Shown here: positions 1-64,000 of the stretch, one piece after another | How positions within the stretch are numbered: the stretch's first letter is position 1 | Layout: each line of letters starts with the position of its first letter | Source: Escherichia coli | Lineage (GTDB): Bacteria > Pseudomonadota > Gammaproteobacteria > Enterobacterales > Enterobacteriaceae | Direction: 5' to 3' (one strand) | NCBI RefSeq assembly: GCF_003334765.1 | Contig: NZ_QOWT01000008.1 | DNA: 64,000 nucleotides | Made by a program: the position numbers and the translations under genes | The notes under the pieces: generated by a model | The model's input: the letters and a program-made list of their open reading frames with translations, nothing else | The model's database searches: none | Told to the model about the DNA's origin: nothing

Positions 1-14250: not shown

Positions 14251-14520
14251 TAGCCCTGCAATGTAAATGGTTCTTTGGTGTTTTTCAGAAAGAATGTGAT
14301 GAAGTGAAAAATTTGCATCACAAACCTGAAAAGAAATCCGTTTCCGGTTGCAAGTTCTTTATTCTCCAAAGCCTTGCGTAGCCTGAAGGTAATCGTTTGC
14401 GTAAATTCCTTTGTCAAGACCTGTTATCGCACAATGATTCGGTTATACTGTTCGCCGTTGTCCAACAGGACCGCCTATAAAGGCCAAAAATTTTATTGTT
14501 AGCTGAGTCAGGAGATGCGG

Positions 14521-15774
14521 ATGTTAAAGCGTGAAATGAACATTGCCGATTATGATGCCGAACTGTGGCAGGCTATGGAGCAGGAAAAAGTACGTCAGGA
14601 AGAGCACATCGAACTGATCGCCTCCGAAAACTACACCAGCCCGCGCGTAATGCAGGCGCAGGGTTCTCAGCTGACCAACAAATATGCTGAAGGTTATCCG
14701 GGCAAACGCTACTACGGCGGTTGCGAGTATGTTGATATCGTTGAACAACTGGCGATCGATCGTGCGAAAGAACTGTTCGGCGCTGACTACGCTAACGTCC
14801 AGCCGCACTCCGGCTCCCAGGCTAACTTTGCGGTCTACACCGCGCTGCTGGAACCAGGTGATACCGTTCTGGGTATGAACCTGGCGCATGGCGGTCACCT
14901 GACTCACGGTTCTCCGGTTAACTTCTCCGGTAAACTGTACAACATCGTTCCTTACGGTATCGATGCTACCGGTCATATCGACTACGCCGATCTGGAAAAA
15001 CAAGCCAAAGAACACAAGCCGAAAATGATTATCGGTGGTTTCTCTGCATATTCCGGCGTGGTGGACTGGGCGAAAATGCGTGAAATCGCTGACAGCATCG
15101 GTGCTTACCTGTTCGTTGATATGGCGCACGTTGCGGGCCTGGTTGCTGCTGGCGTCTACCCGAACCCGGTTCCTCATGCTCACGTTGTTACTACCACCAC
15201 TCACAAAACCCTGGCGGGTCCGCGCGGCGGCCTGATCCTGGCGAAAGGTGGTAGCGAAGAGCTGTACAAAAAACTGAACTCTGCCGTTTTCCCTGGTGGT
15301 CAGGGCGGTCCGTTGATGCACGTAATCGCCGGTAAAGCGGTTGCTCTGAAAGAAGCGATGGAGCCTGAGTTCAAAACTTACCAGCAGCAGGTCGCTAAAA
15401 ACGCTAAAGCGATGGTAGAAGTGTTCCTCGAGCGCGGCTACAAAGTGGTTTCCGGCGGCACTGATAACCACCTGTTCCTGGTTGATCTGGTTGATAAAAA
15501 CCTGACCGGTAAAGAAGCAGACGCCGCTCTGGGCCGTGCTAACATCACCGTCAACAAAAACAGCGTACCGAACGATCCGAAGAGCCCGTTTGTGACCTCC
15601 GGTATTCGTGTAGGTACTCCGGCGATTACCCGTCGCGGCTTTAAAGAAGCCGAAGCGAAAGAACTGGCTGGCTGGATGTGTGACGTGCTGGACAGCATCA
15701 ATGATGAAGCCGTTATCGAGCGCATCAAAGGTAAAGTTCTCGACATCTGCGCACGTTACCCGGTTTACGCATAA
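14521..15774 (+). CDS. glyA: serine hydroxymethyltransferase (417 aa)
   Basis: ORF 14515..15774; PLP-lysine motif region [14 protein letters not shown]. Confidence 0.95.
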
Positions 15775-15813
15775 GCGAAACGGTGATTTGCTGTCAATGT
15801 GCTCGTTGTTCAT

Positions 15814-15911
15814 GCCGGATGCGGCGTGAACGCCTTATCCGGCCTACAAAACTTTGCAAATTCAATATATTGCAATCTCCGTGTAGGCCTGATAAGCGTA
15901 GCGCATCAGGC
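15814..15911. repeat. BIME (pair of inverted REP palindromic units) downstream of glyA
   Basis: gccggatgcggcgtgaacgccttatccggcctac ... gtaggcctgataagcgtagcgcatcaggc. Confidence 0.8.
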
Positions 15912-15971
15912 AATTTTTCGTTTATGATCATCAAGGCTTCCTTCGGGAAGCCTTTCTACGTTATCGCGCCA

Positions 15972-17165
15972 TCAAATCTGTCGTAACTGCGCCTCAACAT
16001 ACAAATAGCCAATTCCCAGCACCTGTTGTGCGCGGCTTAATTGCCCAAAGCCAATTTGCGTCGCTTTCACGCTCGGTCCTTCGTCGCGGTCGAACGGGTT
16101 AAATCCTGTCTGGCGAATAATAGTATTAAGCCAGTTCTCACCAAAGGCACAACTGCGACCGTACAACCAAATCTGATTAATATTGAGGATGTTGAGGAAG
16201 TTATACAGACTCAAACCAATGGCATTGGCAGAGCGATCAACCCAGCTGGTGATCCACGGTTCTCCACTTTGCCAGGCAGCGATTAACTGCGCTGTAGTCA
16301 GTTTTTCAGGATCAAGTTGAGTACTAACCGGTTGTGATTTTAGCCATACCCGCGCCTGTTTTTTTAATGCGCTTAACGAGGCGACGGTTTCCAGGCAGCC
16401 ATAACGTCCACAGTCGCAGACGACGCCATCCGGATTAACGATGGTGTGACCAATCTGTCCGCTACCATACAAACTGCCGCGATAAATTTGCTCGTTAATC
16501 ACGAACGACGAGCCAATGCCGTAATCAACGTTGATCACGCAGAAATCCCGTTCCTGCGAATTATTTTGCCATTTCTCCGCCAGCGCCAGCATCACGCAGT
16601 CATTATCGACCATCACCCGAATGCCGAGCTTCTCTTCCAGCAGATATTTCACCTCCACCGGCGTTGTCCACGGCGCTTGCGGCATGGTTTGCGACACGCC
16701 GGTCACAGGATCAACCTGACCGTGGATTGCCAACGCCAGGTTGATGGTATGGTCCGGCCACAATTTACGGTGGCGATGCCAGCATTTTTCGATTTCGGAC
16801 AGCAGCGCCTGCGGCGTCGGTGCATCAATCTGTAAATACTCAAATTCACCTTTCGGACTTAAACAAGCATTAGCAACCTGACACTCAATACTGGTGGGCG
16901 TCACGTTCAGGCACAGCGTCCAGTCACCTTCCGGCGCAATCAGCCATGTACCGCTACTATGCCCGCGCGTCTGGCTTTCATCGTCAATATTCACCACCCG
17001 TTTTTCGCTTTCCAGTTCCTGCAAAATATTACTGACTGCCGGAATCGAAATTTGCGCCAGCCGGGCCAGCGTTGATTTATTGGCGCGCTTTTGCCGGTAC
17101 AGCAGTTCCAGAATCACGCATTTGTTATGGTGGCGAATCTGTTGATTATTAATGCAGGCTCTCAT
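15972..17165 (-). CDS. yphH: ROK/NagC-family transcriptional regulator YphH
   Basis: ORF 15972..17171; N-terminal HTH, ROK sugar-kinase-like fold with Cys/His zinc motif (CDCGRYGCLE). Confidence 0.8.
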   Translation of the reverse strand: MRACINNQQIRHHNKCVILELLYRQKRANKSTLARLAQISIPAVSNILQELESEKRVVNIDDESQTRGHSSGTWLIAPEGDWTLCLNVTPTSIECQVANACLSPKGEFEYLQIDAPTPQALLSEIEKCWHRHRKLWPDHTINLALAIHGQVDPVTGVSQTMPQAPWTTPVEVKYLLEEKLGIRVMVDNDCVMLALAEKWQNNSQERDFCVINVDYGIGSSFVINEQIYRGSLYGSGQIGHTIVNPDGVVCDCGRYGCLETVASLSALKKQARVWLKSQPVSTQLDPEKLTTAQLIAAWQSGEPWITSWVDRSANAIGLSLYNFLNILNINQIWLYGRSCAFGENWLNTIIRQTGFNPFDRDEGPSVKATQIGFGQLSRAQQVLGIGYLYVEAQLRQI

Positions 17166-17282
17166 CTTCACTAAACCTTGTTTAGTTAATTGCGTGATTA
17201 TTCCGCGAAAACATTGCCAGATTGTTCAATACACTGCCACAAATCTTTTAATTCAGTATGTCTTGTTAATATTGAGGGCACC

Positions 17283-20200
17283 ATGACTCCAGTAAAAGTG
17301 TGGCAAGAGCGCGTTGAGATCCCGACCTATGAAACCGGGCCGCAGGATATACATCCCATGTTCCTGGAAAATCGCGTTTATCAGGGATCGTCCGGCGCGG
17401 TTTATCCCTACGGCGTGACCGATACGCTGAGCGAGCAGAAAACCCTGAAATCCTGGCAGGCGGTGTGGCTGGAAAACGACTACATCAAAGTGATGATCCT
17501 GCCGGAACTGGGCGGTCGGGTGCATCGCGCGTGGGATAAAGTGAAACAGCGCGATTTTGTTTATCACAATGAAGTCATTAAACCTGCGCTGGTGGGGCTG
17601 CTGGGGCCGTGGATTTCCGGTGGGATTGAGTTTAACTGGCCGCAACATCATCGCCCGACCACCTTTATGCCCGTTGATTTCACCCTCGAAGCCCATGAAG
17701 ACGGTGCACAGACGGTGTGGGTAGGCGAAACGGAGCCGATGCATGGTTTACAGGTGATGACAGGTTTCACCCTGCGCCCTGACCGGGCGGCGCTGGAAAT
17801 CGCCAGCCGCGTCTATAACGGGAACGCCACGCCGCGTCATTTCTTGTGGTGGGCCAACCCGGCAGTGAAAGGGGGGGAAGGGCATCAGAGCGTCTTCCCG
17901 CCGGATGTAACGGCGGTGTTTGATCACGGCAAACGGGCCGTCTCCGCTTTCCCCATCGCTACCGGCACTTACTACAAAGTGGACTACTCCGCTGGAGTGG
18001 ACATTTCTCGCTATAAAAATGTGCCTGTTCCAACCTCATATATGGCCGAAAAATCGCAGTACGATTTTGTCGGCGCGTGGTGTCACGATGAAGATGGCGG
18101 TTTGCTGCACGTTGCCAACCACCATATTGCGCCAGGTAAAAAACAGTGGAGTTGGGGACACAGTGAATTTGGCCAGGCGTGGGATAAGAGTCTGACCGAC
18201 AATAACGGCCCGTATATCGAACTGATGACCGGTATTTTTGCCGATAACCAGCCCGATTTTACCTGGCTTGATGCTTACGAAGAGAAGCGTTTTGAGCAGT
18301 ATTTCCTGCCTTATCATTCTTTGGGCATGGTGCAAAATGCCTCCCGCGATGCGGTGATAAAACTCCAGCGTAGTAAGCGGGGGATTGAGTGGGGGCTGTA
18401 TGCCATCTCTCCGTTGAACGGATACCGCCTGGCGATCCGCGAAATCGGTAAATGCAACGCGTTACTTGATGATGCCGTGGCACTGATGCCTGCGACCGCC
18501 ATCCAGGGCGTGTTGCACGGTATCAATCCTGAAAGGCTGACCATTGAGCTCTCCGATGCCGACGGCAATATTGTACTGAGTTATCAGGAACATCAGCCGC
18601 AAGCGTTGCCGTTACCGGACGTCGCCAAAGCGCCACTGGCAGCACAAGACATTACCAGTACAGATGAAGCCTGGTTTATCGGTCAGCATCTGGAGCAATA
18701 TCATCACGCCAGCCGTTCACCGTTCGATTACTACCTGCGCGGCGTGGCGCTGGACCCGCTGGATTATCGCTGTAACCTGGCGCTGGCGATGCTGGAATAT
18801 AACCGCGCAGATTTCCCGCAAGCGGTGGCGTATGCCACTCAGGCTCTGAAACGCGCACATTCGCTGAACAAAAATCCGCAGTGCGGACAGGCGAGTTTGA
18901 TTCGCGCCAGTGCTTACGAACGTCAGGGACAATATCAACAAGCCGAAGAGGATTTCTGGCGTGCGGTCTGGAGCGGCAACAGCAAAGCCGGTGGCTATTA
19001 TGGCCTGGCACGACTGGCGGCGCGTAATGGTAACTTCGACGCTGGTCTGGATTTTTGCCAACAAAGTCTTCGCGCCTGCCCAACCAATCAGGAAGTGCTT
19101 TGCCTGCATAATCTGCTGCTGGTGTTAAGTGGTCGTCAGGACAACGCGCGTGTGCAGCGCGAGAAACTGCTGCGCGATTATCCGCTGAACGCCACTCTGT
19201 GGTGGCTGAACTGGTTCGATGGTCGTAGCGAATCAGCTCTCGCGCAGTGGCGCGGTCTGTGTCAGGGACGCGACGTTAACGCCCTGATGACCGCCGGGCA
19301 ACTGATTAACTGGGGAATGCCCACCCTGGCGGCAGAGATGCTGAACGCACTGGACTGCCAGCGCACGCTGCCGCTTTACCTGCAAGCCAGCTTGCTGCCG
19401 AAAGCCGAACGTGGCGAACTGGTCGCAAAAGCCATTGATGTCTTCCCGCAGTTTGTCCGTTTCCCGAATACGCTGGAAGAAGTGGCGGCGCTGGAGAGTA
19501 TTGAAGAGTGCTGGTTTGCTCGCCATTTACTAGCTTGCTTCTACTACAACAAACGTAGCTACAACAAAGCCATTGCCTTTTGGCAACGTTGCGTAGAGAT
19601 GTCGCCGGAGTTTGCCGACGGCTGGCGCGGGTTAGCGATCCATGCGTGGAATAAGCAACACGATTATGAGCTGGCCGCGCGTTATCTTGATAATGCTTAT
19701 CAGCTTGCGCCGCAGGATGCACGTCTGCTTTTCGAACGGGATTTGCTGGATAAGTTAAGTGGAGCCACACCGGAGAAACGACTGGCGCGTCTGGAAAATA
19801 ATCTGGAAATTGCGCTGAAACGCGACGACATGACCGCAGAACTGCTCAATTTGTGGCATCTCACGGGTCAGGCAGACAAAGCGGCGGACATTCTCGCCAC
19901 GCGCAAATTCCACCCGTGGGAAGGCGGGGAAGGGAAGGTCACCAGTCAGTTTATCCTCAACCAGTTATTACGCGCCTGGCAGCATCTTGATGCCAGACAG
20001 CCGCAGCAGGCCTGCGAACTGCTTCATGCCGCGCTGCATTATCCGGAGAATTTAAGCGAAGGCCGTTTACCGGGGCAAACTGATAACGACATCTGGTTCT
20101 GGCAGGCGATATGCGCCAACGCGCAGGGCGATGAAACTGAAGCGACGCGTTGTTTACGTCTGGCGGCGACCGGCGATCGCACTATTAACATTCACAGTTA

Positions 20201-20564
20201 TTACAACGATCAGCCGGTTGATTATCTCTTCTGGCAAGGGATGGCGCTGCGACTGCTGGGCGAACAACAAACCGCACAGCAACTGTTTAGTGAAATGAAA
20301 CAGTGGGCGCAAGAGATGGCGAAAACCAGTATCGAAGCGGATTTCTTTGCCGTCTCGCAACCTGACTTGTTGTCGCTGTATGGCGATTTACAACAGCAGC
20401 ATAAAGAAAAATGCCTGATGGTGGCGATGCTGGCGTCCGCGGGACTCGGGGAGGTTGCGCAATATGAGTCTGCTCGCGCTGAATTGACGGCGATTAATCC
20501 GGCTTGGCCGAAAGCGGCATTATTCACCACCGTGATGCCTTTTATTTTTAACCGCGTTCACTAA
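17283..20564 (+). CDS. yphG: large uncharacterized protein YphG (about 1093 aa; N-terminal DUF-like domain plus TPR-like repeats)
   Basis: ORF 17190..20564; start placed at ATG 17283 preceded by gaggg; repeated TPR-like motifs in C-terminal half. Confidence 0.75.
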   Translation: MTPVKVWQERVEIPTYETGPQDIHPMFLENRVYQGSSGAVYPYGVTDTLSEQKTLKSWQAVWLENDYIKVMILPELGGRVHRAWDKVKQRDFVYHNEVIKPALVGLLGPWISGGIEFNWPQHHRPTTFMPVDFTLEAHEDGAQTVWVGETEPMHGLQVMTGFTLRPDRAALEIASRVYNGNATPRHFLWWANPAVKGGEGHQSVFPPDVTAVFDHGKRAVSAFPIATGTYYKVDYSAGVDISRYKNVPVPTSYMAEKSQYDFVGAWCHDEDGGLLHVANHHIAPGKKQWSWGHSEFGQAWDKSLTDNNGPYIELMTGIFADNQPDFTWLDAYEEKRFEQYFLPYHSLGMVQNASRDAVIKLQRSKRGIEWGLYAISPLNGYRLAIREIGKCNALLDDAVALMPATAIQGVLHGINPERLTIELSDADGNIVLSYQEHQPQALPLPDVAKAPLAAQDITSTDEAWFIGQHLEQYHHASRSPFDYYLRGVALDPLDYRCNLALAMLEYNRADFPQAVAYATQALKRAHSLNKNPQCGQASLIRASAYERQGQYQQAEEDFWRAVWSGNSKAGGYYGLARLAARNGNFDAGLDFCQQSLRACPTNQEVLCLHNLLLVLSGRQDNARVQREKLLRDYPLNATLWWLNWFDGRSESALAQWRGLCQGRDVNALMTAGQLINWGMPTLAAEMLNALDCQRTLPLYLQASLLPKAERGELVAKAIDVFPQFVRFPNTLEEVAALESIEECWFARHLLACFYYNKRSYNKAIAFWQRCVEMSPEFADGWRGLAIHAWNKQHDYELAARYLDNAYQLAPQDARLLFERDLLDKLSGATPEKRLARLENNLEIALKRDDMTAELLNLWHLTGQADKAADILATRKFHPWEGGEGKVTSQFILNQLLRAWQHLDARQPQQACELLHAALHYPENLSEGRLPGQTDNDIWFWQAICANAQGDETEATRCLRLAATGDRTINIHSYYNDQPVDYLFWQGMALRLLGEQQTAQQLFSEMKQWAQEMAKTSIEADFFAVSQPDLLSLYGDLQQQHKEKCLMVAMLASAGLGEVAQYESARAELTAINPAWPKAALFTTVMPFIFNRVH

Positions 20565-20660
20565 ACCCTATTAACTGTAATATTTGAGCGGCACGCGCTG
20601 CCGCTCATCACAAAATAATTAGAATAAGCCGTTGTTAATAAAAACCCTACAGGAGGCTCT

Positions 20661-21644
20661 ATGCCTACAAAAATGAGAACAACCCGTAATCTATTATTAA
20701 TGGCTACGCTATTAGGTAGCGCACTATTTGCCAGGGCTGCGGAAAAAGAAATGACCATTGGCGCAATATACCTTGATACTCAGGGATACTACGCTGGAGT
20801 GCGTCAGGGCGTTCAGGATGCGGCAAAAGATTCCTCAGTACAAGTTCAGTTAATAGAAACTAACGCCCAGGGTGATATTTCGAAAGAAAGTACCTTTGTT
20901 GATACCCTCGTGGCGCGTAATGTCGATGCCATTATTTTATCGGCAGTGTCTGAAAATGGCAGTAGCCGTACCGTTCGTCGCGCCAGTGAAGCGGGCATTC
21001 CGGTGATTTGCTACAACACCTGTATTAATCAAAAGGGGGTCGATAAATATGTCTCGGCGTATCTGGTCGGCGATCCGCTGGAATTTGGTAAAAAACTGGG
21101 TAACGCTGCCGCTGATTATTTTATTGCCAATAAAATTGACCAGCCGAAAATTGCCGTCATCAATTGCGAAGCCTTTGAAGTTTGTGTGCAGCGACGTAAA
21201 GGATTTGAAGAAGTTTTAAAATCCCGCGTTCCCGGCGCGCAAATTGTCGCTAATCAGGAAGGGACTGTTTTAGATAAAGCGATTTCCGTTGGTGAAAAAC
21301 TAATTATCTCCACGCCGGATCTCAACGCCATTATGGGGGAATCGGGCGGTGCGACACTCGGCGCGGTAAAAGCGGTACGTAATCAAAATCAGGCCGGAAA
21401 AATTGCTGTTTTCGGTTCGGATATGACAACCGAAATTGCTCAGGAGCTGGAAAACAATCAGGTGCTGAAAGCGGTAGTGGATATTTCCGGTAAGAAAATG
21501 GGCAATGCTGTTTTCGCGCAAACATTGAAGGTTATCAATAAACAAGCCGACGGTGAAAAAGTGATTCAGGTGCCTATCGATCTCTATACCAAAACGGAAG
21601 ACGGTAAACAGTGGCTGGCAACGCACGTTGATGGTCTGCCCTAA
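20661..21644 (+). CDS. yphF: ABC sugar transporter periplasmic substrate-binding protein YphF
   Basis: ORF 20661..21644; signal peptide; periplasmic-binding-protein type I fold. Confidence 0.8.
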   Translation: MPTKMRTTRNLLLMATLLGSALFARAAEKEMTIGAIYLDTQGYYAGVRQGVQDAAKDSSVQVQLIETNAQGDISKESTFVDTLVARNVDAIILSAVSENGSSRTVRRASEAGIPVICYNTCINQKGVDKYVSAYLVGDPLEFGKKLGNAAADYFIANKIDQPKIAVINCEAFEVCVQRRKGFEEVLKSRVPGAQIVANQEGTVLDKAISVGEKLIISTPDLNAIMGESGGATLGAVKAVRNQNQAGKIAVFGSDMTTEIAQELENNQVLKAVVDISGKKMGNAVFAQTLKVINKQADGEKVIQVPIDLYTKTEDGKQWLATHVDGLP

Positions 21645-21666
21645 TCGCTGATTCGCAGAGGTCCCT

Positions 21667-23178
21667 ATGTTCACGGCAACAGAGGCAGTCCCGGTAGCAA
21701 AAGTGGTGGCAGGAAATAAGCGTTATCCCGGCGTCGTTGCGCTGGATAACGTTAACTTCACGCTCAATAAAGGCGAAGTTCGTGCGCTGTTAGGTAAAAA
21801 CGGCGCGGGCAAATCGACTCTCATTCGAATGCTTACCGGCAGCGAACGCCCGGATAGCGGTGATATCTGGATTGGCGAGACGCGACTGGAAGGTGACGAA
21901 GCTACGCTGACTCGCCGTGCCGCTGAACTGGGGGTGCGCGCGGTTTATCAGGAGTTAAGTCTGGTGGAAGGGCTGACAGTGGCGGAAAACCTCTGCCTCG
22001 GTCAGTGGCCCCGCCGCAACGGCATGATTGATTACCTGCAAATGGCGCAGGATGCCCAACGTTGCTTACAGGCGCTGGGCGTTGACGTTAGTCCTGAACA
22101 ACTTGTTTCAACGCTAAGCCCGGCGCAAAAGCAGCTGGTGGAAATTGCGCGGGTGATGAAGGGCGAGCCGCGCGTGGTCATTCTTGATGAACCTACCAGT
22201 TCGCTTGCGAGTGCGGAAGTTGAACTGGTGATCAGCGCGGTGAAAAAGATGTCGGCACTGGGCGTGGCGGTGATTTATGTCAGCCACCGGATGGAAGAAA
22301 TTCGCCGCATTGCCTCCTGTGCCACCGTTATGCGCGATGGTCAGGTGGCGGGCGATGTGATGCTCGAAAACACCTCCACGCATCATATTGTGTCGCTGAT
22401 GCTCGGGCGCGATCACGTTGATATTGCGCCGGTAGCCCCTCAGGAAATTGTGGATCAGGCCGTGCTGGAAGTCCGTGCGTTACGCCATAAGCCCAAGCTG
22501 GAGGATATCAGTTTTACGCTACGTCGTGGCGAAGTGCTCGGCATTGCTGGTCTGCTGGGGGCAGGGCGCAGTGAATTGCTGAAGGCGATTGTTGGGCTGG
22601 AGGAGTATGAACAGGGCGAAATTGTTATCAACGGCGAGAAAATCACGCGCCCCGATTACGGCGACATGCTGAAACGCGGCATTGGCTATACGCCAGAAAA
22701 CCGCAAAGAAGCGGGGATCATTCCCTGGTTGGGCGTTGACGAAAATACAGTGCTGACCAATCGGCAAAAAATCAGCGCCAACGGTGTGCTGCAATGGTCC
22801 ACCATCCGCCGCCTGACCGAAGAGGTGATGCAGCGGATGACGGTCAAGGCCGCCAGTAGCGAAACACCCATCGGCACGCTTTCTGGTGGCAATCAGCAAA
22901 AAGTGGTGATCGGTCGTTGGGTCTATGCTGCCAGCCAGATTTTGTTGCTCGACGAGCCAACGCGCGGCGTCGATATCGAAGCCAAACAGCAGATTTACCG
23001 TATTGTCCGTGAGCTGGCTGCCGAAGGAAAAAGCGTGGTGTTTATCTCCAGTGAAGTGGAGGAGTTGCCGCTGGTGTGTGACCGCATCCTGTTATTACAG
23101 CACGGCACGTTCTCGCAGGAGTTTCACGCTCCGGTCAATGTGGATGAGCTGATGTCCGCCATTCTGTCTGTGCACTGA
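21667..23178 (+). CDS. yphE: ABC sugar transporter ATP-binding protein YphE (duplicated ABC domain)
   Basis: ORF 21667..23178; Walker A GKNGAGKST, ABC signature LSGGNQQK, two ABC halves. Confidence 0.85.
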   Translation: MFTATEAVPVAKVVAGNKRYPGVVALDNVNFTLNKGEVRALLGKNGAGKSTLIRMLTGSERPDSGDIWIGETRLEGDEATLTRRAAELGVRAVYQELSLVEGLTVAENLCLGQWPRRNGMIDYLQMAQDAQRCLQALGVDVSPEQLVSTLSPAQKQLVEIARVMKGEPRVVILDEPTSSLASAEVELVISAVKKMSALGVAVIYVSHRMEEIRRIASCATVMRDGQVAGDVMLENTSTHHIVSLMLGRDHVDIAPVAPQEIVDQAVLEVRALRHKPKLEDISFTLRRGEVLGIAGLLGAGRSELLKAIVGLEEYEQGEIVINGEKITRPDYGDMLKRGIGYTPENRKEAGIIPWLGVDENTVLTNRQKISANGVLQWSTIRRLTEEVMQRMTVKAASSETPIGTLSGGNQQKVVIGRWVYAASQILLLDEPTRGVDIEAKQQIYRIVRELAAEGKSVVFISSEVEELPLVCDRILLLQHGTFSQEFHAPVNVDELMSAILSVH

Positions 23179-23202
23179 TGAATTTTACCGAGGAACCTGA
23201 AG

Positions 23203-24201
23203 ATGTCTGCTTCGTCATTACCATTGCCGCAGGGCAAGAGCGTCTCGCTCAAACAATTTGTCAGTCGCCATATTAATGAGATCGGTTTGCTGGTGGTGAT
23301 TGCCATTCTTTATCTGGTCTTCTCCCTGAACGCGCCTGGCTTTATCTCATTGAATAACCAGATGAACGTGCTGCGCGATGCCGCCACCATTGGGATTGCC
23401 GCCTGGGCGATGACGCTGATTATTATCTCCGGTGAAATTGATGTCAGCGTTGGGCCGATGGTGGCTTTTGTCTCGGTGTGCCTGGCATTTTTGCTGCAAT
23501 TTGAAGTTCCGCTGGCGGTGGCGTGCCTGCTGGTGTTGCTGTTAGGCGCGCTGATGGGAACGCTGGCCGGGGTGCTGCGCGGCGTGTTTAATGTACCAAG
23601 TTTCGTTGCCACACTGGGGCTGTGGAGCGCCCTGCGCGGAATGGGGCTGTTTATGACGAACGCACTGCCAGTGCCGATTGATGAAAACGAGGTGCTGGAC
23701 TGGCTGGGCGGACAATTTCTCGGTGTGCCGGTATCCGCGCTGATCATGATTGTGTTGTTTGCGCTGTTTGTGTTCATCAGCCGCAAAACCGCCTTCGGGC
23801 GCTCGGTTTTTGCCGTTGGCGGTAATGCTACGGCGGCGCAGTTGTGCGGCATCAACGTTCGTCGGGTGCGCATTCTTATCTTTACCCTTTCGGGATTATT
23901 AGCGGCGGTGACCGGCATTTTGTTGGCGGCGCGCCTCGGTTCTGGTAACGCAGGTGCCGCAAACGGTCTGGAGTTTGACGTCATCGCCGCGGTCGTGGTC
24001 GGCGGTACGGCACTTTCCGGCGGTCGCGGTTCCCTGTTCGGTACATTGCTTGGTGTGCTGGTGATTACGCTAATCGGTAACGGTCTGGTGCTGCTCGGTA
24101 TTAACTCCTTTTTCCAGCAGGTGGTACGCGGCGTCATCATCGTGGTGGCGGTGCTGGCGAATATCTTGCTGACCCAGCGAAGCAGTAAAGCGAAACGCTA
24201 A
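23203..24201 (+). CDS. yphD: ABC sugar transporter permease YphD
   Basis: ORF 23203..24201; multi-pass hydrophobic protein of ribose/xylose-type permease family. Confidence 0.8.
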   Translation: MSASSLPLPQGKSVSLKQFVSRHINEIGLLVVIAILYLVFSLNAPGFISLNNQMNVLRDAATIGIAAWAMTLIIISGEIDVSVGPMVAFVSVCLAFLLQFEVPLAVACLLVLLLGALMGTLAGVLRGVFNVPSFVATLGLWSALRGMGLFMTNALPVPIDENEVLDWLGGQFLGVPVSALIMIVLFALFVFISRKTAFGRSVFAVGGNATAAQLCGINVRRVRILIFTLSGLLAAVTGILLAARLGSGNAGAANGLEFDVIAAVVVGGTALSGGRGSLFGTLLGVLVITLIGNGLVLLGINSFFQQVVRGVIIVVAVLANILLTQRSSKAKR

Positions 24202-24266
24202 ACCTTAACGCCCCTGGCGCGGGTGCGGCAGGGATGAAAATTAATCGTATTGTTAATGAGGGATTT

Positions 24267-25328
24267 ATGAAAACGATGCTGGCAGCTTATTTACCAGGAA
24301 ATTCGACCGTCGATCTGCGGGAAGTTGCGGTGCCGACGCCGGGGATTAACCAGGTACTGATCAAAATGAAATCCTCCGGGATTTGCGGAAGCGATGTCCA
24401 CTATATCTATCATCAACACCGTGCCACAGCGGCGGCACCCGATAAACCGTTATACCAGGGCTTTATCAACGGTCATGAACCGTGCGGGCAGATTGTGGCG
24501 ATGGGGCAAGGCTGCCGCCATTTTAAAGAGGGCGACCGCGTGCTGGTGTATCACATTTCTGGCTGTGGTTTTTGCCCGAACTGCCGTCGCGGTTTTCCTA
24601 TTTCTTGTACTGGCGAAGGAAAAGCGGCTTACGGCTGGCAGCGTGACGGCGGTCATGCCGAATACTTGCTGGCGGAAGAAAAAGATCTGATCCTCCTGCC
24701 GGATGCGCTGAGCTACGAAGATGGTGCGTTTATCAGTTGCGGCGTTGGTACAGCGTATGAAGGAATTTTGCGCGGCGAAGTTTCCGGCAGTGATAACGTG
24801 CTGGTGGTCGGTCTGGGGCCAGTCGGCATGATGGCGATGATGCTGGCGAAAGGTCGCGGTGCAAAACGGATCATCGGCGTTGATATGCTGCCGGAACGTC
24901 TGGCGATGGCAAAACAGTTAGGGGTGATGGATCACGGCTATTTAGCAACCACCGAAGGTCTGCCGCAGATTATCGCCGAACTCACCCACGGTGGCGCGGA
25001 TGTTGCGCTCGATTGTTCCGGTAATGCCGCAGGTCGCTTGCTGGCACTGCAATCCACCGCTGACTGGGGACGGGTGGTTTACATTGGTGAAACCGGAAAA
25101 GTGGAATTCGAGGTCAGCGCCGATCTGATGCACCATCAACGGCGGATTATCGGCTCCTGGGTGACCAGTCTGTTCCATATGGAAAAATGCGCCCATGATC
25201 TGACGGACTGGAAGCTGTGGCCGCGTAACGCCATTACCCATCGCTTCTCGCTGGAACAGGCAGGTGATGCCTATGCGCTGATGGCGAGCGGCAAATGCGG
25301 GAAAGTTGTGATTAACTTCCCGGATTAA
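24267..25328 (+). CDS. yphC: zinc-dependent alcohol/polyol dehydrogenase YphC
   Basis: ORF 24234..25328; GHE..G zinc-ADH signature, GxGxxG Rossmann motif (GLGPVG); start at ATG 24267 after gaggg. Confidence 0.8.
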   Translation: MKTMLAAYLPGNSTVDLREVAVPTPGINQVLIKMKSSGICGSDVHYIYHQHRATAAAPDKPLYQGFINGHEPCGQIVAMGQGCRHFKEGDRVLVYHISGCGFCPNCRRGFPISCTGEGKAAYGWQRDGGHAEYLLAEEKDLILLPDALSYEDGAFISCGVGTAYEGILRGEVSGSDNVLVVGLGPVGMMAMMLAKGRGAKRIIGVDMLPERLAMAKQLGVMDHGYLATTEGLPQIIAELTHGGADVALDCSGNAAGRLLALQSTADWGRVVYIGETGKVEFEVSADLMHHQRRIIGSWVTSLFHMEKCAHDLTDWKLWPRNAITHRFSLEQAGDAYALMASGKCGKVVINFPD

Positions 25329-25339
25329 GGAGTTAGCGG

Positions 25340-26212
25340 ATGACCATCTATACCTTATCCCACGGGTCGCTAAAGCTGGACGTTTCTGACCAGGGCGGCG
25401 TAATCGAAGGCTTCTGGCGCGATACGACGCCGCTCTTACGTCCTGGTAAAAAAAGCGGTGTGGCAACCGATGCCTCATGTTTTCCGCTGGTGCCATTTGC
25501 AAACCGGGTGAGCGGCAATCGTTTTGTCTGGCAGGGGCGTGAGTATCAACTGCAACCGAATGTTGAGTGGGATGCGCACTATCTACACGGCGATGGCTGG
25601 CTGGGCGAGTGGCAATGTGTCTCGCACAGCGATGATAGTTTGTGTCTGGTGTATGAACATCGCAGCGGTGTCTATCACTATCGGGTAAGTCAGGCGTTTC
25701 ATTTAACGGCGGATACGCTGACGGTGACGCTCTCTGTCACCAATCAAGGGGCAGAGACGCTGCCATTTGGTACCGGCTGGCATCCTTATTTTCCGTTGTC
25801 GCCGCAAACGCGGATTCAGGCACAGGCGAGCGGTTACTGGCTGGAGCGGGAGCAGTGGCTGGCGGGTGAGTTTTGCGAGCAGCTACCGCAGGAACTGGAT
25901 TTTAACCAGCCCGCGCCGTTGCCGCGCCAGTGGGTGAACAATGGTTTTGCCGGATGGAATGGTCAGGCCCGCATCGAGCAGCCGCAGGAAGGTTATGCCA
26001 TCATCATGGAAACGACGCCACCTGCACCGTGTTATTTCATCTTTGTTTCCGACCCTGCGTTTGATAAAGGATATGCGTTTGATTTCTTCTGTCTGGAACC
26101 GATGAGCCATGCGCCGGATGATCATCATCGCCCGGAAGGGGGTGATCTCATTGCGCTAGCACCAGGGGAATCAACAACTTCAGAGATGTCGTTGCGGGTA
26201 GAGTGGCTGTAA
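25340..26212 (+). CDS. yphB: aldose 1-epimerase (mutarotase)-like protein YphB
   Basis: ORF 25340..26212, 290 aa. Confidence 0.75.
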   Translation: MTIYTLSHGSLKLDVSDQGGVIEGFWRDTTPLLRPGKKSGVATDASCFPLVPFANRVSGNRFVWQGREYQLQPNVEWDAHYLHGDGWLGEWQCVSHSDDSLCLVYEHRSGVYHYRVSQAFHLTADTLTVTLSVTNQGAETLPFGTGWHPYFPLSPQTRIQAQASGYWLEREQWLAGEFCEQLPQELDFNQPAPLPRQWVNNGFAGWNGQARIEQPQEGYAIIMETTPPAPCYFIFVSDPAFDKGYAFDFFCLEPMSHAPDDHHRPEGGDLIALAPGESTTSEMSLRVEWL

Positions 26213-26222
26213 TTTATTAAAT

Positions 26223-26252
26223 GCCGGATAAGGCGTTCACGCCGCATCCGGC
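26223..26252. repeat. single REP palindromic unit between yphB and yphA
   Basis: gccggataaggcgttcacgccgcatccggc. Confidence 0.75.
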
Positions 26253-26259
26253 ATCTTTC

Positions 26260-26682
26260 CTAACGCCGATCGAGAGAAATTGCCCCCGGCCCGGTAATTG
26301 CCAATAGCAAGAACGCGCCAGCGATACTGACATTCTTCCAGAAATTAATCATATTTGGCCCAACCGCATCGCCGGTCATATCCCAGTAATGGTGACCAAT
26401 CACCGCCGTACCCAGCGTGTAGAAAATAAACAGCACCGCCAGCGGACGGGTGAAAAAGCCAAGCACGATTAATATCGCGGCGGGCACTTCCATAACTACC
26501 GCAATAATCGCTGCCAGCATCGGCATTGGCGCGCCCAACGAGGCCATATATTGGACCGTACCGTCAAAGCCCATCATTTTGGGAAAACCAAAAATAATGA
26601 AAATTAAGACCACGGCGATACGGGCAATTAATAACAAAACGGGGCGGGCAGCTCCAAAATCAAAATAACGTAGTGTGTTCAT
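26260..26682 (-). CDS. yphA: DoxX-family inner membrane protein YphA
   Basis: ORF 26260..26754, start at internal Met ([10 protein letters not shown]...), 140 aa, four hydrophobic segments. Confidence 0.75.
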
Positions 26683-26778
26683 AACCAATCCCTTTGCAAG
26701 ATAATGTGATTTAAACGTAATACACACTCTTGCACCTCGCCACGCCCCAGGCATTGAGATATTCGCTAATTATCCTGG

Positions 26779-27990
<1,212 letters not shown>

Positions 27991-28803
27991 TTAAAGATCC
28001 AGCCCAGCCGCTACGTGGCGAATGCCGCGAATCGCTAAACCCGCATCAGCGTTGATCATCACACCGCTTAATGCGCGATTATTGCGCCGCGATGTCAACA
28101 TCACATACGGCCCCGTAAAATCCGCCGGTTGCGGGAAAAATTGCAGCGGTAAAATGGCGGCAATTTTCTCCGGCGTCAGAGACTGCATTATCGAGGTTTC
28201 ACTTTGCCCGAGCGCCTGTGGGCCGCGCAGGTCGCTGGCCATACCACACGGGCCGACGCCATTCACCCGCACTTTCGGTGCCAGTTCATAAGCCAGTTGG
28301 CGAATAAGTCCGGTTGCGGCATGTTTACTGGCGGTGTACAGCGGGCCACCGCCGCCAGGATACCAGGCGGCATTTGACAGTGTGAAAATCATGCTGCCTT
28401 CACTGGCGATTAACGCCGGAGCGCAGGCTTTTGCGCCCAGCAGGTAACCGAGAACATTGACGTTAAACAGCTCGTGGAAGCCGGTTTCGAGCGTCTCTGC
28501 GGGAGTATTAACCAGTGAGGCATTGTGATCCCAGATGCCTGCATTGCCGATAAAACAATCCAGCTTGCCGGAACGAGTCAGGATCTGATCGACCGCGCGT
28601 TGATAATCGGCATAACAGGTCACGTTACCTTCCACCGCCAGAATATGTTCGCCAAATCGCTGACGCAGACTGGCGACTTTTGCCGCCGACAGTTCCAGCG
28701 TGGCAACCTGCGCGCCTTCTTCGATAAATCGCTCGACCAGCGCCAGCCCTAATCCCGATCCGCCGCCGGTAATAAAAATGGACTCGTTATGCAGATCGCT
28801 CAT
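27991..28803 (-). CDS. hcaB: cis-dihydrodiol dehydrogenase (short-chain dehydrogenase family)
   Basis: ORF 27991..28803, 270 aa; TGGGSGLG cofactor motif, YxxxK. Confidence 0.85.
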
Positions 28804-29119
28804 GGCTGCGCCTCCGGTAAGTCGATGAAAATGTCACCACCTTCAACGTGTACTGGATAAGTGGTGAGCGGATCGGTGGCGGGCAGGCATAACGCTTTCC
28901 CCGTTTTCAGGCAAAAACTGGCGGCGTGTAGCGGGCACTCCACCGTGGCGTCATCTTCCAGATACCCTTCTGACATTGACGCATTACCATGGCTGCAACG
29001 ATCGTTAATGGCATAAAACTCGCCGCCAACGTTGAACAGGGCGATGACGGGCGAGGTATCGATCCGGAGAGCCTCACCCTCCGGCACATCCGCAACGGGA
29101 CACGCATAAATTCGATTCA

Positions 29120-29120
<1 letters not shown>
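28800..29120 (-). CDS. hcaC: Rieske-type ferredoxin component of 3-phenylpropionate dioxygenase
   Basis: ORF 28800..29120, 106 aa; Rieske motifs CSHG and CPLH. Confidence 0.85.
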
Positions 29121-31032
<1,912 letters not shown>

Positions 31033-31131
31033 CTATTTTTGTGCCATAAGGATGTTGCTGGTTGGTTGCTAATATGTGAAATAGTTAATTTCTACCAGCT
31101 GAGACGTTTTTTCGATAACAAGGGGAAGGTG

Positions 31132-32022
31132 ATGGAACTACGGCATTTACGCTATTTCGTCGCAGTGGCGCAGGCACTGAACTTTACCCGTGCGGCGGAA
31201 AAACTGCATACCTCACAGCCTTCGTTAAGCAGCCAGATCCGCGATCTTGAAAACTGTGTCGGTGTTCCGTTACTGGTGAGGGATAAGCGCAAAGTCGCGT
31301 TGACGGCGGCGGGAGAATGTTTTCTCCAGGACGCGCTGGCAATCCTCGAACAAGCGGAAAATGCCAAATTACGGGCGCGGAAAATTGTTCAGGAAGACAG
31401 ACAATTAACCATTGGCTTTGTGCCATCGGCGGAAGTGAATTTACTGCCAAAAGTATTACCGATGTTTCGTCTCAGACAGCCAGACACCTTGATTGAGCTG
31501 GTGAGTTTAATCACCACGCAACAGGAGGAAAAAATTCGCCGTGGTGAACTCGACGTCGGCTTAATGCGCCATCCTGTTTATAGCCCGGAGATTGATTATC
31601 TGGAGCTTTTTGACGAACCATTAGTGGTTGTGTTACCGGTTGATCACCCTTTAGCACATGAAAAAGAGATCACCGCCGCGCAACTGGATGGCGTGAATTT
31701 CGTCAGTACCGATCCGGTGTATTCCGGTTCGCTTGCGCCGATCGTTAAAGCGTGGTTTGCGCAAGAAAACAGCCAGCCAAATATCGTCCAGGTGGCAACG
31801 AATATTCTGGTGACCATGAATCTGGTGGGCATGGGGCTGGGCGTCACTTTGATACCCGGTTATATGAATAATTTTAATACCGGACAGGTTGTTTTTCGTC
31901 CCATTGCCGGAAATGTGCCTTCCATTGCTTTACTGATGGCGTGGAAGAAAGGGGAGATGAAGCCGGCATTACGCGATTTCATCGCCATTGTGCAGGAACG
32001 TTTGGCAAGCGTAACGGCATAA
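31132..32022 (+). CDS. hcaR: LysR-type transcriptional regulator of hca operon
   Basis: ORF 31039..32022, start at ATG 31132 after aggggaagg (MELRHLRYFVAVA... LysR HTH); divergent from hcaE. Confidence 0.85.
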   Translation: MELRHLRYFVAVAQALNFTRAAEKLHTSQPSLSSQIRDLENCVGVPLLVRDKRKVALTAAGECFLQDALAILEQAENAKLRARKIVQEDRQLTIGFVPSAEVNLLPKVLPMFRLRQPDTLIELVSLITTQQEEKIRRGELDVGLMRHPVYSPEIDYLELFDEPLVVVLPVDHPLAHEKEITAAQLDGVNFVSTDPVYSGSLAPIVKAWFAQENSQPNIVQVATNILVTMNLVGMGLGVTLIPGYMNNFNTGQVVFRPIAGNVPSIALLMAWKKGEMKPALRDFIAIVQERLASVTA

Positions 32023-32181
32023 TTACGCATTATTTTTGCAACATGCGTCGCGGATCTCAGTTTTTTAGTGCTTGTGAACTGGCGTTACAGACATCGGGAA
32101 GCAGGCTCGAATATTCTTATTTTTCAACTTGCACCAACATTCGATTAACCCCAGACTAACGCCTCCTGACGGGAGGGACTC

Positions 32182-33321
32182 ATGGTTTTGCAATCCACGC
32201 GCTGGTTGGCGCTCGGCTATTTCACATACTTTTTTAGTTACGGCATTTTTCTACCTTTCTGGAGCGTCTGGCTTAAAGGGATTGGTTTAACGCCAGAAAC
32301 CATCGGCCTGTTATTGGGGGCAGGTCTGGTTGCCCGTTTCCTCGGGAGTTTGCTCATCGCGCCCCGCGTCAGCGATCCTTCCCGCCTGATTTCCGCCTTG
32401 CGCGTGCTGGCACTGCTGACACTTCTCTTTGCTGTCGCCTTCTGGGCGGGGGCGCACGTAGCGTGGCTGATGCTGGTGATGATTGGCTTTAACCTCTTTT
32501 TCTCACCACTGGTACCGTTGACCGATGCACTGGCGAATACGTGGCAAAAGCAGTTCCCGCTTGATTACGGCAAAGTGCGACTGTGGGGCTCGGTGGCGTT
32601 TGTCATTGGCTCGGCGCTGACGGGCAAACTGGTCACTATGTTTGATTATCGGGTGATCCTCGCGCTGTTGACGTTGGGCGTGGCATCCATGCTGCTCGGC
32701 TTTCTCATCCGTCCGACGATTCAGCCACAAGGGGCAAGTCGCCAGCAGGAGAGCACCGGTTGGTCTGCGTGGTTGGCGCTGGTTCGCCAGAACTGGCGCT
32801 TTCTGGCCTGCGTTTGTTTATTGCAGGGGGCACATGCGGCCTATTACGGTTTTAGCGCCATTTACTGGCAGGCAGCTGGCTACTCGGCCTCGGCGGTGGG
32901 GTATTTGTGGTCGCTGGGCGTGGTGGCGGAAGTCATTATCTTTGCGCTGAGTAATAAACTTTTCCGCCGTTGTAGTGCACGCGATATGCTGTTGATCTCG
33001 GCGATTTGCGGCGTAGTGCGCTGGGGCATTATGGGAGCAACTACGGCGTTGCCGTGGTTGATAGTGGTGCAAATTCTGCATTGCGGCACCTTCACGGTCT
33101 GCCACCTGGCCGCCATGCGTTATATTGCTGCTCGCCAGGGTAGCGAAGTCATCCGTTTACAGGCGGTTTACTCTGCCGTCGCGATGGGCGGCAGTATCGC
33201 TATCATGACCGTTTTCGCCGGTTTCCTGTATCAATATCTGGGCCACGGCGTGTTCTGGGTAATGGCGCTGGTGGCGCTTCCGGCAATGTTTTTGCGCCCG
33301 AAAGTTGTTCCCTCATGCTGA
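32182..33321 (+). CDS. hcaT: MFS-family transporter (putative 3-phenylpropionate transporter)
   Basis: ORF 32182..33321, 379 aa, 12 predicted hydrophobic helices. Confidence 0.8.
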   Translation: MVLQSTRWLALGYFTYFFSYGIFLPFWSVWLKGIGLTPETIGLLLGAGLVARFLGSLLIAPRVSDPSRLISALRVLALLTLLFAVAFWAGAHVAWLMLVMIGFNLFFSPLVPLTDALANTWQKQFPLDYGKVRLWGSVAFVIGSALTGKLVTMFDYRVILALLTLGVASMLLGFLIRPTIQPQGASRQQESTGWSAWLALVRQNWRFLACVCLLQGAHAAYYGFSAIYWQAAGYSASAVGYLWSLGVVAEVIIFALSNKLFRRCSARDMLLISAICGVVRWGIMGATTALPWLIVVQILHCGTFTVCHLAAMRYIAARQGSEVIRLQAVYSAVAMGGSIAIMTVFAGFLYQYLGHGVFWVMALVALPAMFLRPKVVPSC

Positions 33322-34593
33322 TTCGAGCATTTTGCGGATCTGCTCCTGTTGATGTGTTGTCAGCGTCAGGTCCGTATAGATCAGCGGTGGTGAAAAGAGC
33401 GGTAATGGCATGGTATAAGGCGCAATAATCAGTGCCGCGCCACGCGGAGCGCCTGTCTGCAAAAATGCCTTTACCGACATATGCTTAATGTTGAGCGGCA
33501 GTAACGTTAGTTCGCGTAACTGCTGCTCAATCTGCGCTTCTCGCTCGCTATCATTCCCGGTAAGAAGAATAATCTGTTTTTCATGCAGATCGTTTTCCTG
33601 CATTAGCCAGGCACCGAAAATCACCGCGACCAGACCACTTTCCTCATCAGAAAGATGGACGCCGTATTCACTTTCAAATCCGGCCAGCGCCGCGCGGGTG
33701 GTGCGCACCAGGCGTGGGTACAGTCTGGCGAACTCTTCCGGCAGGGTATTATCAATACCGATGGCAAACAAACTGCGATTTAACGCCTGGGCGAGGTGGG
33801 TATAAAGCTGATCACATAACCCCTGTTCATCATAAAAACGAACATTTCCCAGCTCACGAAAATGGTTTACCAGACGTTTGATAGACTGACGCAATTGTCT
33901 GTCCCGCTGATGCGCATCCCGCAATGGATCGGGAACCCGCAACATGGAAAAAAGTAGTGCCATAAACAGTGGCTCATCAGGTGGTACAGGCTGGAGCGCC
34001 CGACGCTGCCAGTGGCGTCCAATTTCCTGCGCTACCTGAAATTCAAGGCAGGATTCCGCCCAGCGACGTTGGAGCGGATTAAACTGAGGCGTAATTCCAG
34101 CGTGGTGCTGCAGCAAACAATATTGCAGATACAGACACAGGAAATGAATATCGCGCGATTCAAAGCGTTTTTGCAGCCGTCGGGAGCAGAGATTCACTAA
34201 CGCTTGTAGATTGGTATCGTCGTAAAAGTTACGCGCAATTCCGCGCCGCTTCAGTTCACTCTTCAGGGCGGGGGTGAATTGGCTGGTAATAAATGACGGA
34301 CACAGACGGAAACCACGTCGTAGCCAGTGAAATAAACACAAACGTTGGTTAAGCACTGTACCTTCAACCCGGTAGCTACCGTCATAACCAGTCGTCAGTG
34401 TGAGTTGATGATAGCGCAGGATCTCCCGTCCTGTTTCGCTGATATCAAGACTGGCAATATCATCATCCACACCATTAAGCTCGCTGAAGGTTGCCATGGT
34501 GGCGGTCAACCCCGGCTGAAAGAGCGTCAGCAAGATCTGGCAGCGGCGCTGGGGAGCCGAAAGGACAGATGGTGGAGCAAGCGTAGGCATCAT
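33313..34593 (-). CDS. csiE: stationary-phase inducible protein CsiE
   Basis: ORF 33313..34614, start at internal Met pair (MMPTLAPPSV...), 426 aa. Confidence 0.8.
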   Translation of the reverse strand: MMPTLAPPSVLSAPQRRCQILLTLFQPGLTATMATFSELNGVDDDIASLDISETGREILRYHQLTLTTGYDGSYRVEGTVLNQRLCLFHWLRRGFRLCPSFITSQFTPALKSELKRRGIARNFYDDTNLQALVNLCSRRLQKRFESRDIHFLCLYLQYCLLQHHAGITPQFNPLQRRWAESCLEFQVAQEIGRHWQRRALQPVPPDEPLFMALLFSMLRVPDPLRDAHQRDRQLRQSIKRLVNHFRELGNVRFYDEQGLCDQLYTHLAQALNRSLFAIGIDNTLPEEFARLYPRLVRTTRAALAGFESEYGVHLSDEESGLVAVIFGAWLMQENDLHEKQIILLTGNDSEREAQIEQQLRELTLLPLNIKHMSVKAFLQTGAPRGAALIIAPYTMPLPLFSPPLIYTDLTLTTHQQEQIRKMLESA

Positions 34594-34783
34594 CTGTAGA
34601 TCTCCCATAAGCATAATTGATAAGAATAGCTAAAGTTTGCTCAAGGAAATGGCGAAGGGAATGCTAATCATCAGAAATGTTGGCAAGCGTCACAGAATTT
34701 TTCACATCTTAAACTGTTCTGACCAGTGGATTAGCATGTCTTAAGGTGGTTTTGTGAATGATTATCGTGCTAGCGATCATGGG

Positions 34784-35638
34784 TTAGTTCTGCGGATTCA
34801 ACGCGCTAAGGATAAAGTCCACCATCTGTTCGCGATAAACATCGCCGTGACGATCGGAAAAAGCATCAATGTGTTCGCCATCCGGGATTAGGATCAACCG
34901 TTTTGGCTCTTTTGCCAGGCTATACAACTTTTCGCTGTGCTGCCATGGGATAACGTGATCAGCTTTACCGTGAATGAGTAAAAGCGGGATCGGGCTGACG
35001 CTGGCGATATAATTTTCGCCGCTGTAACTCTCATCAAGTAAGTAGCCACTGCCGGGGATCATCTGGTTGGCGATGGTTGCATAAGAGGCAAATGTGGAGT
35101 CGAGGATCACCGCACGTATGCCTTCACGATCACCCCGACCAATAACATCCAGAATATTCGCCCCGCCAATACTCTGCCCGAACAGCACCAGACGTTGTGG
35201 GTTTACATCACTGCGATGGCGCACCACATTGATGGCACTTTGCGTATCGTCCAGCAATCCGGCCTGGGACGGCGTGCCTTTTGATTTACCAAACCCGCGA
35301 TAATCAAACATAAAAACGTTGAAATTACGCTCGGGTAACCAACTGACCAGCGGCCAGTGGGCGGACATATTTCCGGCATTGCCGTGAGCATGAATGATGG
35401 TTGCGATGGCGTTGTCAGCAGGGCCCGTCGAAGAAGGGATAAACCAGCCTTGCAGACGAGTACCGTCCTTAGCCGTAAATTCGACGGATTCCGCCGACCA
35501 GGGATCGGGACCGTAAATTTTATCGTCGGGATAATAGAAGAAGTTGATGGCAACGCGCGGCACTAAATAAACGCAGAAGGCAACAACAAAGAGAATAAAC
35601 AGAATTTTGGGAACGCGTTTGTTCACTGGCAGTGCCAT
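34784..35638 (-). CDS. yfhR: alpha/beta-hydrolase (S9 peptidase-like) protein YfhR
   Basis: ORF 34784..35665; GxSxG nucleophile motif (GQSIGG); N-terminal membrane anchor; start at 35638 or 35665. Confidence 0.75.
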   Translation of the reverse strand: MALPVNKRVPKILFILFVVAFCVYLVPRVAINFFYYPDDKIYGPDPWSAESVEFTAKDGTRLQGWFIPSSTGPADNAIATIIHAHGNAGNMSAHWPLVSWLPERNFNVFMFDYRGFGKSKGTPSQAGLLDDTQSAINVVRHRSDVNPQRLVLFGQSIGGANILDVIGRGDREGIRAVILDSTFASYATIANQMIPGSGYLLDESYSGENYIASVSPIPLLLIHGKADHVIPWQHSEKLYSLAKEPKRLILIPDGEHIDAFSDRHGDVYREQMVDFILSALNPQN

Positions 35639-35782
35639 AACCTTTCCTTGCGACTTCTTTATCATCCATTAATCGGGGAAAGATGGTGGGAGAGTGACGA
35701 AAGAAAGTAAAGCAGTGAGGAAGTATTTCGGAATAGCGCCTGAAAGGCGAGGGCGGGTGAGTGATATCACCCGCCTGAGTCA

Positions 35783-36586
35783 TTAACGCTTCAGAGCGTC
35801 GCTTAACTCGTCACGCATGTTCGCCAGCATGGCTTTAACAACGCGCGGGTTACCAGCAACGATGTTACCGGTCAGCATGTAGTTATGACCACCGGTGAAG
35901 TCGCTGACGATGCCGCCCGCTTCACGAACCAGCAGCTCGCCTGCGGCGAAGTCCCACGGGCGCAGACCGATTTCAAAGAAACCGTCAACACGACCCGCAG
36001 CGACGTAAGCCAGATCCAGCGCCGCAGAACCGGTACGACGGAAGTCTGCACATTCGTTGAACAGTTTGCCGACGATGTTGATGTAGGTAGTGGCGTACTG
36101 TTTTGCTTTGAACGGGAAGCCGGTCGCCAGAATAGTACCGTCGAGATCGCGAGCGGTGCTGCCGCGCAGTCGGTAGCCGTTCAGCTGTGCGCCCTGACCG
36201 CGAGTGGCGGTGAACAGTTCGTTACGCATAGGATCGTATACCACAGCAACTTCGGTGCGGCCTTTGATACGAACAGCGATAGATACCGCGAAGTGCGGCA
36301 GACGTTTGATAAAGTTGGTAGTGCCATCCAGTGGATCGATAACCCATTGAACATCCTGATCAGTACCTTCAAGTTCACCGCTTTCTTCGGTGATGATGGT
36401 GTGCTGTGGGTAAGATTTACGAATCGTGTCGATAATCACCGCTTCGGCAGCTTTATCTACGTTGGTCACGAAATCGTTACTGCCTTTCTGGCTCGCTTCT
36501 ACAGCGTCCGGGGTTTCATAGTTTTTGGCAATTAAATTACCCGCCTTGCGCGCTGCGCGCACGGCGATGTTCAGCATCGGATGCAT
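35783..36586 (-). CDS. suhB: inositol monophosphatase SuhB
   Basis: ORF 35783..36586, 267 aa; IMPase motifs WVIDPLDGT and DxxAG. Confidence 0.9.
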   Translation of the reverse strand: MHPMLNIAVRAARKAGNLIAKNYETPDAVEASQKGSNDFVTNVDKAAEAVIIDTIRKSYPQHTIITEESGELEGTDQDVQWVIDPLDGTTNFIKRLPHFAVSIAVRIKGRTEVAVVYDPMRNELFTATRGQGAQLNGYRLRGSTARDLDGTILATGFPFKAKQYATTYINIVGKLFNECADFRRTGSAALDLAYVAAGRVDGFFEIGLRPWDFAAGELLVREAGGIVSDFTGGHNYMLTGNIVAGNPRVVKAMLANMRDELSDALKR

Positions 36587-36704
36587 CGGTCTCTCTCACT
36601 GGATGTTAAAGAACGGGAAAACGGCGCAGAGTATAGCAGCGAGATCGGCATCTGTCTTCGTTTTATGATAAGATGCGTGAATAATCTTTAGATGAAGAAA
36701 GACA

Positions 36705-37445
36705 ATGCTGCAAAATATTCGAATTGTGCTGGTGGAGACGTCACACACCGGCAATATGGGTTCTGTTGCCCGTGCCATGAAAACAATGGGATTAACCAAT
36801 CTGTGGCTGGTTAATCCACTGGTGAAACCCGACTCCCAGGCGATTGCCCTGGCAGCAGGGGCCAGCGATGTGATTGGTAATGCTCACATCGTCGATACGC
36901 TCGACGAAGCGTTAGCCGGTTGTAGCCTGGTGGTGGGCACCAGCGCACGTTCCCGCACGCTGCCATGGCCGATGCTCGACCCGCGCGAATGCGGCCTGAA
37001 AAGCGTCGCTGAAGCGGCAAATACCCCGGTGGCGCTGGTGTTTGGTCGCGAGCGCGTCGGCTTGACCAATGAAGAGTTGCAGAAATGCCATTATCATGTC
37101 GCGATTGCGGCTAACCCGGAATACAGCTCGCTGAACCTGGCGATGGCGGTTCAGGTTATTGCCTATGAAGTGCGCATGGCCTGGCTGGCAACTCAGGAAA
37201 ACGGCGAGCAGGTCGAGCATGAAGAGACGCCGTATCCGCTGGTCGATGATCTGGAGCGTTTTTATGGTCATCTGGAACAAACGCTGCTGGCAACCGGTTT
37301 TATCCGTGAAAACCATCCGGGGCAGGTGATGAATAAATTGCGCCGTCTGTTTACCCGTGCGCGCCCGGAAAGCCAGGAGTTGAATATCCTGCGCGGGATT
37401 CTGGCTTCTATTGAGCAGCAGAATAAAGGTAACAAGGCCGAATAA
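36705..37445 (+). CDS. trmJ: tRNA (cytidine/uridine-2'-O)-methyltransferase TrmJ (SpoU family)
   Basis: ORF 36705..37445, 246 aa. Confidence 0.85.
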
Positions 37446-37446
37446 C

Positions 37447-37634
<188 letters not shown>

Positions 37635-37689
37635 TACAAACGCCACGATAAAAAAATGGCACTGAAGGTTAAATACCCGACTAAATCAG

Positions 37690-37760
37690 TCAAGTAAATA
37701 GTTGACCAATTTACTCGGGAATGTCAGACTTGACCCTGCTATGCAATACCCCCACTTTTA
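37690..37760 (+). promoter_or_regulatory. iscR promoter region with putative IscR autoregulatory sites
   Basis: atagttgaccaatttactcgggaatgtcagacttgacc upstream of iscR; assignment from remembered isc promoter architecture, not measured. Confidence 0.4.
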
Positions 37761-37805
37761 CAATAAAAAACCCCGGGCAGGGGCGAGTTTGAGGTGAAGT
37801 AAGAC

Positions 37806-38294
37806 ATGAGACTGACATCTAAAGGGCGCTATGCCGTGACCGCAATGCTTGACGTTGCGCTCAACTCTGAAGCGGGCCCGGTACCGTTGGCTGATATTTC
37901 CGAACGTCAGGGAATTTCCCTTTCTTATCTGGAACAACTGTTTTCCCGTCTGCGTAAAAATGGTCTGGTTTCCAGCGTACGTGGACCAGGCGGTGGTTAT
38001 CTGTTAGGCAAAGATGCCAGCAGCATCGCCGTTGGCGAAGTAATTAGCGCCGTTGACGAATCTGTAGATGCCACCCGTTGTCAGGGTAAAGGCGGCTGCC
38101 AGGGCGGCGATAAATGCCTGACCCACGCGCTGTGGCGTGATTTGAGCGACCGTCTCACCGGTTTTCTCAACAACATTACTTTAGGCGAACTGGTTAATAA
38201 CCAGGAAGTGCTGGATGTGTCTGGTCGTCAGCATACTCACGACGCGCCACGCACCCGCACACAAGACGCGATCGACGTTAAGTTACGCGCTTAA
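37806..38294 (+). CDS. iscR: Fe-S cluster assembly transcriptional regulator IscR (Rrf2 family)
   Basis: ORF 37806..38294, 162 aa; Rrf2 HTH, three-Cys cluster ligands. Confidence 0.95.
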
Positions 38295-38405
38295 TAAAAA
38301 GAATTCAGAATCAGGCCGGAGTGCTAAATACTCCGTAAACACGGTCGTACATCCAGCCGGTAGCCTGATTCCTTGCATTGAGTGATGTACGGAGTTTATA
38401 GAGCA

Positions 38406-39620
38406 ATGAAATTACCGATTTATCTCGACTACTCCGCAACCACGCCGGTGGACCCGCGTGTTGCCGAGAAAATGATGCAGTTTATGACGATGGACGGAAC
38501 CTTTGGTAACCCGGCCTCCCGTTCTCACCGTTTCGGCTGGCAGGCTGAAGAAGCGGTAGATATCGCCCGTAATCAGATTGCCGATCTGGTCGGCGCTGAT
38601 CCGCGTGAAATCGTCTTTACCTCTGGTGCAACCGAATCTGACAACCTGGCGATCAAAGGTGCAGCCAACTTTTATCAGAAAAAAGGCAAGCACATCATCA
38701 CCAGCAAAACCGAACACAAAGCGGTACTGGATACCTGCCGTCAGCTGGAGCGCGAAGGTTTTGAAGTCACCTACCTGGCACCGCAGCGTAACGGCATTAT
38801 CGACCTGAAAGAACTTGAAGCAGCGATGCGTGACGACACCATCCTCGTGTCCATCATGCACGTAAATAACGAAATCGGCGTGGTGCAGGATATCGCGGCT
38901 ATCGGCGAAATGTGCCGTGCTCGTGGCATTATCTATCACGTTGATGCAACCCAGAGCGTGGGTAAACTGCCTATCGACCTGAGCCAGTTGAAAGTTGACC
39001 TGATGTCTTTCTCCGGTCACAAAATCTATGGCCCGAAAGGTATCGGTGCGCTGTATGTACGTCGTAAACCGCGCGTACGCATCGAAGCGCAAATGCACGG
39101 CGGCGGTCACGAGCGCGGTATGCGTTCCGGCACTCTGCCTGTTCACCAGATCGTCGGAATGGGCGAGGCCTATCGCATCGCAAAAGAAGAGATGGCGACC
39201 GAGATGGAACGTCTGCGCGGCCTGCGTAACCGTCTGTGGAACGGCATCAAAGATATCGAAGAAGTTTACCTGAACGGTGACCTGGAACACGGTGCGCCGA
39301 ACATTCTCAACGTCAGCTTCAACTACGTTGAAGGTGAGTCGCTGATTATGGCGCTGAAAGACCTCGCAGTTTCTTCAGGTTCCGCCTGTACGTCAGCAAG
39401 CCTCGAACCGTCCTACGTGCTGCGCGCGCTGGGGCTGAACGACGAGCTGGCACATAGCTCTATCCGTTTCTCTTTAGGTCGTTTTACTACTGAAGAAGAG
39501 ATCGACTACACCATCGAGTTAGTTCGTAAATCCATCGGTCGTCTGCGTGACCTTTCTCCGCTGTGGGAAATGTACAAGCAGGGCGTGGATCTGAACAGCA
39601 TCGAATGGGCTCATCATTAA
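38406..39620 (+). CDS. iscS: cysteine desulfurase IscS
   Basis: ORF 38382..39620, start [14 protein letters not shown], 404 aa; PLP-Lys motif SFSGHK, active-site SSGSACTS. Confidence 0.95.
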
Positions 39621-39647
39621 TCGGTATCGGAATCAGGAGAATTTATA

Positions 39648-40034
39648 ATGGCTTACAGCGAAAAAGTTATCGACCATTACGAGAATCCGCGTAACGTGGG
39701 TTCCTTTGACAACAACGACGAGAACGTCGGCAGCGGCATGGTGGGGGCACCGGCCTGTGGCGACGTGATGAAGTTGCAGATTAAAGTCAACGATGAAGGT
39801 ATCATTGAAGACGCGCGTTTTAAAACTTACGGCTGCGGTTCCGCTATCGCTTCCAGCTCCCTGGTCACCGAATGGGTGAAAGGGAAGTCTCTCGACGAAG
39901 CGCAGGCGATCAAAAACACCGATATTGCTGAAGAACTTGAACTGCCGCCGGTGAAAATTCACTGTTCTATTCTGGCAGAAGACGCGATCAAAGCCGCCAT
40001 TGCGGACTATAAAAGCAAACGTGAAGCAAAATAA
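39648..40034 (+). CDS. iscU: Fe-S cluster scaffold protein IscU
   Basis: ORF 39648..40034, 128 aa; conserved GAPACGD and LPPVK motifs. Confidence 0.95.
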   Translation: MAYSEKVIDHYENPRNVGSFDNNDENVGSGMVGAPACGDVMKLQIKVNDEGIIEDARFKTYGCGSAIASSSLVTEWVKGKSLDEAQAIKNTDIAEELELPPVKIHCSILAEDAIKAAIADYKSKREAK

Positions 40035-40050
40035 GAGTTGAGGTTTGGTT

Positions 40051-40374
40051 ATGTCGATTACACTGAGCGACAGTGCAGCAGCGCGAGTAAATACCTTTCT
40101 GGCTAACCGCGGTAAAGGGTTTGGCCTGCGTCTGGGCGTGAGAACCTCCGGGTGTTCAGGTATGGCTTATGTACTGGAATTTGTTGACGAACCGACGCCG
40201 GAAGACATCGTGTTTGAAGACAAAGGCGTGAAAGTCGTGGTCGATGGCAAGAGCCTGCAATTTCTGGACGGTACGCAGCTGGACTTCGTAAAAGAAGGCC
40301 TGAACGAAGGGTTTAAATTCACCAACCCGAACGTCAAAGATGAGTGTGGTTGCGGCGAAAGCTTCCACGTTTGA
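40051..40374 (+). CDS. iscA: Fe-S cluster insertion protein IscA (A-type carrier)
   Basis: ORF 40045..40374; C-terminal CGCGESF motif. Confidence 0.95.
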
Positions 40375-40389
40375 TGCGCATACCGATAA

Positions 40390-40425
40390 CCCCACCGTGG
40401 TCGCCTGCGCGTGGGGTTTGTTTTA
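40390..40425 (+). terminator. intra-operon hairpin/terminator-like element between iscA and hscB
   Basis: ccccaccgtggtcgcctgcgcgtgggg followed by tttgtttta. Confidence 0.45.
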
Positions 40426-40469
40426 CCTGATTCGCCGTTATCGCGGCGGATCGCAGCCCTGAGAATGTT

Positions 40470-40985
40470 ATGGATTACTTCACCCTCTTTGGCTTGCCTG
40501 CCCGCTATCAACTCGATACCCAGGCGCTGAGCCTGCGTTTTCAGGATCTACAACGTCAGTATCATCCTGATAAATTCGCCAGCGGAAGCCAGGCGGAACA
40601 ACTCGCCGCCGTACAGCAATCTGCAACCATTAACCAGGCCTGGCAAACGCTGCGTCATCCGTTAATGCGCGCGGAATATTTGCTTTCTTTGCACGGCTTT
40701 GATCTCGCCAGCGAGCAGCATACTGTGCGCGACACCGCGTTCCTGATGGAACAGTTGGAGCTGCGCGAAGAGCTGGACGAGATCGAACAGGCGAAAGATG
40801 AAGCGCGGCTGGAAAGCTTTATCAAACGTGTGAAAAAGATGTTTGATACCCGCCATCAGTTGATGGTTGAACAGTTAGACAACGAGACGTGGGACGCGGC
40901 GGCGGATACCGTGCGTAAGCTGCGTTTTCTCGATAAACTGCGAAGCAGTGCCGAACAACTCGAAGAAAAACTGCTCGATTTTTAA
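40470..40985 (+). CDS. hscB: co-chaperone HscB (J-domain protein)
   Basis: ORF 40470..40985, 171 aa; J-domain HPD motif. Confidence 0.95.
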
Positions 40986-41001
40986 TTTCTGGAAGCTAAA
41001 C

Positions 41002-42852
41002 ATGGCCTTATTACAAATTAGTGAACCTGGTTTGAGTGCTGCGCCGCATCAGCGTCGTCTGGCGGCCGGTATTGACCTGGGCACAACCAACTCGCTGGTG
41101 GCGACAGTGCGCAGCGGTCAGGCCGAAACGTTAGCCGATCATGAAGGCCGTCACCTGCTGCCATCTGTTGTTCACTATCAACAGCAAGGGCATTCGGTGG
41201 GTTATGACGCGCGTACTAATGCAGCGCTCGATACCGCCAACACAATTAGTTCTGTTAAACGCCTGATGGGACGCTCGCTGGCTGATATCCAGCAACGCTA
41301 TCCGCATCTGCCTTATCAATTCCAGGCCAGCGAAAACGGCCTGCCGATGATTGAAACGGCGGCGGGGCTGCTGAACCCGGTGCGCGTTTCTGCGGACATC
41401 CTCAAAGCACTGGCGGCGCGGGCAACTGAAGCCCTGGCAGGCGAGCTGGATGGTGTAGTTATCACCGTTCCGGCGTACTTTGACGATGCCCAGCGTCAGG
41501 GCACCAAAGACGCGGCGCGTCTGGCGGGCCTTCACGTCCTGCGCTTACTTAACGAACCGACCGCTGCGGCTATCGCCTACGGGCTGGATTCCGGTCAGGA
41601 AGGCGTGATCGCCGTTTATGACCTCGGTGGCGGGACGTTTGATATTTCCATTCTGCGCTTAAGTCGCGGCGTGTTTGAAGTGCTGGCAACCGGCGGTGAT
41701 TCCGCGCTCGGCGGCGATGATTTCGACCATCTGCTGGCGGATTACATTCGCGAGCAGGCGGGCATTCCTGATCGTAGCGATAACCGCGTTCAGCGTGAAC
41801 TGCTGGATGCCGCCATTGCAGCCAAAATCGCGCTGAGCGATGCGGACTCCGTGACCGTTAACGTTGCGGGCTGGCAGGGCGAAATCAGCCGTGAACAATT
41901 CAATGAACTGATCGCGCCACTGGTAAAACGAACCTTACTGGCTTGTCGTCGCGCGCTGAAAGACGCGGGTGTAGAAGCTGATGAAGTGCTGGAAGTGGTG
42001 ATGGTGGGCGGTTCTACTCGCGTGCCGCTGGTGCGTGAACGGGTAGGCGAATTTTTCGGTCGTCCACCGCTGACTTCCATCGACCCGGATAAAGTCGTCG
42101 CTATTGGCGCGGCGATTCAGGCGGATATTCTGGTGGGTAACAAGCCAGACAGCGAAATGCTGTTGCTTGATGTGATCCCACTGTCGCTGGGCCTCGAAAC
42201 GATGGGCGGCCTGGTGGAGAAAGTGATTCCGCGTAATACCACTATTCCGGTGGCCCGCGCTCAGGATTTCACCACCTTTAAAGATGGTCAGACGGCGATG
42301 TCTATCCATGTAATGCAGGGTGAGCGCGAACTGGTGCAGGACTGCCGCTCACTGGCGCGTTTTGCGCTGCGTGGTATTCCGGCGCTACCGGCTGGCGGTG
42401 CGCATATTCGCGTGACGTTCCAGGTCGATGCCGACGGTCTTTTGAGCGTGACGGCGATGGAGAAATCCACCGGCGTTGAGGCGTCTATTCAGGTCAAACC
42501 GTCTTACGGTCTGACCGATAGCGAAATCGCTTCGATGATCAAAGACTCAATGAGCTATGCCGAGCAGGACGTAAAAGCCCGAATGCTGGCAGAACAAAAA
42601 GTAGAAGCGGCGCGTGTGCTGGAAAGTCTGCACGGCGCGCTGGCTGCTGATGCCGCGCTGTTAAGCGCCGCAGAACGTCAGGTCATTGACGATGCTGCCG
42701 CTCACCTGAGTGAAGTGGCGCAGGGCGATGATGTTGACGCCATCGAACAAGCGATTAAAAACGTAGACAAACAAACCCAGGATTTCGCCGCTCGCCGCAT
42801 GGACCAGTCGGTTCGTCGTGCGCTGAAAGGCCATTCCGTGGACGAGGTTTAA
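41002..42852 (+). CDS. hscA: Hsp70-type chaperone HscA
   Basis: ORF 40948..42852, start [10 protein letters not shown] at 41002, 616 aa; IDLGTTNS and DLGGGTFD motifs. Confidence 0.95.
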
Positions 42853-42853
42853 T

Positions 42854-43189
42854 ATGCCAAAGATTGTTATTTTGCCTCATCAGGATCTCTGCCCTGATGG
42901 CGCTGTTCTGGAAGCTAATAGCGGTGAAACCATTCTCGACGCAGCTCTGCGTAACGGTATCGAGATTGAACACGCCTGTGAAAAATCCTGTGCTTGCACC
43001 ACCTGCCACTGCATCGTTCGTGAAGGTTTTGACTCACTGCCGGAAAGCTCAGAGCAGGAAGACGACATGCTGGACAAAGCCTGGGGACTGGAGCCGGAAA
43101 GCCGTTTAAGCTGCCAGGCGCGCGTTACCGACGAAGATTTAGTAGTCGAAATCCCGCGTTACACTATCAACCATGCGCGTGAGCATTAA
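42854..43189 (+). CDS. fdx: [2Fe-2S] ferredoxin Fdx
   Basis: ORF 42854..43189, 111 aa; adrenodoxin-type Cys motif. Confidence 0.95.
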
Positions 43190-43200
43190 CAGAGGTTAGT

Positions 43201-43401
43201 ATGGGACTTAAGTGGACCGATAGCCGCGAAATTGGCGAAGCACTGTACGATGCGTATCCCGATCTTGATCCGAAAACGGTTCGATTCACCGATATGCATC
43301 AGTGGATTTGCGATCTGGAAGATTTCGACGACGACCCGCAGGCATCCAACGAGAAAATCCTCGAAGCGATTTTGTTAGTCTGGCTGGACGAGGCCGAATA
43401 A
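43201..43401 (+). CDS. iscX: Fe-S assembly accessory protein IscX (YfhJ)
   Basis: ORF 43201..43401, 66 aa, acidic. Confidence 0.9.
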
Positions 43402-43578
43402 TTTCCGCGTCATGCTTCACGCCGCAGATGCGTTGGCTGCGCTCGTTCACCCCAGTCACATAGTTATCTATGCTCCTGGGGCTTCACTCACTTGCCGCCT
43501 TCCTGCAACGCGAATCATTTAGCGGAAAAATCCTGGGGCTGCCAACTGGCGGCCCTTTTACAAAGAAGGATAACTAAA

Positions 43579-44862
43579 ATGACAGAAGCGATGAAGATTA
43601 CCCTCTCTACCCAACCTGCCGACGCGCGCTGGGGAGAAAAAGCAACTTACAGCATTAATAATGACGGCATTACCCTGCATTTGAACGGGGCAGACGATCT
43701 GGGGCTGATCCAGCGTGCGGCGCGCAAGATTGACGGTCTGGGCATCAAGCATGTTCAGTTAAGCGGTGAAGGCTGGGATGCGGATCGCTGCTGGGCATTC
43801 TGGCAAGGTTACAAAGCCCCGAAAGGCACGCGTAAAGTGGTGTGGCCGGATCTGGACGATGCCCAGCGCCAGGAACTGGATAACCGCCTGATGATCATCG
43901 ACTGGGTGCGTGACACCATCAACGCACCGGCAGAAGAATTGGGACCATCGCAACTGGCACAGCGTGCTGTTGATCTGATCAGCAACGTCGCGGGCGATCG
44001 TGTGACTTATCGGATCACCAAAGGCGAAGATCTGCGTGAGCAAGGTTATATGGGGCTGCACACAGTCGGACGCGGTTCAGAACGTTCTCCGGTATTGCTG
44101 GCGCTGGATTACAACCCAACTGGCGATAAAGAAGCGCCAGTGTACGCGTGCCTGGTAGGTAAAGGTATCACTTTTGACTCCGGCGGCTACAGCATCAAAC
44201 AGACTGCGTTTATGGACTCGATGAAGTCGGACATGGGCGGCGCGGCAACGGTTACCGGGGCGCTGGCATTTGCCATTACGCGCGGACTGAACAAGCGCGT
44301 GAAGCTGTTCCTCTGCTGTGCGGATAACCTGATTAGCGGCAATGCGTTCAAGCTGGGCGATATCATCACCTATCGCAACGGTAAAAAAGTTGAAGTGATG
44401 AACACTGATGCCGAAGGGCGTCTGGTGCTTGCCGATGGTCTGATTGATGCCAGTGCGCAGAAACCGGAAATGATCATTGATGCGGCGACCCTCACCGGGG
44501 CGGCGAAAACTGCGCTGGGTAATGATTATCACGCGCTGTTCAGTTTTGACGATGCGCTGGCCGGTCGCTTGCTGGCGAGTGCCGCGCAGGAGAACGAACC
44601 GTTCTGGCGTCTGCCGCTGGCGGAGTTCCACCGCAGCCAGCTGCCGTCTAACTTTGCCGAACTGAACAATACCGGAAGCGCGGCGTATCCGGCAGGCGCG
44701 AGCACGGCGGCGGGCTTCCTGTCGCACTTTGTTGAGAACTATCAGCAAGGCTGGCTGCATATCGACTGCTCGGCGACTTACCGTAAAGCGCCGGTTGAAC
44801 AGTGGTCTGCGGGCGCTACGGGACTTGGTGTGCGCACGATAGCTAATCTGTTAACGGCGTAA
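43579..44862 (+). CDS. pepB: peptidase B (M17 leucyl aminopeptidase family)
   Basis: ORF 43492..44862, start at ATG 43579 (MTEAMKITL...), 427 aa; NTDAEGRL motif. Confidence 0.9.
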
Positions 44863-44870
44863 ACTAATAT

Positions 44871-44967
<97 letters not shown>

Positions 44968-45003
44968 ATTTGCGCCCCGAACGTTGAATGAATTGTGGTT
45001 CTT

Positions 45004-45780
45004 ATGTCCGAAACAAAAAACGAACTTGAAGACCTGCTGGAAAAAGCAGCAACTGAACCGGCGCACCGCCCGGCCTTTTTCCGTACTCTACTGGAATCCA
45101 CCGTCTGGGTGCCTGGTACGGCGGCGCAGGGCGAGGCTGTGGTTGAAGATAGCGCGCTTGATTTACAGCACTGGGAAAAAGAAGACGGCACCAGCGTCAT
45201 TCCTTTTTTCACCTCGTTAGAAGCACTTCAACAGGCGGTTGAAGACGAACAGGCATTTGTCGTAATGCCCGTTCGCACGCTGTTTGAGATGACACTTGGC
45301 GAAACGCTCTTCCTTAATGCCAAACTGCCAACCGGTAAAGAATTTATGCCGCGTGAAATCAGTTTGTTGATTGGTGAAGAGGGAAATCCGCTGAGCAGCC
45401 AGGAAATCCTGGAAGGCGGTGAATCGCTGATATTATCGGAAGTCGCAGAGCCGCCAGCACAAATGATTGATTCACTCACCACCTTATTTAAAACCATTAA
45501 GCCGGTGAAGCGTGCTTTTATTTGTTCAATTAAAGAGAACGAAGAGGCACAGCCTAATTTACTTATTGGCATTGAAGCCGATGGTGATATCGAAGAAATT
45601 ATTCAGGCGACGGGAAGTGTAGCGACCGATACATTACCTGGCGATGAACCAATCGATATTTGTCAGGTGAAAAAAGGGGAAAAAGGAATTAGCCACTTTA
45701 TTACCGAACATATTGCGCCATTCTATGAACGTCGCTGGGGTGGTTTTTTGCGTGACTTTAAACAGAATCGGATAATCTAA
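45004..45780 (+). CDS. sseB: SseB (enhanced serine sensitivity protein B)
   Basis: ORF 44995..45780, start MSETKNELEDLL at 45004, 258 aa. Confidence 0.85.
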   Translation: MSETKNELEDLLEKAATEPAHRPAFFRTLLESTVWVPGTAAQGEAVVEDSALDLQHWEKEDGTSVIPFFTSLEALQQAVEDEQAFVVMPVRTLFEMTLGETLFLNAKLPTGKEFMPREISLLIGEEGNPLSSQEILEGGESLILSEVAEPPAQMIDSLTTLFKTIKPVKRAFICSIKENEEAQPNLLIGIEADGDIEEIIQATGSVATDTLPGDEPIDICQVKKGEKGISHFITEHIAPFYERRWGGFLRDFKQNRII

Positions 45781-45783
45781 AAT

Positions 45784-45804
45784 ATGCCGCCCAAAGGGCG
45801 GCAT
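45784..45804. terminator. bidirectional hairpin terminator at sseB 3' end
   Basis: atgccgccc-aaa-gggcggcat; U-rich tract on the minus strand (atttta) and weaker on plus. Confidence 0.55.
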
Positions 45805-45813
45805 TCGGGCTTA

Positions 45814-45936
45814 CTTGCTGCTCTGAAGGTTGTTAACCACCAGTAAATTGTCGCCGGAGAGACTCCGGTTATTATTTACCTCGGTTAACAGCGCACCAGA
45901 AACAATAAGTACGATACAAAAGCACCGTATCTTCAT
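45814..45936 (-). CDS. candidate small ORF, 40 aa (MKIRCFCIVLIVSGALLTEVNNNRSLSGDNLLVVNNLQSSK), hydrophobic N-terminal segment
   Basis: ATG 24 nt downstream of the 24-aa ORF stop, preceded by hairpin tgcggtc...gaccgca, no clear SD; inside putative RyfA-like transcript. Confidence 0.3.
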
Positions 45937-45960
45937 TGTGCGGTCCATGCGAAGACCGCA

Positions 45961-46035
45961 TCACGACAGCACCACTGGCGATATTGCCGCGATAGCAAGC
46001 GCTGTGAAACACCTGCATTTACGGCCACGGAACAT
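45961..46035 (-). CDS. candidate small ORF, 24 aa (MFRGRKCRCFTALAIAAISPVVLS), basic N-terminus then hydrophobic tail
   Basis: ATG preceded by AGGAAAGG Shine-Dalgarno; inside putative RyfA-like transcript; not in the 60-aa-minimum ORF track. Confidence 0.3.
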   Translation of the reverse strand: MFRGRKCRCFTALAIAAISPVVLS

Positions 46036-46160
46036 CCTTTCCTAAAGCCAGCGCCCGTTTGCGAGACGGCGGAAAGGGCCGCAGTGGATAATACACTAAC
46101 AGAACAATAATAACTCTCTTTTGCTTGACAAAAAGAGAGTTACTGGCGAGTATTGTCTCC

Positions 46161-46258
46161 GCTGAGACGCGCTTGCATTACTACGGTAATACAACCTGCT
46201 GGAAAGGCCGCGAACCGGACCAGCAACAAAAAACCGCCTGATTTTGGCGGTTTTTTGT
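46161..46258 (+). ncRNA. candidate short sRNA from module A (about 100 nt)
   Basis: perfect -35 TTGACA (46125-46130), 17-bp spacer, weak -10 gagtat (46148-46153), intrinsic terminator 46229-46258; promoter block conserved in module B. Confidence 0.25.
46229..46258. terminator. bidirectional rho-independent terminator (module A)
   Basis: aaaaaaccgcc-tgatttt-ggcggtttttt with U-tracts on both strands. Confidence 0.6.
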
Positions 46259-46481
46259 TTTTTAAAGGAAAGTGAATTTACATGTTTAAGTAATATCTTT
46301 TACCGGTTAGAATTTTTAATTTTGAGCAGGATTTGTTTATATTTGTCTGAATTCGGACTAATAAGCCAGGTTATTTTATTACCGAACACGGCGGAAAGGG
46401 CCGGTGTCGATAATACGCTAAATAAACAATAATTACTCTCTTTTGCTTGACAAAAAGAGAGTTACTGGTGAGTATTGTTTT

Positions 46482-46586
46482 GCTGTGAAGCACCTGCGTT
46501 GCTCATGTAACACAAGTCAACCTGCTGGAAAGGCCGCGAACCAGACTAGCAATAAAAAACCGCCAAATTCGGCGGTTTTTTATTGC
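46482..46586 (+). ncRNA. candidate short sRNA from module B (about 105 nt), sibling of module A sRNA
   Basis: TTGACA (46447-46452), 17-bp spacer, gagtat (46470-46475), terminator 46553-46586 (shared with sseA on the other strand). Confidence 0.25.
46553..46586. terminator. bidirectional rho-independent terminator (module B; also terminates sseA)
   Basis: aaaaaaccgcc-aaattc-ggcggtttttt. Confidence 0.6.
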
Positions 46587-46597
46587 CTGTAAAATAC

Positions 46598-47443
46598 TTA
46601 TTTCACTGGCTCAACCGGTAAATCTGCCCGCGCGCCCCATTCACTCCATGCGCCGTCGTACAGTTTCACGTTTGGCACATCCAGCGTAGCGAGTGCTAAC
46701 AAAACCACGGCTGCCGTTACACCAGAGCCGCAGCTGACGATAATTGGTTTGTCGTAGCTGACGCCGCGACCAAAAAATATCGCATCCAGTTCATCGGTCG
46801 TTTTTAGTTCGCCTTCGCGCACCAGTTCCGTCCACGGAACATTCAGTGCTCCGGGAATATGTCCGCGACGTAAACCTGGGCGAGGTTCATCAACTTCTGC
46901 GTTAAAACGTGCAGCCGGGCGGGCATCAATAATTTGCGCCGTATTTTCATGGCTTGCCAATAATACATCGGTTACTTTCACCACGGCTTCAGGATTAAAC
47001 GCGGCGTTAAACTCTCCTTCCGGCAGCTCTACTGCACCTTCTTCTAACAGCAGATCATCGCGCTGCCAGCCTGCAAGTCCACCCCCCAGAATCGACACTT
47101 TCTCTACACCAAAGGTGCGCAGCATCCACCATGCTCGTGGGGCTGAGAAAAGATTACCTTCGTCATAGACAATCAGGTGCTTATCCTGGTTAACGCCTAA
47201 TTCACGCATCGCCACGGCGAACGTTTCCGGGCGCGGCAGCATGTGCGGAAGCGGGGAAGTGTGATCAGAAAGCGCTTCGATATCAAAAAACACTGCGCCG
47301 GGAATATGTCCATTCAGATACTCCTGAGCAACGTTACGATCCTCCTGTCCAGGCGACGCCATGCGGGCATCGATAATCTGAATTTCCGGGTCATCAATAT
47401 GTTCGGCGAGCCAGTCGGCTCCTACAAACCATGTCGTGGACAT
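46598..47443 (-). CDS. sseA: 3-mercaptopyruvate sulfurtransferase SseA (tandem rhodanese domains)
   Basis: ORF 46598..47602, start MSTTWFVGADW at 47443, 281 aa; active-site Cys in CGSGVTA. Confidence 0.9.
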   Translation of the reverse strand: MSTTWFVGADWLAEHIDDPEIQIIDARMASPGQEDRNVAQEYLNGHIPGAVFFDIEALSDHTSPLPHMLPRPETFAVAMRELGVNQDKHLIVYDEGNLFSAPRAWWMLRTFGVEKVSILGGGLAGWQRDDLLLEEGAVELPEGEFNAAFNPEAVVKVTDVLLASHENTAQIIDARPAARFNAEVDEPRPGLRRGHIPGALNVPWTELVREGELKTTDELDAIFFGRGVSYDKPIIVSCGSGVTAAVVLLALATLDVPNVKLYDGAWSEWGARADLPVEPVK

Positions 47444-47649
47444 AGGCATCTCCATTTTTGCCGGGGTTAGGCTAAATTGTCGGATGTTTAGTGAAAAGCG
47501 ACAAGCAAAAGAGGCTGATTTGGCTGTCTGAGCCACAATTCTCACTAAAATTCGGATTGTATGGGCGTGATACTGAATTACATAACGTAAATTCTCACGC
47601 ATAATAATTATTCGACGTTGCTAACGGGCCATTGTGGCAGGGATGAAAA

Positions 47650-50600
47650 ATGAAAAAGTTACGCGTAGCCGCCTGCATGCTAATGCTGGCGCTGGCAGGG
47701 TGCGACAACAACGATAACGCGCCAACAGCGGTGAAAAAAGATGCGCCTTCTGAAGTTACTAAAGCGGCCTCTTCAGAAAACGCGAGTTCAGCAAAACTCT
47801 CCGTGCCGGAGAGACAAAAACTGGCCCAACAGAGTGCCGGTAAGGTGCTGACATTGCTGGATCTCTCTGAAGTCCAACTTGATGGTGCAGCCACGCTGGT
47901 GCTGACGTTCTCCATCCCTCTCGACCCGGATCAGGATTTCTCACGCGTTATTCATGTCGTCGATAAAAAAAGCGGCAAAGTGGATGGTGCCTGGGAGCTG
48001 TCAGATAATCTTAAAGAGTTACGTTTACGCCACCTCGAACCGAAACGTGATTTGATCGTTACTATTGGCAAGGAGGTCAAAGCACTCAACAACGCAACCT
48101 TCAGTAAAGATTACGAAAAAACTATAACTACCCGCGACATCCAACCCAGCGTCGGTTTTGCCAGCCGTGGTTCGCTGCTGCCTGGCAAAGTCGTTGAAGG
48201 GCTGCCGGTAATGGCGCTCAACGTTAATAATGTCGATGTTAACTTCTTCCGCGTTAAGCCAGAATCTCTGCCAGCATTCATTAGCCAATGGGAATACCGC
48301 AATTCGCTGGCGAACTGGCAGTCAGACAAACTGCTGCAGATGGCGGATCTGGTCTACACCGGACGGTTTGATCTCAATCCTGCGCGTAACACCCGTGAAA
48401 AATTATTGCTGCCGCTGGGCGATATCAAACCGCTTCAGCAGGCGGGCGTGTATCTGGCTGTGATGAATCAGGCTGGACGTTACGATTACAGTAATCCCGC
48501 GACGCTGTTTACGTTAAGTGATATCGGCGTTTCAGCTCACCGTTATCACAATCGTCTGGATATCTTTACCCAAAGTCTGGAAAACGGCGCGGCCCAGCAA
48601 GGAATTGAAGTCTCTTTATTAAATGAGAAAGGGCAGACTCTGACTCAGGCAACCAGTGACGCTCAGGGGCATGTGCAGCTGGAAAATGATAAAAACGCGC
48701 ATTACTGTTGGCGCGTAAAGACGGTCAGACAACGCTACTCGATTTAAAACTTCCGGCGCTGGACTTAGCAGAATTTAACATTGCTGGCGCGCCAGGCTAT
48801 AGCAAACAGTTTTTCATGTTTGGCCCACGCGATCTTTATCGCCCAGGTGAAACGGTAATCCTCAATGGTTTGCTGCGTGATGCAGACGGTAAAGCGTTGC
48901 CCAATCAACCCATCAAGTTAGACGTGATTAAACCCGATGGGCAGGTACTCAGGAGCGTCGTTAGTCAGCCGGAGAATGGCCTCTACCACTTTACCTGGCC
49001 ACTCGATAGCAATGCGGCAACCGGTATGTGGCATATTCGCGCTAACACGGGCGATAATCAGTATCGGATGTGGGATTTCCACGTCGAAGATTTTATGCCA
49101 GAGCGCATGGCGCTGAATCTGACCGGTGAGAAAACCCCGCTAACGCCGAAAGATGAAGTGAAATTCTCCGTGGTGGGGTACTACCTGTATGGTGCACCTG
49201 CTAATGGTAATACTTTGCAAGGGCAACTTTTCCTGCGCCCACTGCGTGAAGCTGTGTCAGCCTTACCTGGTTTTGAATTCGGCGATATAGCTGCCGAAAA
49301 TCTTTCCCGCACGCTGGATGAAGTTCAGTTGACGCTGGATGATAAAGGGCGCGGCGAAGTTTCTACAGAAAGCCAGTGGAAGGAAACGCATTCCCCATTA
49401 CAGGTTATTTTCCAGGGTAGTTTGCTGGAATCGGGCGGTCGCCCGGTGACGCGCCGCGCTGAGCAGGCTATCTGGCCTGCCGATGCATTGCCGGGGATCC
49501 GTCCGCAGTTCGCCTCGAAATCGGTTTACGATTATCGTACTGACAGCACGGTGAAACAGCCCATTGTTGATGAAGGCAGTAACGCCGCTTTTGACATCGT
49601 TTATAGCGATGCGCAAGGCGTGAAAAAAGCCGTGTCGGGCTTGCAGGTGCGCCTGATTCGCGAACGCCGCGATTACTACTGGAACTGGTCAGAAGATGAA
49701 GGCTGGCAGTCACAGTTTGATCAAAAAGATCTGATCGAAAATGAACAAACTCTGGATCTGAAAGCGGACGAAACCGGCAAGGTCAGTTTTCCGGTAGAGT
49801 GGGGCGCTTATCGTCTGGAAGTCAAAGCGCCGAATGAAGCGGTCAGTAGTGTTCGTTTCTGGGCTGGCTATAGCTGGCAGGACAACAGCGACGGTAGCGG
49901 CGCAGTGCGACCCGACCGTGTCACGCTGAAACTGGATAAAGCCAGTTATCGCCCTGGCGACACCATTAAGTTGCATATCGCCGCGCCAACGGCGGGTAAA
50001 GGTTATGCGATGGTCGAGTCCAGTGAAGGGCCGCTGTGGTGGCAAGAGATTGATGTTCGGGCTCAAGGGCTGGATCTGACGATTCCGGTCGATAAAACCT
50101 GGAATCGTCATGATCTGTATTTAAGTACGCTGGTGGTACGTCCTGGCGATAAATCTCGCTCCGCGACGCCAAAACGCGCGGTTGGTGTGTTGCATCTGCC
50201 GCTTGGCGATGAAAACCGTCGCCTCGATCTGGCGCTGGAAACACCAGCAAAAATGCGTCCCAATCAACCATTAACCGTGAAAATTAAAGCCAGCACTAAA
50301 AATGGCGAGAAGCCTAAACAGGTGAATGTGCTGGTGTCTGCCGTTGATAGTGGTGTGCTGAATATTACTGACTACGTCACGCCAGATCCGTGGCAGGCGT
50401 TCTTTGGTCAGAAACGCTATGGCGCAGACATTTACGATATTTACGGTCAGGTTATTGAAGGTCAGGGGCGTCTGGCAGCTCTGCGTTTCGGTGGCGATGG
50501 TGATGAGCTGAAACGTGGTGGTAAACCGCCGGTCAATCACGTCAATATTGTCGTGCAGCAGGCGCTGCCGGTAACGCTCAACGAACAGGGCGAAGGCTCG

Positions 50601-52610
50601 GTTACACTGCCGATTGGCGATTTTAACGGTGAATTGCGCGTCATGGCGCAAGCCTGGACGGCAGATGACTTCGGTAGCAACGAAAGTAAAGTGATAGTTG
50701 CCGCACCGGTGATTGCTGAACTGAACATGCCGCGCTTTATGGCGAGTGGCGATACCTCGCGTCTGACGCTGGATATCACTAATCTTACCGATAAACCGCA
50801 AAAACTGAACGTTGCCCTGACCGCCAGTGGTTTGCTTGAACTGGTCAGCGATTCACCCGCAGCCGTTGAATTAGCGCCAGGTGTGCGTACTACGCTGTTT
50901 ATCCCGGTGCGAGCATTGCCGGGTTATGGCGATGGAGAAATTCAGGCCACCATTAGCGGGTTAGCGTTACCGGGTGAAACCGTTGCCGATCAGCATAAGC
51001 AGTGGAAAATCGGCGTCCGTCCGGCGTTCCCGGCACAAACGGTTAATTACGGTACGGCGTTACAGCCTGGTGAGACATGGGCGATTCCGGCGGATGGATT
51101 GCAAAACTTCTCGCCTGTTACGCTGGAAGGGCAATTGTTGTTGAGCGGCAAACCACCGCTGAACATCGCACGTTATATCAAAGAGTTAAAAGCGTATCCG
51201 TACGGCTGTCTTGAGCAAACCGCCAGCGGCCTGTTTCCGTCACTTTATACCAACGCAGCCCAACTGCAGGCGTTGGGCATCAAAGGCGACAGTGATGAGA
51301 AACGCCGTGCATCGGTCGATATCGGCATTTCCCGTTTGCTGCAAATGCAACGTGATAACGGCGGCTTTGCGCTGTGGGATAAAAACGGTGACGAAGAGTA
51401 CTGGCTGACGGCTTACGTGATGGATTTCCTGGTCCGCGCAGGCGAACAGGGTTACAGCGTGCCGACAGACGCCATTAACCGGGGTAATGAGCGTCTGCTG
51501 CGCTATTTACAAGATCCGGGCATGATGTCGATCCCGTACGCGGATAATCTCAAAGCCAGTAAATTCGCCGTACAGTCTTACGCTGCGCTGGTGTTGGCCC
51601 GTCAGCAAAAGGCTCCGCTGGGTGCGCTGCGTGAAATCTGGGAGCATCGTGCAGATGCCGCTTCTGGTTTACCGCTGCTGCAACTTGGCGTTGCGCTGAA
51701 AACCATGGGTGATGCGACGCGTGGTGAAGAAGCGATTGCGCTGGCGCTGAAAACGCCGCGTAATAGTGATGAGCGGATATGGCTGGGTGATTACGGTAGT
51801 TCACTGCGCGACAACGCGTTAATGCTCTCCTTGCTGGAAGAAAATAAACTGCTACCCGATGAGCAGTACACTTTGCTGAACACACTTTCGCAGCAGGCGT
51901 TTGGTGAACGCTGGCTATCGACGCAGGAAAGTAACGCGTTGTTCCTGGCTGCCCGTACGATTCAGGATTTACCCGGTAAATGGCAGGCGCAAACCTCTTT
52001 CTCAGCTGAGCAGCTGACAGGCGAGAAAGCGCAAAACAGCAATCTGAATAGCGATCAACTTGTCACCTTGCAGGTGAGCAACAGTGGCGATCAGCCGTTA
52101 TGGTTGCGTATGGATGCCAGCGGTTATCCGCAATCCGCACCTTTACCGGCGAACAATGTGCTGCAAATCGAGCGTCATATTCTTGGTACTGATGGTAAGA
52201 GCAAATCGCTGGACTCGTTACGTAGCGGCGATCTGGTGCTGGTGTGGTTGCAGGTAAAAGCCAGTAACAGCGTGCCGGATGCGTTAGTCGTGGATCTGCT
52301 GCCTGCGGGTCTGGAACTGGAAAACCAGAATCTGGCGAACGGTAGCGCCAGCCTGGAGCAAAGTGGTGGCGAAGTGCAGAACTTACTGAACCAGATGCAG
52401 CAGGCGAGCATTAAGCACATTGAGTTCCGTGACGATCGCTTTGTGGCGGCGGTTGCCGTTGATGAATACCAACCGGTAACGCTGGTGTATCTGGCGCGGG
52501 CGGTGACGCCGGGAACGTATCAGGTACCGCAACCGATGGTGGAATCAATGTATGTTCCCCAATGGCGGGCGACCGGCGCGGCTGAAGATCTGCTGATTGT
52601 CAGACCGTAA
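47650..52610 (+). pseudogene. yfhM: alpha-2-macroglobulin family lipoprotein YfhM with interrupted reading frame (apparent 1-nt deletion near 48697-48708), or a sequencing error
   Basis: two overlapping ORFs 47650..48747 (365 aa) and 48708..52610 (1300 aa) in different frames together cover about 1653 aa; lipoprotein signal peptide LAGC at N-terminus. Confidence 0.6.
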
Positions 52611-54923
52611 ATGCCTCGCTTGTTAACCAAACGCGGCTGCTGGATAACGTTGGCAGCCGCGCCCTTTCTCCTTTTTCTTGCAGCGTGGGGAGCAGATAAA
52701 CTCTGGCCTCTACCGCTGCATGAAGTCAATCCCGCACGAGTGGTCGTGGCGCAGGATGGTACGCCGCTCTGGCGCTTCGCCGATGCTGACGGCATCTGGC
52801 GTTATCCGGTAACAATCGAAGATGTTTCTCCACGTTACCTTGAAGCGCTGATCAATTATGAAGATCGCTGGTTCTGGAAGCATCCGGGGGTGAATCCATT
52901 CTCGGTGGCGCGCGCAGCATGGCAAGATCTCACTTCGGGACGGGTTATTTCCGGTGGCAGCACGCTCACTATGCAGGTTGCTCGTCTGCTTGATCCTCAC
53001 CCCAAAACATTTGGCGGCAAAATTCGCCAGCTCTGGCGCGCGTTGCAACTGGAATGGCATCTGTCTAAGCGTGAAATTCTGACCTTGTATCTTAACCGCG
53101 CTCCGTTTGGCGGTACGTTGCAGGGGATCGGTGCGGCAAGTTGGGCTTATCTCGGAAAATCGCCTGCGAATTTAAGCTATTCCGAGGCGGCAATGCTGGC
53201 GGTTTTGCCGCAAGCGCCCAGCCGTCTTCGCCCGGATCGTTGGCCGGAGCGTGCCGAAGCCGCGCGTAATAAAGTGCTCGAACGGATGGCCGTGCAAGGT
53301 GTGTGGTCCCGTGAGCAGGTAAAAGAGTCAAGGGAAGAACCCATCTGGCTGGCCCCCCGACAAATGCCGCAACTGGCACCGCTGTTTTCGCGCATGATGC
53401 TCGGTAAAAGCAAAAGCGACAAAATCACTACTACGTTGGATGCCGGTCTTCAACGACGTCTGGAAGAACTGGCGCAAAACTGGAAAGGGCGGTTGCCACC
53501 GCGCAGCTCACTGGCGATGATCGTGGTTGATCATACCGATATGCGTGTTCGCGGCTGGGTGGGATCGGTTGATCTCAACGATGATTCACGCTTTGGTCAT
53601 GTTGATATGGTCAATTCGATCCGATCGCCAGGATCAGTGCTCAAACCGTTTGTTTATGGTCTGGCGCTGGATGAAGGCTTGATCCACCCGGCATCACTGC
53701 TGCAAGACGTCCCCCGGCGCACCGGTGATTATCGACCAGGTAACTTTGATAGCGGTTTTCATGGCCCGATCAGCATGAGCGAGGCGCTGGTGCGCTCGCT
53801 GAACTTACCTGCTGTGCAGGTGCTGGAAGCCTATGGACCGAAACGGTTTGCGGCAAAGTTACGCAATGTTGGATTGCCGTTATATTTGCCCAACGGTGCT
53901 GCGCCGAATCTTTCACTCATTCTCGGCGGCGCTGGTGCAAAACTGGAAGATATGGCGGCAGCGTATACCGCGTTTGCTCGCCACGGCAAGGCAGGCAAAT
54001 TGCGCTTACAGCCTGACGATCCGCTGCTTGAACGGCCTTTAATGTCGTCGGGGGCGGCGTGGATCATTCGCCGGATTATGGCTGATGAAGCGCAACCCTT
54101 GCCGGATAGTGCCTTGCCGCGCGTCGCCCCACTGGCATGGAAAACGGGCACCAGCTATGGCTATCGTGACGCCTGGGCGATTGGGGTTAACGCTCGCTAT
54201 GTCATTGGGATCTGGACTGGCAGACCGGACGGCACGCCCGTTGTTGGTCAGTTTGGCTTTGCCAGTGCCGTACCATTGTTGAATCAGGTCAATAATATCT
54301 TACTGTCGCGCAGTGCGAATCTGCCGGAAGACCCGCGCCCGAACTCAGTCACTCGTGGCGTTATCTGCTGGCCGGGCGGACAGTCTTTGCCGGAAGGTGA
54401 CGGTAACTGTCGCCGCCGCCTGGCAACCTGGCTGCTGGACGGGAGTCAGCCGCCAACTCTATTACTGCCGGAGCAGGAAGGCATTAATGGCATTCGTTTC
54501 CCCATCTGGCTGGATGAAAATGGCAAACGTGTTGCCGCTGATTGCCCGCAAGCGCGACAAGAAATGATAAATGTCTGGCCGCTACCGCTGGAACCCTGGC
54601 TGCCCGCATCAGAACGTCGCGCTGTGCGCTTACCACCGGCCTCGACAAGTTGCCCGCCATACGGTCACGATGCCCAGCTCCCGCTGCAGCTGACAGGCGT
54701 TCGCGATGGCGCGATTATTAAACGTTTACCGGGCGCAGCGGAAGCGACTTTGCCGTTGCAATCAAGTGGAGGGGCAGGTGAACGCTGGTGGTTTCTGAAT
54801 GGCGAACCGTTAACTGAACGCGGGCGCAACGTGACCCTGCATTTGACGGATAAAGGTGATTATCAATTGCTGGTGATGGATGACGTGGGGCAAATCGCGA
54901 CAGTGAAATTTGTCATGCAATAG
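52611..54923 (+). CDS. pbpC: penicillin-binding protein 1C (bifunctional transglycosylase/transpeptidase-like), 770 aa
   Basis: ORF 52611..54923; GT51 glycosyltransferase motifs in N-terminal half; ATG directly abuts yfhM stop. Confidence 0.9.
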   Translation: MPRLLTKRGCWITLAAAPFLLFLAAWGADKLWPLPLHEVNPARVVVAQDGTPLWRFADADGIWRYPVTIEDVSPRYLEALINYEDRWFWKHPGVNPFSVARAAWQDLTSGRVISGGSTLTMQVARLLDPHPKTFGGKIRQLWRALQLEWHLSKREILTLYLNRAPFGGTLQGIGAASWAYLGKSPANLSYSEAAMLAVLPQAPSRLRPDRWPERAEAARNKVLERMAVQGVWSREQVKESREEPIWLAPRQMPQLAPLFSRMMLGKSKSDKITTTLDAGLQRRLEELAQNWKGRLPPRSSLAMIVVDHTDMRVRGWVGSVDLNDDSRFGHVDMVNSIRSPGSVLKPFVYGLALDEGLIHPASLLQDVPRRTGDYRPGNFDSGFHGPISMSEALVRSLNLPAVQVLEAYGPKRFAAKLRNVGLPLYLPNGAAPNLSLILGGAGAKLEDMAAAYTAFARHGKAGKLRLQPDDPLLERPLMSSGAAWIIRRIMADEAQPLPDSALPRVAPLAWKTGTSYGYRDAWAIGVNARYVIGIWTGRPDGTPVVGQFGFASAVPLLNQVNNILLSRSANLPEDPRPNSVTRGVICWPGGQSLPEGDGNCRRRLATWLLDGSQPPTLLLPEQEGINGIRFPIWLDENGKRVAADCPQARQEMINVWPLPLEPWLPASERRAVRLPPASTSCPPYGHDAQLPLQLTGVRDGAIIKRLPGAAEATLPLQSSGGAGERWWFLNGEPLTERGRNVTLHLTDKGDYQLLVMDDVGQIATVKFVMQ

Positions 54924-55071
54924 TCTGTTTTGTCCCTGATTGTTGCTAAAACTCATTTTATTTAAAAAAAATGTTACCTTCATCAATAGTCAACGGCCCT
55001 GTTGCTCATTATAATCCGCGCCATCTCGTACGCTGGTACAGACAACAACAGAACAATTTACAGAGGTAAAA

Positions 55072-55503
55072 ATGGCTATTGAACGTACTTTTTCCATCAT
55101 CAAACCGAACGCGGTAGCAAAAAACGTCATTGGTAATATCTTTGCGCGCTTTGAAGCTGCAGGGTTCAAAATTGTTGGCACCAAAATGCTGCACCTGACC
55201 GTTGAACAGGCACGTGGCTTTTATGCTGAACACGATGGAAAACCGTTCTTTGATGGTCTGGTTGAATTCATGACCTCTGGCCCGATCGTGGTTTCCGTGC
55301 TGGAAGGTGAAAACGCCGTTCAGCGTCACCGCGATCTGCTGGGCGCGACCAATCCGGCAAACGCACTGGCTGGTACTCTGCGCGCTGATTACGCTGACAG
55401 CCTGACCGAAAACGGTACCCACGGTTCTGATTCCGTCGAATCTGCCGCTCGCGAAATCGCTTATTTCTTTGGCGAAGGCGAAGTGTGCCCGCGCACCCGT
55501 TAA
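55072..55503 (+). CDS. ndk: nucleoside diphosphate kinase
   Basis: ORF 55072..55503, 143 aa; active-site NGTHGSDS. Confidence 0.95.
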
Positions 55504-55563
55504 TAATTTCGTAAATGCCGCGTGCAAACGTGGCATCCGTGCGCCAGAATTTGTACAATGCAG

Positions 55564-55606
55564 CGCCCCCGGACGAGCAGCCGCTCACCGGGGCGTTTCT
55601 TTTTTC
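55564..55606 (+). terminator. rho-independent terminator downstream of ndk
   Basis: cgcccc...ggggcg stem followed by tttcttttttc. Confidence 0.55.
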
Positions 55607-55652
55607 AACCCTCCAGGGGCCATAACGTGTAATAACGAGGCCGGAATAGCAT

Positions 55653-56807
55653 ATGTCTGAACAATTAGTCACACCTGAAAACGTCACCACGAAAGATGGA
55701 AAAATCAACCTGCTGGATCTCAACCGTCAGCAGATGCGGGAGTTTTTTAAAGATTTAGGTGAAAAACCCTTCCGCGCCGATCAGGTGATGAAGTGGATGT
55801 ATCACTATTGCTGCGACAACTTTGATGAGATGACCGACATCAACAAAGTGTTGCGCGGCAAACTGAAAGAGGTGGCGGAAATCCGCGCACCGGAAGTGGT
55901 TGAAGAACAGCGTTCATCTGACGGCACCATTAAATGGGCGATCGCCGTTGGCGATCAGCGCGTCGAAACGGTGTATATCCCGGAAGACGACCGTGCCACG
56001 CTCTGCGTCTCTTCGCAGGTGGGGTGTGCGCTGGAGTGTAAATTCTGTTCCACCGCCCAGCAGGGCTTTAACCGCAACCTGCGGGTGTCGGAAATTATCG
56101 GCCAGGTGTGGCGTGCGGCGAAAATCGTCGGCGCAGCAAAAGTCACCGGTCAGCGTCCGATCACTAACGTAGTGATGATGGGCATGGGCGAGCCGCTGCT
56201 CAACCTGAACAACGTCGTTCCGGCGATGGAAATCATGCTTGATGATTTCGGTTTTGGCCTGTCTAAACGTCGCGTCACGCTTTCCACTTCCGGTGTAGTT
56301 CCGGCGCTGGATAAACTGGGCGATATGATCGACGTTGCACTGGCAATTTCCCTGCACGCGCCGAACGACGAAATTCGTGACGAAATTGTGCCGATCAACA
56401 AAAAGTACAATATCGAAACGTTCCTTGCTGCGGTGCGCCGTTATCTGGAGAAATCCAACGCCAATCAGGGCCGAGTCACTATTGAATACGTGATGCTTGA
56501 CCACGTTAACGACGGCACTGAACACGCGCACCAACTGGCGGAACTGCTGAAAGATACGCCGTGTAAGATCAACCTGATCCCGTGGAACCCGTTCCCGGGT
56601 GCGCCGTATGGACGCAGCTCGAACAGCCGTATCGACCGTTTCTCAAAAGTGCTGATGAGCTACGGTTTCACCACTATTGTGCGTAAAACTCGTGGTGATG
56701 ATATCGATGCTGCCTGTGGTCAGTTGGCGGGCGATGTTATCGACCGTACGAAACGTACCCTGCGTAAACGGATGCAGGGTGAAGCCATCGACATTAAAGC
56801 GGTCTGA
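55653..56807 (+). CDS. rlmN: radical-SAM rRNA/tRNA adenine-C2 methyltransferase RlmN
   Basis: ORF 55653..56807, 384 aa; radical SAM CxxxCxxC (CALECKFC). Confidence 0.9.
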
Positions 56808-56811
56808 TAGC

Positions 56812-56855
56812 CATTACGCCACGGTTACTTTATGTACCGTGGCGTAATGTTTTAT
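56812..56855 (+). terminator. rho-independent terminator downstream of rlmN
   Basis: cattacgccacggt...accgtggcgtaatg long stem followed by ttttat. Confidence 0.6.
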
Positions 56856-57091
56856 GAATGAAGTATTAAGTTGCAATTGTCTGGTCAATATTAACGGTGC
56901 GTTTTTGCTGACTTTAAGGCAGTATGTAACGATGCAACAGTAAGTTAGCCTTAGTGAATGTGGGCTTTGTCACGAGCACACAGACGGTCTTATACTGTAT
57001 GATAACGGTTAACTTAACGGATGTTTCGCGGTGTGGGTGAGCATGATGGTTCACCGGCATCTCAATTCTCATTTAAACGTACCTGCAGCGA

Positions 57092-58105
57092 ATGAATACT
57101 GAAGCCACGCACGACCAAAATGAAGCACTTACTACCGGCGCTCGCCTGCGTAATGCTCGCGAACAACTAGGACTTAGTCAGCAGGCCGTTGCCGAGCGAC
57201 TTTGCCTGAAGGTTTCCACGGTACGCGACATTGAAGAAGATAAGGCACCCGCCGATCTTGCTTCAACATTCCTGCGCGGATATATCCGCTCTTATGCGCG
57301 TCTGGTACATATTCCAGAAGAAGAACTGCTGCCAGGGCTGGAAAAGCAGGCTCCACTTCGGGCTGCAAAAGTTGCGCCGATGCAGAGTTTTTCCCTCGGT
57401 AAACGCCGCAAAAAACGCGACGGCTGGCTGATGACCTTCACTTGGCTGGTGTTGTTTGTGGTTATCGGCCTGAGCGGTGCCTGGTGGTGGCAAGACCACA
57501 AAGCTCAGCAGGAAGAGATCACCACTATGGCCGATCAATCTTCGGCGGAACTGAGCAGTAATAGCGAGCAGGGGCAGAGTGTTCCATTAAATACGTCGAC
57601 AACTACAGACCCGGCTACAACGTCCACGCCGCCAGCGTCTGTGGATACTACCGCAACCAACACGCAAACACCTGCCGTAACTGCGCCAGCACCAGCTGTT
57701 GATCCGCAACAGAATGCGGTTGTTTCGCCTTCGCAGGCAAATGTTGATACCGCCGCGACCCCGGCACCAACGGCAGCAACAACGCCAGATGGTGCTGCGC
57801 CGTTGCCAACCGATCAGGCTGGCGTGACCACGCCGGTGGCTGATCCGAATGCGCTGGTGATGAACTTTACTGCCGATTGCTGGCTGGAGGTCACTGATGC
57901 TACCGGTAAAAAATTGTTTAGCGGTATGCAGCGTAAAGACGGTAATTTGAACTTAACCGGCCAGGCACCGTACAAACTGAAAATTGGTGCGCCAGCCGCA
58001 GTACAGATCCAGTATCAAGGGAAACCTGTCGATCTGAGTCGTTTTATCAGAACTAACCAGGTTGCGCGTCTGACCCTCAATGCCGAACAATCACCGGCGC
58101 AGTAA
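57092..58105 (+). CDS. rodZ: cytoskeleton/cell-shape protein RodZ
   Basis: ORF 57092..58105, 337 aa; N-terminal HTH, single TM segment, Pro/Thr/Ala-rich periplasmic linker. Confidence 0.9.
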
Positions 58106-58131
58106 CAGACGGGTAACGCGGGAGATTTTTC

Positions 58132-59250
58132 ATGCATAACCAGGCTCCAATTCAACGTAGAAAATCAACACGTATTTACGTTGGGAATGTGCCGATTGGC
58201 GATGGTGCTCCCATCGCCGTACAGTCCATGACCAATACGCGTACGACAGACGTCGAAGCAACGGTCAATCAAATCAAGGCGCTGGAACGCGTTGGCGCTG
58301 ATATCGTCCGTGTATCCGTACCGACGATGGACGCGGCAGAAGCGTTCAAACTCATCAAACAGCAGGTTAACGTGCCGCTGGTGGCTGACATCCACTTCGA
58401 CTATCGCATTGCGCTGAAAGTAGCGGAATACGGCGTCGATTGTCTGCGTATTAACCCTGGCAATATCGGTAATGAAGAGCGTATTCGCATGGTGGTTGAC
58501 TGTGCGCGCGATAAAAACATTCCGATCCGTATTGGCGTTAACGCCGGATCGCTGGAAAAAGATCTGCAAGAAAAGTATGGCGAACCGACGCCGCAGGCGT
58601 TGCTGGAATCTGCCATGCGTCATGTTGATCATCTCGATCGCCTGAACTTCGATCAGTTCAAAGTCAGCGTGAAAGCGTCTGACGTCTTCCTCGCTGTTGA
58701 GTCTTATCGTTTGCTGGCAAAACAGATCGATCAGCCGTTGCATCTGGGGATCACCGAAGCCGGTGGTGCGCGCAGCGGGGCAGTAAAATCCGCCATTGGT
58801 TTAGGTCTGCTGCTGTCTGAAGGCATCGGCGACACGCTGCGCGTATCGCTGGCGGCCGATCCGGTCGAAGAGATCAAAGTCGGTTTCGATATTTTGAAAT
58901 CGCTGCGTATCCGTTCGCGAGGGATCAACTTCATCGCCTGCCCGACCTGTTCGCGTCAGGAATTTGATGTTATCGGTACGGTTAACGCGCTGGAGCAACG
59001 CCTGGAAGATATCATCACTCCGATGGACGTTTCGATTATCGGCTGCGTGGTGAATGGCCCAGGTGAGGCGCTGGTTTCTACACTCGGCGTCACCGGCGGC
59101 AACAAGAAAAGCGGCCTCTATGAAGATGGCGTGCGCAAAGACCGTCTGGACAACAACGATATGATCGACCAGCTGGAAGCACGCATTCGTGCGAAAGCCA
59201 GTCAGCTGGACGAAGCGCGTCGAATTGACGTTCAGCAGGTTGAAAAATAA
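58132..59250 (+). CDS. ispG: 4-hydroxy-3-methylbut-2-enyl diphosphate synthase IspG (GcpE)
   Basis: ORF 58132..59250, 372 aa. Confidence 0.95.
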
Positions 59251-59360
59251 TAACGTGATGGGAAGCGCCTCGCTTCCCGTGTATGATTGAACCCGCATGG
59301 CTCCCGAAACATTGAGGGAAGCGTTGAGGGTTCATTTTTATATTCAGAAAGAGAATAAAC

Positions 59361-60635
59361 GTGGCAAAAAACATTCAAGCCATTCGCGGCATGAACGATT
59401 ACCTGCCTGGCGAAACGGCCATCTGGCAGCGCATTGAAGGCACACTGAAAAACGTGCTCGGCAGCTACGGTTACAGTGAAATCCGCTTGCCGATTGTAGA
59501 GCAGACCCCGCTATTCAAACGTGCGATTGGTGAAGTCACCGACGTGGTTGAAAAAGAGATGTACACCTTTGAGGATCGCAATGGCGACAGCCTGACTCTG
59601 CGCCCTGAAGGGACGGCGGGCTGTGTACGCGCCGGCATCGAGCATGGTCTTCTGTACAATCAGGAACAGCGTCTGTGGTATATCGGGCCGATGTTCCGTC
59701 ACGAGCGTCCGCAGAAAGGGCGTTATCGTCAGTTCCATCAGTTGGGCTGCGAAGTTTTCGGTCTGCAAGGTCCGGATATCGACGCTGAACTGATTATGCT
59801 CACTGCCCGCTGGTGGCGCGCGCTGGGTATTTCCGAGCACGTAACTCTTGAGCTGAACTCTATCGGTTCGCTGGAAGCACGCGCCAATTACCGCGATGCG
59901 CTGGTGGCATTCCTTGAGCAGCATAAAGAAAAGCTGGACGAAGACTGCAAACGCCGCATGTACACTAACCCGCTGCGCGTGCTGGATTCAAAAAATCCGG
60001 AAGTGCAGGCGCTTCTCAACGACGCTCCGGCATTAGGTGACTATCTGGACGAGGAATCTCGTGAGCATTTTGCCGGTCTGTGCAAACTGCTGGAGAGCGC
60101 GGGGATCGCTTACACCGTAAACCAGCGTCTGGTGCGTGGTCTGGATTACTACAACCGTACCGTTTTCGAGTGGGTGACTAACAGTCTCGGCTCCCAGGGC
60201 ACCGTGTGTGCAGGCGGTCGTTATGACGGTCTTGTGGAACAACTGGGCGGTCGTGCAACACCGGCTGTCGGTTTTGCGATGGGCCTCGAACGTCTTGTAT
60301 TGTTAGTACAGGCCGTTAATCCGGAATTTAAAGCCGATCCTGTTGTCGATATATACCTGGTGGCTTCAGGTGCTGATACACAATCTGCGGCTATGGCATT
60401 AGCTGAGCGTCTGCGTGATGAATTACCGGGCGTGAAATTGATGACCAACCACGGCGGCGGCAACTTTAAGAAACAGTTTGCCCGTGCTGATAAATGGGGT
60501 GCCCGCGTTGCTGTGGTGCTGGGTGAGTCTGAAGTGGCTAACGGCACAGCAGTAGTGAAGGATTTGCGCTCTGGTGAGCAAACGGCAGTTGCGCAGGATA
60601 GCGTAGCCGCGCATTTGCGCACGTTACTGGGTTAA
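59361..60635 (+). CDS. hisS: histidyl-tRNA synthetase
   Basis: ORF 59361..60635, 424 aa, GTG start; class II aaRS motifs. Confidence 0.95.
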
Positions 60636-60652
60636 GGAAGGAGAAGGACAGC

Positions 60653-61273
60653 GTGGAAATTTACGAGAACGAAAACGACCAGGTAGAAGCGGTTAAACGC
60701 TTTTTTGCTGAAAATGGCAAAGCACTGGCTGTTGGGGTGATTTTGGGCGTTGGCGCACTGATTGGCTGGCGCTACTGGAACAGCCATCAGGTTGATTCTG
60801 CACGCTCCGCTTCTCTTGCCTATCAAAATGCGGTTACCGCAGTGAGCGAAGGCAAACCGGATAGCATCCCGGCGGCGGAAAAATTTGCTGCTGAAAATAA
60901 AAATACTTATGGTGCGCTGGCTTCTTTGGAACTTGCGCAGCAATTTGTTGACAAAAATGAACTAGAGAAAGCTGCCGCCCAGTTACAACAGGGGCTGGCA
61001 GACACGAGCGATGAAAATCTCAAAGCCGTGATAAATCTGCGTCTTGCTCGCGTTCAGGTACAGCTCAAGCAGGCTGATGCCGCGCTGAAAACCCTTGATA
61101 CCATCAAAGGTGAAGGGTGGGCTGCCATTGTTGCCGACCTGCGTGGTGAAGCATTGCTGAGCAAAGGTGATAAGCAAGGTGCGCGTAGTGCATGGGAAGC
61201 AGGCGTGAAAAGCGATGTTACTCCGGCACTGAGCGAAATGATGCAGATGAAAATTAATAATTTGTCCATCTGA
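60653..61273 (+). CDS. yfgM: membrane-anchored periplasmic TPR-like protein YfgM
   Basis: ORF 60653..61273, 206 aa, GTG start; one TM helix. Confidence 0.85.
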   Translation: MEIYENENDQVEAVKRFFAENGKALAVGVILGVGALIGWRYWNSHQVDSARSASLAYQNAVTAVSEGKPDSIPAAEKFAAENKNTYGALASLELAQQFVDKNELEKAAAQLQQGLADTSDENLKAVINLRLARVQVQLKQADAALKTLDTIKGEGWAAIVADLRGEALLSKGDKQGARSAWEAGVKSDVTPALSEMMQMKINNLSI

Positions 61274-61283
61274 GAGGGACCCG

Positions 61284-62462
61284 ATGCAATTGCGTAAATT
61301 ACTGCTGCCAGGACTGCTTTCCGTTACCCTTTTAAGCGGCTGTTCGCTGTTTAACAGCGAAGAAGATGTGGTAAAGATGTCCCCATTGCCAACCGTTGAA
61401 AACCAGTTTACGCCGACCACGGCGTGGAGCACTTCCGTTGGTAGCGGCATTGGCAACTTCTATTCCAATCTTCATCCGGCACTGGCGGACAACGTTGTCT
61501 ATGCAGCGGACCGCGCTGGTTTAGTAAAAGCGCTGAATGCGGATGATGGCAAAGAAATCTGGTCTGTCAGCCTGGCCGAGAAAGATGGCTGGTTCTCTAA
61601 AGAGCCTGCATTACTTTCTGGCGGTGTGACCGTGTCTGGTGGGCATGTCTACATTGGCAGCGAAAAGGCGCAGGTTTACGCGCTGAATACCAGCGATGGT
61701 ACTGTGGCATGGCAAACTAAAGTCGCGGGTGAAGCACTTTCGCGCCCGGTGGTCAGCGACGGTCTGGTGTTAATCCACACCAGTAACGGTCAGTTACAAG
61801 CGCTGAACGAAGCTGACGGCGCTGTCAAATGGACAGTTAACCTCGATATGCCTTCGCTCTCTTTGCGTGGCGAGTCTGCGCCGGCAACGGCTTTTGGTGC
61901 GGCCGTCGTGGGGGGCGATAATGGTCGCGTCAGCGCAGTGCTGATGGAACAGGGCCAGATGATTTGGCAGCAGCGTATTTCCCAGGCGACCGGTTCTACC
62001 GAAATTGACCGTCTGAGCGATGTTGACACGACTCCCGTCGTTGTTAACGGCGTTGTTTTCGCGCTGGCCTATAATGGTAACCTGACGGCGCTTGATCTGC
62101 GCAGTGGTCAGATTATGTGGAAACGCGAACTGGGTTCGGTGAATGATTTCATCGTCGACGGCAATCGCATCTATCTGGTCGATCAAAATGACCGGGTGAT
62201 GGCGTTGACCATTGATGGCGGCGTTACGCTGTGGACACAAAGCGATCTGCTGCATCGCCTGCTGACTTCTCCGGTGCTGTATAATGGCAACCTGGTGGTC
62301 GGTGACAGTGAAGGTTATCTGCACTGGATTAACGTCGAAGATGGTCGTTTCGTTGCCCAGCAAAAAGTTGATAGTTCCGGTTTCCAGACTGAACCGGTTG
62401 CCGCTGACGGCAAACTGCTGATCCAGGCAAAAGACGGAACCGTGTACTCTATTACACGTTAA
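61284..62462 (+). CDS. bamB: outer membrane protein assembly factor BamB (beta-propeller lipoprotein)
   Basis: ORF 61284..62462, 392 aa; lipoprotein signal LSGC. Confidence 0.9.
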   Translation: MQLRKLLLPGLLSVTLLSGCSLFNSEEDVVKMSPLPTVENQFTPTTAWSTSVGSGIGNFYSNLHPALADNVVYAADRAGLVKALNADDGKEIWSVSLAEKDGWFSKEPALLSGGVTVSGGHVYIGSEKAQVYALNTSDGTVAWQTKVAGEALSRPVVSDGLVLIHTSNGQLQALNEADGAVKWTVNLDMPSLSLRGESAPATAFGAAVVGGDNGRVSAVLMEQGQMIWQQRISQATGSTEIDRLSDVDTTPVVVNGVVFALAYNGNLTALDLRSGQIMWKRELGSVNDFIVDGNRIYLVDQNDRVMALTIDGGVTLWTQSDLLHRLLTSPVLYNGNLVVGDSEGYLHWINVEDGRFVAQQKVDSSGFQTEPVAADGKLLIQAKDGTVYSITR

Positions 62463-62483
62463 TCGTCTCTGTCGTTCACTTTG

Positions 62484-62520
62484 AAAACGGCTCCTGGACA
62501 GGGGCCGTTTTCCTGTTTTT
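62484..62520 (+). terminator. hairpin/terminator-like element downstream of bamB
   Basis: aaaacggc...gccgtttt stem followed by cctgttttt. Confidence 0.45.
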
Positions 62521-62579
62521 AACAACGACGCGAATATAGCGTGCGTTGTCTGATGATTTATAAAAATGAGGCTTTAAAC

Positions 62580-64000
62580 ATGGTACCTGTGGTCGCGCTT
62601 GTCGGGCGCCCTAACGTAGGAAAATCCACGTTATTTAACCGTCTAACTCGCACCCGAGATGCGCTGGTTGCGGATTTCCCGGGTCTGACTCGTGACCGTA
62701 AGTACGGTCGTGCGGAAATTGAAGGCCGTGAGTTTATCTGTATTGATACCGGCGGGATTGATGGCACAGAAGACGGTGTAGAAACCCGCATGGCGGAACA
62801 GTCGCTGCTGGCGATTGAAGAAGCGGACGTCGTACTGTTTATGGTGGATGCGCGCGCGGGCCTGATGCCGGCAGATGAAGCGATTGCCAAACATCTGCGC
62901 TCCCGTGAAAAACCGACCTTCCTGGTGGCAAACAAAACTGACGGTCTGGATCCCGATCAGGCAGTGGTTGATTTCTACTCGCTTGGTTTAGGTGAAATCT
63001 ACCCGATCGCCGCGTCTCACGGTCGTGGCGTATTAAGTCTGCTGGAGCATGTGCTGCTGCCGTGGATGGAAGATCTCGCACCGCAAGAGGAAGTCGACGA
63101 AGACGCTGAATACTGGGCGCAATTTGAAGCGGAAGAGAACGGCGAAGAAGAAGAGGAAGACGACTTCGACCCGCAAAGTCTGCCGATCAAACTGGCGATT
63201 GTGGGTCGTCCGAACGTAGGTAAGTCTACACTCACTAACCGTATTCTTGGTGAAGAGCGCGTTGTTGTTTACGACATGCCTGGCACGACGCGTGACAGCA
63301 TCTACATCCCAATGGAACGCGATGGACGTGAGTATGTGCTCATTGACACCGCTGGCGTACGTAAACGCGGCAAAATCACCGATGCTGTAGAGAAATTCTC
63401 CGTAATCAAAACGTTGCAGGCCATTGAAGACGCCAACGTGGTGATGTTAGTGATTGATGCGCGCGAAGGTATTTCCGATCAGGATCTCTCGCTGCTGGGC
63501 TTTATTCTCAATAGTGGGCGCTCACTTGTCATTGTGGTGAATAAGTGGGATGGCCTGAGTCAGGAAGTGAAAGAGCAGGTGAAAGAAACGCTGGACTTCC
63601 GTCTGGGCTTTATCGATTTTGCTCGTGTGCACTTTATCTCTGCCTTGCACGGCAGTGGTGTTGGTAACTTGTTTGAATCAGTACGTGAAGCGTATGACAG
63701 CTCCACCCGTCGTGTGGGGACCTCTATGCTGACGCGCATCATGACGATGGCTGTTGAAGATCACCAACCGCCGCTGGTACGCGGTCGTCGTGTGAAGCTG
63801 AAATATGCCCACGCCGGTGGTTATAACCCGCCGATTGTGGTGATTCACGGTAATCAGGTGAAAGACCTGCCTGATTCCTACAAGCGCTACTTGATGAACT
63901 ACTTCCGCAAATCGCTGGACGTAATGGGATCGCCGATTCGTATTCAGTTCAAAGAAGGGGAAAACCCGTATGCGAATAAGCGTAACACCCTGACGCCAAC
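62580..64000 (+). CDS. der: GTPase Der (EngA), double GTP-binding domain; 3' end runs off the window
   Basis: open frame from ATG 62580 to window end; two G1 motifs GRPNVGKST, acidic linker EEEEDD; absent from ORF track because there is no in-window stop. Confidence 0.9.

Follow-up and report, generated by a model that had tools for sequence, protein, structure and literature searches.

The sseB-sseA spacer of K-12-type Escherichia coli: a timPR toxin-antitoxin locus that is very probably a half-decayed tandem duplication retaining a second TimR-like RNA

The spacer between sseB and sseA in the 64-kb window (the whole stretch of Escherichia coli DNA that was analysed) is very probably the K-12-type timPR type I toxin-antitoxin locus, a tandem duplication that has half decayed. 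It holds an intact timP toxin gene and its antitoxin RNA, TimR, together with the leftover of a second copy in which the small RNA is kept and the toxin lost. The biology of timP (ryfA) and TimR at this spacer has been described before, and the core finding carries no novelty because ryfA, timP and timR are all annotated at the corresponding site of the E. coli reference genome (MG1655 RefSeq annotation, which grades timR and timP as 'putative') and the mechanism is established in Salmonella. What is incomplete is the annotation: as the original prediction held, the locus is under-annotated rather than new, MG1655 having no entry for the small RNA of module A, the repeat unit next to timP (module B adjoins sseA). 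Direct evidence comes from family memberships and coordinates, from complementarity and covariation, and from the distribution of the locus across genomes; the features are collected in Table 1.

Table 1. Features of the sseB-sseA spacer (window coordinates)
Feature	Position	Strand	Basis or remark
RyfA RNA, the timP toxin mRNA, 304 nt	45779..46082	-	Rfam RF00126, 314.9 bits
timP CDS, 41-aa small toxic inner-membrane protein MKIRCFCIVLIVSGALLTEVNNNRSLSGDNLLVVNNLQSSK	45811..45936	-	RefSeq timP WP_001380605.1 / b4812
Stem-loop 4 GCGGUCUUCGCAUGGACCGCAC, just upstream of the timP AUG	45938..45959	-	paired in Rfam consensus
Predicted TimR-binding site in the timP 5'UTR, 'B-type' allele (mRNA nt 64-82, stem-loop 2)	46001..46019	-	direct repeat and predicted pairing
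Likely -10 TATTAT, timP/ryfA promoter	46088..46093	-	5 nt upstream of annotated 5' end 46082
Module A palindrome	46111-46142 (12-nt arms 46111-46122 / 46131-46142)		100% complementary inverted repeat around GCTTGACA
-35 TTGACA of module A TimR-type promoter	46125-46130		centre of module A palindrome
Module A RNA promoter	TTGACA 46125-46130, 17 nt, GAGTAT 46148-46153	+
Module A small RNA (IS129/ECS011), TimR paralogue, 'A-type' seed	46159..46257	+	absent from MG1655 annotation
Bidirectional terminator T1	46225-46259		AACAAAAAACCGCC-TGATTTT-GGCGGTTTTTTGTT; inverted repeat, 14-nt arms, 100% complementary; fold computed
IS128 RNA	46214..46422	-	Rfam RF00125, 262.1 bits, above gathering score 80
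Module B 5' block, palindrome and divergent promoters	46388-46478		90% identical to 46066-46156
Module B minus-strand TATTAT	46415..46410	-	from sequence
Module B plus-strand promoter	TTGACA 46447-46452, 17 nt, GAGTAT 46470-46475	+	from sequence
TimR antitoxin sRNA, 'B-type' seed	46482..46581	+	100% identical to MG1655 timR b4811
Bidirectional terminator T2	46549-46586		module B, end of TimR

The minus-strand RNA of ~303 nt that had been predicted to be RyfA was recovered by the Rfam RyfA model on the expected strand and with the expected boundaries, the match covering model positions 1-296 of 296 end to end (gathering score, 80 bits). This RNA, the only ryfA detected in the Rfam scan of the window, is identical to MG1655 ryfA (b4440), and its 3' end lies at the terminator shared with sseB (45784-45804). 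The encoded protein matches NCBIfam NF040796 (toxic_TimP) over profile positions 1-40 of 40, with 86.8 bits against a cut-off of 45; toxicity and membrane targeting of TimP on overproduction have been reported from Salmonella only (PMC7667032). The TATTAT of the promoter is invariant across all four aligned E. coli spacer types, and the stem-loop 4 pattern recurs in Yersinia, Rahnella, Erwinia, Pantoea and Citrobacter; its Salmonella counterpart masks the Shine-Dalgarno sequence (PMC11228461). Stem-loops 1 and 3 of the window sequence can form 7 contiguous pairs (nt ~30-36 with nt ~103-110), and E. coli is included in the covariation figure of PMC11228461. Two short ORFs had also been assigned to the RNA: both exist as reading frames, but only timP matches a protein family, the other frames not being conserved. 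The commonest E. coli allele retains only 5 codons of the 24-aa upstream ORF, the 48-aa ORF is missing from two of three alleles, and no protein family match or conservation was found for these two or for the 29-aa ORF of IS128. timP is the sole conserved and supported ORF of the spacer.

The divergent type I arrangement suspected at this locus is indeed that of TimP/TimR in Salmonella Typhimurium (timPR, formerly ryfA or STnc2070), as attested by the RF00126 and NF040796 matches and by the RefSeq annotation. The two loci share the sseB/sseA neighbourhood, a divergent sRNA with its own promoter and terminator, and complementarity of the sRNA 5' end to leader stem-loop 2 at an equal distance from the ORF. 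The stem-loop 4 sequence and a predicted complementarity of stem-loop 1 to stem-loop 3 are also present in the window. In contrast to Salmonella, the K-12-type locus combines a single toxin gene with a pair of TimR-like genes, and its best-matching TimR lies ~400 bp from timP, beyond a paralogue and a leader remnant. Furthermore, the TimP ORF encodes 41 aa in the window, compared with 117 nt (+145 to +261) in Salmonella, where STM2534 is located between sseA and timP (PMC7667032). Our literature search found no experiment on K-12 timP/TimR. Other type I systems, zorO-orzO, shoB-ohsC and tisB-istR, resemble timPR in that a small hydrophobic toxin is coupled to a divergent sRNA that does not overlap it and pairs over 18-19 nt with the toxin 5'UTR, but have no sequence relationship with it, the ohsC (28.8 bits) and OrzO-P (25.8 bits) matches falling on terminators.

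The duplication itself, anticipated in the original prediction, was borne out. Modules 46066-46257 and 46388-46581, 322-326 bp apart, show ~87% mean identity in pairwise alignment and comprise two pairs of direct repeats, 46066-46156 / 46388-46478 (90% identity) and 46192-46255 / 46518-46581 (84% identity); no further module copy occurs elsewhere in the 64-kb window. Both modules combine a TTGACA-17-GAGTAT promoter with an intrinsic terminator, the arrangement of a sigma-70-dependent divergent, non-overlapping gene of ~100 nt. The predicted palindrome with a 12-bp stem around TTGACA has fully complementary arms in module A; it is not kept in the O157-like spacer, which retains only TTGACA and GAGTAT. 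The bidirectional terminators are likewise present in both modules, T1 being common to the module A sRNA on the plus strand and IS128 on the minus strand. The repeated blocks are palindromic, GC-rich and flank terminators, as ordinary REP-like or dispersed intergenic repeats without a specific function would be. We give this reading practically no credence: the window has exactly two copies of the 5' block ACGGCGGAAAGGGCCG and exactly two of the 3' block CTGCTGGAAAGGCCGCGAACC, against 0-0.09 expected, and the seed regions were found at one place per genome, always the sseB-sseA locus, in 5426 genomes. These copy numbers refute the REP-like alternative, which had been named in advance as fatal to the prediction; moreover, the blocks bear promoters, a conserved sRNA fold and covarying seeds.

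The 5' end of TimR from module B (46482-46500) can form 19 of 19 contiguous pairs, including 2 G-U, with the leader site at 46019..46001 (-40.4 kcal/mol, equalled by none of 500 shuffles). The predicted K-12 site corresponds in position to that of Salmonella, where the validated interaction joins the TimR 5' end to leader stem-loop 2 (PMC7667032; PMC11228461); repression of TimP by TimR has been shown in Salmonella (PMC7667032) and, at the RNA level, in Shigella dysenteriae (PMC5333039). Judged by predicted pairing, the antitoxin that fits best, and the one that is annotated, comes from the distal module B rather than from the module adjoining timP. An Rfam scan of 45700-46700 at a permissive threshold detected no TimR/STnc2070-type family; its matches, to the rimP leader, RNAI, ohsC, OrzO-P and AgrB, all lie at terminators and below the gathering scores. 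In BL21(DE3), an IS element sits in the terminator of the matched TimR copy.

The original prediction had instead cast the adjacent module A sRNA as the antitoxin, its 3' block pairing imperfectly with the extreme 5' end of RyfA, and the second module as a source of sibling or decoy RNAs, an arrangement that we consider very improbable. There is indeed such complementarity (-22.2 kcal/mol), each module conserves both blocks, and the divergent layout suits type I systems, but the pairing is not above chance, since 28-43 of 500 shuffles do equally well. In all TimR variants, the stem of an internal hairpin is built from the 3' block, which hardly changes between Yersinia and Escherichia, so that nothing covaries with the RyfA 5' end. 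The interaction validated in Salmonella (PMC7667032, PMC11228461) also argues against this assignment, and the annotated timR is module B. The kinship of the second module with the Shigella ryfA siblings is real, but this module is no ORF-less decoy, as its plus-strand RNA is timR itself.

The diverged middles that had been recorded for the modules are, as judged by sequence covariation, the specificity seeds. Seed and timP site change in step, both between strains (E. coli types A, B and O) and between genera (Yersinia, Rahnella, Erwinia, Pantoea, Citrobacter and Superficieibacter), with the GCUGGAAAGGCCGC..CCAGC hairpin unchanged throughout. Among the 20 enterobacterial loci examined, 17 have a seed that matches, located 187-204 nt upstream and with the conserved hairpin and terminator after it; a simple ungapped search gave no clear seed in the other three (C. 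amalonaticus, Y. aleksiciae and Y. similis). The cross-genus scan used the stem-loop 4 pattern in species-representative genomes, where ~20 chance matches in unrelated phyla were ignored and Salmonella did not match the exact pattern. Cognate site/seed pairs range from -36 to -43 kcal/mol, whereas TimR-B on site A reaches -22.4 kcal/mol, equal to the shuffle background for TimR pairing (-22 +/- 3 kcal/mol). Across 5426 complete E. coli genomes, site B was found in 1971 and seed B in 2020, and site A in 2909 and seed A in 4546, these counts being marginal totals rather than per-genome co-occurrences. The K-12 layout is present in ~1,640 of the 5,426 genomes.

K-12 expresses the module A RNA, seen as bands of ~95 and ~100 nt on northern blots (PMC3175480). 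The probe used in that study maps to 46161-46195, with 11 mismatches to module B, and the ECS011 reads correspond to 46159-46229 (PMC3175480 and its supplement). The RNA has the predicted TimR fold, its seed is identical to the cognate TimR seed of single-module strains, and its 5' end is a predicted fit to the timP allele of other E. coli lineages. Against the resident timP site, this seed has 2 mismatches and 3 G-U pairs, so that complementarity is continuous only in part, at -32.0 kcal/mol. The RNA thus pairs with the resident site above background and may therefore not be a true orphan, although its action on timP would be weak or absent.

A more active role is conceivable: both sRNAs could be working antitoxins of the single timP, with module A cross-reacting by G-U-tolerant pairing to give redundant or graded repression. 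In keeping with this, a single shuffle in 500 equals the energy of TimR-A on site B, G-U pairs survive at three of the five seed differences, and the RNA is both expressed in K-12 and kept by ~1,640 genomes. We nevertheless find this rather unlikely. In S. dysenteriae, RyfB1 lowered RyfA1 but left its sibling RyfA2 unaffected, the two differing in a variable region of 5 nt that overlaps the pairing site (PMC5333039); small seed differences therefore confer specificity. The near-equal numbers of site B and seed B genomes are expected if the matched partner is retained, and the reverse cross, TimR-B on site A, lies at background.

A broader proposal, which we offer as tentative and put well short of even chances, is that in ~30% of complete E. 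coli genomes, including K-12, timPR is a three-RNA circuit in which IS129/ECS011, located between the toxin gene and the matched antitoxin, may act as a weaker, G-U-tolerant second antitoxin or on other targets. Mutually poorly compatible 'lock-and-key' site/seed alleles (A, B and O157-like) would then segregate within one species, with recombination at the conserved 5' and 3' blocks reshuffling them. Our literature searches found no description of two TimR copies in K-12, of the three-RNA layout or of within-species site/seed alleles.

IS128, on the minus strand of the second unit, appears from its sequence to be a truncated leader, the remnant of a lost second timP copy. It consists of ~20 nt of timP-like leader, an 11-14-nt fragment of the sseB 3' end (46375-46388) and a 120-nt AT-rich spacer (46261-46380); the second unit of the window thus keeps ~20 nt of leader rather than a second full-length ryfA. 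In the intact double locus of E. coli M160133 (L008), the unique part of IS128 is followed by the sseB' fragment and then by a second timP. The minus-strand product of the second module likewise gives no ground for calling that module a decoy, IS128 being read as such a stump and having gone undetected with a strand-specific northern probe (PMC3175480). It could still be a functional minus-strand RNA, for instance one that sponges the module A sRNA in cis-antisense: where the two overlap at the shared terminator, a perfect 44-nt duplex with the 3' end of the sRNA is possible (-83 kcal/mol). The high model score, the TATTAT retained in module B and the listing of IS128 among differentially expressed RNAs in one RNA-seq study (PMC4676190) would agree with a function, which we regard as improbable all the same: the sequence is what a deletion left behind (leader stump, sseB fragment and spacer), the likely -10 comes downstream of the Rfam 5' end (46422), and the family is missing from most phylogroups (PMC3318445). 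A search for pairing of either TimR seed with IS128 returned only the trivial antisense overlap at the common terminator.

The closest parallel to the truncated duplication is the ryfA1/ryfB1 - ryfA2/ryfB2 locus of S. dysenteriae (Fris et al. 2017, PMC5333039), a tandem duplication of the ryfA/sRNA unit in which the two sRNAs differ mainly where each pairs with the variable region of its own RyfA; specificity of RyfB1 for RyfA1 was demonstrated there (PMC5333039). S. dysenteriae and E. coli M160133 have two full ryfA genes, whereas the window has one and a stump. The order of sRNA types in the window (A then B) is the reverse of that in L008, and one unequal crossover does not suffice to derive it from that locus; unit 1 of K-12 has a mosaic structure. 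As we infer the order of events, the change from an L008-like double locus to the K-12 order would need at least two recombination events. The legacy K-12 names fit onto the same map: IS128 and ECS011/IS129 correspond to 46214-46422 (-) and 46159-46229 (+), and C0614, converted from old coordinates to ~46399-46485 (+), is read as the promoter and start of timR. In the literature found, IS128, IS129 and C0614 are sRNAs of unknown function without a link to timPR.

Regulation in K-12, which we infer by analogy, would run as follows. The minus strand would yield the 304-nt timP mRNA (RyfA), encoding the 41-aa membrane toxin TimP. By homology with Salmonella, where the translation mechanism has been worked out (PMC7667032; PMC11228461) and the mRNA is not activated by processing (PMC11228461), timP translation would need a pseudoknot of leader stem-loops 1 and 3, and the single-stranded 5' end of the ~100-nt TimR would block translation by pairing with leader stem-loop 2 (nt 64-82). 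In the window strain, the matching TimR would come from distal module B, adjoining sseA. Module A, directly upstream of timP, would give the second expressed TimR-like RNA (IS129/ECS011), with the same body and a seed that probably fits the timP allele frequent in other E. coli lineages and is imperfect on the resident one. The minus-strand promoter of module B would face only the leader stump, IS128, because the second toxin copy and the duplicated sseB fragment have been deleted. The toxin model leaves unexplained the phenotypes of UPEC and APEC ascribed to RyfA as a regulatory RNA (PMC8205139, PMC13188913), which counts against it.

For E. coli, the reference annotation thus lacks an expressed second TimR-like gene at 46159-46257 (MG1655 ~2653680-2653778 by coordinate mapping), and what the Rfam family IS128 models appears to be the remnant of a deletion, not a gene. 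In K-12-type strains, the TimR-like RNA beside timP is not its best match, and deletions of 'timR' or 'ryfA' must reckon with two TimR-like RNAs whose seeds differ.

The 817-bp spacer between the sseB stop (45780) and the sseA stop (46598) contains two paralogous units, module A and module B, with the parts listed in the table. The duplication originally predicted here is real: direct repeats 46066-46156/46388-46478 (90% identity) and 46192-46255/46518-46581 (84%) are spaced by 322-326 bp, and pairwise alignment gives a mean identity of 87% between the units. The 5' and 3' blocks occur twice each, and no more, in the 64-kb window, and the seed regions (the sRNA 5' ends that pair with the timP leader) map to a single place per genome among 5426 complete E. 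coli genomes; therefore, these are not REP-like dispersed repeats, an alternative that had been raised. The plus-strand -35 TTGACA shares 5 bp with a TTGTCA on the minus strand at the center of each palindrome (46125-46131 and 46447-46453); in the O157-like spacer, the palindrome is absent, and TTGACA and GAGTAT alone are kept. A single difference from MG1655 in the 900 bases compared (G vs A at 46335, in the AT-rich spacer) indicates that the window strain is closely related to K-12 but is not MG1655. Strain H3 matches the window at 100%.

Features of the sseB-sseA spacer, site/seed types, and other Rfam matches in the window
Feature	Position	Strand	Detail
5' block of each unit			ACGGCGGAAAGGGCCG
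Palindrome of each unit, centered on TTGACA	arms 46111-46122 / 46131-46142 (module A)		arms 100% complementary
Diverged middle	between palindrome and 3' block in each unit		
3' block of each unit			CTGCTGGAAAGGCCGCGAACC
Bidirectional terminator	closes each unit		
ryfA (RF00126)	45779-46082	minus	Rfam, 314.9 bits, full length
timP coding sequence	45811-45936	minus	41 aa, RefSeq annotation
IS128 RNA	46214-46422	minus	Rfam, 262 bits
Type A			GAGACGCGCTTGC
Type B			GTGAAACACCTGC
O157-like type			GTGGGGTGCCTG
GlmY, naRNA4, iscRS stability element, sroE (in order; above gathering score)	8688-8835, 37507-37578, 38295-38404, 59250-59341		all expected for this E. coli chromosome region

RyfA was recovered on the minus strand at the proposed size, with a TATTAT (46093..46088) located 5 nt upstream of its 5' end and invariant across all spacer types aligned. 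TimP reaches 86.8 bits with the NCBIfam toxic_TimP model (cut-off 45 bits), and ryfA, timP and timR are annotated in MG1655, which identifies the suspected type I, timPR-like system. The second short ORF of the original prediction did not hold up: the remaining ORFs in the RyfA RNA match no protein family, only MFRDR is left of the 24-aa upstream ORF in the most frequent E. coli allele, and the 48-aa ORF lacks a start codon in 2/3 alleles. In Salmonella, mutation of the start codon of the corresponding upstream ORF left timP translation unaffected (PMC11228461).

On the plus strand, each unit has a TTGACA-17 nt-GAGTAT promoter ahead of an RNA of about 100 nt. The fold is the same in every sRNA variant: the 5' end is left single-stranded, a small hairpin that differs between variants by compensatory changes comes next, and the 3' block then folds into an invariant hairpin ahead of the terminator. 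Pairing of this block with the RyfA 5' end, as first proposed, was rejected (-22.2, equalled by 28-43/500 shuffles), the block being already engaged in its internal hairpin. The MG1655 timR (b4811, 2653356-2653455) is identical to 46482-46581, so that the module B RNA, once regarded as an ORF-less sibling or decoy, is the annotated antitoxin. The module A RNA is without annotation in MG1655. ECS011 (IS129), a candidate from deep sequencing, is identical in sequence to 46159-46229, and its northern probe (46161-46195), which differs from module B at 11/35 positions, hybridized to K-12 bands at ~95 and ~100 nt (PMC3175480 and its supplement). Another legacy candidate, C0614, maps to 46399-46485 (+) when converted from older MG1655 coordinates (2651474-2651560); it spans the module B promoter and the first timR bases, on the timR strand, and probably represents a TimR signal that was mapped imprecisely. 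The strains reported to lack C0614 are also those reported to lack IS128 (PMC3318445).

Salmonella TimR base-pairs through 18 nt of its 5' region with the 5'UTR of timP, as proven by compensatory mutations, and blocks translation in vitro (PMC7667032); the target is stem-loop 2 of the leader, and binding disrupts the stem-loop 1/stem-loop 3 pseudoknot required for timP translation (PMC11228461). By analogy, timP translation in E. coli would depend on a pseudoknot of stem-loops 1 and 3, and the TimR 5' end would bind stem-loop 2, break the pseudoknot and stop translation. The counterpart of the Salmonella site in the window is timP mRNA nt 64-82 (46019..46001). The module B seed forms 19/19 pairs with this site, including 2 G-U (-40.4 kcal/mol; 0/500 shuffles as good), whereas the module A seed pairs imperfectly, with 2 mismatches and 3 G-U (-32.0 kcal/mol; 1/500). 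This argues that the best-matching antitoxin of the resident timP is the distal module B RNA and not the partner originally assigned, and the diverged middles of the modules are the predicted specificity seeds.

Among E. coli spacers, a change in the site goes with a change in the seed next to it. Cognate duplexes of types A, B and O range from -36 to -43 kcal/mol, and TimR-B on site A reaches -22.4, the shuffle background. Site B and seed B were detected in 1971 and 2020 of the 5426 genomes, respectively; site A is present in 2909/5426 and seed A in 4546/5426, and thus, from these marginal totals rather than a per-genome table, about 1,640 genomes carry an A-type seed but no A-type site. This number agrees with the roughly 1,500-1,650 genomes with spacers at least 99% identical to that of the window. 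Single-module strains A/A, B/B and O/O were all found. In 17 of 20 enterobacterial loci examined (Yersinia, Rahnella, Erwinia, Pantoea, Citrobacter, Superficieibacter, Escherichia), the seed sequence recurs in the locus's own timP leader, and after the seed come the GCTGGAAAGGCCGC..CCAGC hairpin, almost unchanged from locus to locus, and a terminator, in agreement with the earlier result of Andresen et al. One Yersinia pekkanenii assembly has the stem-loop 4 pattern of timP on three different contigs (L032, L033, L034), pointing to several copies of timP in this species.

Of the 5426 genomes, 2244 have the 120-nt AT-rich stretch (46261-46380). In strain M160133 (locus L008), an 87-bp piece of the sseB 3' end comes after this stretch, together with a second, complete timP that has a TimR of its own; this locus is a full tandem duplication, as in the ryfA1/ryfA2 siblings of Shigella dysenteriae. 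In the window, only 11-14 nt of the sseB fragment are left (46375-46388, identical to 45697-45710), joined directly to the module B 5' block, which points to a deletion that took out the second toxin gene and the greater part of its leader. The Rfam IS128 RNA, which gave no signal in a strand-specific northern (PMC3175480), appears to be a remnant of this deletion, namely, the timP-leader stump plus spacer. Unit 1 of K-12 is a mosaic (B-like at 46005-46058, A-like at 46082-46195, position-1-like at the terminator), and the sRNA order is B then A in M160133 but the opposite in K-12; together, these features suggest that the parts were reshuffled through recombination at the two conserved blocks, 5' and 3'.

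In BL21(DE3) (NC_012971.2, L003 2371-3810) and 06-00048 (L007), the module B sRNA (timR) carries an IS3-family ISEcB1 in its terminator, inserted in BL21(DE3) at the position that corresponds to ~46569 of the window; BL21(DE3), which retains timP, may therefore be without a properly terminated cognate TimR. Strain 06-00048 has also lost the promoter of timP, along with the first ~60-75 nt of its leader (2808-2814 in its locus; window 46006 joined to 46493). The breakpoint falls within the timP site/TimR-B seed, which are 19-bp direct repeats at the DNA level, suggesting that the pairing sequences themselves can serve as deletion substrates. About 335 genomes in the 80-90% identity band encode a different distal sRNA (L005 1669-1833, L009 1609-1771) with the TimR body, terminator and its own TTGACA-GAGTAT promoter; it lacks the 5' block, and its unrelated 5' end is complementary to no timP site (-18 to -19 kcal/mol). 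In PK8217 (L010 734-1500), IS1A takes the place of the promoter and sRNA of module A and of the greater part of the AT-rich spacer, leaving timP with the module B sRNA alone, a natural 'module A deletion'.

Overall, the locus is the known timPR system, its duplication is related to the known Shigella siblings, and the extra RNAs bear the legacy names IS128, IS129/ECS011 and, probably, C0614. Three points are not described in the papers searched and represent incremental additions to this known system: the interpretation of IS128 as what a deletion left behind, the displacement of the matched TimR, and the existence of different seed alleles within the species.

Follow-up and report, generated by a model that had tools for sequence, protein, structure and literature searches.

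The window, a 64,000-nt stretch of DNA, represents E. coli K-12 with the gene order pepB-sseB-ryfA-sseA, and the two small tandem ORFs in its ryfA transcript in all likelihood belong to timP/timR, a type I toxin-antitoxin module known from enterobacteria, in which the downstream frame (ORF2) is timP and the upstream frame (ORF1) is a chance frame and no gene. The module has been published, and the reference K-12 genome, RefSeq, UniProt, NCBIfam and Rfam all carry annotations for it; nothing here is new, and the locus carries little weight for discovery. Its use is as a clean negative, in which a short ORF with a Shine-Dalgarno-like tract and a hydrophobic tail appears to be the by-product of a GC-rich, structured leader, and as a case where start-codon conservation, indel lengths and the cross-frame synonymous fraction separate a real from a spurious small gene within one 300-nt transcript. 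Coordinates of all features are collected in Table 1.

Table 1. Features of the timP/timR locus, in window coordinates
Feature	Coordinates	Strand	Basis and remarks
timP mRNA = RyfA RNA (b4440), one transcript	45779..46082	-	Rfam RF00126
timP terminator, intrinsic	45784..45804	-	Terminator scan: 9-pair stem, 7 GC, then T-run
ORF2 = timP (b4812)	45811..45936	-	RefSeq CDS WP_001380605.1 at identical coordinates
Second leader ORF, other frame (frame B)	45933..46028	-	GTG start in K-12, 31 codons; TGA overlaps timP ATG as AUGA
SL4	45940..45959	-	Rfam helix, 98.7% paired; timP Shine-Dalgarno (UGGA) in 3' strand
SL3	45960..45993	-	Rfam helix, 14 pairs, 5 with compensatory changes; ORF1 codons 15-24 and stop
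ORF1, 24-codon ATG ORF in 5'UTR, judged non-coding	45961..46035	-	Probable chance frame across structured RNA
SL2, TimR-binding stem-loop	45996..46015	-	Rfam helix, 96% paired; ORF1 codons 7-13
Site 2 (GGCCGU), switch element	46021..46026	-	ORF1 codons 4-5; predicted to pair with site 1 or site 4
SL1	46037..46076	-	Rfam consensus; 3' strand GGAAAG (46042-46037) is ORF1's supposed Shine-Dalgarno
Second TimR-like copy, unannotated	46161..46256	+	Aligns with timR over whole length
IS128 RNA	46214..46422	-	Rfam RF00125, 262.1 bits
timR (b4811), cognate antitoxin sRNA	46482..46581	+	NC_000913.3 annotation

The RyfA transcript and timP

The transcript matches RF00126 at 314.9 bits (gathering score 80) with model positions 1-296 of 296 covered, and ryfA is annotated at the corresponding 304 nt of NC_000913.3, which bears out the suggestion of an earlier note on this DNA that a RyfA-like transcript holds both ORFs. 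The intrinsic terminator coincides with the last Rfam helix of ryfA. The 3 kb around the site contain 44 ORFs of 20 aa or more.

ORF2 is timP, a real and conserved gene. Translated from the ATG at 45936 it spans 45936..45814, that is 123 nt or 41 codons, followed by a stop at 45813-45811; the start proposed in the earlier note stands, and its length of 40 aa is corrected to 41. A mechanical ORF call reaches an upstream in-frame ATG at 45948 and yields 45 aa (MDRT-MKIR...), this codon being conserved in Escherichia, Citrobacter and Kluyvera only. The NCBIfam profile NF040796 (toxic_TimP) matches ORF2 at 86.8 bits (cutoff 45), with residues 1-40 aligned to profile positions 1-40 of 40, and the translation is identical to TIMP_ECOLI and found on at least 1000 contigs. 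The earlier idea of a small hydrophobic type I toxin in this transcript is thereby confirmed, and the comparison with annotated timP which it proposed returns identity.

For comparison we used 24 copies of ryfA, taken from eight genera and one phage-plasmid; the breadth of loci came from a profile search of a representative library followed by retrieval of the encoding contigs, a contig scan having given 7 loci and a protein homologue search nearly all Escherichia. The timP ATG, at ryfA model-aligned position 147 with sseB and sseA flanking, is kept in 24 of 24 homologues. Indels in the coding sequence are multiples of three (3 or 6 nt) with two exceptions: L029, a disrupted allele with an 11-nt deletion, and L017, where the stop codon has a 1-nt gap. 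The synonymous fraction is 0.465 in the TimP frame versus 0.19 and 0.22 off-frame, and pN/pS between genera is 0.06-0.56; ORF2 is conserved across Enterobacterales as a coding frame. RNAcode was likewise reported to return the +145..+261 ORF as the sole conserved coding sequence (PMC7667032). Database entries for TimP of 63-66 aa were considered as ORF1-TimP fusions and rejected, as they reflect disruption by foreign sequence, frameshift, stop-loss or deletion.

The TimP N-terminus MKIRCFCIVLIVSGALL is conserved and, with a best 13-residue Kyte-Doolittle window of 2.86, strongly hydrophobic, and membrane localisation has been demonstrated for the Salmonella protein, whose overproduction makes the membrane leaky and is toxic, with repression by TimR (PMC7667032). 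By homology with these Salmonella experiments E. coli TimP is a putative toxin, and the product is annotated as 'putative' in NC_000913.3. In APEC, timR deletion had little effect (PMC13188913).

The closest described system is timP/timR of Salmonella Typhimurium (Andresen 2020, PMC7667032; Eleftheraki & Holmqvist 2024, PMC11228461; Eleftheraki 2026, PMC13000454), which shares with the K-12 locus the ryfA family RF00126, the sseA-sseB neighbourhood, a toxin ORF at +145/+147, the N-terminus MKIRCFC.VL.VSG, the stem-loops SL1-SL4 with covariation and a divergent TimR on the SL2 loop. The two differ in that E. coli TimP has 41 aa against 38 aa in Salmonella, with ~51% identity lying mostly in the N-terminal half, in that the K-12 cognate timR lies ~400 nt upstream and is not adjacent, in that K-12 carries what looks like the remnant of a duplicated module (IS128 RNA plus the second TimR-like gene), and in that the open leader frame is one of 24 codons in frame A (the frame of ORF1) in K-12 whereas S. 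Typhimurium has an 8-codon frame-B uORF.

The structured leader

Judged from covariation, the timP leader folds into SL1-SL4, with SL4 over the Shine-Dalgarno, and RNA pairing accounts for the conservation of the leader. A single-sequence MFE fold of the transcript, though stable (z = -5.4), did not reproduce SL1 of the covariation-supported structure, so the Rfam consensus was taken instead and tested by covariation: across 22 sequences its 40 pairs are formed in 95.4% of cells versus ~40% when the register is slid; compensatory changes occur in 12 pairs, a count reached by 0 of 500 shuffles. The lower stem of SL1 is 97% paired with 2 covarying pairs, and compensatory mutants (M7/M7') show that this stem is required for timP translation in Salmonella (PMC11228461). 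Mapped by homology, pseudoknot site 1 would lie in upper SL1 (about 46053-46047), and site 3 in SL3 (about 45979-45973); the site 1-3 pseudoknot is essential for translation of Salmonella timP (PMC11228461). The position of site 2 was carried over from C57, C58 and G59 of Salmonella, K-12 Rfam numbering being Salmonella +2, in agreement with the S2*/S4* compensatory design (PMC13000454), and its bases C59, C60, G61 and U62 are invariant in the 22 sequences. The SL2 loop is hypervariable and recurs upstream in all lineages examined. In Salmonella, SL4 hides the timP Shine-Dalgarno (PMC11228461, PMC13000454), and the site 1-2, 1-3 and 2-4 pairings form a switch (PMC13000454).

We infer by homology with the Salmonella experiments that the same switch controls timP in E. 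coli. In the inactive mRNA, site 1 would pair with site 2 and SL4 would hide the Shine-Dalgarno; in the active form, the site 1-site 3 pseudoknot together with site 2-site 4 pairing would open SL4. TimR, transcribed divergently from upstream, would place its 5' end on the SL2 loop, destabilise the active form and block translation. Control of timP would reside in the 146-nt structured leader, with no part for a leader peptide. The gene encodes 41 aa, with a hydrophobic N-terminus that would resemble a signal sequence left uncleaved; the Salmonella protein inserts into the inner membrane and, when overproduced, causes leakage. ORF1, in this scheme, would be a frame that by chance is open over site 2, SL2 and SL3 in the K-12-type allele, its hydrophobic tail ALAIAAISPVVLS being the translated GC-rich SL2-SL3 stems and its purine 'SD' one strand of SL1. 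By analogy with the Salmonella orthologue, in which these RNA elements have a demonstrated function (PMC11228461, PMC13000454), the sequence of ORF1 is fully accounted for by the RNA, each of its codons overlapping site 2, SL2 or SL3.

The upstream frame

ORF1 was found as the earlier note described it, with an ATG start and 24 aa (MFRGRKCRCFTALAIAAISPVVLS), and the 24-nt gap and hairpin reported between the two ORFs are also present, the hairpin being SL4. What had gone unnoticed is that ORF1 and ORF2 lie in one reading frame, 99 nt apart. The ORF1 stop (45963-45961) is placed 1 nt upstream of SL4. The ORF1 peptide has no match among NCBIfam families and is absent from a collection of 15 billion proteins. 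ATG ORFs of at least 24 codons arose in 1629 of 5000 dinucleotide-preserving shuffles (33%) of the 146-nt leader and, with the whole transcript shuffled, in 3104 of 5000 cases; since shuffled leaders and transcripts so often hold equally long ORFs, ORF1 is no more than chance would give. The caveat that both ORFs might be chance frames holds for ORF1 and falls for ORF2, a conserved gene.

Very probably ORF1 is not a gene, as comparative sequence analysis indicates. Its ATG and 24 codons are intact in 9 of the 24 ryfA copies; S. enterica, C. braakii, Erwinia, Rouxiella and the plasmid copy instead have ATA, ACA, ATT, GTA or TTA at the start position, and leader indels, found in four lineages, are of 1 nt. 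The leader ORF is thus not conserved with the toxin in start, frame or length. Among 5426 complete E. coli genomes, 2909 (~54%) carry an allele with TAG at ORF1 codon 6 and 1975 the K-12-type leader allele, so that in most E. coli genomes, which have this B2-type leader, ORF1 amounts to 5 codons. No excess of synonymous change was found in the ORF1 frame relative to the alternative leader frames, its synonymous fraction of 0.125 being the lowest of the three (others 0.19 and 0.21), and pN/pS versus K-12 is 0.8-6.4. Substitutions at codon positions 1/2/3 number 26/23/17 in ORF1 and 13/7/15 in the TimP N-terminus, a trend in the expected direction but with counts too few for significance (estimated chi-square p >0.1), for which reason the frame-contrast synonymous fraction and pN/pS were used. 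Quite a few lineages, some of them without the ATG, have frame A open over 24 codons, which a sceptic could read as weak conservation; we attribute it to a lack of indels and to sequence constraint from SL2 and SL3.

The Shine-Dalgarno assigned to ORF1 in the earlier note, AGGAAAGG, does exist at 46043-46036, but it abuts the ATG (spacing 0-4 nt, depending on the core counted) and is paired in SL1. In the Rfam consensus the GGAAAG of this tract pairs, with covariation, with CUUUCC at the 5' end of the transcript. As the tract forms the 3' strand of SL1 and adjoins the ATG, the structure model suggests that ORF1 has no accessible ribosome-binding site.

The earlier note had read the two ORFs as a leader-plus-toxin pair in the manner of mok/hok or tisA/tisB, a model that finds no support, ORF1 being unconserved, without a coding signature and only 5 codons long in most E. 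coli. On this reading ORF1 would be a genuine mok-type leader ORF, termination at its UGA before SL4 melting the 5' strand of that helix, exposing the timP Shine-Dalgarno and coupling timP translation to that of ORF1. The geometry does fit in the K-12-type allele, where the stop adjoins SL4 and the timP ATG follows 24 nt downstream, a purine tract precedes the ATG and the frame is open in the nine intact copies. Set against this, the codon-6 stop of the B2-type leader falls ~58 nt before SL4 in genomes with timP intact, S. enterica, C. braakii, Erwinia and Rouxiella have no such ATG, the purine tract forms part of the SL1 stem and runs right up to the ATG, and the frame carries no coding signature. 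Moreover, the full-length Salmonella mRNA is translated via the pseudoknot and the site 2-4 switch (PMC11228461, PMC13000454), and changing its leader uORF AUG to AAG left timP translation unaffected (PMC11228461). That uORF (AUG +53-55) was considered as the positional homologue of ORF1 and rejected, as it lies in frame B, has 8 codons and in the alignment starts 7 nt downstream of the ORF1 start; since it differs from ORF1, the experimental dismissal of coupling reaches ORF1 by analogy only. We regard a mok-type role for ORF1 as highly improbable.

The systems invoked for that model do resemble timP in other respects. The hok/mok/sok loci (plasmid R1 and chromosomal hok) likewise combine a small membrane toxin, a Shine-Dalgarno held in mRNA structure and antisense repression; in hok, however, the conserved overlapping mok must be translated for hok and processing of the mRNA 3' end is required, whereas the leader ORFs of timP are unconserved, the one tested is dispensable, and a structural switch activates the unprocessed primary transcript (PMC11228461). 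With tisB/istR-1 the locus has in common a divergent antitoxin sRNA whose target in the toxin 5'UTR lies well ahead of the start, and a pseudoknot in ribosome loading. The tisA reading frame upstream of tisB is not known to be needed for toxicity, and ORF1 resembles tisA in being an upstream ORF with no demonstrated function. The tisB mRNA differs in that 5' processing exposes a standby site, the timP mRNA being unprocessed (PMC11228461), and the sequences are unrelated.

Coupling might alternatively run through the frame-B ORF, its AUGA stop-start overlap with timP serving for termination-reinitiation. The overlap is found wherever this frame stays open, with 31 codons in K-12 and in many other copies; the start is ATG in 11 of 24 copies and in K-12 GTG, at MG1655 2,653,909, 7 nt separate it from the purine tract upstream, a better spacing than for ORF1, and the synonymous fraction of 0.19 is slightly above that of the ORF1 frame. 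That value, however, equals the off-frame background of the TimP region, the start codon is missing in B2-type E. coli and several genera, the frame has only 8 codons in S. enterica and C. braakii, and it is this uORF whose AUG mutation in Salmonella changed nothing (PMC11228461). The AUGA overlap itself arises because the Met-Lys start of TimP is conserved. Reinitiation from frame B is accordingly given very little credence.

It is very unlikely that, in K-12-/O157-type alleles only, translation of ORF1 or of the frame-B ORF serves as a lineage-specific way around the RNA switch. If so, occasional initiation in the SL1-SL2 linker would melt SL2, SL3 and SL4 and bring a ribosome to the timP start, and the TimP expression threshold would differ from that of B2-type strains, in which ORF1 stops at codon 6.

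Many unconserved short ORFs give initiation signals in E. coli profiling, and ORF1 might similarly undergo low-level, non-functional, lineage-specific pervasive translation in K-12-type strains, its ATG lying in the linker 3' of SL1 with a purine tract nearby. The timP mRNA is also abundant (PMC7667032). This reading is nonetheless unlikely, as a stable stem with covariation takes up the purine tract and the start of ORF1 (MG1655 2,653,902; span 2,653,902-2,653,976) is absent from the supplementary table of Stringer et al., which has no entry for ryfA, 2653902 or the timP ATG at 2654001 and lists neither ORF1 nor timP. Neither ryfA nor TimP is mentioned in 'The Cryptic Bacterial Microproteome'.

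There is next to no chance that ORF1 is the gene of another small toxin or membrane peptide. Its composition gives the idea some colour, the N-terminus being basic and the C-terminal half hydrophobic (GRAVY 0.96; best 13-residue window 2.24), but the hydrophobic stretch of ~13 residues is too short for a typical membrane span, the frame is unconserved with common premature stops and pN/pS mostly at or above 1, and in Salmonella the toxicity of the transcript is lost on mutation of the timP start codon alone (PMC7667032).

TimR and a putative duplicated module

The 5' end of timR, GCUGUGAAGCACCUGC, is complementary to timP SL2 over 16 contiguous bp (one G-U) at 46016-46001, and a terminator hairpin with a T-run follows the pairing region. 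A divergent upstream TimR with complementarity to SL2 is also present in seven other lineages, and all lineages examined show SL2 changing in concert with the 5' end of an upstream TimR. RNA duplex prediction between full TimR and the leader returned a meaningless end-to-end duplex, and direct complementarity was used instead.

Between timP and timR lies further related sequence. The second TimR-like copy has at its 5' end a 17-nt core, GCAAGCGCGTCTCAGCG, equal to SL2 of the B2-type timP allele. IS128 RNA has its promoter region and first ~25 nt in common with timP, a repeat that can be seen directly in the sequence, and then diverges, and a promoter-like palindrome is present twice, at 46435-46462 and 46109-46144. 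From these resemblances IS128 RNA looks like the remnant of a duplicated timPR module.

The ryfA locus and ORF2

The 322 nt queried around ryfA (45779-46100) share 100% identity with K-12 MG1655 derivatives, the gene order in the window is pepB, sseB, ryfA, sseA, and the RyfA-like transcript proposed in an earlier note was confirmed by Rfam (see table). ORF1, a 24-codon small ORF, had been placed correctly in coordinates, strand, ATG and length; ORF2 does start at 45936, 24 nt past the ORF1 stop and beyond a hairpin that is real, its length being 41 residues instead of the 40 first given. The two ORFs share one frame, 99 nt apart, with TGA plus 24 nt between them. Further Rfam matches in the window were GlmY (8688-8835, 146 bits), naRNA4 (37507-37578, 72 bits), the iscRS stability element (38295-38404, 138 bits) and SroE (59250-59341, 117 bits), all expected in that part of the K-12 chromosome.

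Features of the ryfA/timP region (SL, stem-loop of the timP leader; site, switch element)
Feature	Position	Strand	Remarks
ryfA RNA, RF00126	45779-46082	-	314.9 bits, gathering score 80; spans whole ORF1/ORF2 region
ORF2	ATG 45936, stop 45813-45811	-	41 residues
Hairpin separating ORF1 from ORF2	45959-45940		
ORF1	45961..46035	-	ATG start, 24 aa
ORF1 codons 15-24 + UGA	45993-45960	-	SL3 including pseudoknot site 3
ORF1 codons 7-13	46015-45996	-	SL2, loop binds TimR
ORF1 codons 4-5	46026-46021	-	site 2, GGCCGU
ORF1 'SD' GGAAAG	46042-46037	-	SL1 lower stem 3' strand; 97% paired; CG/UA/UG variants at one pair
Second TimR-like gene, unannotated	46161-46256	+	5' end matches B2-type SL2, not K-12's
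IS128 RNA, RF00125	46214-46422	-	262 bits; between the two TimR copies
timR, annotated (b4811)	46482-46581	+	mapped from NC_000913.3 annotation

The suggestion that ORF2 is a type I toxin comparable to timP was well founded, as ORF2 proves to be timP itself, a toxin gene already known at this locus: the annotated CDS coincides exactly with 45936-45811, NC_000913.3 carries timP (b4812), ryfA (b4440) and timR (b4811) at the same locus, the peptide aligns end to end with NCBIfam NF040796 (86.8 bits, curated cutoff 45), and its exact sequence is UniProt TIMP_ECOLI, present on at least 1000 contigs. Salmonella TimP, 38 aa long, resides in the inner membrane and has an N-terminus that resembles a Sec-type signal and is not cleaved; its over-expression causes cell death and propidium iodide permeability. 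An ATG-to-AAG change abolishes both protein and toxicity, and TimR, a divergent sRNA, prevents translation by base-pairing with the 5'UTR (PMC7667032). By analogy with this ~51% identical orthologue, the E. coli allele would be toxic. Studies in UPEC and APEC reported ryfA phenotypes to be independent of the TimP frame and timR deletion to have little effect (PMC8205139, PMC13188913).

An in-frame ATG four codons 5' of the timP start (45948-45937, minus strand) gives a 45-aa form (MDRT-MKIR...) used by the UPEC study and some annotations. This ATG lies inside the SL4 3' strand, overlapping the Shine-Dalgarno, and is missing from Salmonella and Erwinia, so the 41-aa form is the conserved one.

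ORF1 and the regulatory leader

We compared 24 ryfA copies, each Rfam-confirmed at 135-313 bits: the K-12 window, six other E. coli alleles, two Salmonella, Citrobacter freundii, C. braakii, three more Escherichia genome records (Escherichia sp. E1V33, an E. coli strain, E. whittamii), two Kluyvera, three Erwinia, one Klebsiella aerogenes contig, two Rouxiella contigs, one metagenomic lineage and one phage-plasmid copy. In 23 of them TimP has 38-41 aa, the exception being an 11-nt deletion allele, and the remaining CDS indels are of 3 or 6 nt, bar one copy (L017) with a gap of 1 nt at its stop codon. The ORF1 ATG and 24 codons are intact in only 9/24; in place of the ATG, S. enterica and Rouxiella have ATA, C. 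braakii has ACA, Erwinia has ATT or GTA and the plasmid copy has TTA. Indels of 1 nt fall within the ORF in four lineages, and it is cut short by a premature stop in every B2-type Escherichia allele and in one of the Erwinia copies. Allele-specific 56-nt searches of 5426 complete E. coli genomes found the K-12-type allele (24 codons) in 1975, the B2-type (ATG TTC CGC GAC CGT TAG, stop at codon 6) in 2909, and the O157-type, an open frame with six residues unlike those of K-12, in 383.

Codon-level conservation, scored in all three frames as the synonymous share of differing codons, separated the two ORFs. TimP codons 4-17 gave 0.465 in the claimed frame (0.19 and 0.22 in the others), whereas leader positions 48-119 gave 0.125 in the ORF1 frame, the lowest of three (0.19, 0.21). 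Nei-Gojobori pN/pS was 0.8-6.4 for ORF1 against K-12 and 0.06-0.56 for the TimP N-terminus in between-genus comparisons; RNAcode on the Rfam alignment reported the +145..+261 ORF as the only conserved coding sequence (PMC7667032). The mok/hok-style leader-plus-toxin arrangement once suggested is therefore not supported, ORF1 being unconserved as a frame and carrying no coding signature.

The Rfam consensus structure was projected on K-12 and tested with a 22-sequence alignment, in which 95.4% of cells were paired, vs 38-47% with partners slid by 1-3 columns; compensatory double changes occurred in 12 of 40 pairs, a count reached by 0/500 shuffles. Salmonella numbering (K-12 Rfam minus 2) was checked against the designed compensatory mutations C57/G125, G33-C34/G102-C103 and G125/C138 (PMC11228461, PMC13000454). 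Judged from the aligned sequences, each part of ORF1 coincides with an RNA element characterised in Salmonella, and what had been read as its strong Shine-Dalgarno is a stem strand paired in that consensus (see table). In Salmonella, SL4 sequesters the timP Shine-Dalgarno, translation needs both the site 1-3 pseudoknot and site 2-4 pairing, pairing of sites 1 and 2 holds the mRNA in its inactive form, TimR on SL2 disrupts the active one, the mRNA is unprocessed, and mutation of a leader AUG leaves timP translation unaffected (PMC11228461, PMC13000454). The uORF so tested differs from ORF1: it starts 7 nt downstream, in a different frame, and has 8 codons in S. enterica.

ORF1 is very probably a chance ORF spanning the regulatory leader. 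The earlier note held that both ORFs could equally arise by chance, which stands for ORF1, since ATG ORFs of at least 24 codons appear in 33% of dinucleotide-preserving leader shuffles (62% of whole-transcript shuffles), but fails for timP, whose ATG is kept in 24/24 copies. ORF1 matched no NCBIfam family, and its exact sequence was not found in a 15-billion-protein collection, a weak point as gene callers rarely output 24-aa products. Neither ORF1 nor timP is listed in an E. coli profiling supplementary table, timP being expected to be silent with TimR present; low-level, non-functional initiation may occur at the ORF1 ATG.

A second leader ORF lies in a frame other than that of ORF1 (45933-46028, minus strand), the frame of the Salmonella uORF shown to be dispensable (PMC11228461). 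Its start codon, GTG in K-12 and ATG in 11/24 homologues, lies 7 nt after the purine tract read as the ORF1 Shine-Dalgarno; the ORF runs to 31 codons in K-12 and many further copies, and its TGA overlaps the timP ATG as AUGA. It too is unconserved: S. enterica and C. braakii have 8 codons of it, and B2-type E. coli lacks its start codon.

TimR and an apparent module duplication

The timR 5' end GCUGUGAAGCACCUGC forms 16 contiguous bp with timP 46016-46001, one G-U among them. The SL2 loop varies by lineage, which accounts for the amino-acid variability of mid-ORF1, and every lineage carries a copy of that loop, 13-19 nt long, ~90-100 nt upstream at the divergent TimR 5' end; SL2 and the antitoxin therefore evolve together.

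Of the two TimR-like genes in K-12, the distal one is annotated timR, which matches K-12 timP SL2. The proximal copy sits at -91, where B2-type and O157-type strains hold their cognate TimR, and its 5' end has 17 nt identical to B2-type SL2 and 5 mismatches to that of K-12; it may be an orphan or cross-specific antitoxin that recombination between modules left behind. IS128 RNA has its promoter region and opening ~25 nt in common with timP, then diverges into unrelated AT-rich sequence, ending in a terminator hairpin common to the proximal TimR-like gene on the opposite strand. It looks like a remnant of a duplicated timP, so that K-12, with the second TimR-like gene, holds one and a half timPR modules. 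In alleles such as L002 and L006, IS128-type promoter sequence is joined directly to intact timP. A palindrome of ~28-36 nt (ACTCTCTTTTTGTCAAGCAAAAGAGAGT) with back-to-back -35-like hexamers (TTGTCA, TTGACA) lies between each divergent TimR/timP-type pair (46109-46144 and 46435-46462); it resembles a divergent promoter used by both genes and may also be a regulator binding site.

Other timP copies and damaged alleles

A diverged ryfA/timP homologue occurs on phage-plasmids (L008, 1499-1797, on E. coli plasmid NZ_JBRUTH010000002.1; hits H65-H75), with 134.7 Rfam bits, a TimP-like MKKYYMCIFIVVTGALFTPHGEGWKITDNALNVTINISSK and a TimR-like SL2 repeat upstream. Its carriers are non-mobilizable E. 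coli plasmids of ~48 kb (58 PLSDB records, that of the ATCC 25922 plasmid among them) and three Yersinia phages of 49 kb (vB_YpM_39, 41, 44). It neighbours C4 antisense RNA and parA and is unannotated in all records listed. Erwinia phyllosphaerae (L014) has tandem full-length timP copies (1048-1347 and 1616-1915) with identical TimP proteins and differing SL2 loops (GCGTTCTCAAGCGC vs GCACACCCATGTGC), a sequence pattern which suggests duplicated modules with diverged antitoxin specificity.

timP or its leader is frequently damaged in natural isolates (locus copies L012, L029, L003; database proteins P0001, P0031, P0041, P0054, P0075). SL1 is replaced in the type strain of S. arizonae, 11 nt are deleted from the CDS of one S. 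enterica allele, an apparent insertion-element end takes the place of the C-terminal half in several E. coli alleles, an E. albertii deletion removes SL4 and the timP start codon, and one E. coli strain carries ISEcp1 directly upstream, at the expected place of timR.

Follow-up and report, generated by a model that had tools for sequence, protein, structure and literature searches.

Two TimR-type small RNA genes beside a single intact timP in a K-12-type Escherichia coli

The window analysed here is a 64,000-nt stretch of E. coli DNA (contig NZ_QOWT01000008.1 of assembly GCF_003334765.1), and the features described below are two neighbouring modules within it. A 1001-bp stretch around both modules is 100% identical to E. 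coli strain H3 and 99.8% identical to K-12, and published K-12 positions were transferred by taking the window position as 2699937 minus the MG1655 coordinate. According to the MG1655 annotation and the open reading frames, the gene order is pepB, sseB (plus strand), timP/ryfA (minus strand) and sseA (minus strand). The timP mRNA (ryfA, b4440) runs on the minus strand from 46082 to 45779, as given by the K-12 annotation and by a full-length match to Rfam family RF00126 (314.9 bits), and its published Term-seq 3' end at K-12 2654157 falls on window position 45780. [quoted passage not shown]

A second minus-strand feature, IS128, extends from 46422 to 46214 (RF00125, 262 bits) and aligns with ryfA as the remnant of a second timP gene. 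Of the timP leader only ~20 nt at the 5' end survive; 120 bp of unrelated AT-rich sequence follows, and IS128 ends in a bidirectional terminator held in common with the plus-strand RNA of module 1, with which it has a perfect 46-nt 3' overlap; the Term-seq excerpts available to us list no 3' end for IS128. The TimR family is absent from Rfam, and weak Rfam matches to the rimP leader, RNAI, AgrB, ohsC and OrzO-P were set aside as below threshold and driven by terminators.

Both modules are built from the same direct repeats. A 91-nt repeat (46066-46156 and 46388-46478, 90% identical) spans ~17 nt at the start of the timP leader, the promoter region between the genes and a palindrome, and a 64-nt repeat (46192-46255 and 46518-46581, 84% identical) makes up the 3' half of a plus-strand RNA together with its terminator. 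The RNA of module 1 diverges from the intact timP, with start sites 79 bp apart, and that of module 2 diverges from the timP stub IS128. The 5' halves of the two RNAs are ~68% identical and carry a 5-nt indel, in agreement with the first-pass annotation of this DNA, which had described divergent 5' halves joined to a shared 3' half.

The RNA of module 2 is TimR (b4811; 46482-46583, plus strand), with a seed that we call m2, GCUGUGAAGCACCUGC; annotation, covariance model, Term-seq and duplex prediction all place it here. MG1655 timR, annotated as "putative small regulatory RNA TimR" at 2653356-2653455, corresponds to window positions 46482-46581, and its annotated 5' end (K-12 2653455) is exactly the G at 46482 that had been predicted as the start from the letters of the window. 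The published MG1655 Term-seq places its 3' end at 2653354, window 46583, in one condition with a score of 34005, which gives an RNA of 102 nt. The terminator at 46549-46586 folds at minimum free energy into an 11-bp terminal hairpin followed by a U run.

Module 1 encodes a second, unannotated TimR paralog on the plus strand (46161-46258; covariance model, fold and Term-seq), whose seed, m1, is GCUGAGACGCGCUUGC. Its terminator (46225-46259) ends in a 13-bp terminal hairpin and a U run in the minimum free energy fold. For MG1655, the Term-seq tables published by Adams et al. (2021) contain a 3' end at 2653679 on the minus strand of that genome, which is window 46258 and gives a length of 98 nt. 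This 3' end was recorded in all three growth conditions (scores 107037, 48011 and 208460), has an intrinsic-terminator score of 4.1 with no Rho dependence, and is labelled just "antisense IS128"; on the same strand and scale, the signal of the unannotated copy exceeds that of the annotated timR. Two RNAs of ~100 nt, each closed by an intrinsic terminator about 100 nt after its promoter, had been foreseen from the sequence, and full-length covariance matches and Term-seq 3' ends at 46258 and 46583 now bear this out.

The first ~60 nt of the module-1 RNA are identical to the sole TimR of strains of the m1 lineage. The RNA is missing from the MG1655 annotation and finds no mention in the literature that we searched. 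Coordinates matching K-12 start sites did not appear in the Cappable-seq and SMRT-Cappable-seq supplements, and a text search of the literature for the start coordinates returned only unrelated papers. We conclude that the module-1 RNA is a bona fide member of the TimR family and is expressed in K-12, with a 5' end predicted at 46161.

TimR, formerly STnc2070, is the antitoxin small RNA (sRNA) of the timP type I toxin-antitoxin system of Salmonella. There it blocks translation by pairing, through its 5' end, with the timP leader at a site over 60 nt upstream of the ribosome binding site, and this pairing destabilises a leader pseudoknot on which initiation depends. In Shigella dysenteriae, Fris et al. 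(2017) described RyfB1 and RyfB2, ~100-nt transcripts divergent from each of two tandem ryfA genes; overproduction of RyfB1 lowered RyfA1 and not RyfA2, and the variable region therefore confers specificity. A length of ~100 nt, a promoter and an intrinsic terminator are features of TimR/RyfB RNAs, and both modules display them.

An alignment of 16 homologs from E. coli, E. whittamii, Citrobacter, Salmonella diarizonae and Superficieibacter yields an RNAalifold consensus with a single-stranded seed, a first stem-loop, a second stem-loop with an invariant loop, and the terminator. Compensatory changes occur at eight pairs, among them the A-U pairs that are specific to the type of module 1, and the alignment itself establishes homology to the TimR RNAs of other enterobacteria. 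A covariance model built from it has two full-length matches in the 64-kb window and no more, 46161-46258 at 107.3 bits (the highest score in the window) and 46482-46583 at 98.2 bits; both RNAs are in the training alignment, which makes these scores partly circular, and they mainly show that the window holds no further copies. The two plus-strand RNAs are thus paralogous TimR/RyfB antitoxin sRNA genes, each with its own sigma-70 promoter and intrinsic terminator. Either of the K-12-type copies may repress TimP and counteract its toxicity, by analogy with Salmonella TimR, for which this has been shown.

The promoters of the two RNAs are nearly the same. In module 1 (46125-46153, plus strand) TTGACA at 46125-46130 is followed after 17 bp by GAGTAT at 46148-46153, and G46161 lies 7 nt downstream; in module 2 (46447-46475, plus strand) the hexamers occupy 46447-46452 and 46470-46475 and are followed by G46482. 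The -35 and -10 hexamers are identical between the modules and the spacer differs at one base; the -35 hexamer, 17-bp spacing and GAGTAT reported for both modules in the first-pass annotation are exact. TTGACA-N17-GAGTAT occurs twice in the 64-kb window against an expectation of 0.01. Our consensus promoter scanner did not list these plus-strand promoters, because GAGTAT agrees with TATAAT at only three of six positions.

In 80 sseB-linked loci from one genome per species, and in extra E. coli strains, every lineage bearing timR has TTGAC[A/T], exactly 17 bp, [G/C]AnTAT and 6-7 nt to the seed. This architecture, found in module 1, is kept in four genera: E. coli has it with all four seed types compared, and it recurs in Citrobacter, Salmonella diarizonae and Superficieibacter, with the hexamers conserved despite differing spacer and upstream sequence. 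These comparative data give strong backing to the predicted timR promoter and start site.

The -35 hexamer of each module lies inside the loop of an inverted repeat, as had been noted from the sequence. In palindrome 1 (46111-46142) the arms at 46111-46122 (TAACTCTCTTTT) and 46131-46142 (AAAAGAGAGTTA) are complementary at 12 of 12 positions and enclose an 8-nt loop, GCTTGACA, that contains TTGACA; outer arms, ACAATA at 46104-46109 and TATTGT at 46151-46156, prolong the symmetry. In palindrome 2 (46433-46464) the arms at 46433-46444 (TTACTCTCTTTT) and 46453-46464 are complementary at 11 of 12 positions, 10 of them contiguous. The 12-bp inverted repeat ascribed to both modules is therefore perfect in module 1 and one pair short in module 2, and the palindrome string quoted for both is exact for module 1 only. 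With three mismatches allowed, the 28-nt palindrome core occurs twice in the window against none expected, and the 53-nt palindrome regions folded as single-stranded DNA reach -10.1 and -8.8 kcal/mol (z = -4.7 and -3.8). A chance origin of the promoter spacing and palindrome was rejected on these window expectations and fold z-scores, as was a REP-type or mobile repeat, since the palindrome occupies just these two sites in 64 kb.

The palindrome had been called conserved, and this holds in the sense that duplication copied it from one module to the other; because the modules are paralogous copies, the agreement between the two palindromes is not independent conservation. Outside the window it is present in the m1 type of E. 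coli (NCCP15648 and ECE204, like K-12 module 1) and in the m2 type (CFT073, like K-12 module 2), and it is degenerate in E. whittamii. Among the loci compared it is absent from O157:H7, NCCP14541 and SCPM E. coli, from module 2 of ECE204, and from every timR promoter of Citrobacter, Salmonella and Superficieibacter; all of these promoters keep the -35 hexamer, the spacer length and the -10 hexamer and simply differ in spacer and upstream sequence. In the palindrome-bearing lineages compared, the arms carry uncompensated substitutions (two in CFT073, one in K-12 module 2, one in ECE204 and two in E. whittamii) and no compensated ones. The palindrome lies between the annotated start of timP (46082) and that of the sRNA (46161), in neither RNA. 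From its distribution we infer that it represents a lineage-specific symmetry of a bidirectional promoter region and not a conserved element of the family.

A shorter inverted repeat that pairs the first bases of the -10 hexamer with an upstream segment was also considered across 14 timR promoter variants, and no robust covariation was found. The two variants that stood out were those of C. werkmanii (P = 0.002) and C. braakii (P = 0.02), and the combined P over the 10 more distinct variants was 0.03.

For the promoter of timP there are two candidates on the minus strand. One has a -10 hexamer TATTAT at 46088-46093, 6 nt upstream of the annotated ryfA +1 at 46082, and this TATTAT is kept in the E. 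coli, Citrobacter and Salmonella loci. The other, found by consensus scan, is TTGTCA-16-TATTGT (46104-46131); its TTGTCA lies in the palindrome loop and overlaps the timR -35 by 5 bp. A published reading of a sigma-70 genomic SELEX peak attributes TTGTCA and TATTGT to ryfA, and the computationally assigned 5' end of IS128 was probably derived from these hexamers. Either candidate might drive timP in E. coli. The one clear effect of the palindrome is that TTGACA and TTGTCA, -35-like hexamers of opposite orientation, come to lie on the same 7 bp, and if both were in use, binding of RNA polymerase in the two directions would be mutually exclusive and the divergent promoters would compete.

The predicted TimR binding site lies in the timP 5' UTR at 46001-46019 (minus strand; mRNA nt 64-82). 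It contains TGTTT, a "variable region" of Fris et al., and lies over 60 nt ahead of the start codon, a position like that in Salmonella. The timP leader target and the 5' ends of both sRNAs belong to one direct-repeat family, within which the target is 89% identical to the 5' end of module 2 and only 74% identical to that of the adjacent module 1. In duplex predictions against full ryfA, the module-2 seed (35-38 nt) forms 19 contiguous pairs at -44.4 kcal/mol, whereas the module-1 seed forms an interrupted duplex at -32.3 kcal/mol; with 20-nt seeds and leader nt 41-100 the values are -35.4 and -24.0 kcal/mol. Set against the target of NCCP15648, the module-1 seed reaches -35.9 kcal/mol, and it is ~11 kcal/mol weaker on the resident target, where its first 13 nt include two mismatches plus wobble pairs. 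The pairing that had been sought with the 5' region of the minus-strand RNA is thus predicted with the timP leader, fully for module 2 and only in part for module 1, and the duplex model indicates that only the module-2 RNA would be cognate for the resident timP.

Strains with a single module display the same rule, with seed and target matching perfectly within each lineage: the m1 seed with a CGCGT-type target in the NCCP15648 lineage, the m2 seed with a TGTTT-type target in the CFT073 lineage, and the m3 seed with a CACCC-type target in the O157:H7 lineage. These three target types map onto the "variable region" classes that Fris et al. distinguished. The two seeds of the window differ at 10 of 31 aligned positions plus the 5-nt indel and prefer different timP alleles. 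The description of the RNAs as siblings is apt in that they are paralogs with a variable and a shared half; they belong to the known TimR/RyfB family, however, and the two modules do not have in common a target-binding seed of the kind that would define siblings with a shared regulon.

The mosaic structure of the locus is consistent with an origin of this arrangement by recombination. The window is identical to NCCP15648 over 46059-46159, a segment that includes the timP 5' end, the promoters and the palindrome and continues as an m1 sRNA, and it is identical to CFT073 over 45862-46027, which holds the start of the timP coding sequence and the target site. Because identity switches from CFT073 to NCCP15648 between them, a breakpoint can be placed at 46028-46058 inside the timP leader, and this breakpoint accounts for the mismatch between the leader and the adjacent sRNA. 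Module 2 (46388-46583) is CFT073-like. The cross-wiring would then have arisen by recombination between a timP body and target of the CFT073 kind and a timP 5' end, both promoters and an adjacent sRNA of the NCCP15648 kind.

In the explanation that we propose, the first 19 nt of the module-2 RNA would pair with nt 64-82 of the timP leader and, by analogy with Salmonella, may prevent formation of the leader pseudoknot needed for timP translation. The module-1 RNA, which adjoins timP and bears the seed of another E. coli lineage, would be a mis-paired or orphan paralog that is still expressed. We regard this explanation as a whole (two TimR genes, with module 2 cognate, module 1 mis-paired through recombination and the palindrome lineage-specific) as probable. 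The identity of the RNAs, their fold, the promoter conservation, the complementarity and the mosaic structure are shown by the present analysis, and the expression data and the Salmonella mechanism come from the literature; how module 1 functions and what the palindrome does are our own reading of the locus.

The status of the module-1 RNA can be read in other ways. It may not be an orphan at all and may serve as a second working antitoxin for the resident timP, forming a redundant double lock, or act on other targets in trans. Its intact consensus promoter and conserved fold, and a Term-seq signal higher than that of the cognate copy, are in line with a working RNA, as is its residual pairing with the timP leader, an interrupted duplex that is still substantial (-24 to -32 kcal/mol). 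TimR genes without timP occur in C. werkmanii, C. braakii and Superficieibacter sp. 1612, and a published study of avian pathogenic E. coli (APEC) reports phenotypes of TimR without RyfA. Yet the pairing is interrupted within the first 13 nt, the discrimination of RyfB1 between RyfA1 and RyfA2 in S. dysenteriae argues against a double lock, and a search of the 64-kb window for other targets of the module-1 seed gave only chance-level matches with three mismatches; a second working antitoxin or a regulator in trans is on balance unlikely. The suggestion that the RNA is kept for immunity to an incoming m1-type timP (anti-addiction), as a back-up lock or for other mRNAs, and that the palindromic shared -35 acts as a toxin/antitoxin toggle in these lineages, we put forward as a speculation of rather low probability. 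The 3' end at 46258 might instead derive mainly from pepB-sseB read-through antisense to timP, with the promoter of module 1 weak or silent. On the plus strand no U run follows the hairpin behind sseB (45784-45804), the Term-seq excerpts contain no separate sseB 3' end, and part of the signal could come from such read-through. As the main source it is very improbable: the promoter matches that of module 2 at all -35 and -10 positions and departs from it at a single spacer base, the same promoter and seed form the only timR of m1-lineage strains, and the inclusion rule of the third supplementary table of Adams et al. (2021) implies a mapped transcription start site between the sseB stop and the 46258 3' end.

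The palindrome, as had been suggested along with the promoter, could be an operator, here that of a dimeric transcription factor co-regulating timR and timP in the E. coli lineages that carry it, and such a factor would cover the timR -35 and spacer and the upstream region of timP. Perfect 12-bp arms 8 bp apart and centred on the -35 are well past chance, and covering a promoter core is typical of operators; the palindrome is almost intact throughout the m1 and m2 lineages, its lack elsewhere is compatible with a lineage-specific regulator, and the timR spacers of C. werkmanii and C. braakii contain significant 6-8-bp inverted repeats of their own. Outside the m1 and m2 lineages, however, neither its position nor its sequence is kept, unlike the promoter; its arm substitutions are uncompensated, the inverted-repeat comparison over 14 promoter variants is not robust, and we know of no operator consensus that matches it. 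Comparison across lineages lends an operator no support, and we consider it improbable. A role in RNA, in which the palindrome would form a weak back-up terminator or a hairpin on minus-strand transcripts reading through from sseA or IS128 and would insulate the timP promoter, seems to us scarcely credible: the scanner does call both palindromes terminator-like on the minus strand, with a T-rich tail after each, but the stem has only three G-C pairs, the palindrome is not kept in lineages with the same gene order, and a strong bidirectional terminator already stands upstream of each palindrome.

Our preferred reading, of two TimR genes of which the distal one is cognate, sits close to what is known of TimR and TimP in Salmonella enterica and E. 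coli. [quoted passage not shown] The arrangement departs from that system in having two timR-type genes per timP, with the cognate gene 400 bp away beside a timP stub and a non-cognate gene adjoining timP. RyfB1 and RyfB2 of S. dysenteriae are the closest described precedent for two copies, being likewise a pair of divergent sRNAs of ~100 nt, encoded in tandem modules, whose sequences differ where they are complementary to the "variable region" of ryfA and which regulate in a partner-specific manner. S. dysenteriae keeps two full ryfA genes, whereas here the second is IS128 and the remaining timP is a recombinant that matches the distal sRNA.

OmrA/OmrB and Qrr1-4 are also paralogous sRNAs within one genome, with one half conserved and one variable; their conserved part is the targeting seed and their regulons overlap, whereas in the TimR pair the seed varies and the conserved half is the structural 3' body. 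AgrA/AgrB with dinQ and OrzO/OrzP with ZorO/ZorP are divergent, trans-pairing antitoxin sRNA paralogs with discriminating seeds, and only one of the two sRNAs represses dinQ. These pairs have no homology to the RNAs of the window save terminator-like hairpins, and they control another toxin by another translational mechanism.

The locus is present in all 5426 complete E. coli genomes. When sorted by identity to the 1001-bp query, 1516 genomes match at 99% or more and have the two-module form, 335 match at 95-99%, about 3000 match at 90-95% in a 676-bp single-module form, and 527 match at 80-90% as an O157-like type. The locus was counted at 5605 places in these 5426 genomes, and some genomes with two complete timP genes therefore exist; none was found among 60 sampled rows. 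An earlier survey found IS128 variable and scored it as lost from phylogroups B2+D, E and B1.

A second TimR paralog in K-12-type strains, with the distal copy cognate and a recombinant arrangement, appears to be undescribed in the literature that we searched. The system itself is of a known kind and the family is the known TimR/RyfB family, to which a further unannotated member is added. By the identity bands, roughly 25-33% of the complete E. coli genomes are those of K-12-type strains with two TimR-type RNAs. The TimR-type RNA adjacent to timP in them is predicted not to be the cognate one, and it is absent from the MG1655 annotation though abundant in Term-seq; deletion or overexpression of "timR" in such strains must reckon with both copies. 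These points will be of interest chiefly to researchers who study type I toxin-antitoxin systems or annotate sRNAs in E. coli, at a time when timPR is under active mechanistic study and ryfA/timR is being tied to virulence in uropathogenic E. coli (UPEC), APEC and Shigella. For the family, the locus appears to be one where antitoxin specificity diversifies: E. coli has four or more seed types, the target in each lineage matches the seed found there, and recombination would shuffle the seed types and leave orphan antitoxins behind.

The seed of TimR, the antitoxin sRNA, and its target in the leader of the toxin gene timP (ryfA) are the same sequence on one DNA strand, and thus form a direct repeat of about 20 bp whose copies lie about 160 bp apart. 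The interval from seed to target is missing in three genomes, where the body of TimR is joined directly to the 3' part of timP and both promoters are absent: Salmonella arizonae (positions 3475-3591 of comparison locus L023), Citrobacter amalonaticus (L021, 3475-3597) and Escherichia coli 06-00048 (L006, 1790-1890). These fusions look like the products of recurrent deletion through recombination between seed and target, and the same repeat could also permit gene conversion that keeps the two matched.

The IS3-family element ISEcB1 sits within the terminator-hairpin loop of the cognate TimR gene (module 2, or the sseA-proximal copy) in BL21(DE3) (L003, about 1665-1672) and in E. coli 06-00048 (L006, about 1885-1942); because of this insertion, the antitoxin sRNA of BL21(DE3) is without its normal terminator. 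In Escherichia whittamii the stretch from sseB to the timP terminator is longer by about 160 bp (L009, 3256-3430), and the added sequence (…AGGAGCTTACATAAGTAAGTGACTGGGGTGAGCG…) appears to resemble an ERIC/IRU repeat. E. coli ECE204 has a different second module (L004, 1003-1126), with the same TTGACA-17-GAGTAT promoter but without the palindrome and without the timP stub. Its seed is of a fourth type, ACGAGAUACACUUGCAG, whose pairing with each of the timP leaders tested is poor, at about -15 kcal/mol or weaker.

Within the window, the promoters of module 1 and module 2 are near-identical apart from the stretch between -10 and +1, which is TGTCTCC in module 1 (7 nt, four of them G/C; 46154-46160) and TGTTTT in module 2 (6 nt, one G/C; 46476-46481). 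This difference could lead the two promoters to respond unlike one another to ppGpp/DksA or to supercoiling. The module-2 promoter and the 5' end of its TimR are covered by C0614 (EcoCyc G0-8907; approximately 46399-46485), an old sRNA candidate derived from microarrays, and the 800-bp intergenic region carries four partly overlapping historical names, namely C0614, IS128, ryfA and timR. Published Term-seq data place a minor 3' end inside ryfA at window position 45997 (K-12 2653940, + strand in K-12; one condition, score 857). It lies 5 nt beyond the TimR binding site, and could be a pause product or the result of TimR-guided cleavage.

The 217-nt timP body has 5605 matching places across 5426 genomes of the E. 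coli collection, and at most three in any one of them. It follows that more than one timP body is present in a few per cent of E. coli genomes, possibly in a tandem arrangement like that of Shigella dysenteriae. At three comparison loci timP is nearly all deleted, its remnant being only the first few nucleotides and the left half of the terminator, yet the TimR gene is kept with intact promoter and fold: Citrobacter werkmanii (L012, 3275-3482), Citrobacter braakii (L014, 1048-1244) and Superficieibacter sp. 1612 (L053, 3275-3471). These TimR genes are orphan antitoxins, and their persistence suggests that TimR may have roles beyond timP.

Follow-up and report, generated by a model that had tools for sequence, protein, structure and literature searches.

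The stretch of DNA analysed here, hereafter the window, comprises 64,000 nucleotides of an Escherichia coli genome and carries a region of K-12 type, running from yfhL through the hca, yph and isc genes, pepB, sseB, sseA, yfhM, pbpC and ndk to der. In the mechanical ORF list of the window yfhM is covered by two overlapping ORFs whose frames are offset by one, with a third ORF, pbpC, following directly (Table 1). A first-pass annotation had described two ORFs in different frames across this gene and had quoted the ends of their products; the ORF list gives exactly both, and the translations agree with the quoted residues, ENDKNAHYCWRVKTVRQRYSI before the stop of the upstream frame and KRALLLARKDGQTTLL in the downstream one. 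At greater length, the upstream translation ends in HVQLENDKNAHYCWRVKTVRQRYSI followed by the stop, and the downstream frame reads K, two stops and then KRALLLARKDGQTTLLDL. The identification of the gene as yfhM and of its neighbour as pbpC was likewise correct, as judged by the annotation of K-12 and of the carrier genomes described below and by the alignment. All of the 5,426 complete RefSeq E. coli genomes match a segment of 601 bases around the site, and the feature there is always annotated as ‘yfhM: alpha2-macroglobulin’.

Table 1. Positions in the window of the two yfhM frames, the lesion, the encoded landmarks and pbpC.
Feature	Position	Strand	Description and basis
yfhM (ECAM, bacterial alpha-2-macroglobulin), whole pseudogene	47650..52610	+	4,961 nt, against 4,962 nt in K-12
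Upstream ORF	47650..48747	+	365 aa, ATG start; ORF list
Signal peptide and lipobox (LAGC, Cys18)	in upstream ORF 47650..48747	+	N-terminus MKKLRVAACMLMLALAGC...
Deletion junction	48699..48700	+	one G of GG in GCG-GCA (Ala350-Ala351) gone; five-way alignment
yfhM remainder, native residues 351-1653, -1 frame	48699..52610	+	mechanical ORF begins at TTG 48708
Downstream ORF	48708..52610	+	1300 aa, TTG start; ORF list
Premature stop TAA, shifted frame	48745..48747	+	ORF and translation
Disordered stretch in bait region (Arg923-Leu942 of ECAM, 20 residues)	50415..50474	+	translates to RYGADIYDIYGQVIEGQGRL; downstream frame
Thioester motif CLEQ (Cys1187-Gln1190)	51207..51218	+	downstream frame
pbpC (PBP1c), intact; third ORF, directly after yfhM	52611..54923	+	770 aa; ATG directly after yfhM TAA (CCG TAA ATG); ORF list

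A five-way alignment of the lesion (the window, K-12 MG1655 and three carrier genomes) places the cause of the split in a single absent G, AACGCGGCATTACTG in K-12 MG1655 corresponding to AACGCGCATTACTG in the window. GCGGCA is reduced to GCGCA, and where K-12 reads AAC GCG GCA TTA CTG (N-A-A-L-L) the window reads AAC GCG CAT TAC TG. The missing G is the sole intragenic difference of the window from K-12 and from SHP24, a genome which does not carry the deletion; once it is put back, the ORF spans 1,653 amino acids, its DNA is 100% identical to yfhM of K-12 MG1655 (4,962/4,962 nt) and it encodes the same 1,653-aa protein. Chance plays no part in this result, which compares the window directly with a reference. 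The proposal of the first-pass annotation that restoring a single base around 48697-48700 would give an intact protein of ~1653 aa was therefore borne out by the K-12 alignment, site, base and length all being exactly right. As no other base of the gene departs from K-12, its inactivation is evolutionarily recent.

The deleted G sits in a short inverted repeat rich in GC, ACGCG(G)C...GCGCGT, where it forms part of the left arm, and according to folding the deletion turns the predicted stem from 5+2 bp into 6 bp. An origin by quasi-palindrome correction was considered and rejected, the hairpin being weak and the change no clean templated correction.

ECAM possesses a signal peptide and a lipoprotein box (Table 1; PMC3328433) and is an inner-membrane-anchored periplasmic lipoprotein, in which cleavage of the bait region leads to trapping of the protease and its covalent capture via the thioester (PMC4498604; PMC3328433). 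The restored protein matches PDB entries 4rtd, 4ziq and 5a42 (‘lipoprotein YfhM’) with E=0, and the Salmonella homologue 4u48 is also matched. On the intact protein Pfam assigns bMG1 to residues 59-163, bMG2 to 169-287 and bMG3 to 289-381, so the break at residue 351 falls inside bMG3, the third MG domain, and the upstream ORF keeps bMG1 and bMG2 together with some two thirds of bMG3. Its product retains native residues 1-350, to which 15 out-of-frame residues (HYCWRVKTVRQRYSI) are added before the TAA stop. The downstream product of 1,300 aa, for which the Pfam families were taken from the identical product in the protein collection, holds MG2, bMG5, bMG6, A2M_BRD (the bait-region domain), A2M, TED_complement, CUB_A2MG and bMG10, and the disordered bait stretch and the thioester residues, Cys1187 and Gln1190 in ECAM numbering (PMC4498604), both fall in this frame, which has no signal peptide of its own.

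The attributes of a type I bacterial alpha-2-macroglobulin are thus nearly all encoded at the locus: a signal peptide followed by the lipobox cysteine, the MG series with bait-region domain, TED, CUB and C-terminal MG domain (across the two products together), the CxEQ thioester motif, here CLEQ, and juxtaposition of the gene to pbpC. The single uninterrupted ORF of ~1,653 aa is lacking; as the frame is broken at codon 351 and runs into the premature stop, the locus is filed as a pseudogene of the family and not as a functional member.

Among finished genomes the allele is rare. A 40-mer across the junction, which can seed only in genomes with the deletion, matches 3/5,426 complete E. coli genomes, and an 80-mer centred on the junction finds an exact match in the same three of the 5,426: H3 (NZ_CP028732.1; Mexico, faeces), HSP425 (NZ_CM136999.1; Brazil, urine) and AF58 (NZ_OZ547038.1; UK, blood culture), in each of which PGAP labels yfhM ‘frameshifted’. 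An exact look-up of the 365-aa truncated product in a collection of 15 billion proteins, which can find K-12-like N-termini only, returned calls on 361 contigs from NCBI, JGI/IMG, ENA and Logan, comprising both isolate and metagenome assemblies (ELF23564.1 of E. coli KTE161 is one example), and the product occurs in 513 blocks of the collection, draft isolates and gut metagenomes included, all with the same two-ORF layout. The flanking 81-mer is kept in very diverse strains, and every carrier found sits on a K-12-like haplotype; the carrier lineage is probably phylogroup A. Two marks of a frameshift pseudogene are present, namely a single indel relative to intact orthologues which leads to a premature stop, and the same lesion in independent assemblies (the three complete genomes and the 361 contigs or 513 blocks).

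The 90% cluster to which the truncated product belongs has 537 members of many lengths, including products of 346 aa and 359 aa on contigs of more than 4.6 Mb, of 401 aa on 11 contigs and of 488 aa on 10. In other strains yfhM may thus have suffered separate disruptions elsewhere in the gene, although some members of the cluster are merely partial genes at contig ends. In a metagenome contig from ENA (ERZ28755217, locus L018) which carries the same frameshift, a Mu-like element with HTH_Tnp_Mu_1/Mu-transpos_C and MuB-like genes interrupts the downstream part of yfhM from ~9478 onward (window-equivalent ~51127); with this prophage insertion the pseudogene has been inactivated a second time.

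The relationship of the window's strain to the carriers was examined in an alignment over 64 kb of six genomes: the window, K-12, SHP24, H3, HSP425 and AF58. Between the window and H3 there are 7 SNPs and a 91-bp indel, and the window is a fourth, distinct carrier genome, identical to none of H3, HSP425 and AF58. At position 43264 the window, H3 and the locus L015 hold the ancestral C, as do K-12 and SHP24, and HSP425, AF58 and the loci L016-L018 have the derived A in common; at position 22292 a G is common to HSP425 and AF58, the L016-L018 loci not reaching this far. Such nesting of SNPs among carriers is to be expected of an allele with one origin, passed on as the lineage diversified. Local diversity is too low (about 1 SNP per 10-60 kb) for further flanking DNA to be informative, and in the six-genome alignment no SNP other than the deletion itself sets all carriers apart from SHP24. 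A single origin of the deletion is likely, the sequences being consistent with a clade but not decisive.

Several other features of the window vary or are of structural interest. At 37470, in the iscR-trmJ intergenic region, a 91-bp unit is absent from the window and SHP24 and present in K-12, H3, HSP425 and AF58, a distribution which conflicts with that of the yfhM deletion and with a simple tree; the indel looks as though a REP/BIME-type repeat unit had been gained or lost, and units of the REP type tend to come and go repeatedly. The window itself starts inside an IS5 element (positions 1-81), bases 1-77 matching the 77 bp at the end of copies annotated ‘IS5-like element IS5 family transposase’. 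This element abuts TTAA in the shoB-yfhL intergenic region, where K-12, SHP24, H3, HSP425 and AF58 have no insertion; a different IS (ISKpn26, 87% identity) occupies the same place in three further complete genomes, which suggests an insertion hotspot. A SNP private to the window lies at 54964 in the pbpC-ndk intergenic region, 41 bp past the pbpC stop, with A in place of the T of the five compared genomes. Between sseB and sseA there is a direct repeat of ~190 bp (82.7% identity; ~46066-46256 and ~46388-46581), and in the same interval, adjoining the annotated small toxin gene timP, Rfam identifies ryfA (45779-46082, minus strand) and IS128 RNA (46214-46422, minus strand); the ryfA and IS128 loci appear to be partly paralogous.

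The first-pass annotation had left open whether the strain carries a pseudogene or the assembly a single-base error, and had proposed that an extra base in a reference alignment would point to the latter. The extra base is indeed there in K-12, but on its own it does not point to an assembly error, as the allele is real. If the strain's yfhM were truly intact and the window alone contained a sequencing or assembly error, the rest of the gene would be identical to K-12, as it is, and the extra G would be present in other genomes, as it is in 5,423/5,426 complete ones; however, the same junction is seen in three independent finished genomes from three countries and in hundreds of independent contigs from isolates and metagenomes, the carriers show the nested SNP structure described above and their haplotype is common to the window. 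Furthermore, the affected bases are a GG dinucleotide, and neither a long homopolymer nor a GATC or CCWGG (Dam/Dcm) motif is present there, so that a platform-specific systematic error is unlikely. An error confined to the window was rejected on account of the independent carriers (three complete genomes, 361 contigs) and is highly unlikely; the pseudogene is favoured. The deletion in the window is very probably real and inherited, the base call in this particular assembly resting on its agreement with the carrier lineage. A different means of rescuing an intact, full-length protein would be slippage, either by the ribosome (a -1 slip, programmed or leaky, at AAA-AAC, 48691-48696) or by RNA polymerase during transcription of the run of five A residues. 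The layout would permit it, as the frame would be regained by a -1 shift at any point from 48693 to 48744, and the hexamer AAAAAC lies just past the last stop of the -1 frame, the TAA at 48690-48692 (TGA and TAA together occupy 48687-48692); a ribosomal slip at AAA-AAC would give an A350R substitution and the gene would not be null. Against this, the heptamer T_AAA_AAC (48690-48696) matches X_XXY_YYZ at only 6/7 positions, the first X being wrong, and no other slippery heptamer candidate was found among the zero-frame codons from 48691 to 48744. The 73 nt downstream, folded in both the mutant and the K-12 form, are no more stable than shuffled sequences (minimum free energy -11.4 kcal/mol versus a shuffle mean of -14.1; z=+1.09, with 176/200 shuffles at least as stable), and no Shine-Dalgarno-like stimulator is visible upstream in the window sequence. 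The two-frame layout is missing from >99.9% of E. coli genomes (present in 3/5,426), so that it is a fresh mutation and no conserved recoding site, and a run of five A residues is too short for efficient slippage by RNA polymerase. None of the three hallmarks of programmed -1 frameshifting (heptamer, downstream structure, conserved layout) is found; with an incomplete heptamer, no stimulatory structure and no conservation of the layout, a programmed frameshift was rejected and restoration of the full-length protein by either kind of slippage is exceedingly improbable, although spontaneous slippage at trace level is compatible with the computed evidence.

The reading we prefer, at a probability of roughly 0.9, is that of an ordinary, recent, lineage-specific yfhM pseudogene arising from a real and inherited 1-bp deletion. 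A change from GG to G at codons 350/351, vertically inherited, would have made yfhM a pseudogene in a rare K-12-like lineage of E. coli which includes the window's strain. The deletion, the premature stop, the occurrence of the allele in many independent assemblies and the lack of recoding signals are all shown by the sequences. From the normal start this allele is predicted to give a 365-aa lipoprotein stub with bMG1, bMG2 and part of bMG3, ending in 15 missense residues, whilst the components of the protease trap (bait region, CLEQ thioester domain and C-terminal MG domain) are stranded in the other frame. Trap domains without an export signal would leave no functional periplasmic alpha-2-macroglobulin to be made, and it appears that the allele can export the N-terminal anchor domains only, with probable loss of YfhM protein and function.

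The consequences may extend to the neighbouring gene. The pbpC span shows no differences from K-12, and the gene is annotated WP_001137675.1 in K-12 and in all three complete carriers; no obvious Shine-Dalgarno sequence precedes its ATG. As this ATG abuts the yfhM stop and translation now ends 3.9 kb upstream, levels of PBP1c may drop. A polar effect of the frameshift on pbpC is plausible, expression being reduced either through lost translational coupling or through Rho-dependent polarity over ~3.9 kb of untranslated mRNA; given the apparent coupling of pbpC to yfhM, carriers may under-express PBP1c. The association of alpha-2-macroglobulin genes with pbpC has been described previously (PMC3328433).

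Whether the allele has simply decayed neutrally can also be debated. Inactivation of YfhM/PbpC might be advantageous, by saving cost or by altering the envelope in a host-associated niche, and the persistence of the allele and its spread to at least three countries, in faecal, urine and blood isolates and in metagenomes, would fit such an advantage, as would the other N-terminal fragments on long contigs in the 90% cluster (346, 359, 401 and 488 aa), which are compatible with independent disruptions, and the carrier contig with a second disruption by a Mu-like prophage downstream. Yet 3/5,426 complete genomes point neither to a sweep nor to convergence at the site, hitch-hiking in a successful clone accounts for the spread equally well, and the other truncated cluster members may be contig-end partials; selected loss is therefore unlikely. 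It is less probable again, and by our estimate most doubtful, that the allele is something other than a simple null, the exported 350-residue bMG1-bMG2 stub being functional or termination-reinitiation or a low-level -1 slip at AAA-AAC keeping the downstream frame and pbpC translated; in that event the YfhM/PBP1c module for envelope defence would have been rewired in this lineage and not simply lost, perhaps through selection in human-associated niches.

The window's strain should be annotated with one yfhM pseudogene and not with two separate genes, and it joins a small K-12-like carrier lineage known from human faeces, urine, blood and gut metagenomes, whose members probably lack the periplasmic protease trap. 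A joint role of ECAM and PBP1c in envelope defence and repair is a long-standing idea which is still unproven, and the carriers could serve as natural knock-outs for testing it. Beyond correct annotation the importance of the finding is small: the frameshift has already been flagged by PGAP/RefSeq in three genomes and is an ordinary finding, although a literature search on yfhM and ‘pseudogene’ returned nothing on this allele.

The overlap of the two frames bears a likeness to the dnaX-type A_AAA_AAG sites, in that the frames overlap, the overlap opens with an A-rich hexamer and the frame would be regained by shifting -1; in contrast to those sites, the yfhM heptamer is incomplete and is accompanied by neither a stimulatory structure nor conservation, so it does not belong to that class and gives no indication of functioning in the same manner. 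The comparison with ECAM/YfhM itself (4rtd, 4ziq, 5a42) is close, as the gene occupies the same locus between sseA and pbpC, the window's DNA differs by one base and the lipobox, MG domains, bait region and CLEQ motif are all encoded in the window too; however, the frame of the window's yfhM is broken at codon 351 and its trap domains cannot form part of an exported lipoprotein. Close too are the pseudogenes of H3, HSP425 and AF58, in which the junction and the ORF layout are identical to those of the window and the flanks are nearly so, with 1-2 SNPs in 12.6 kb.
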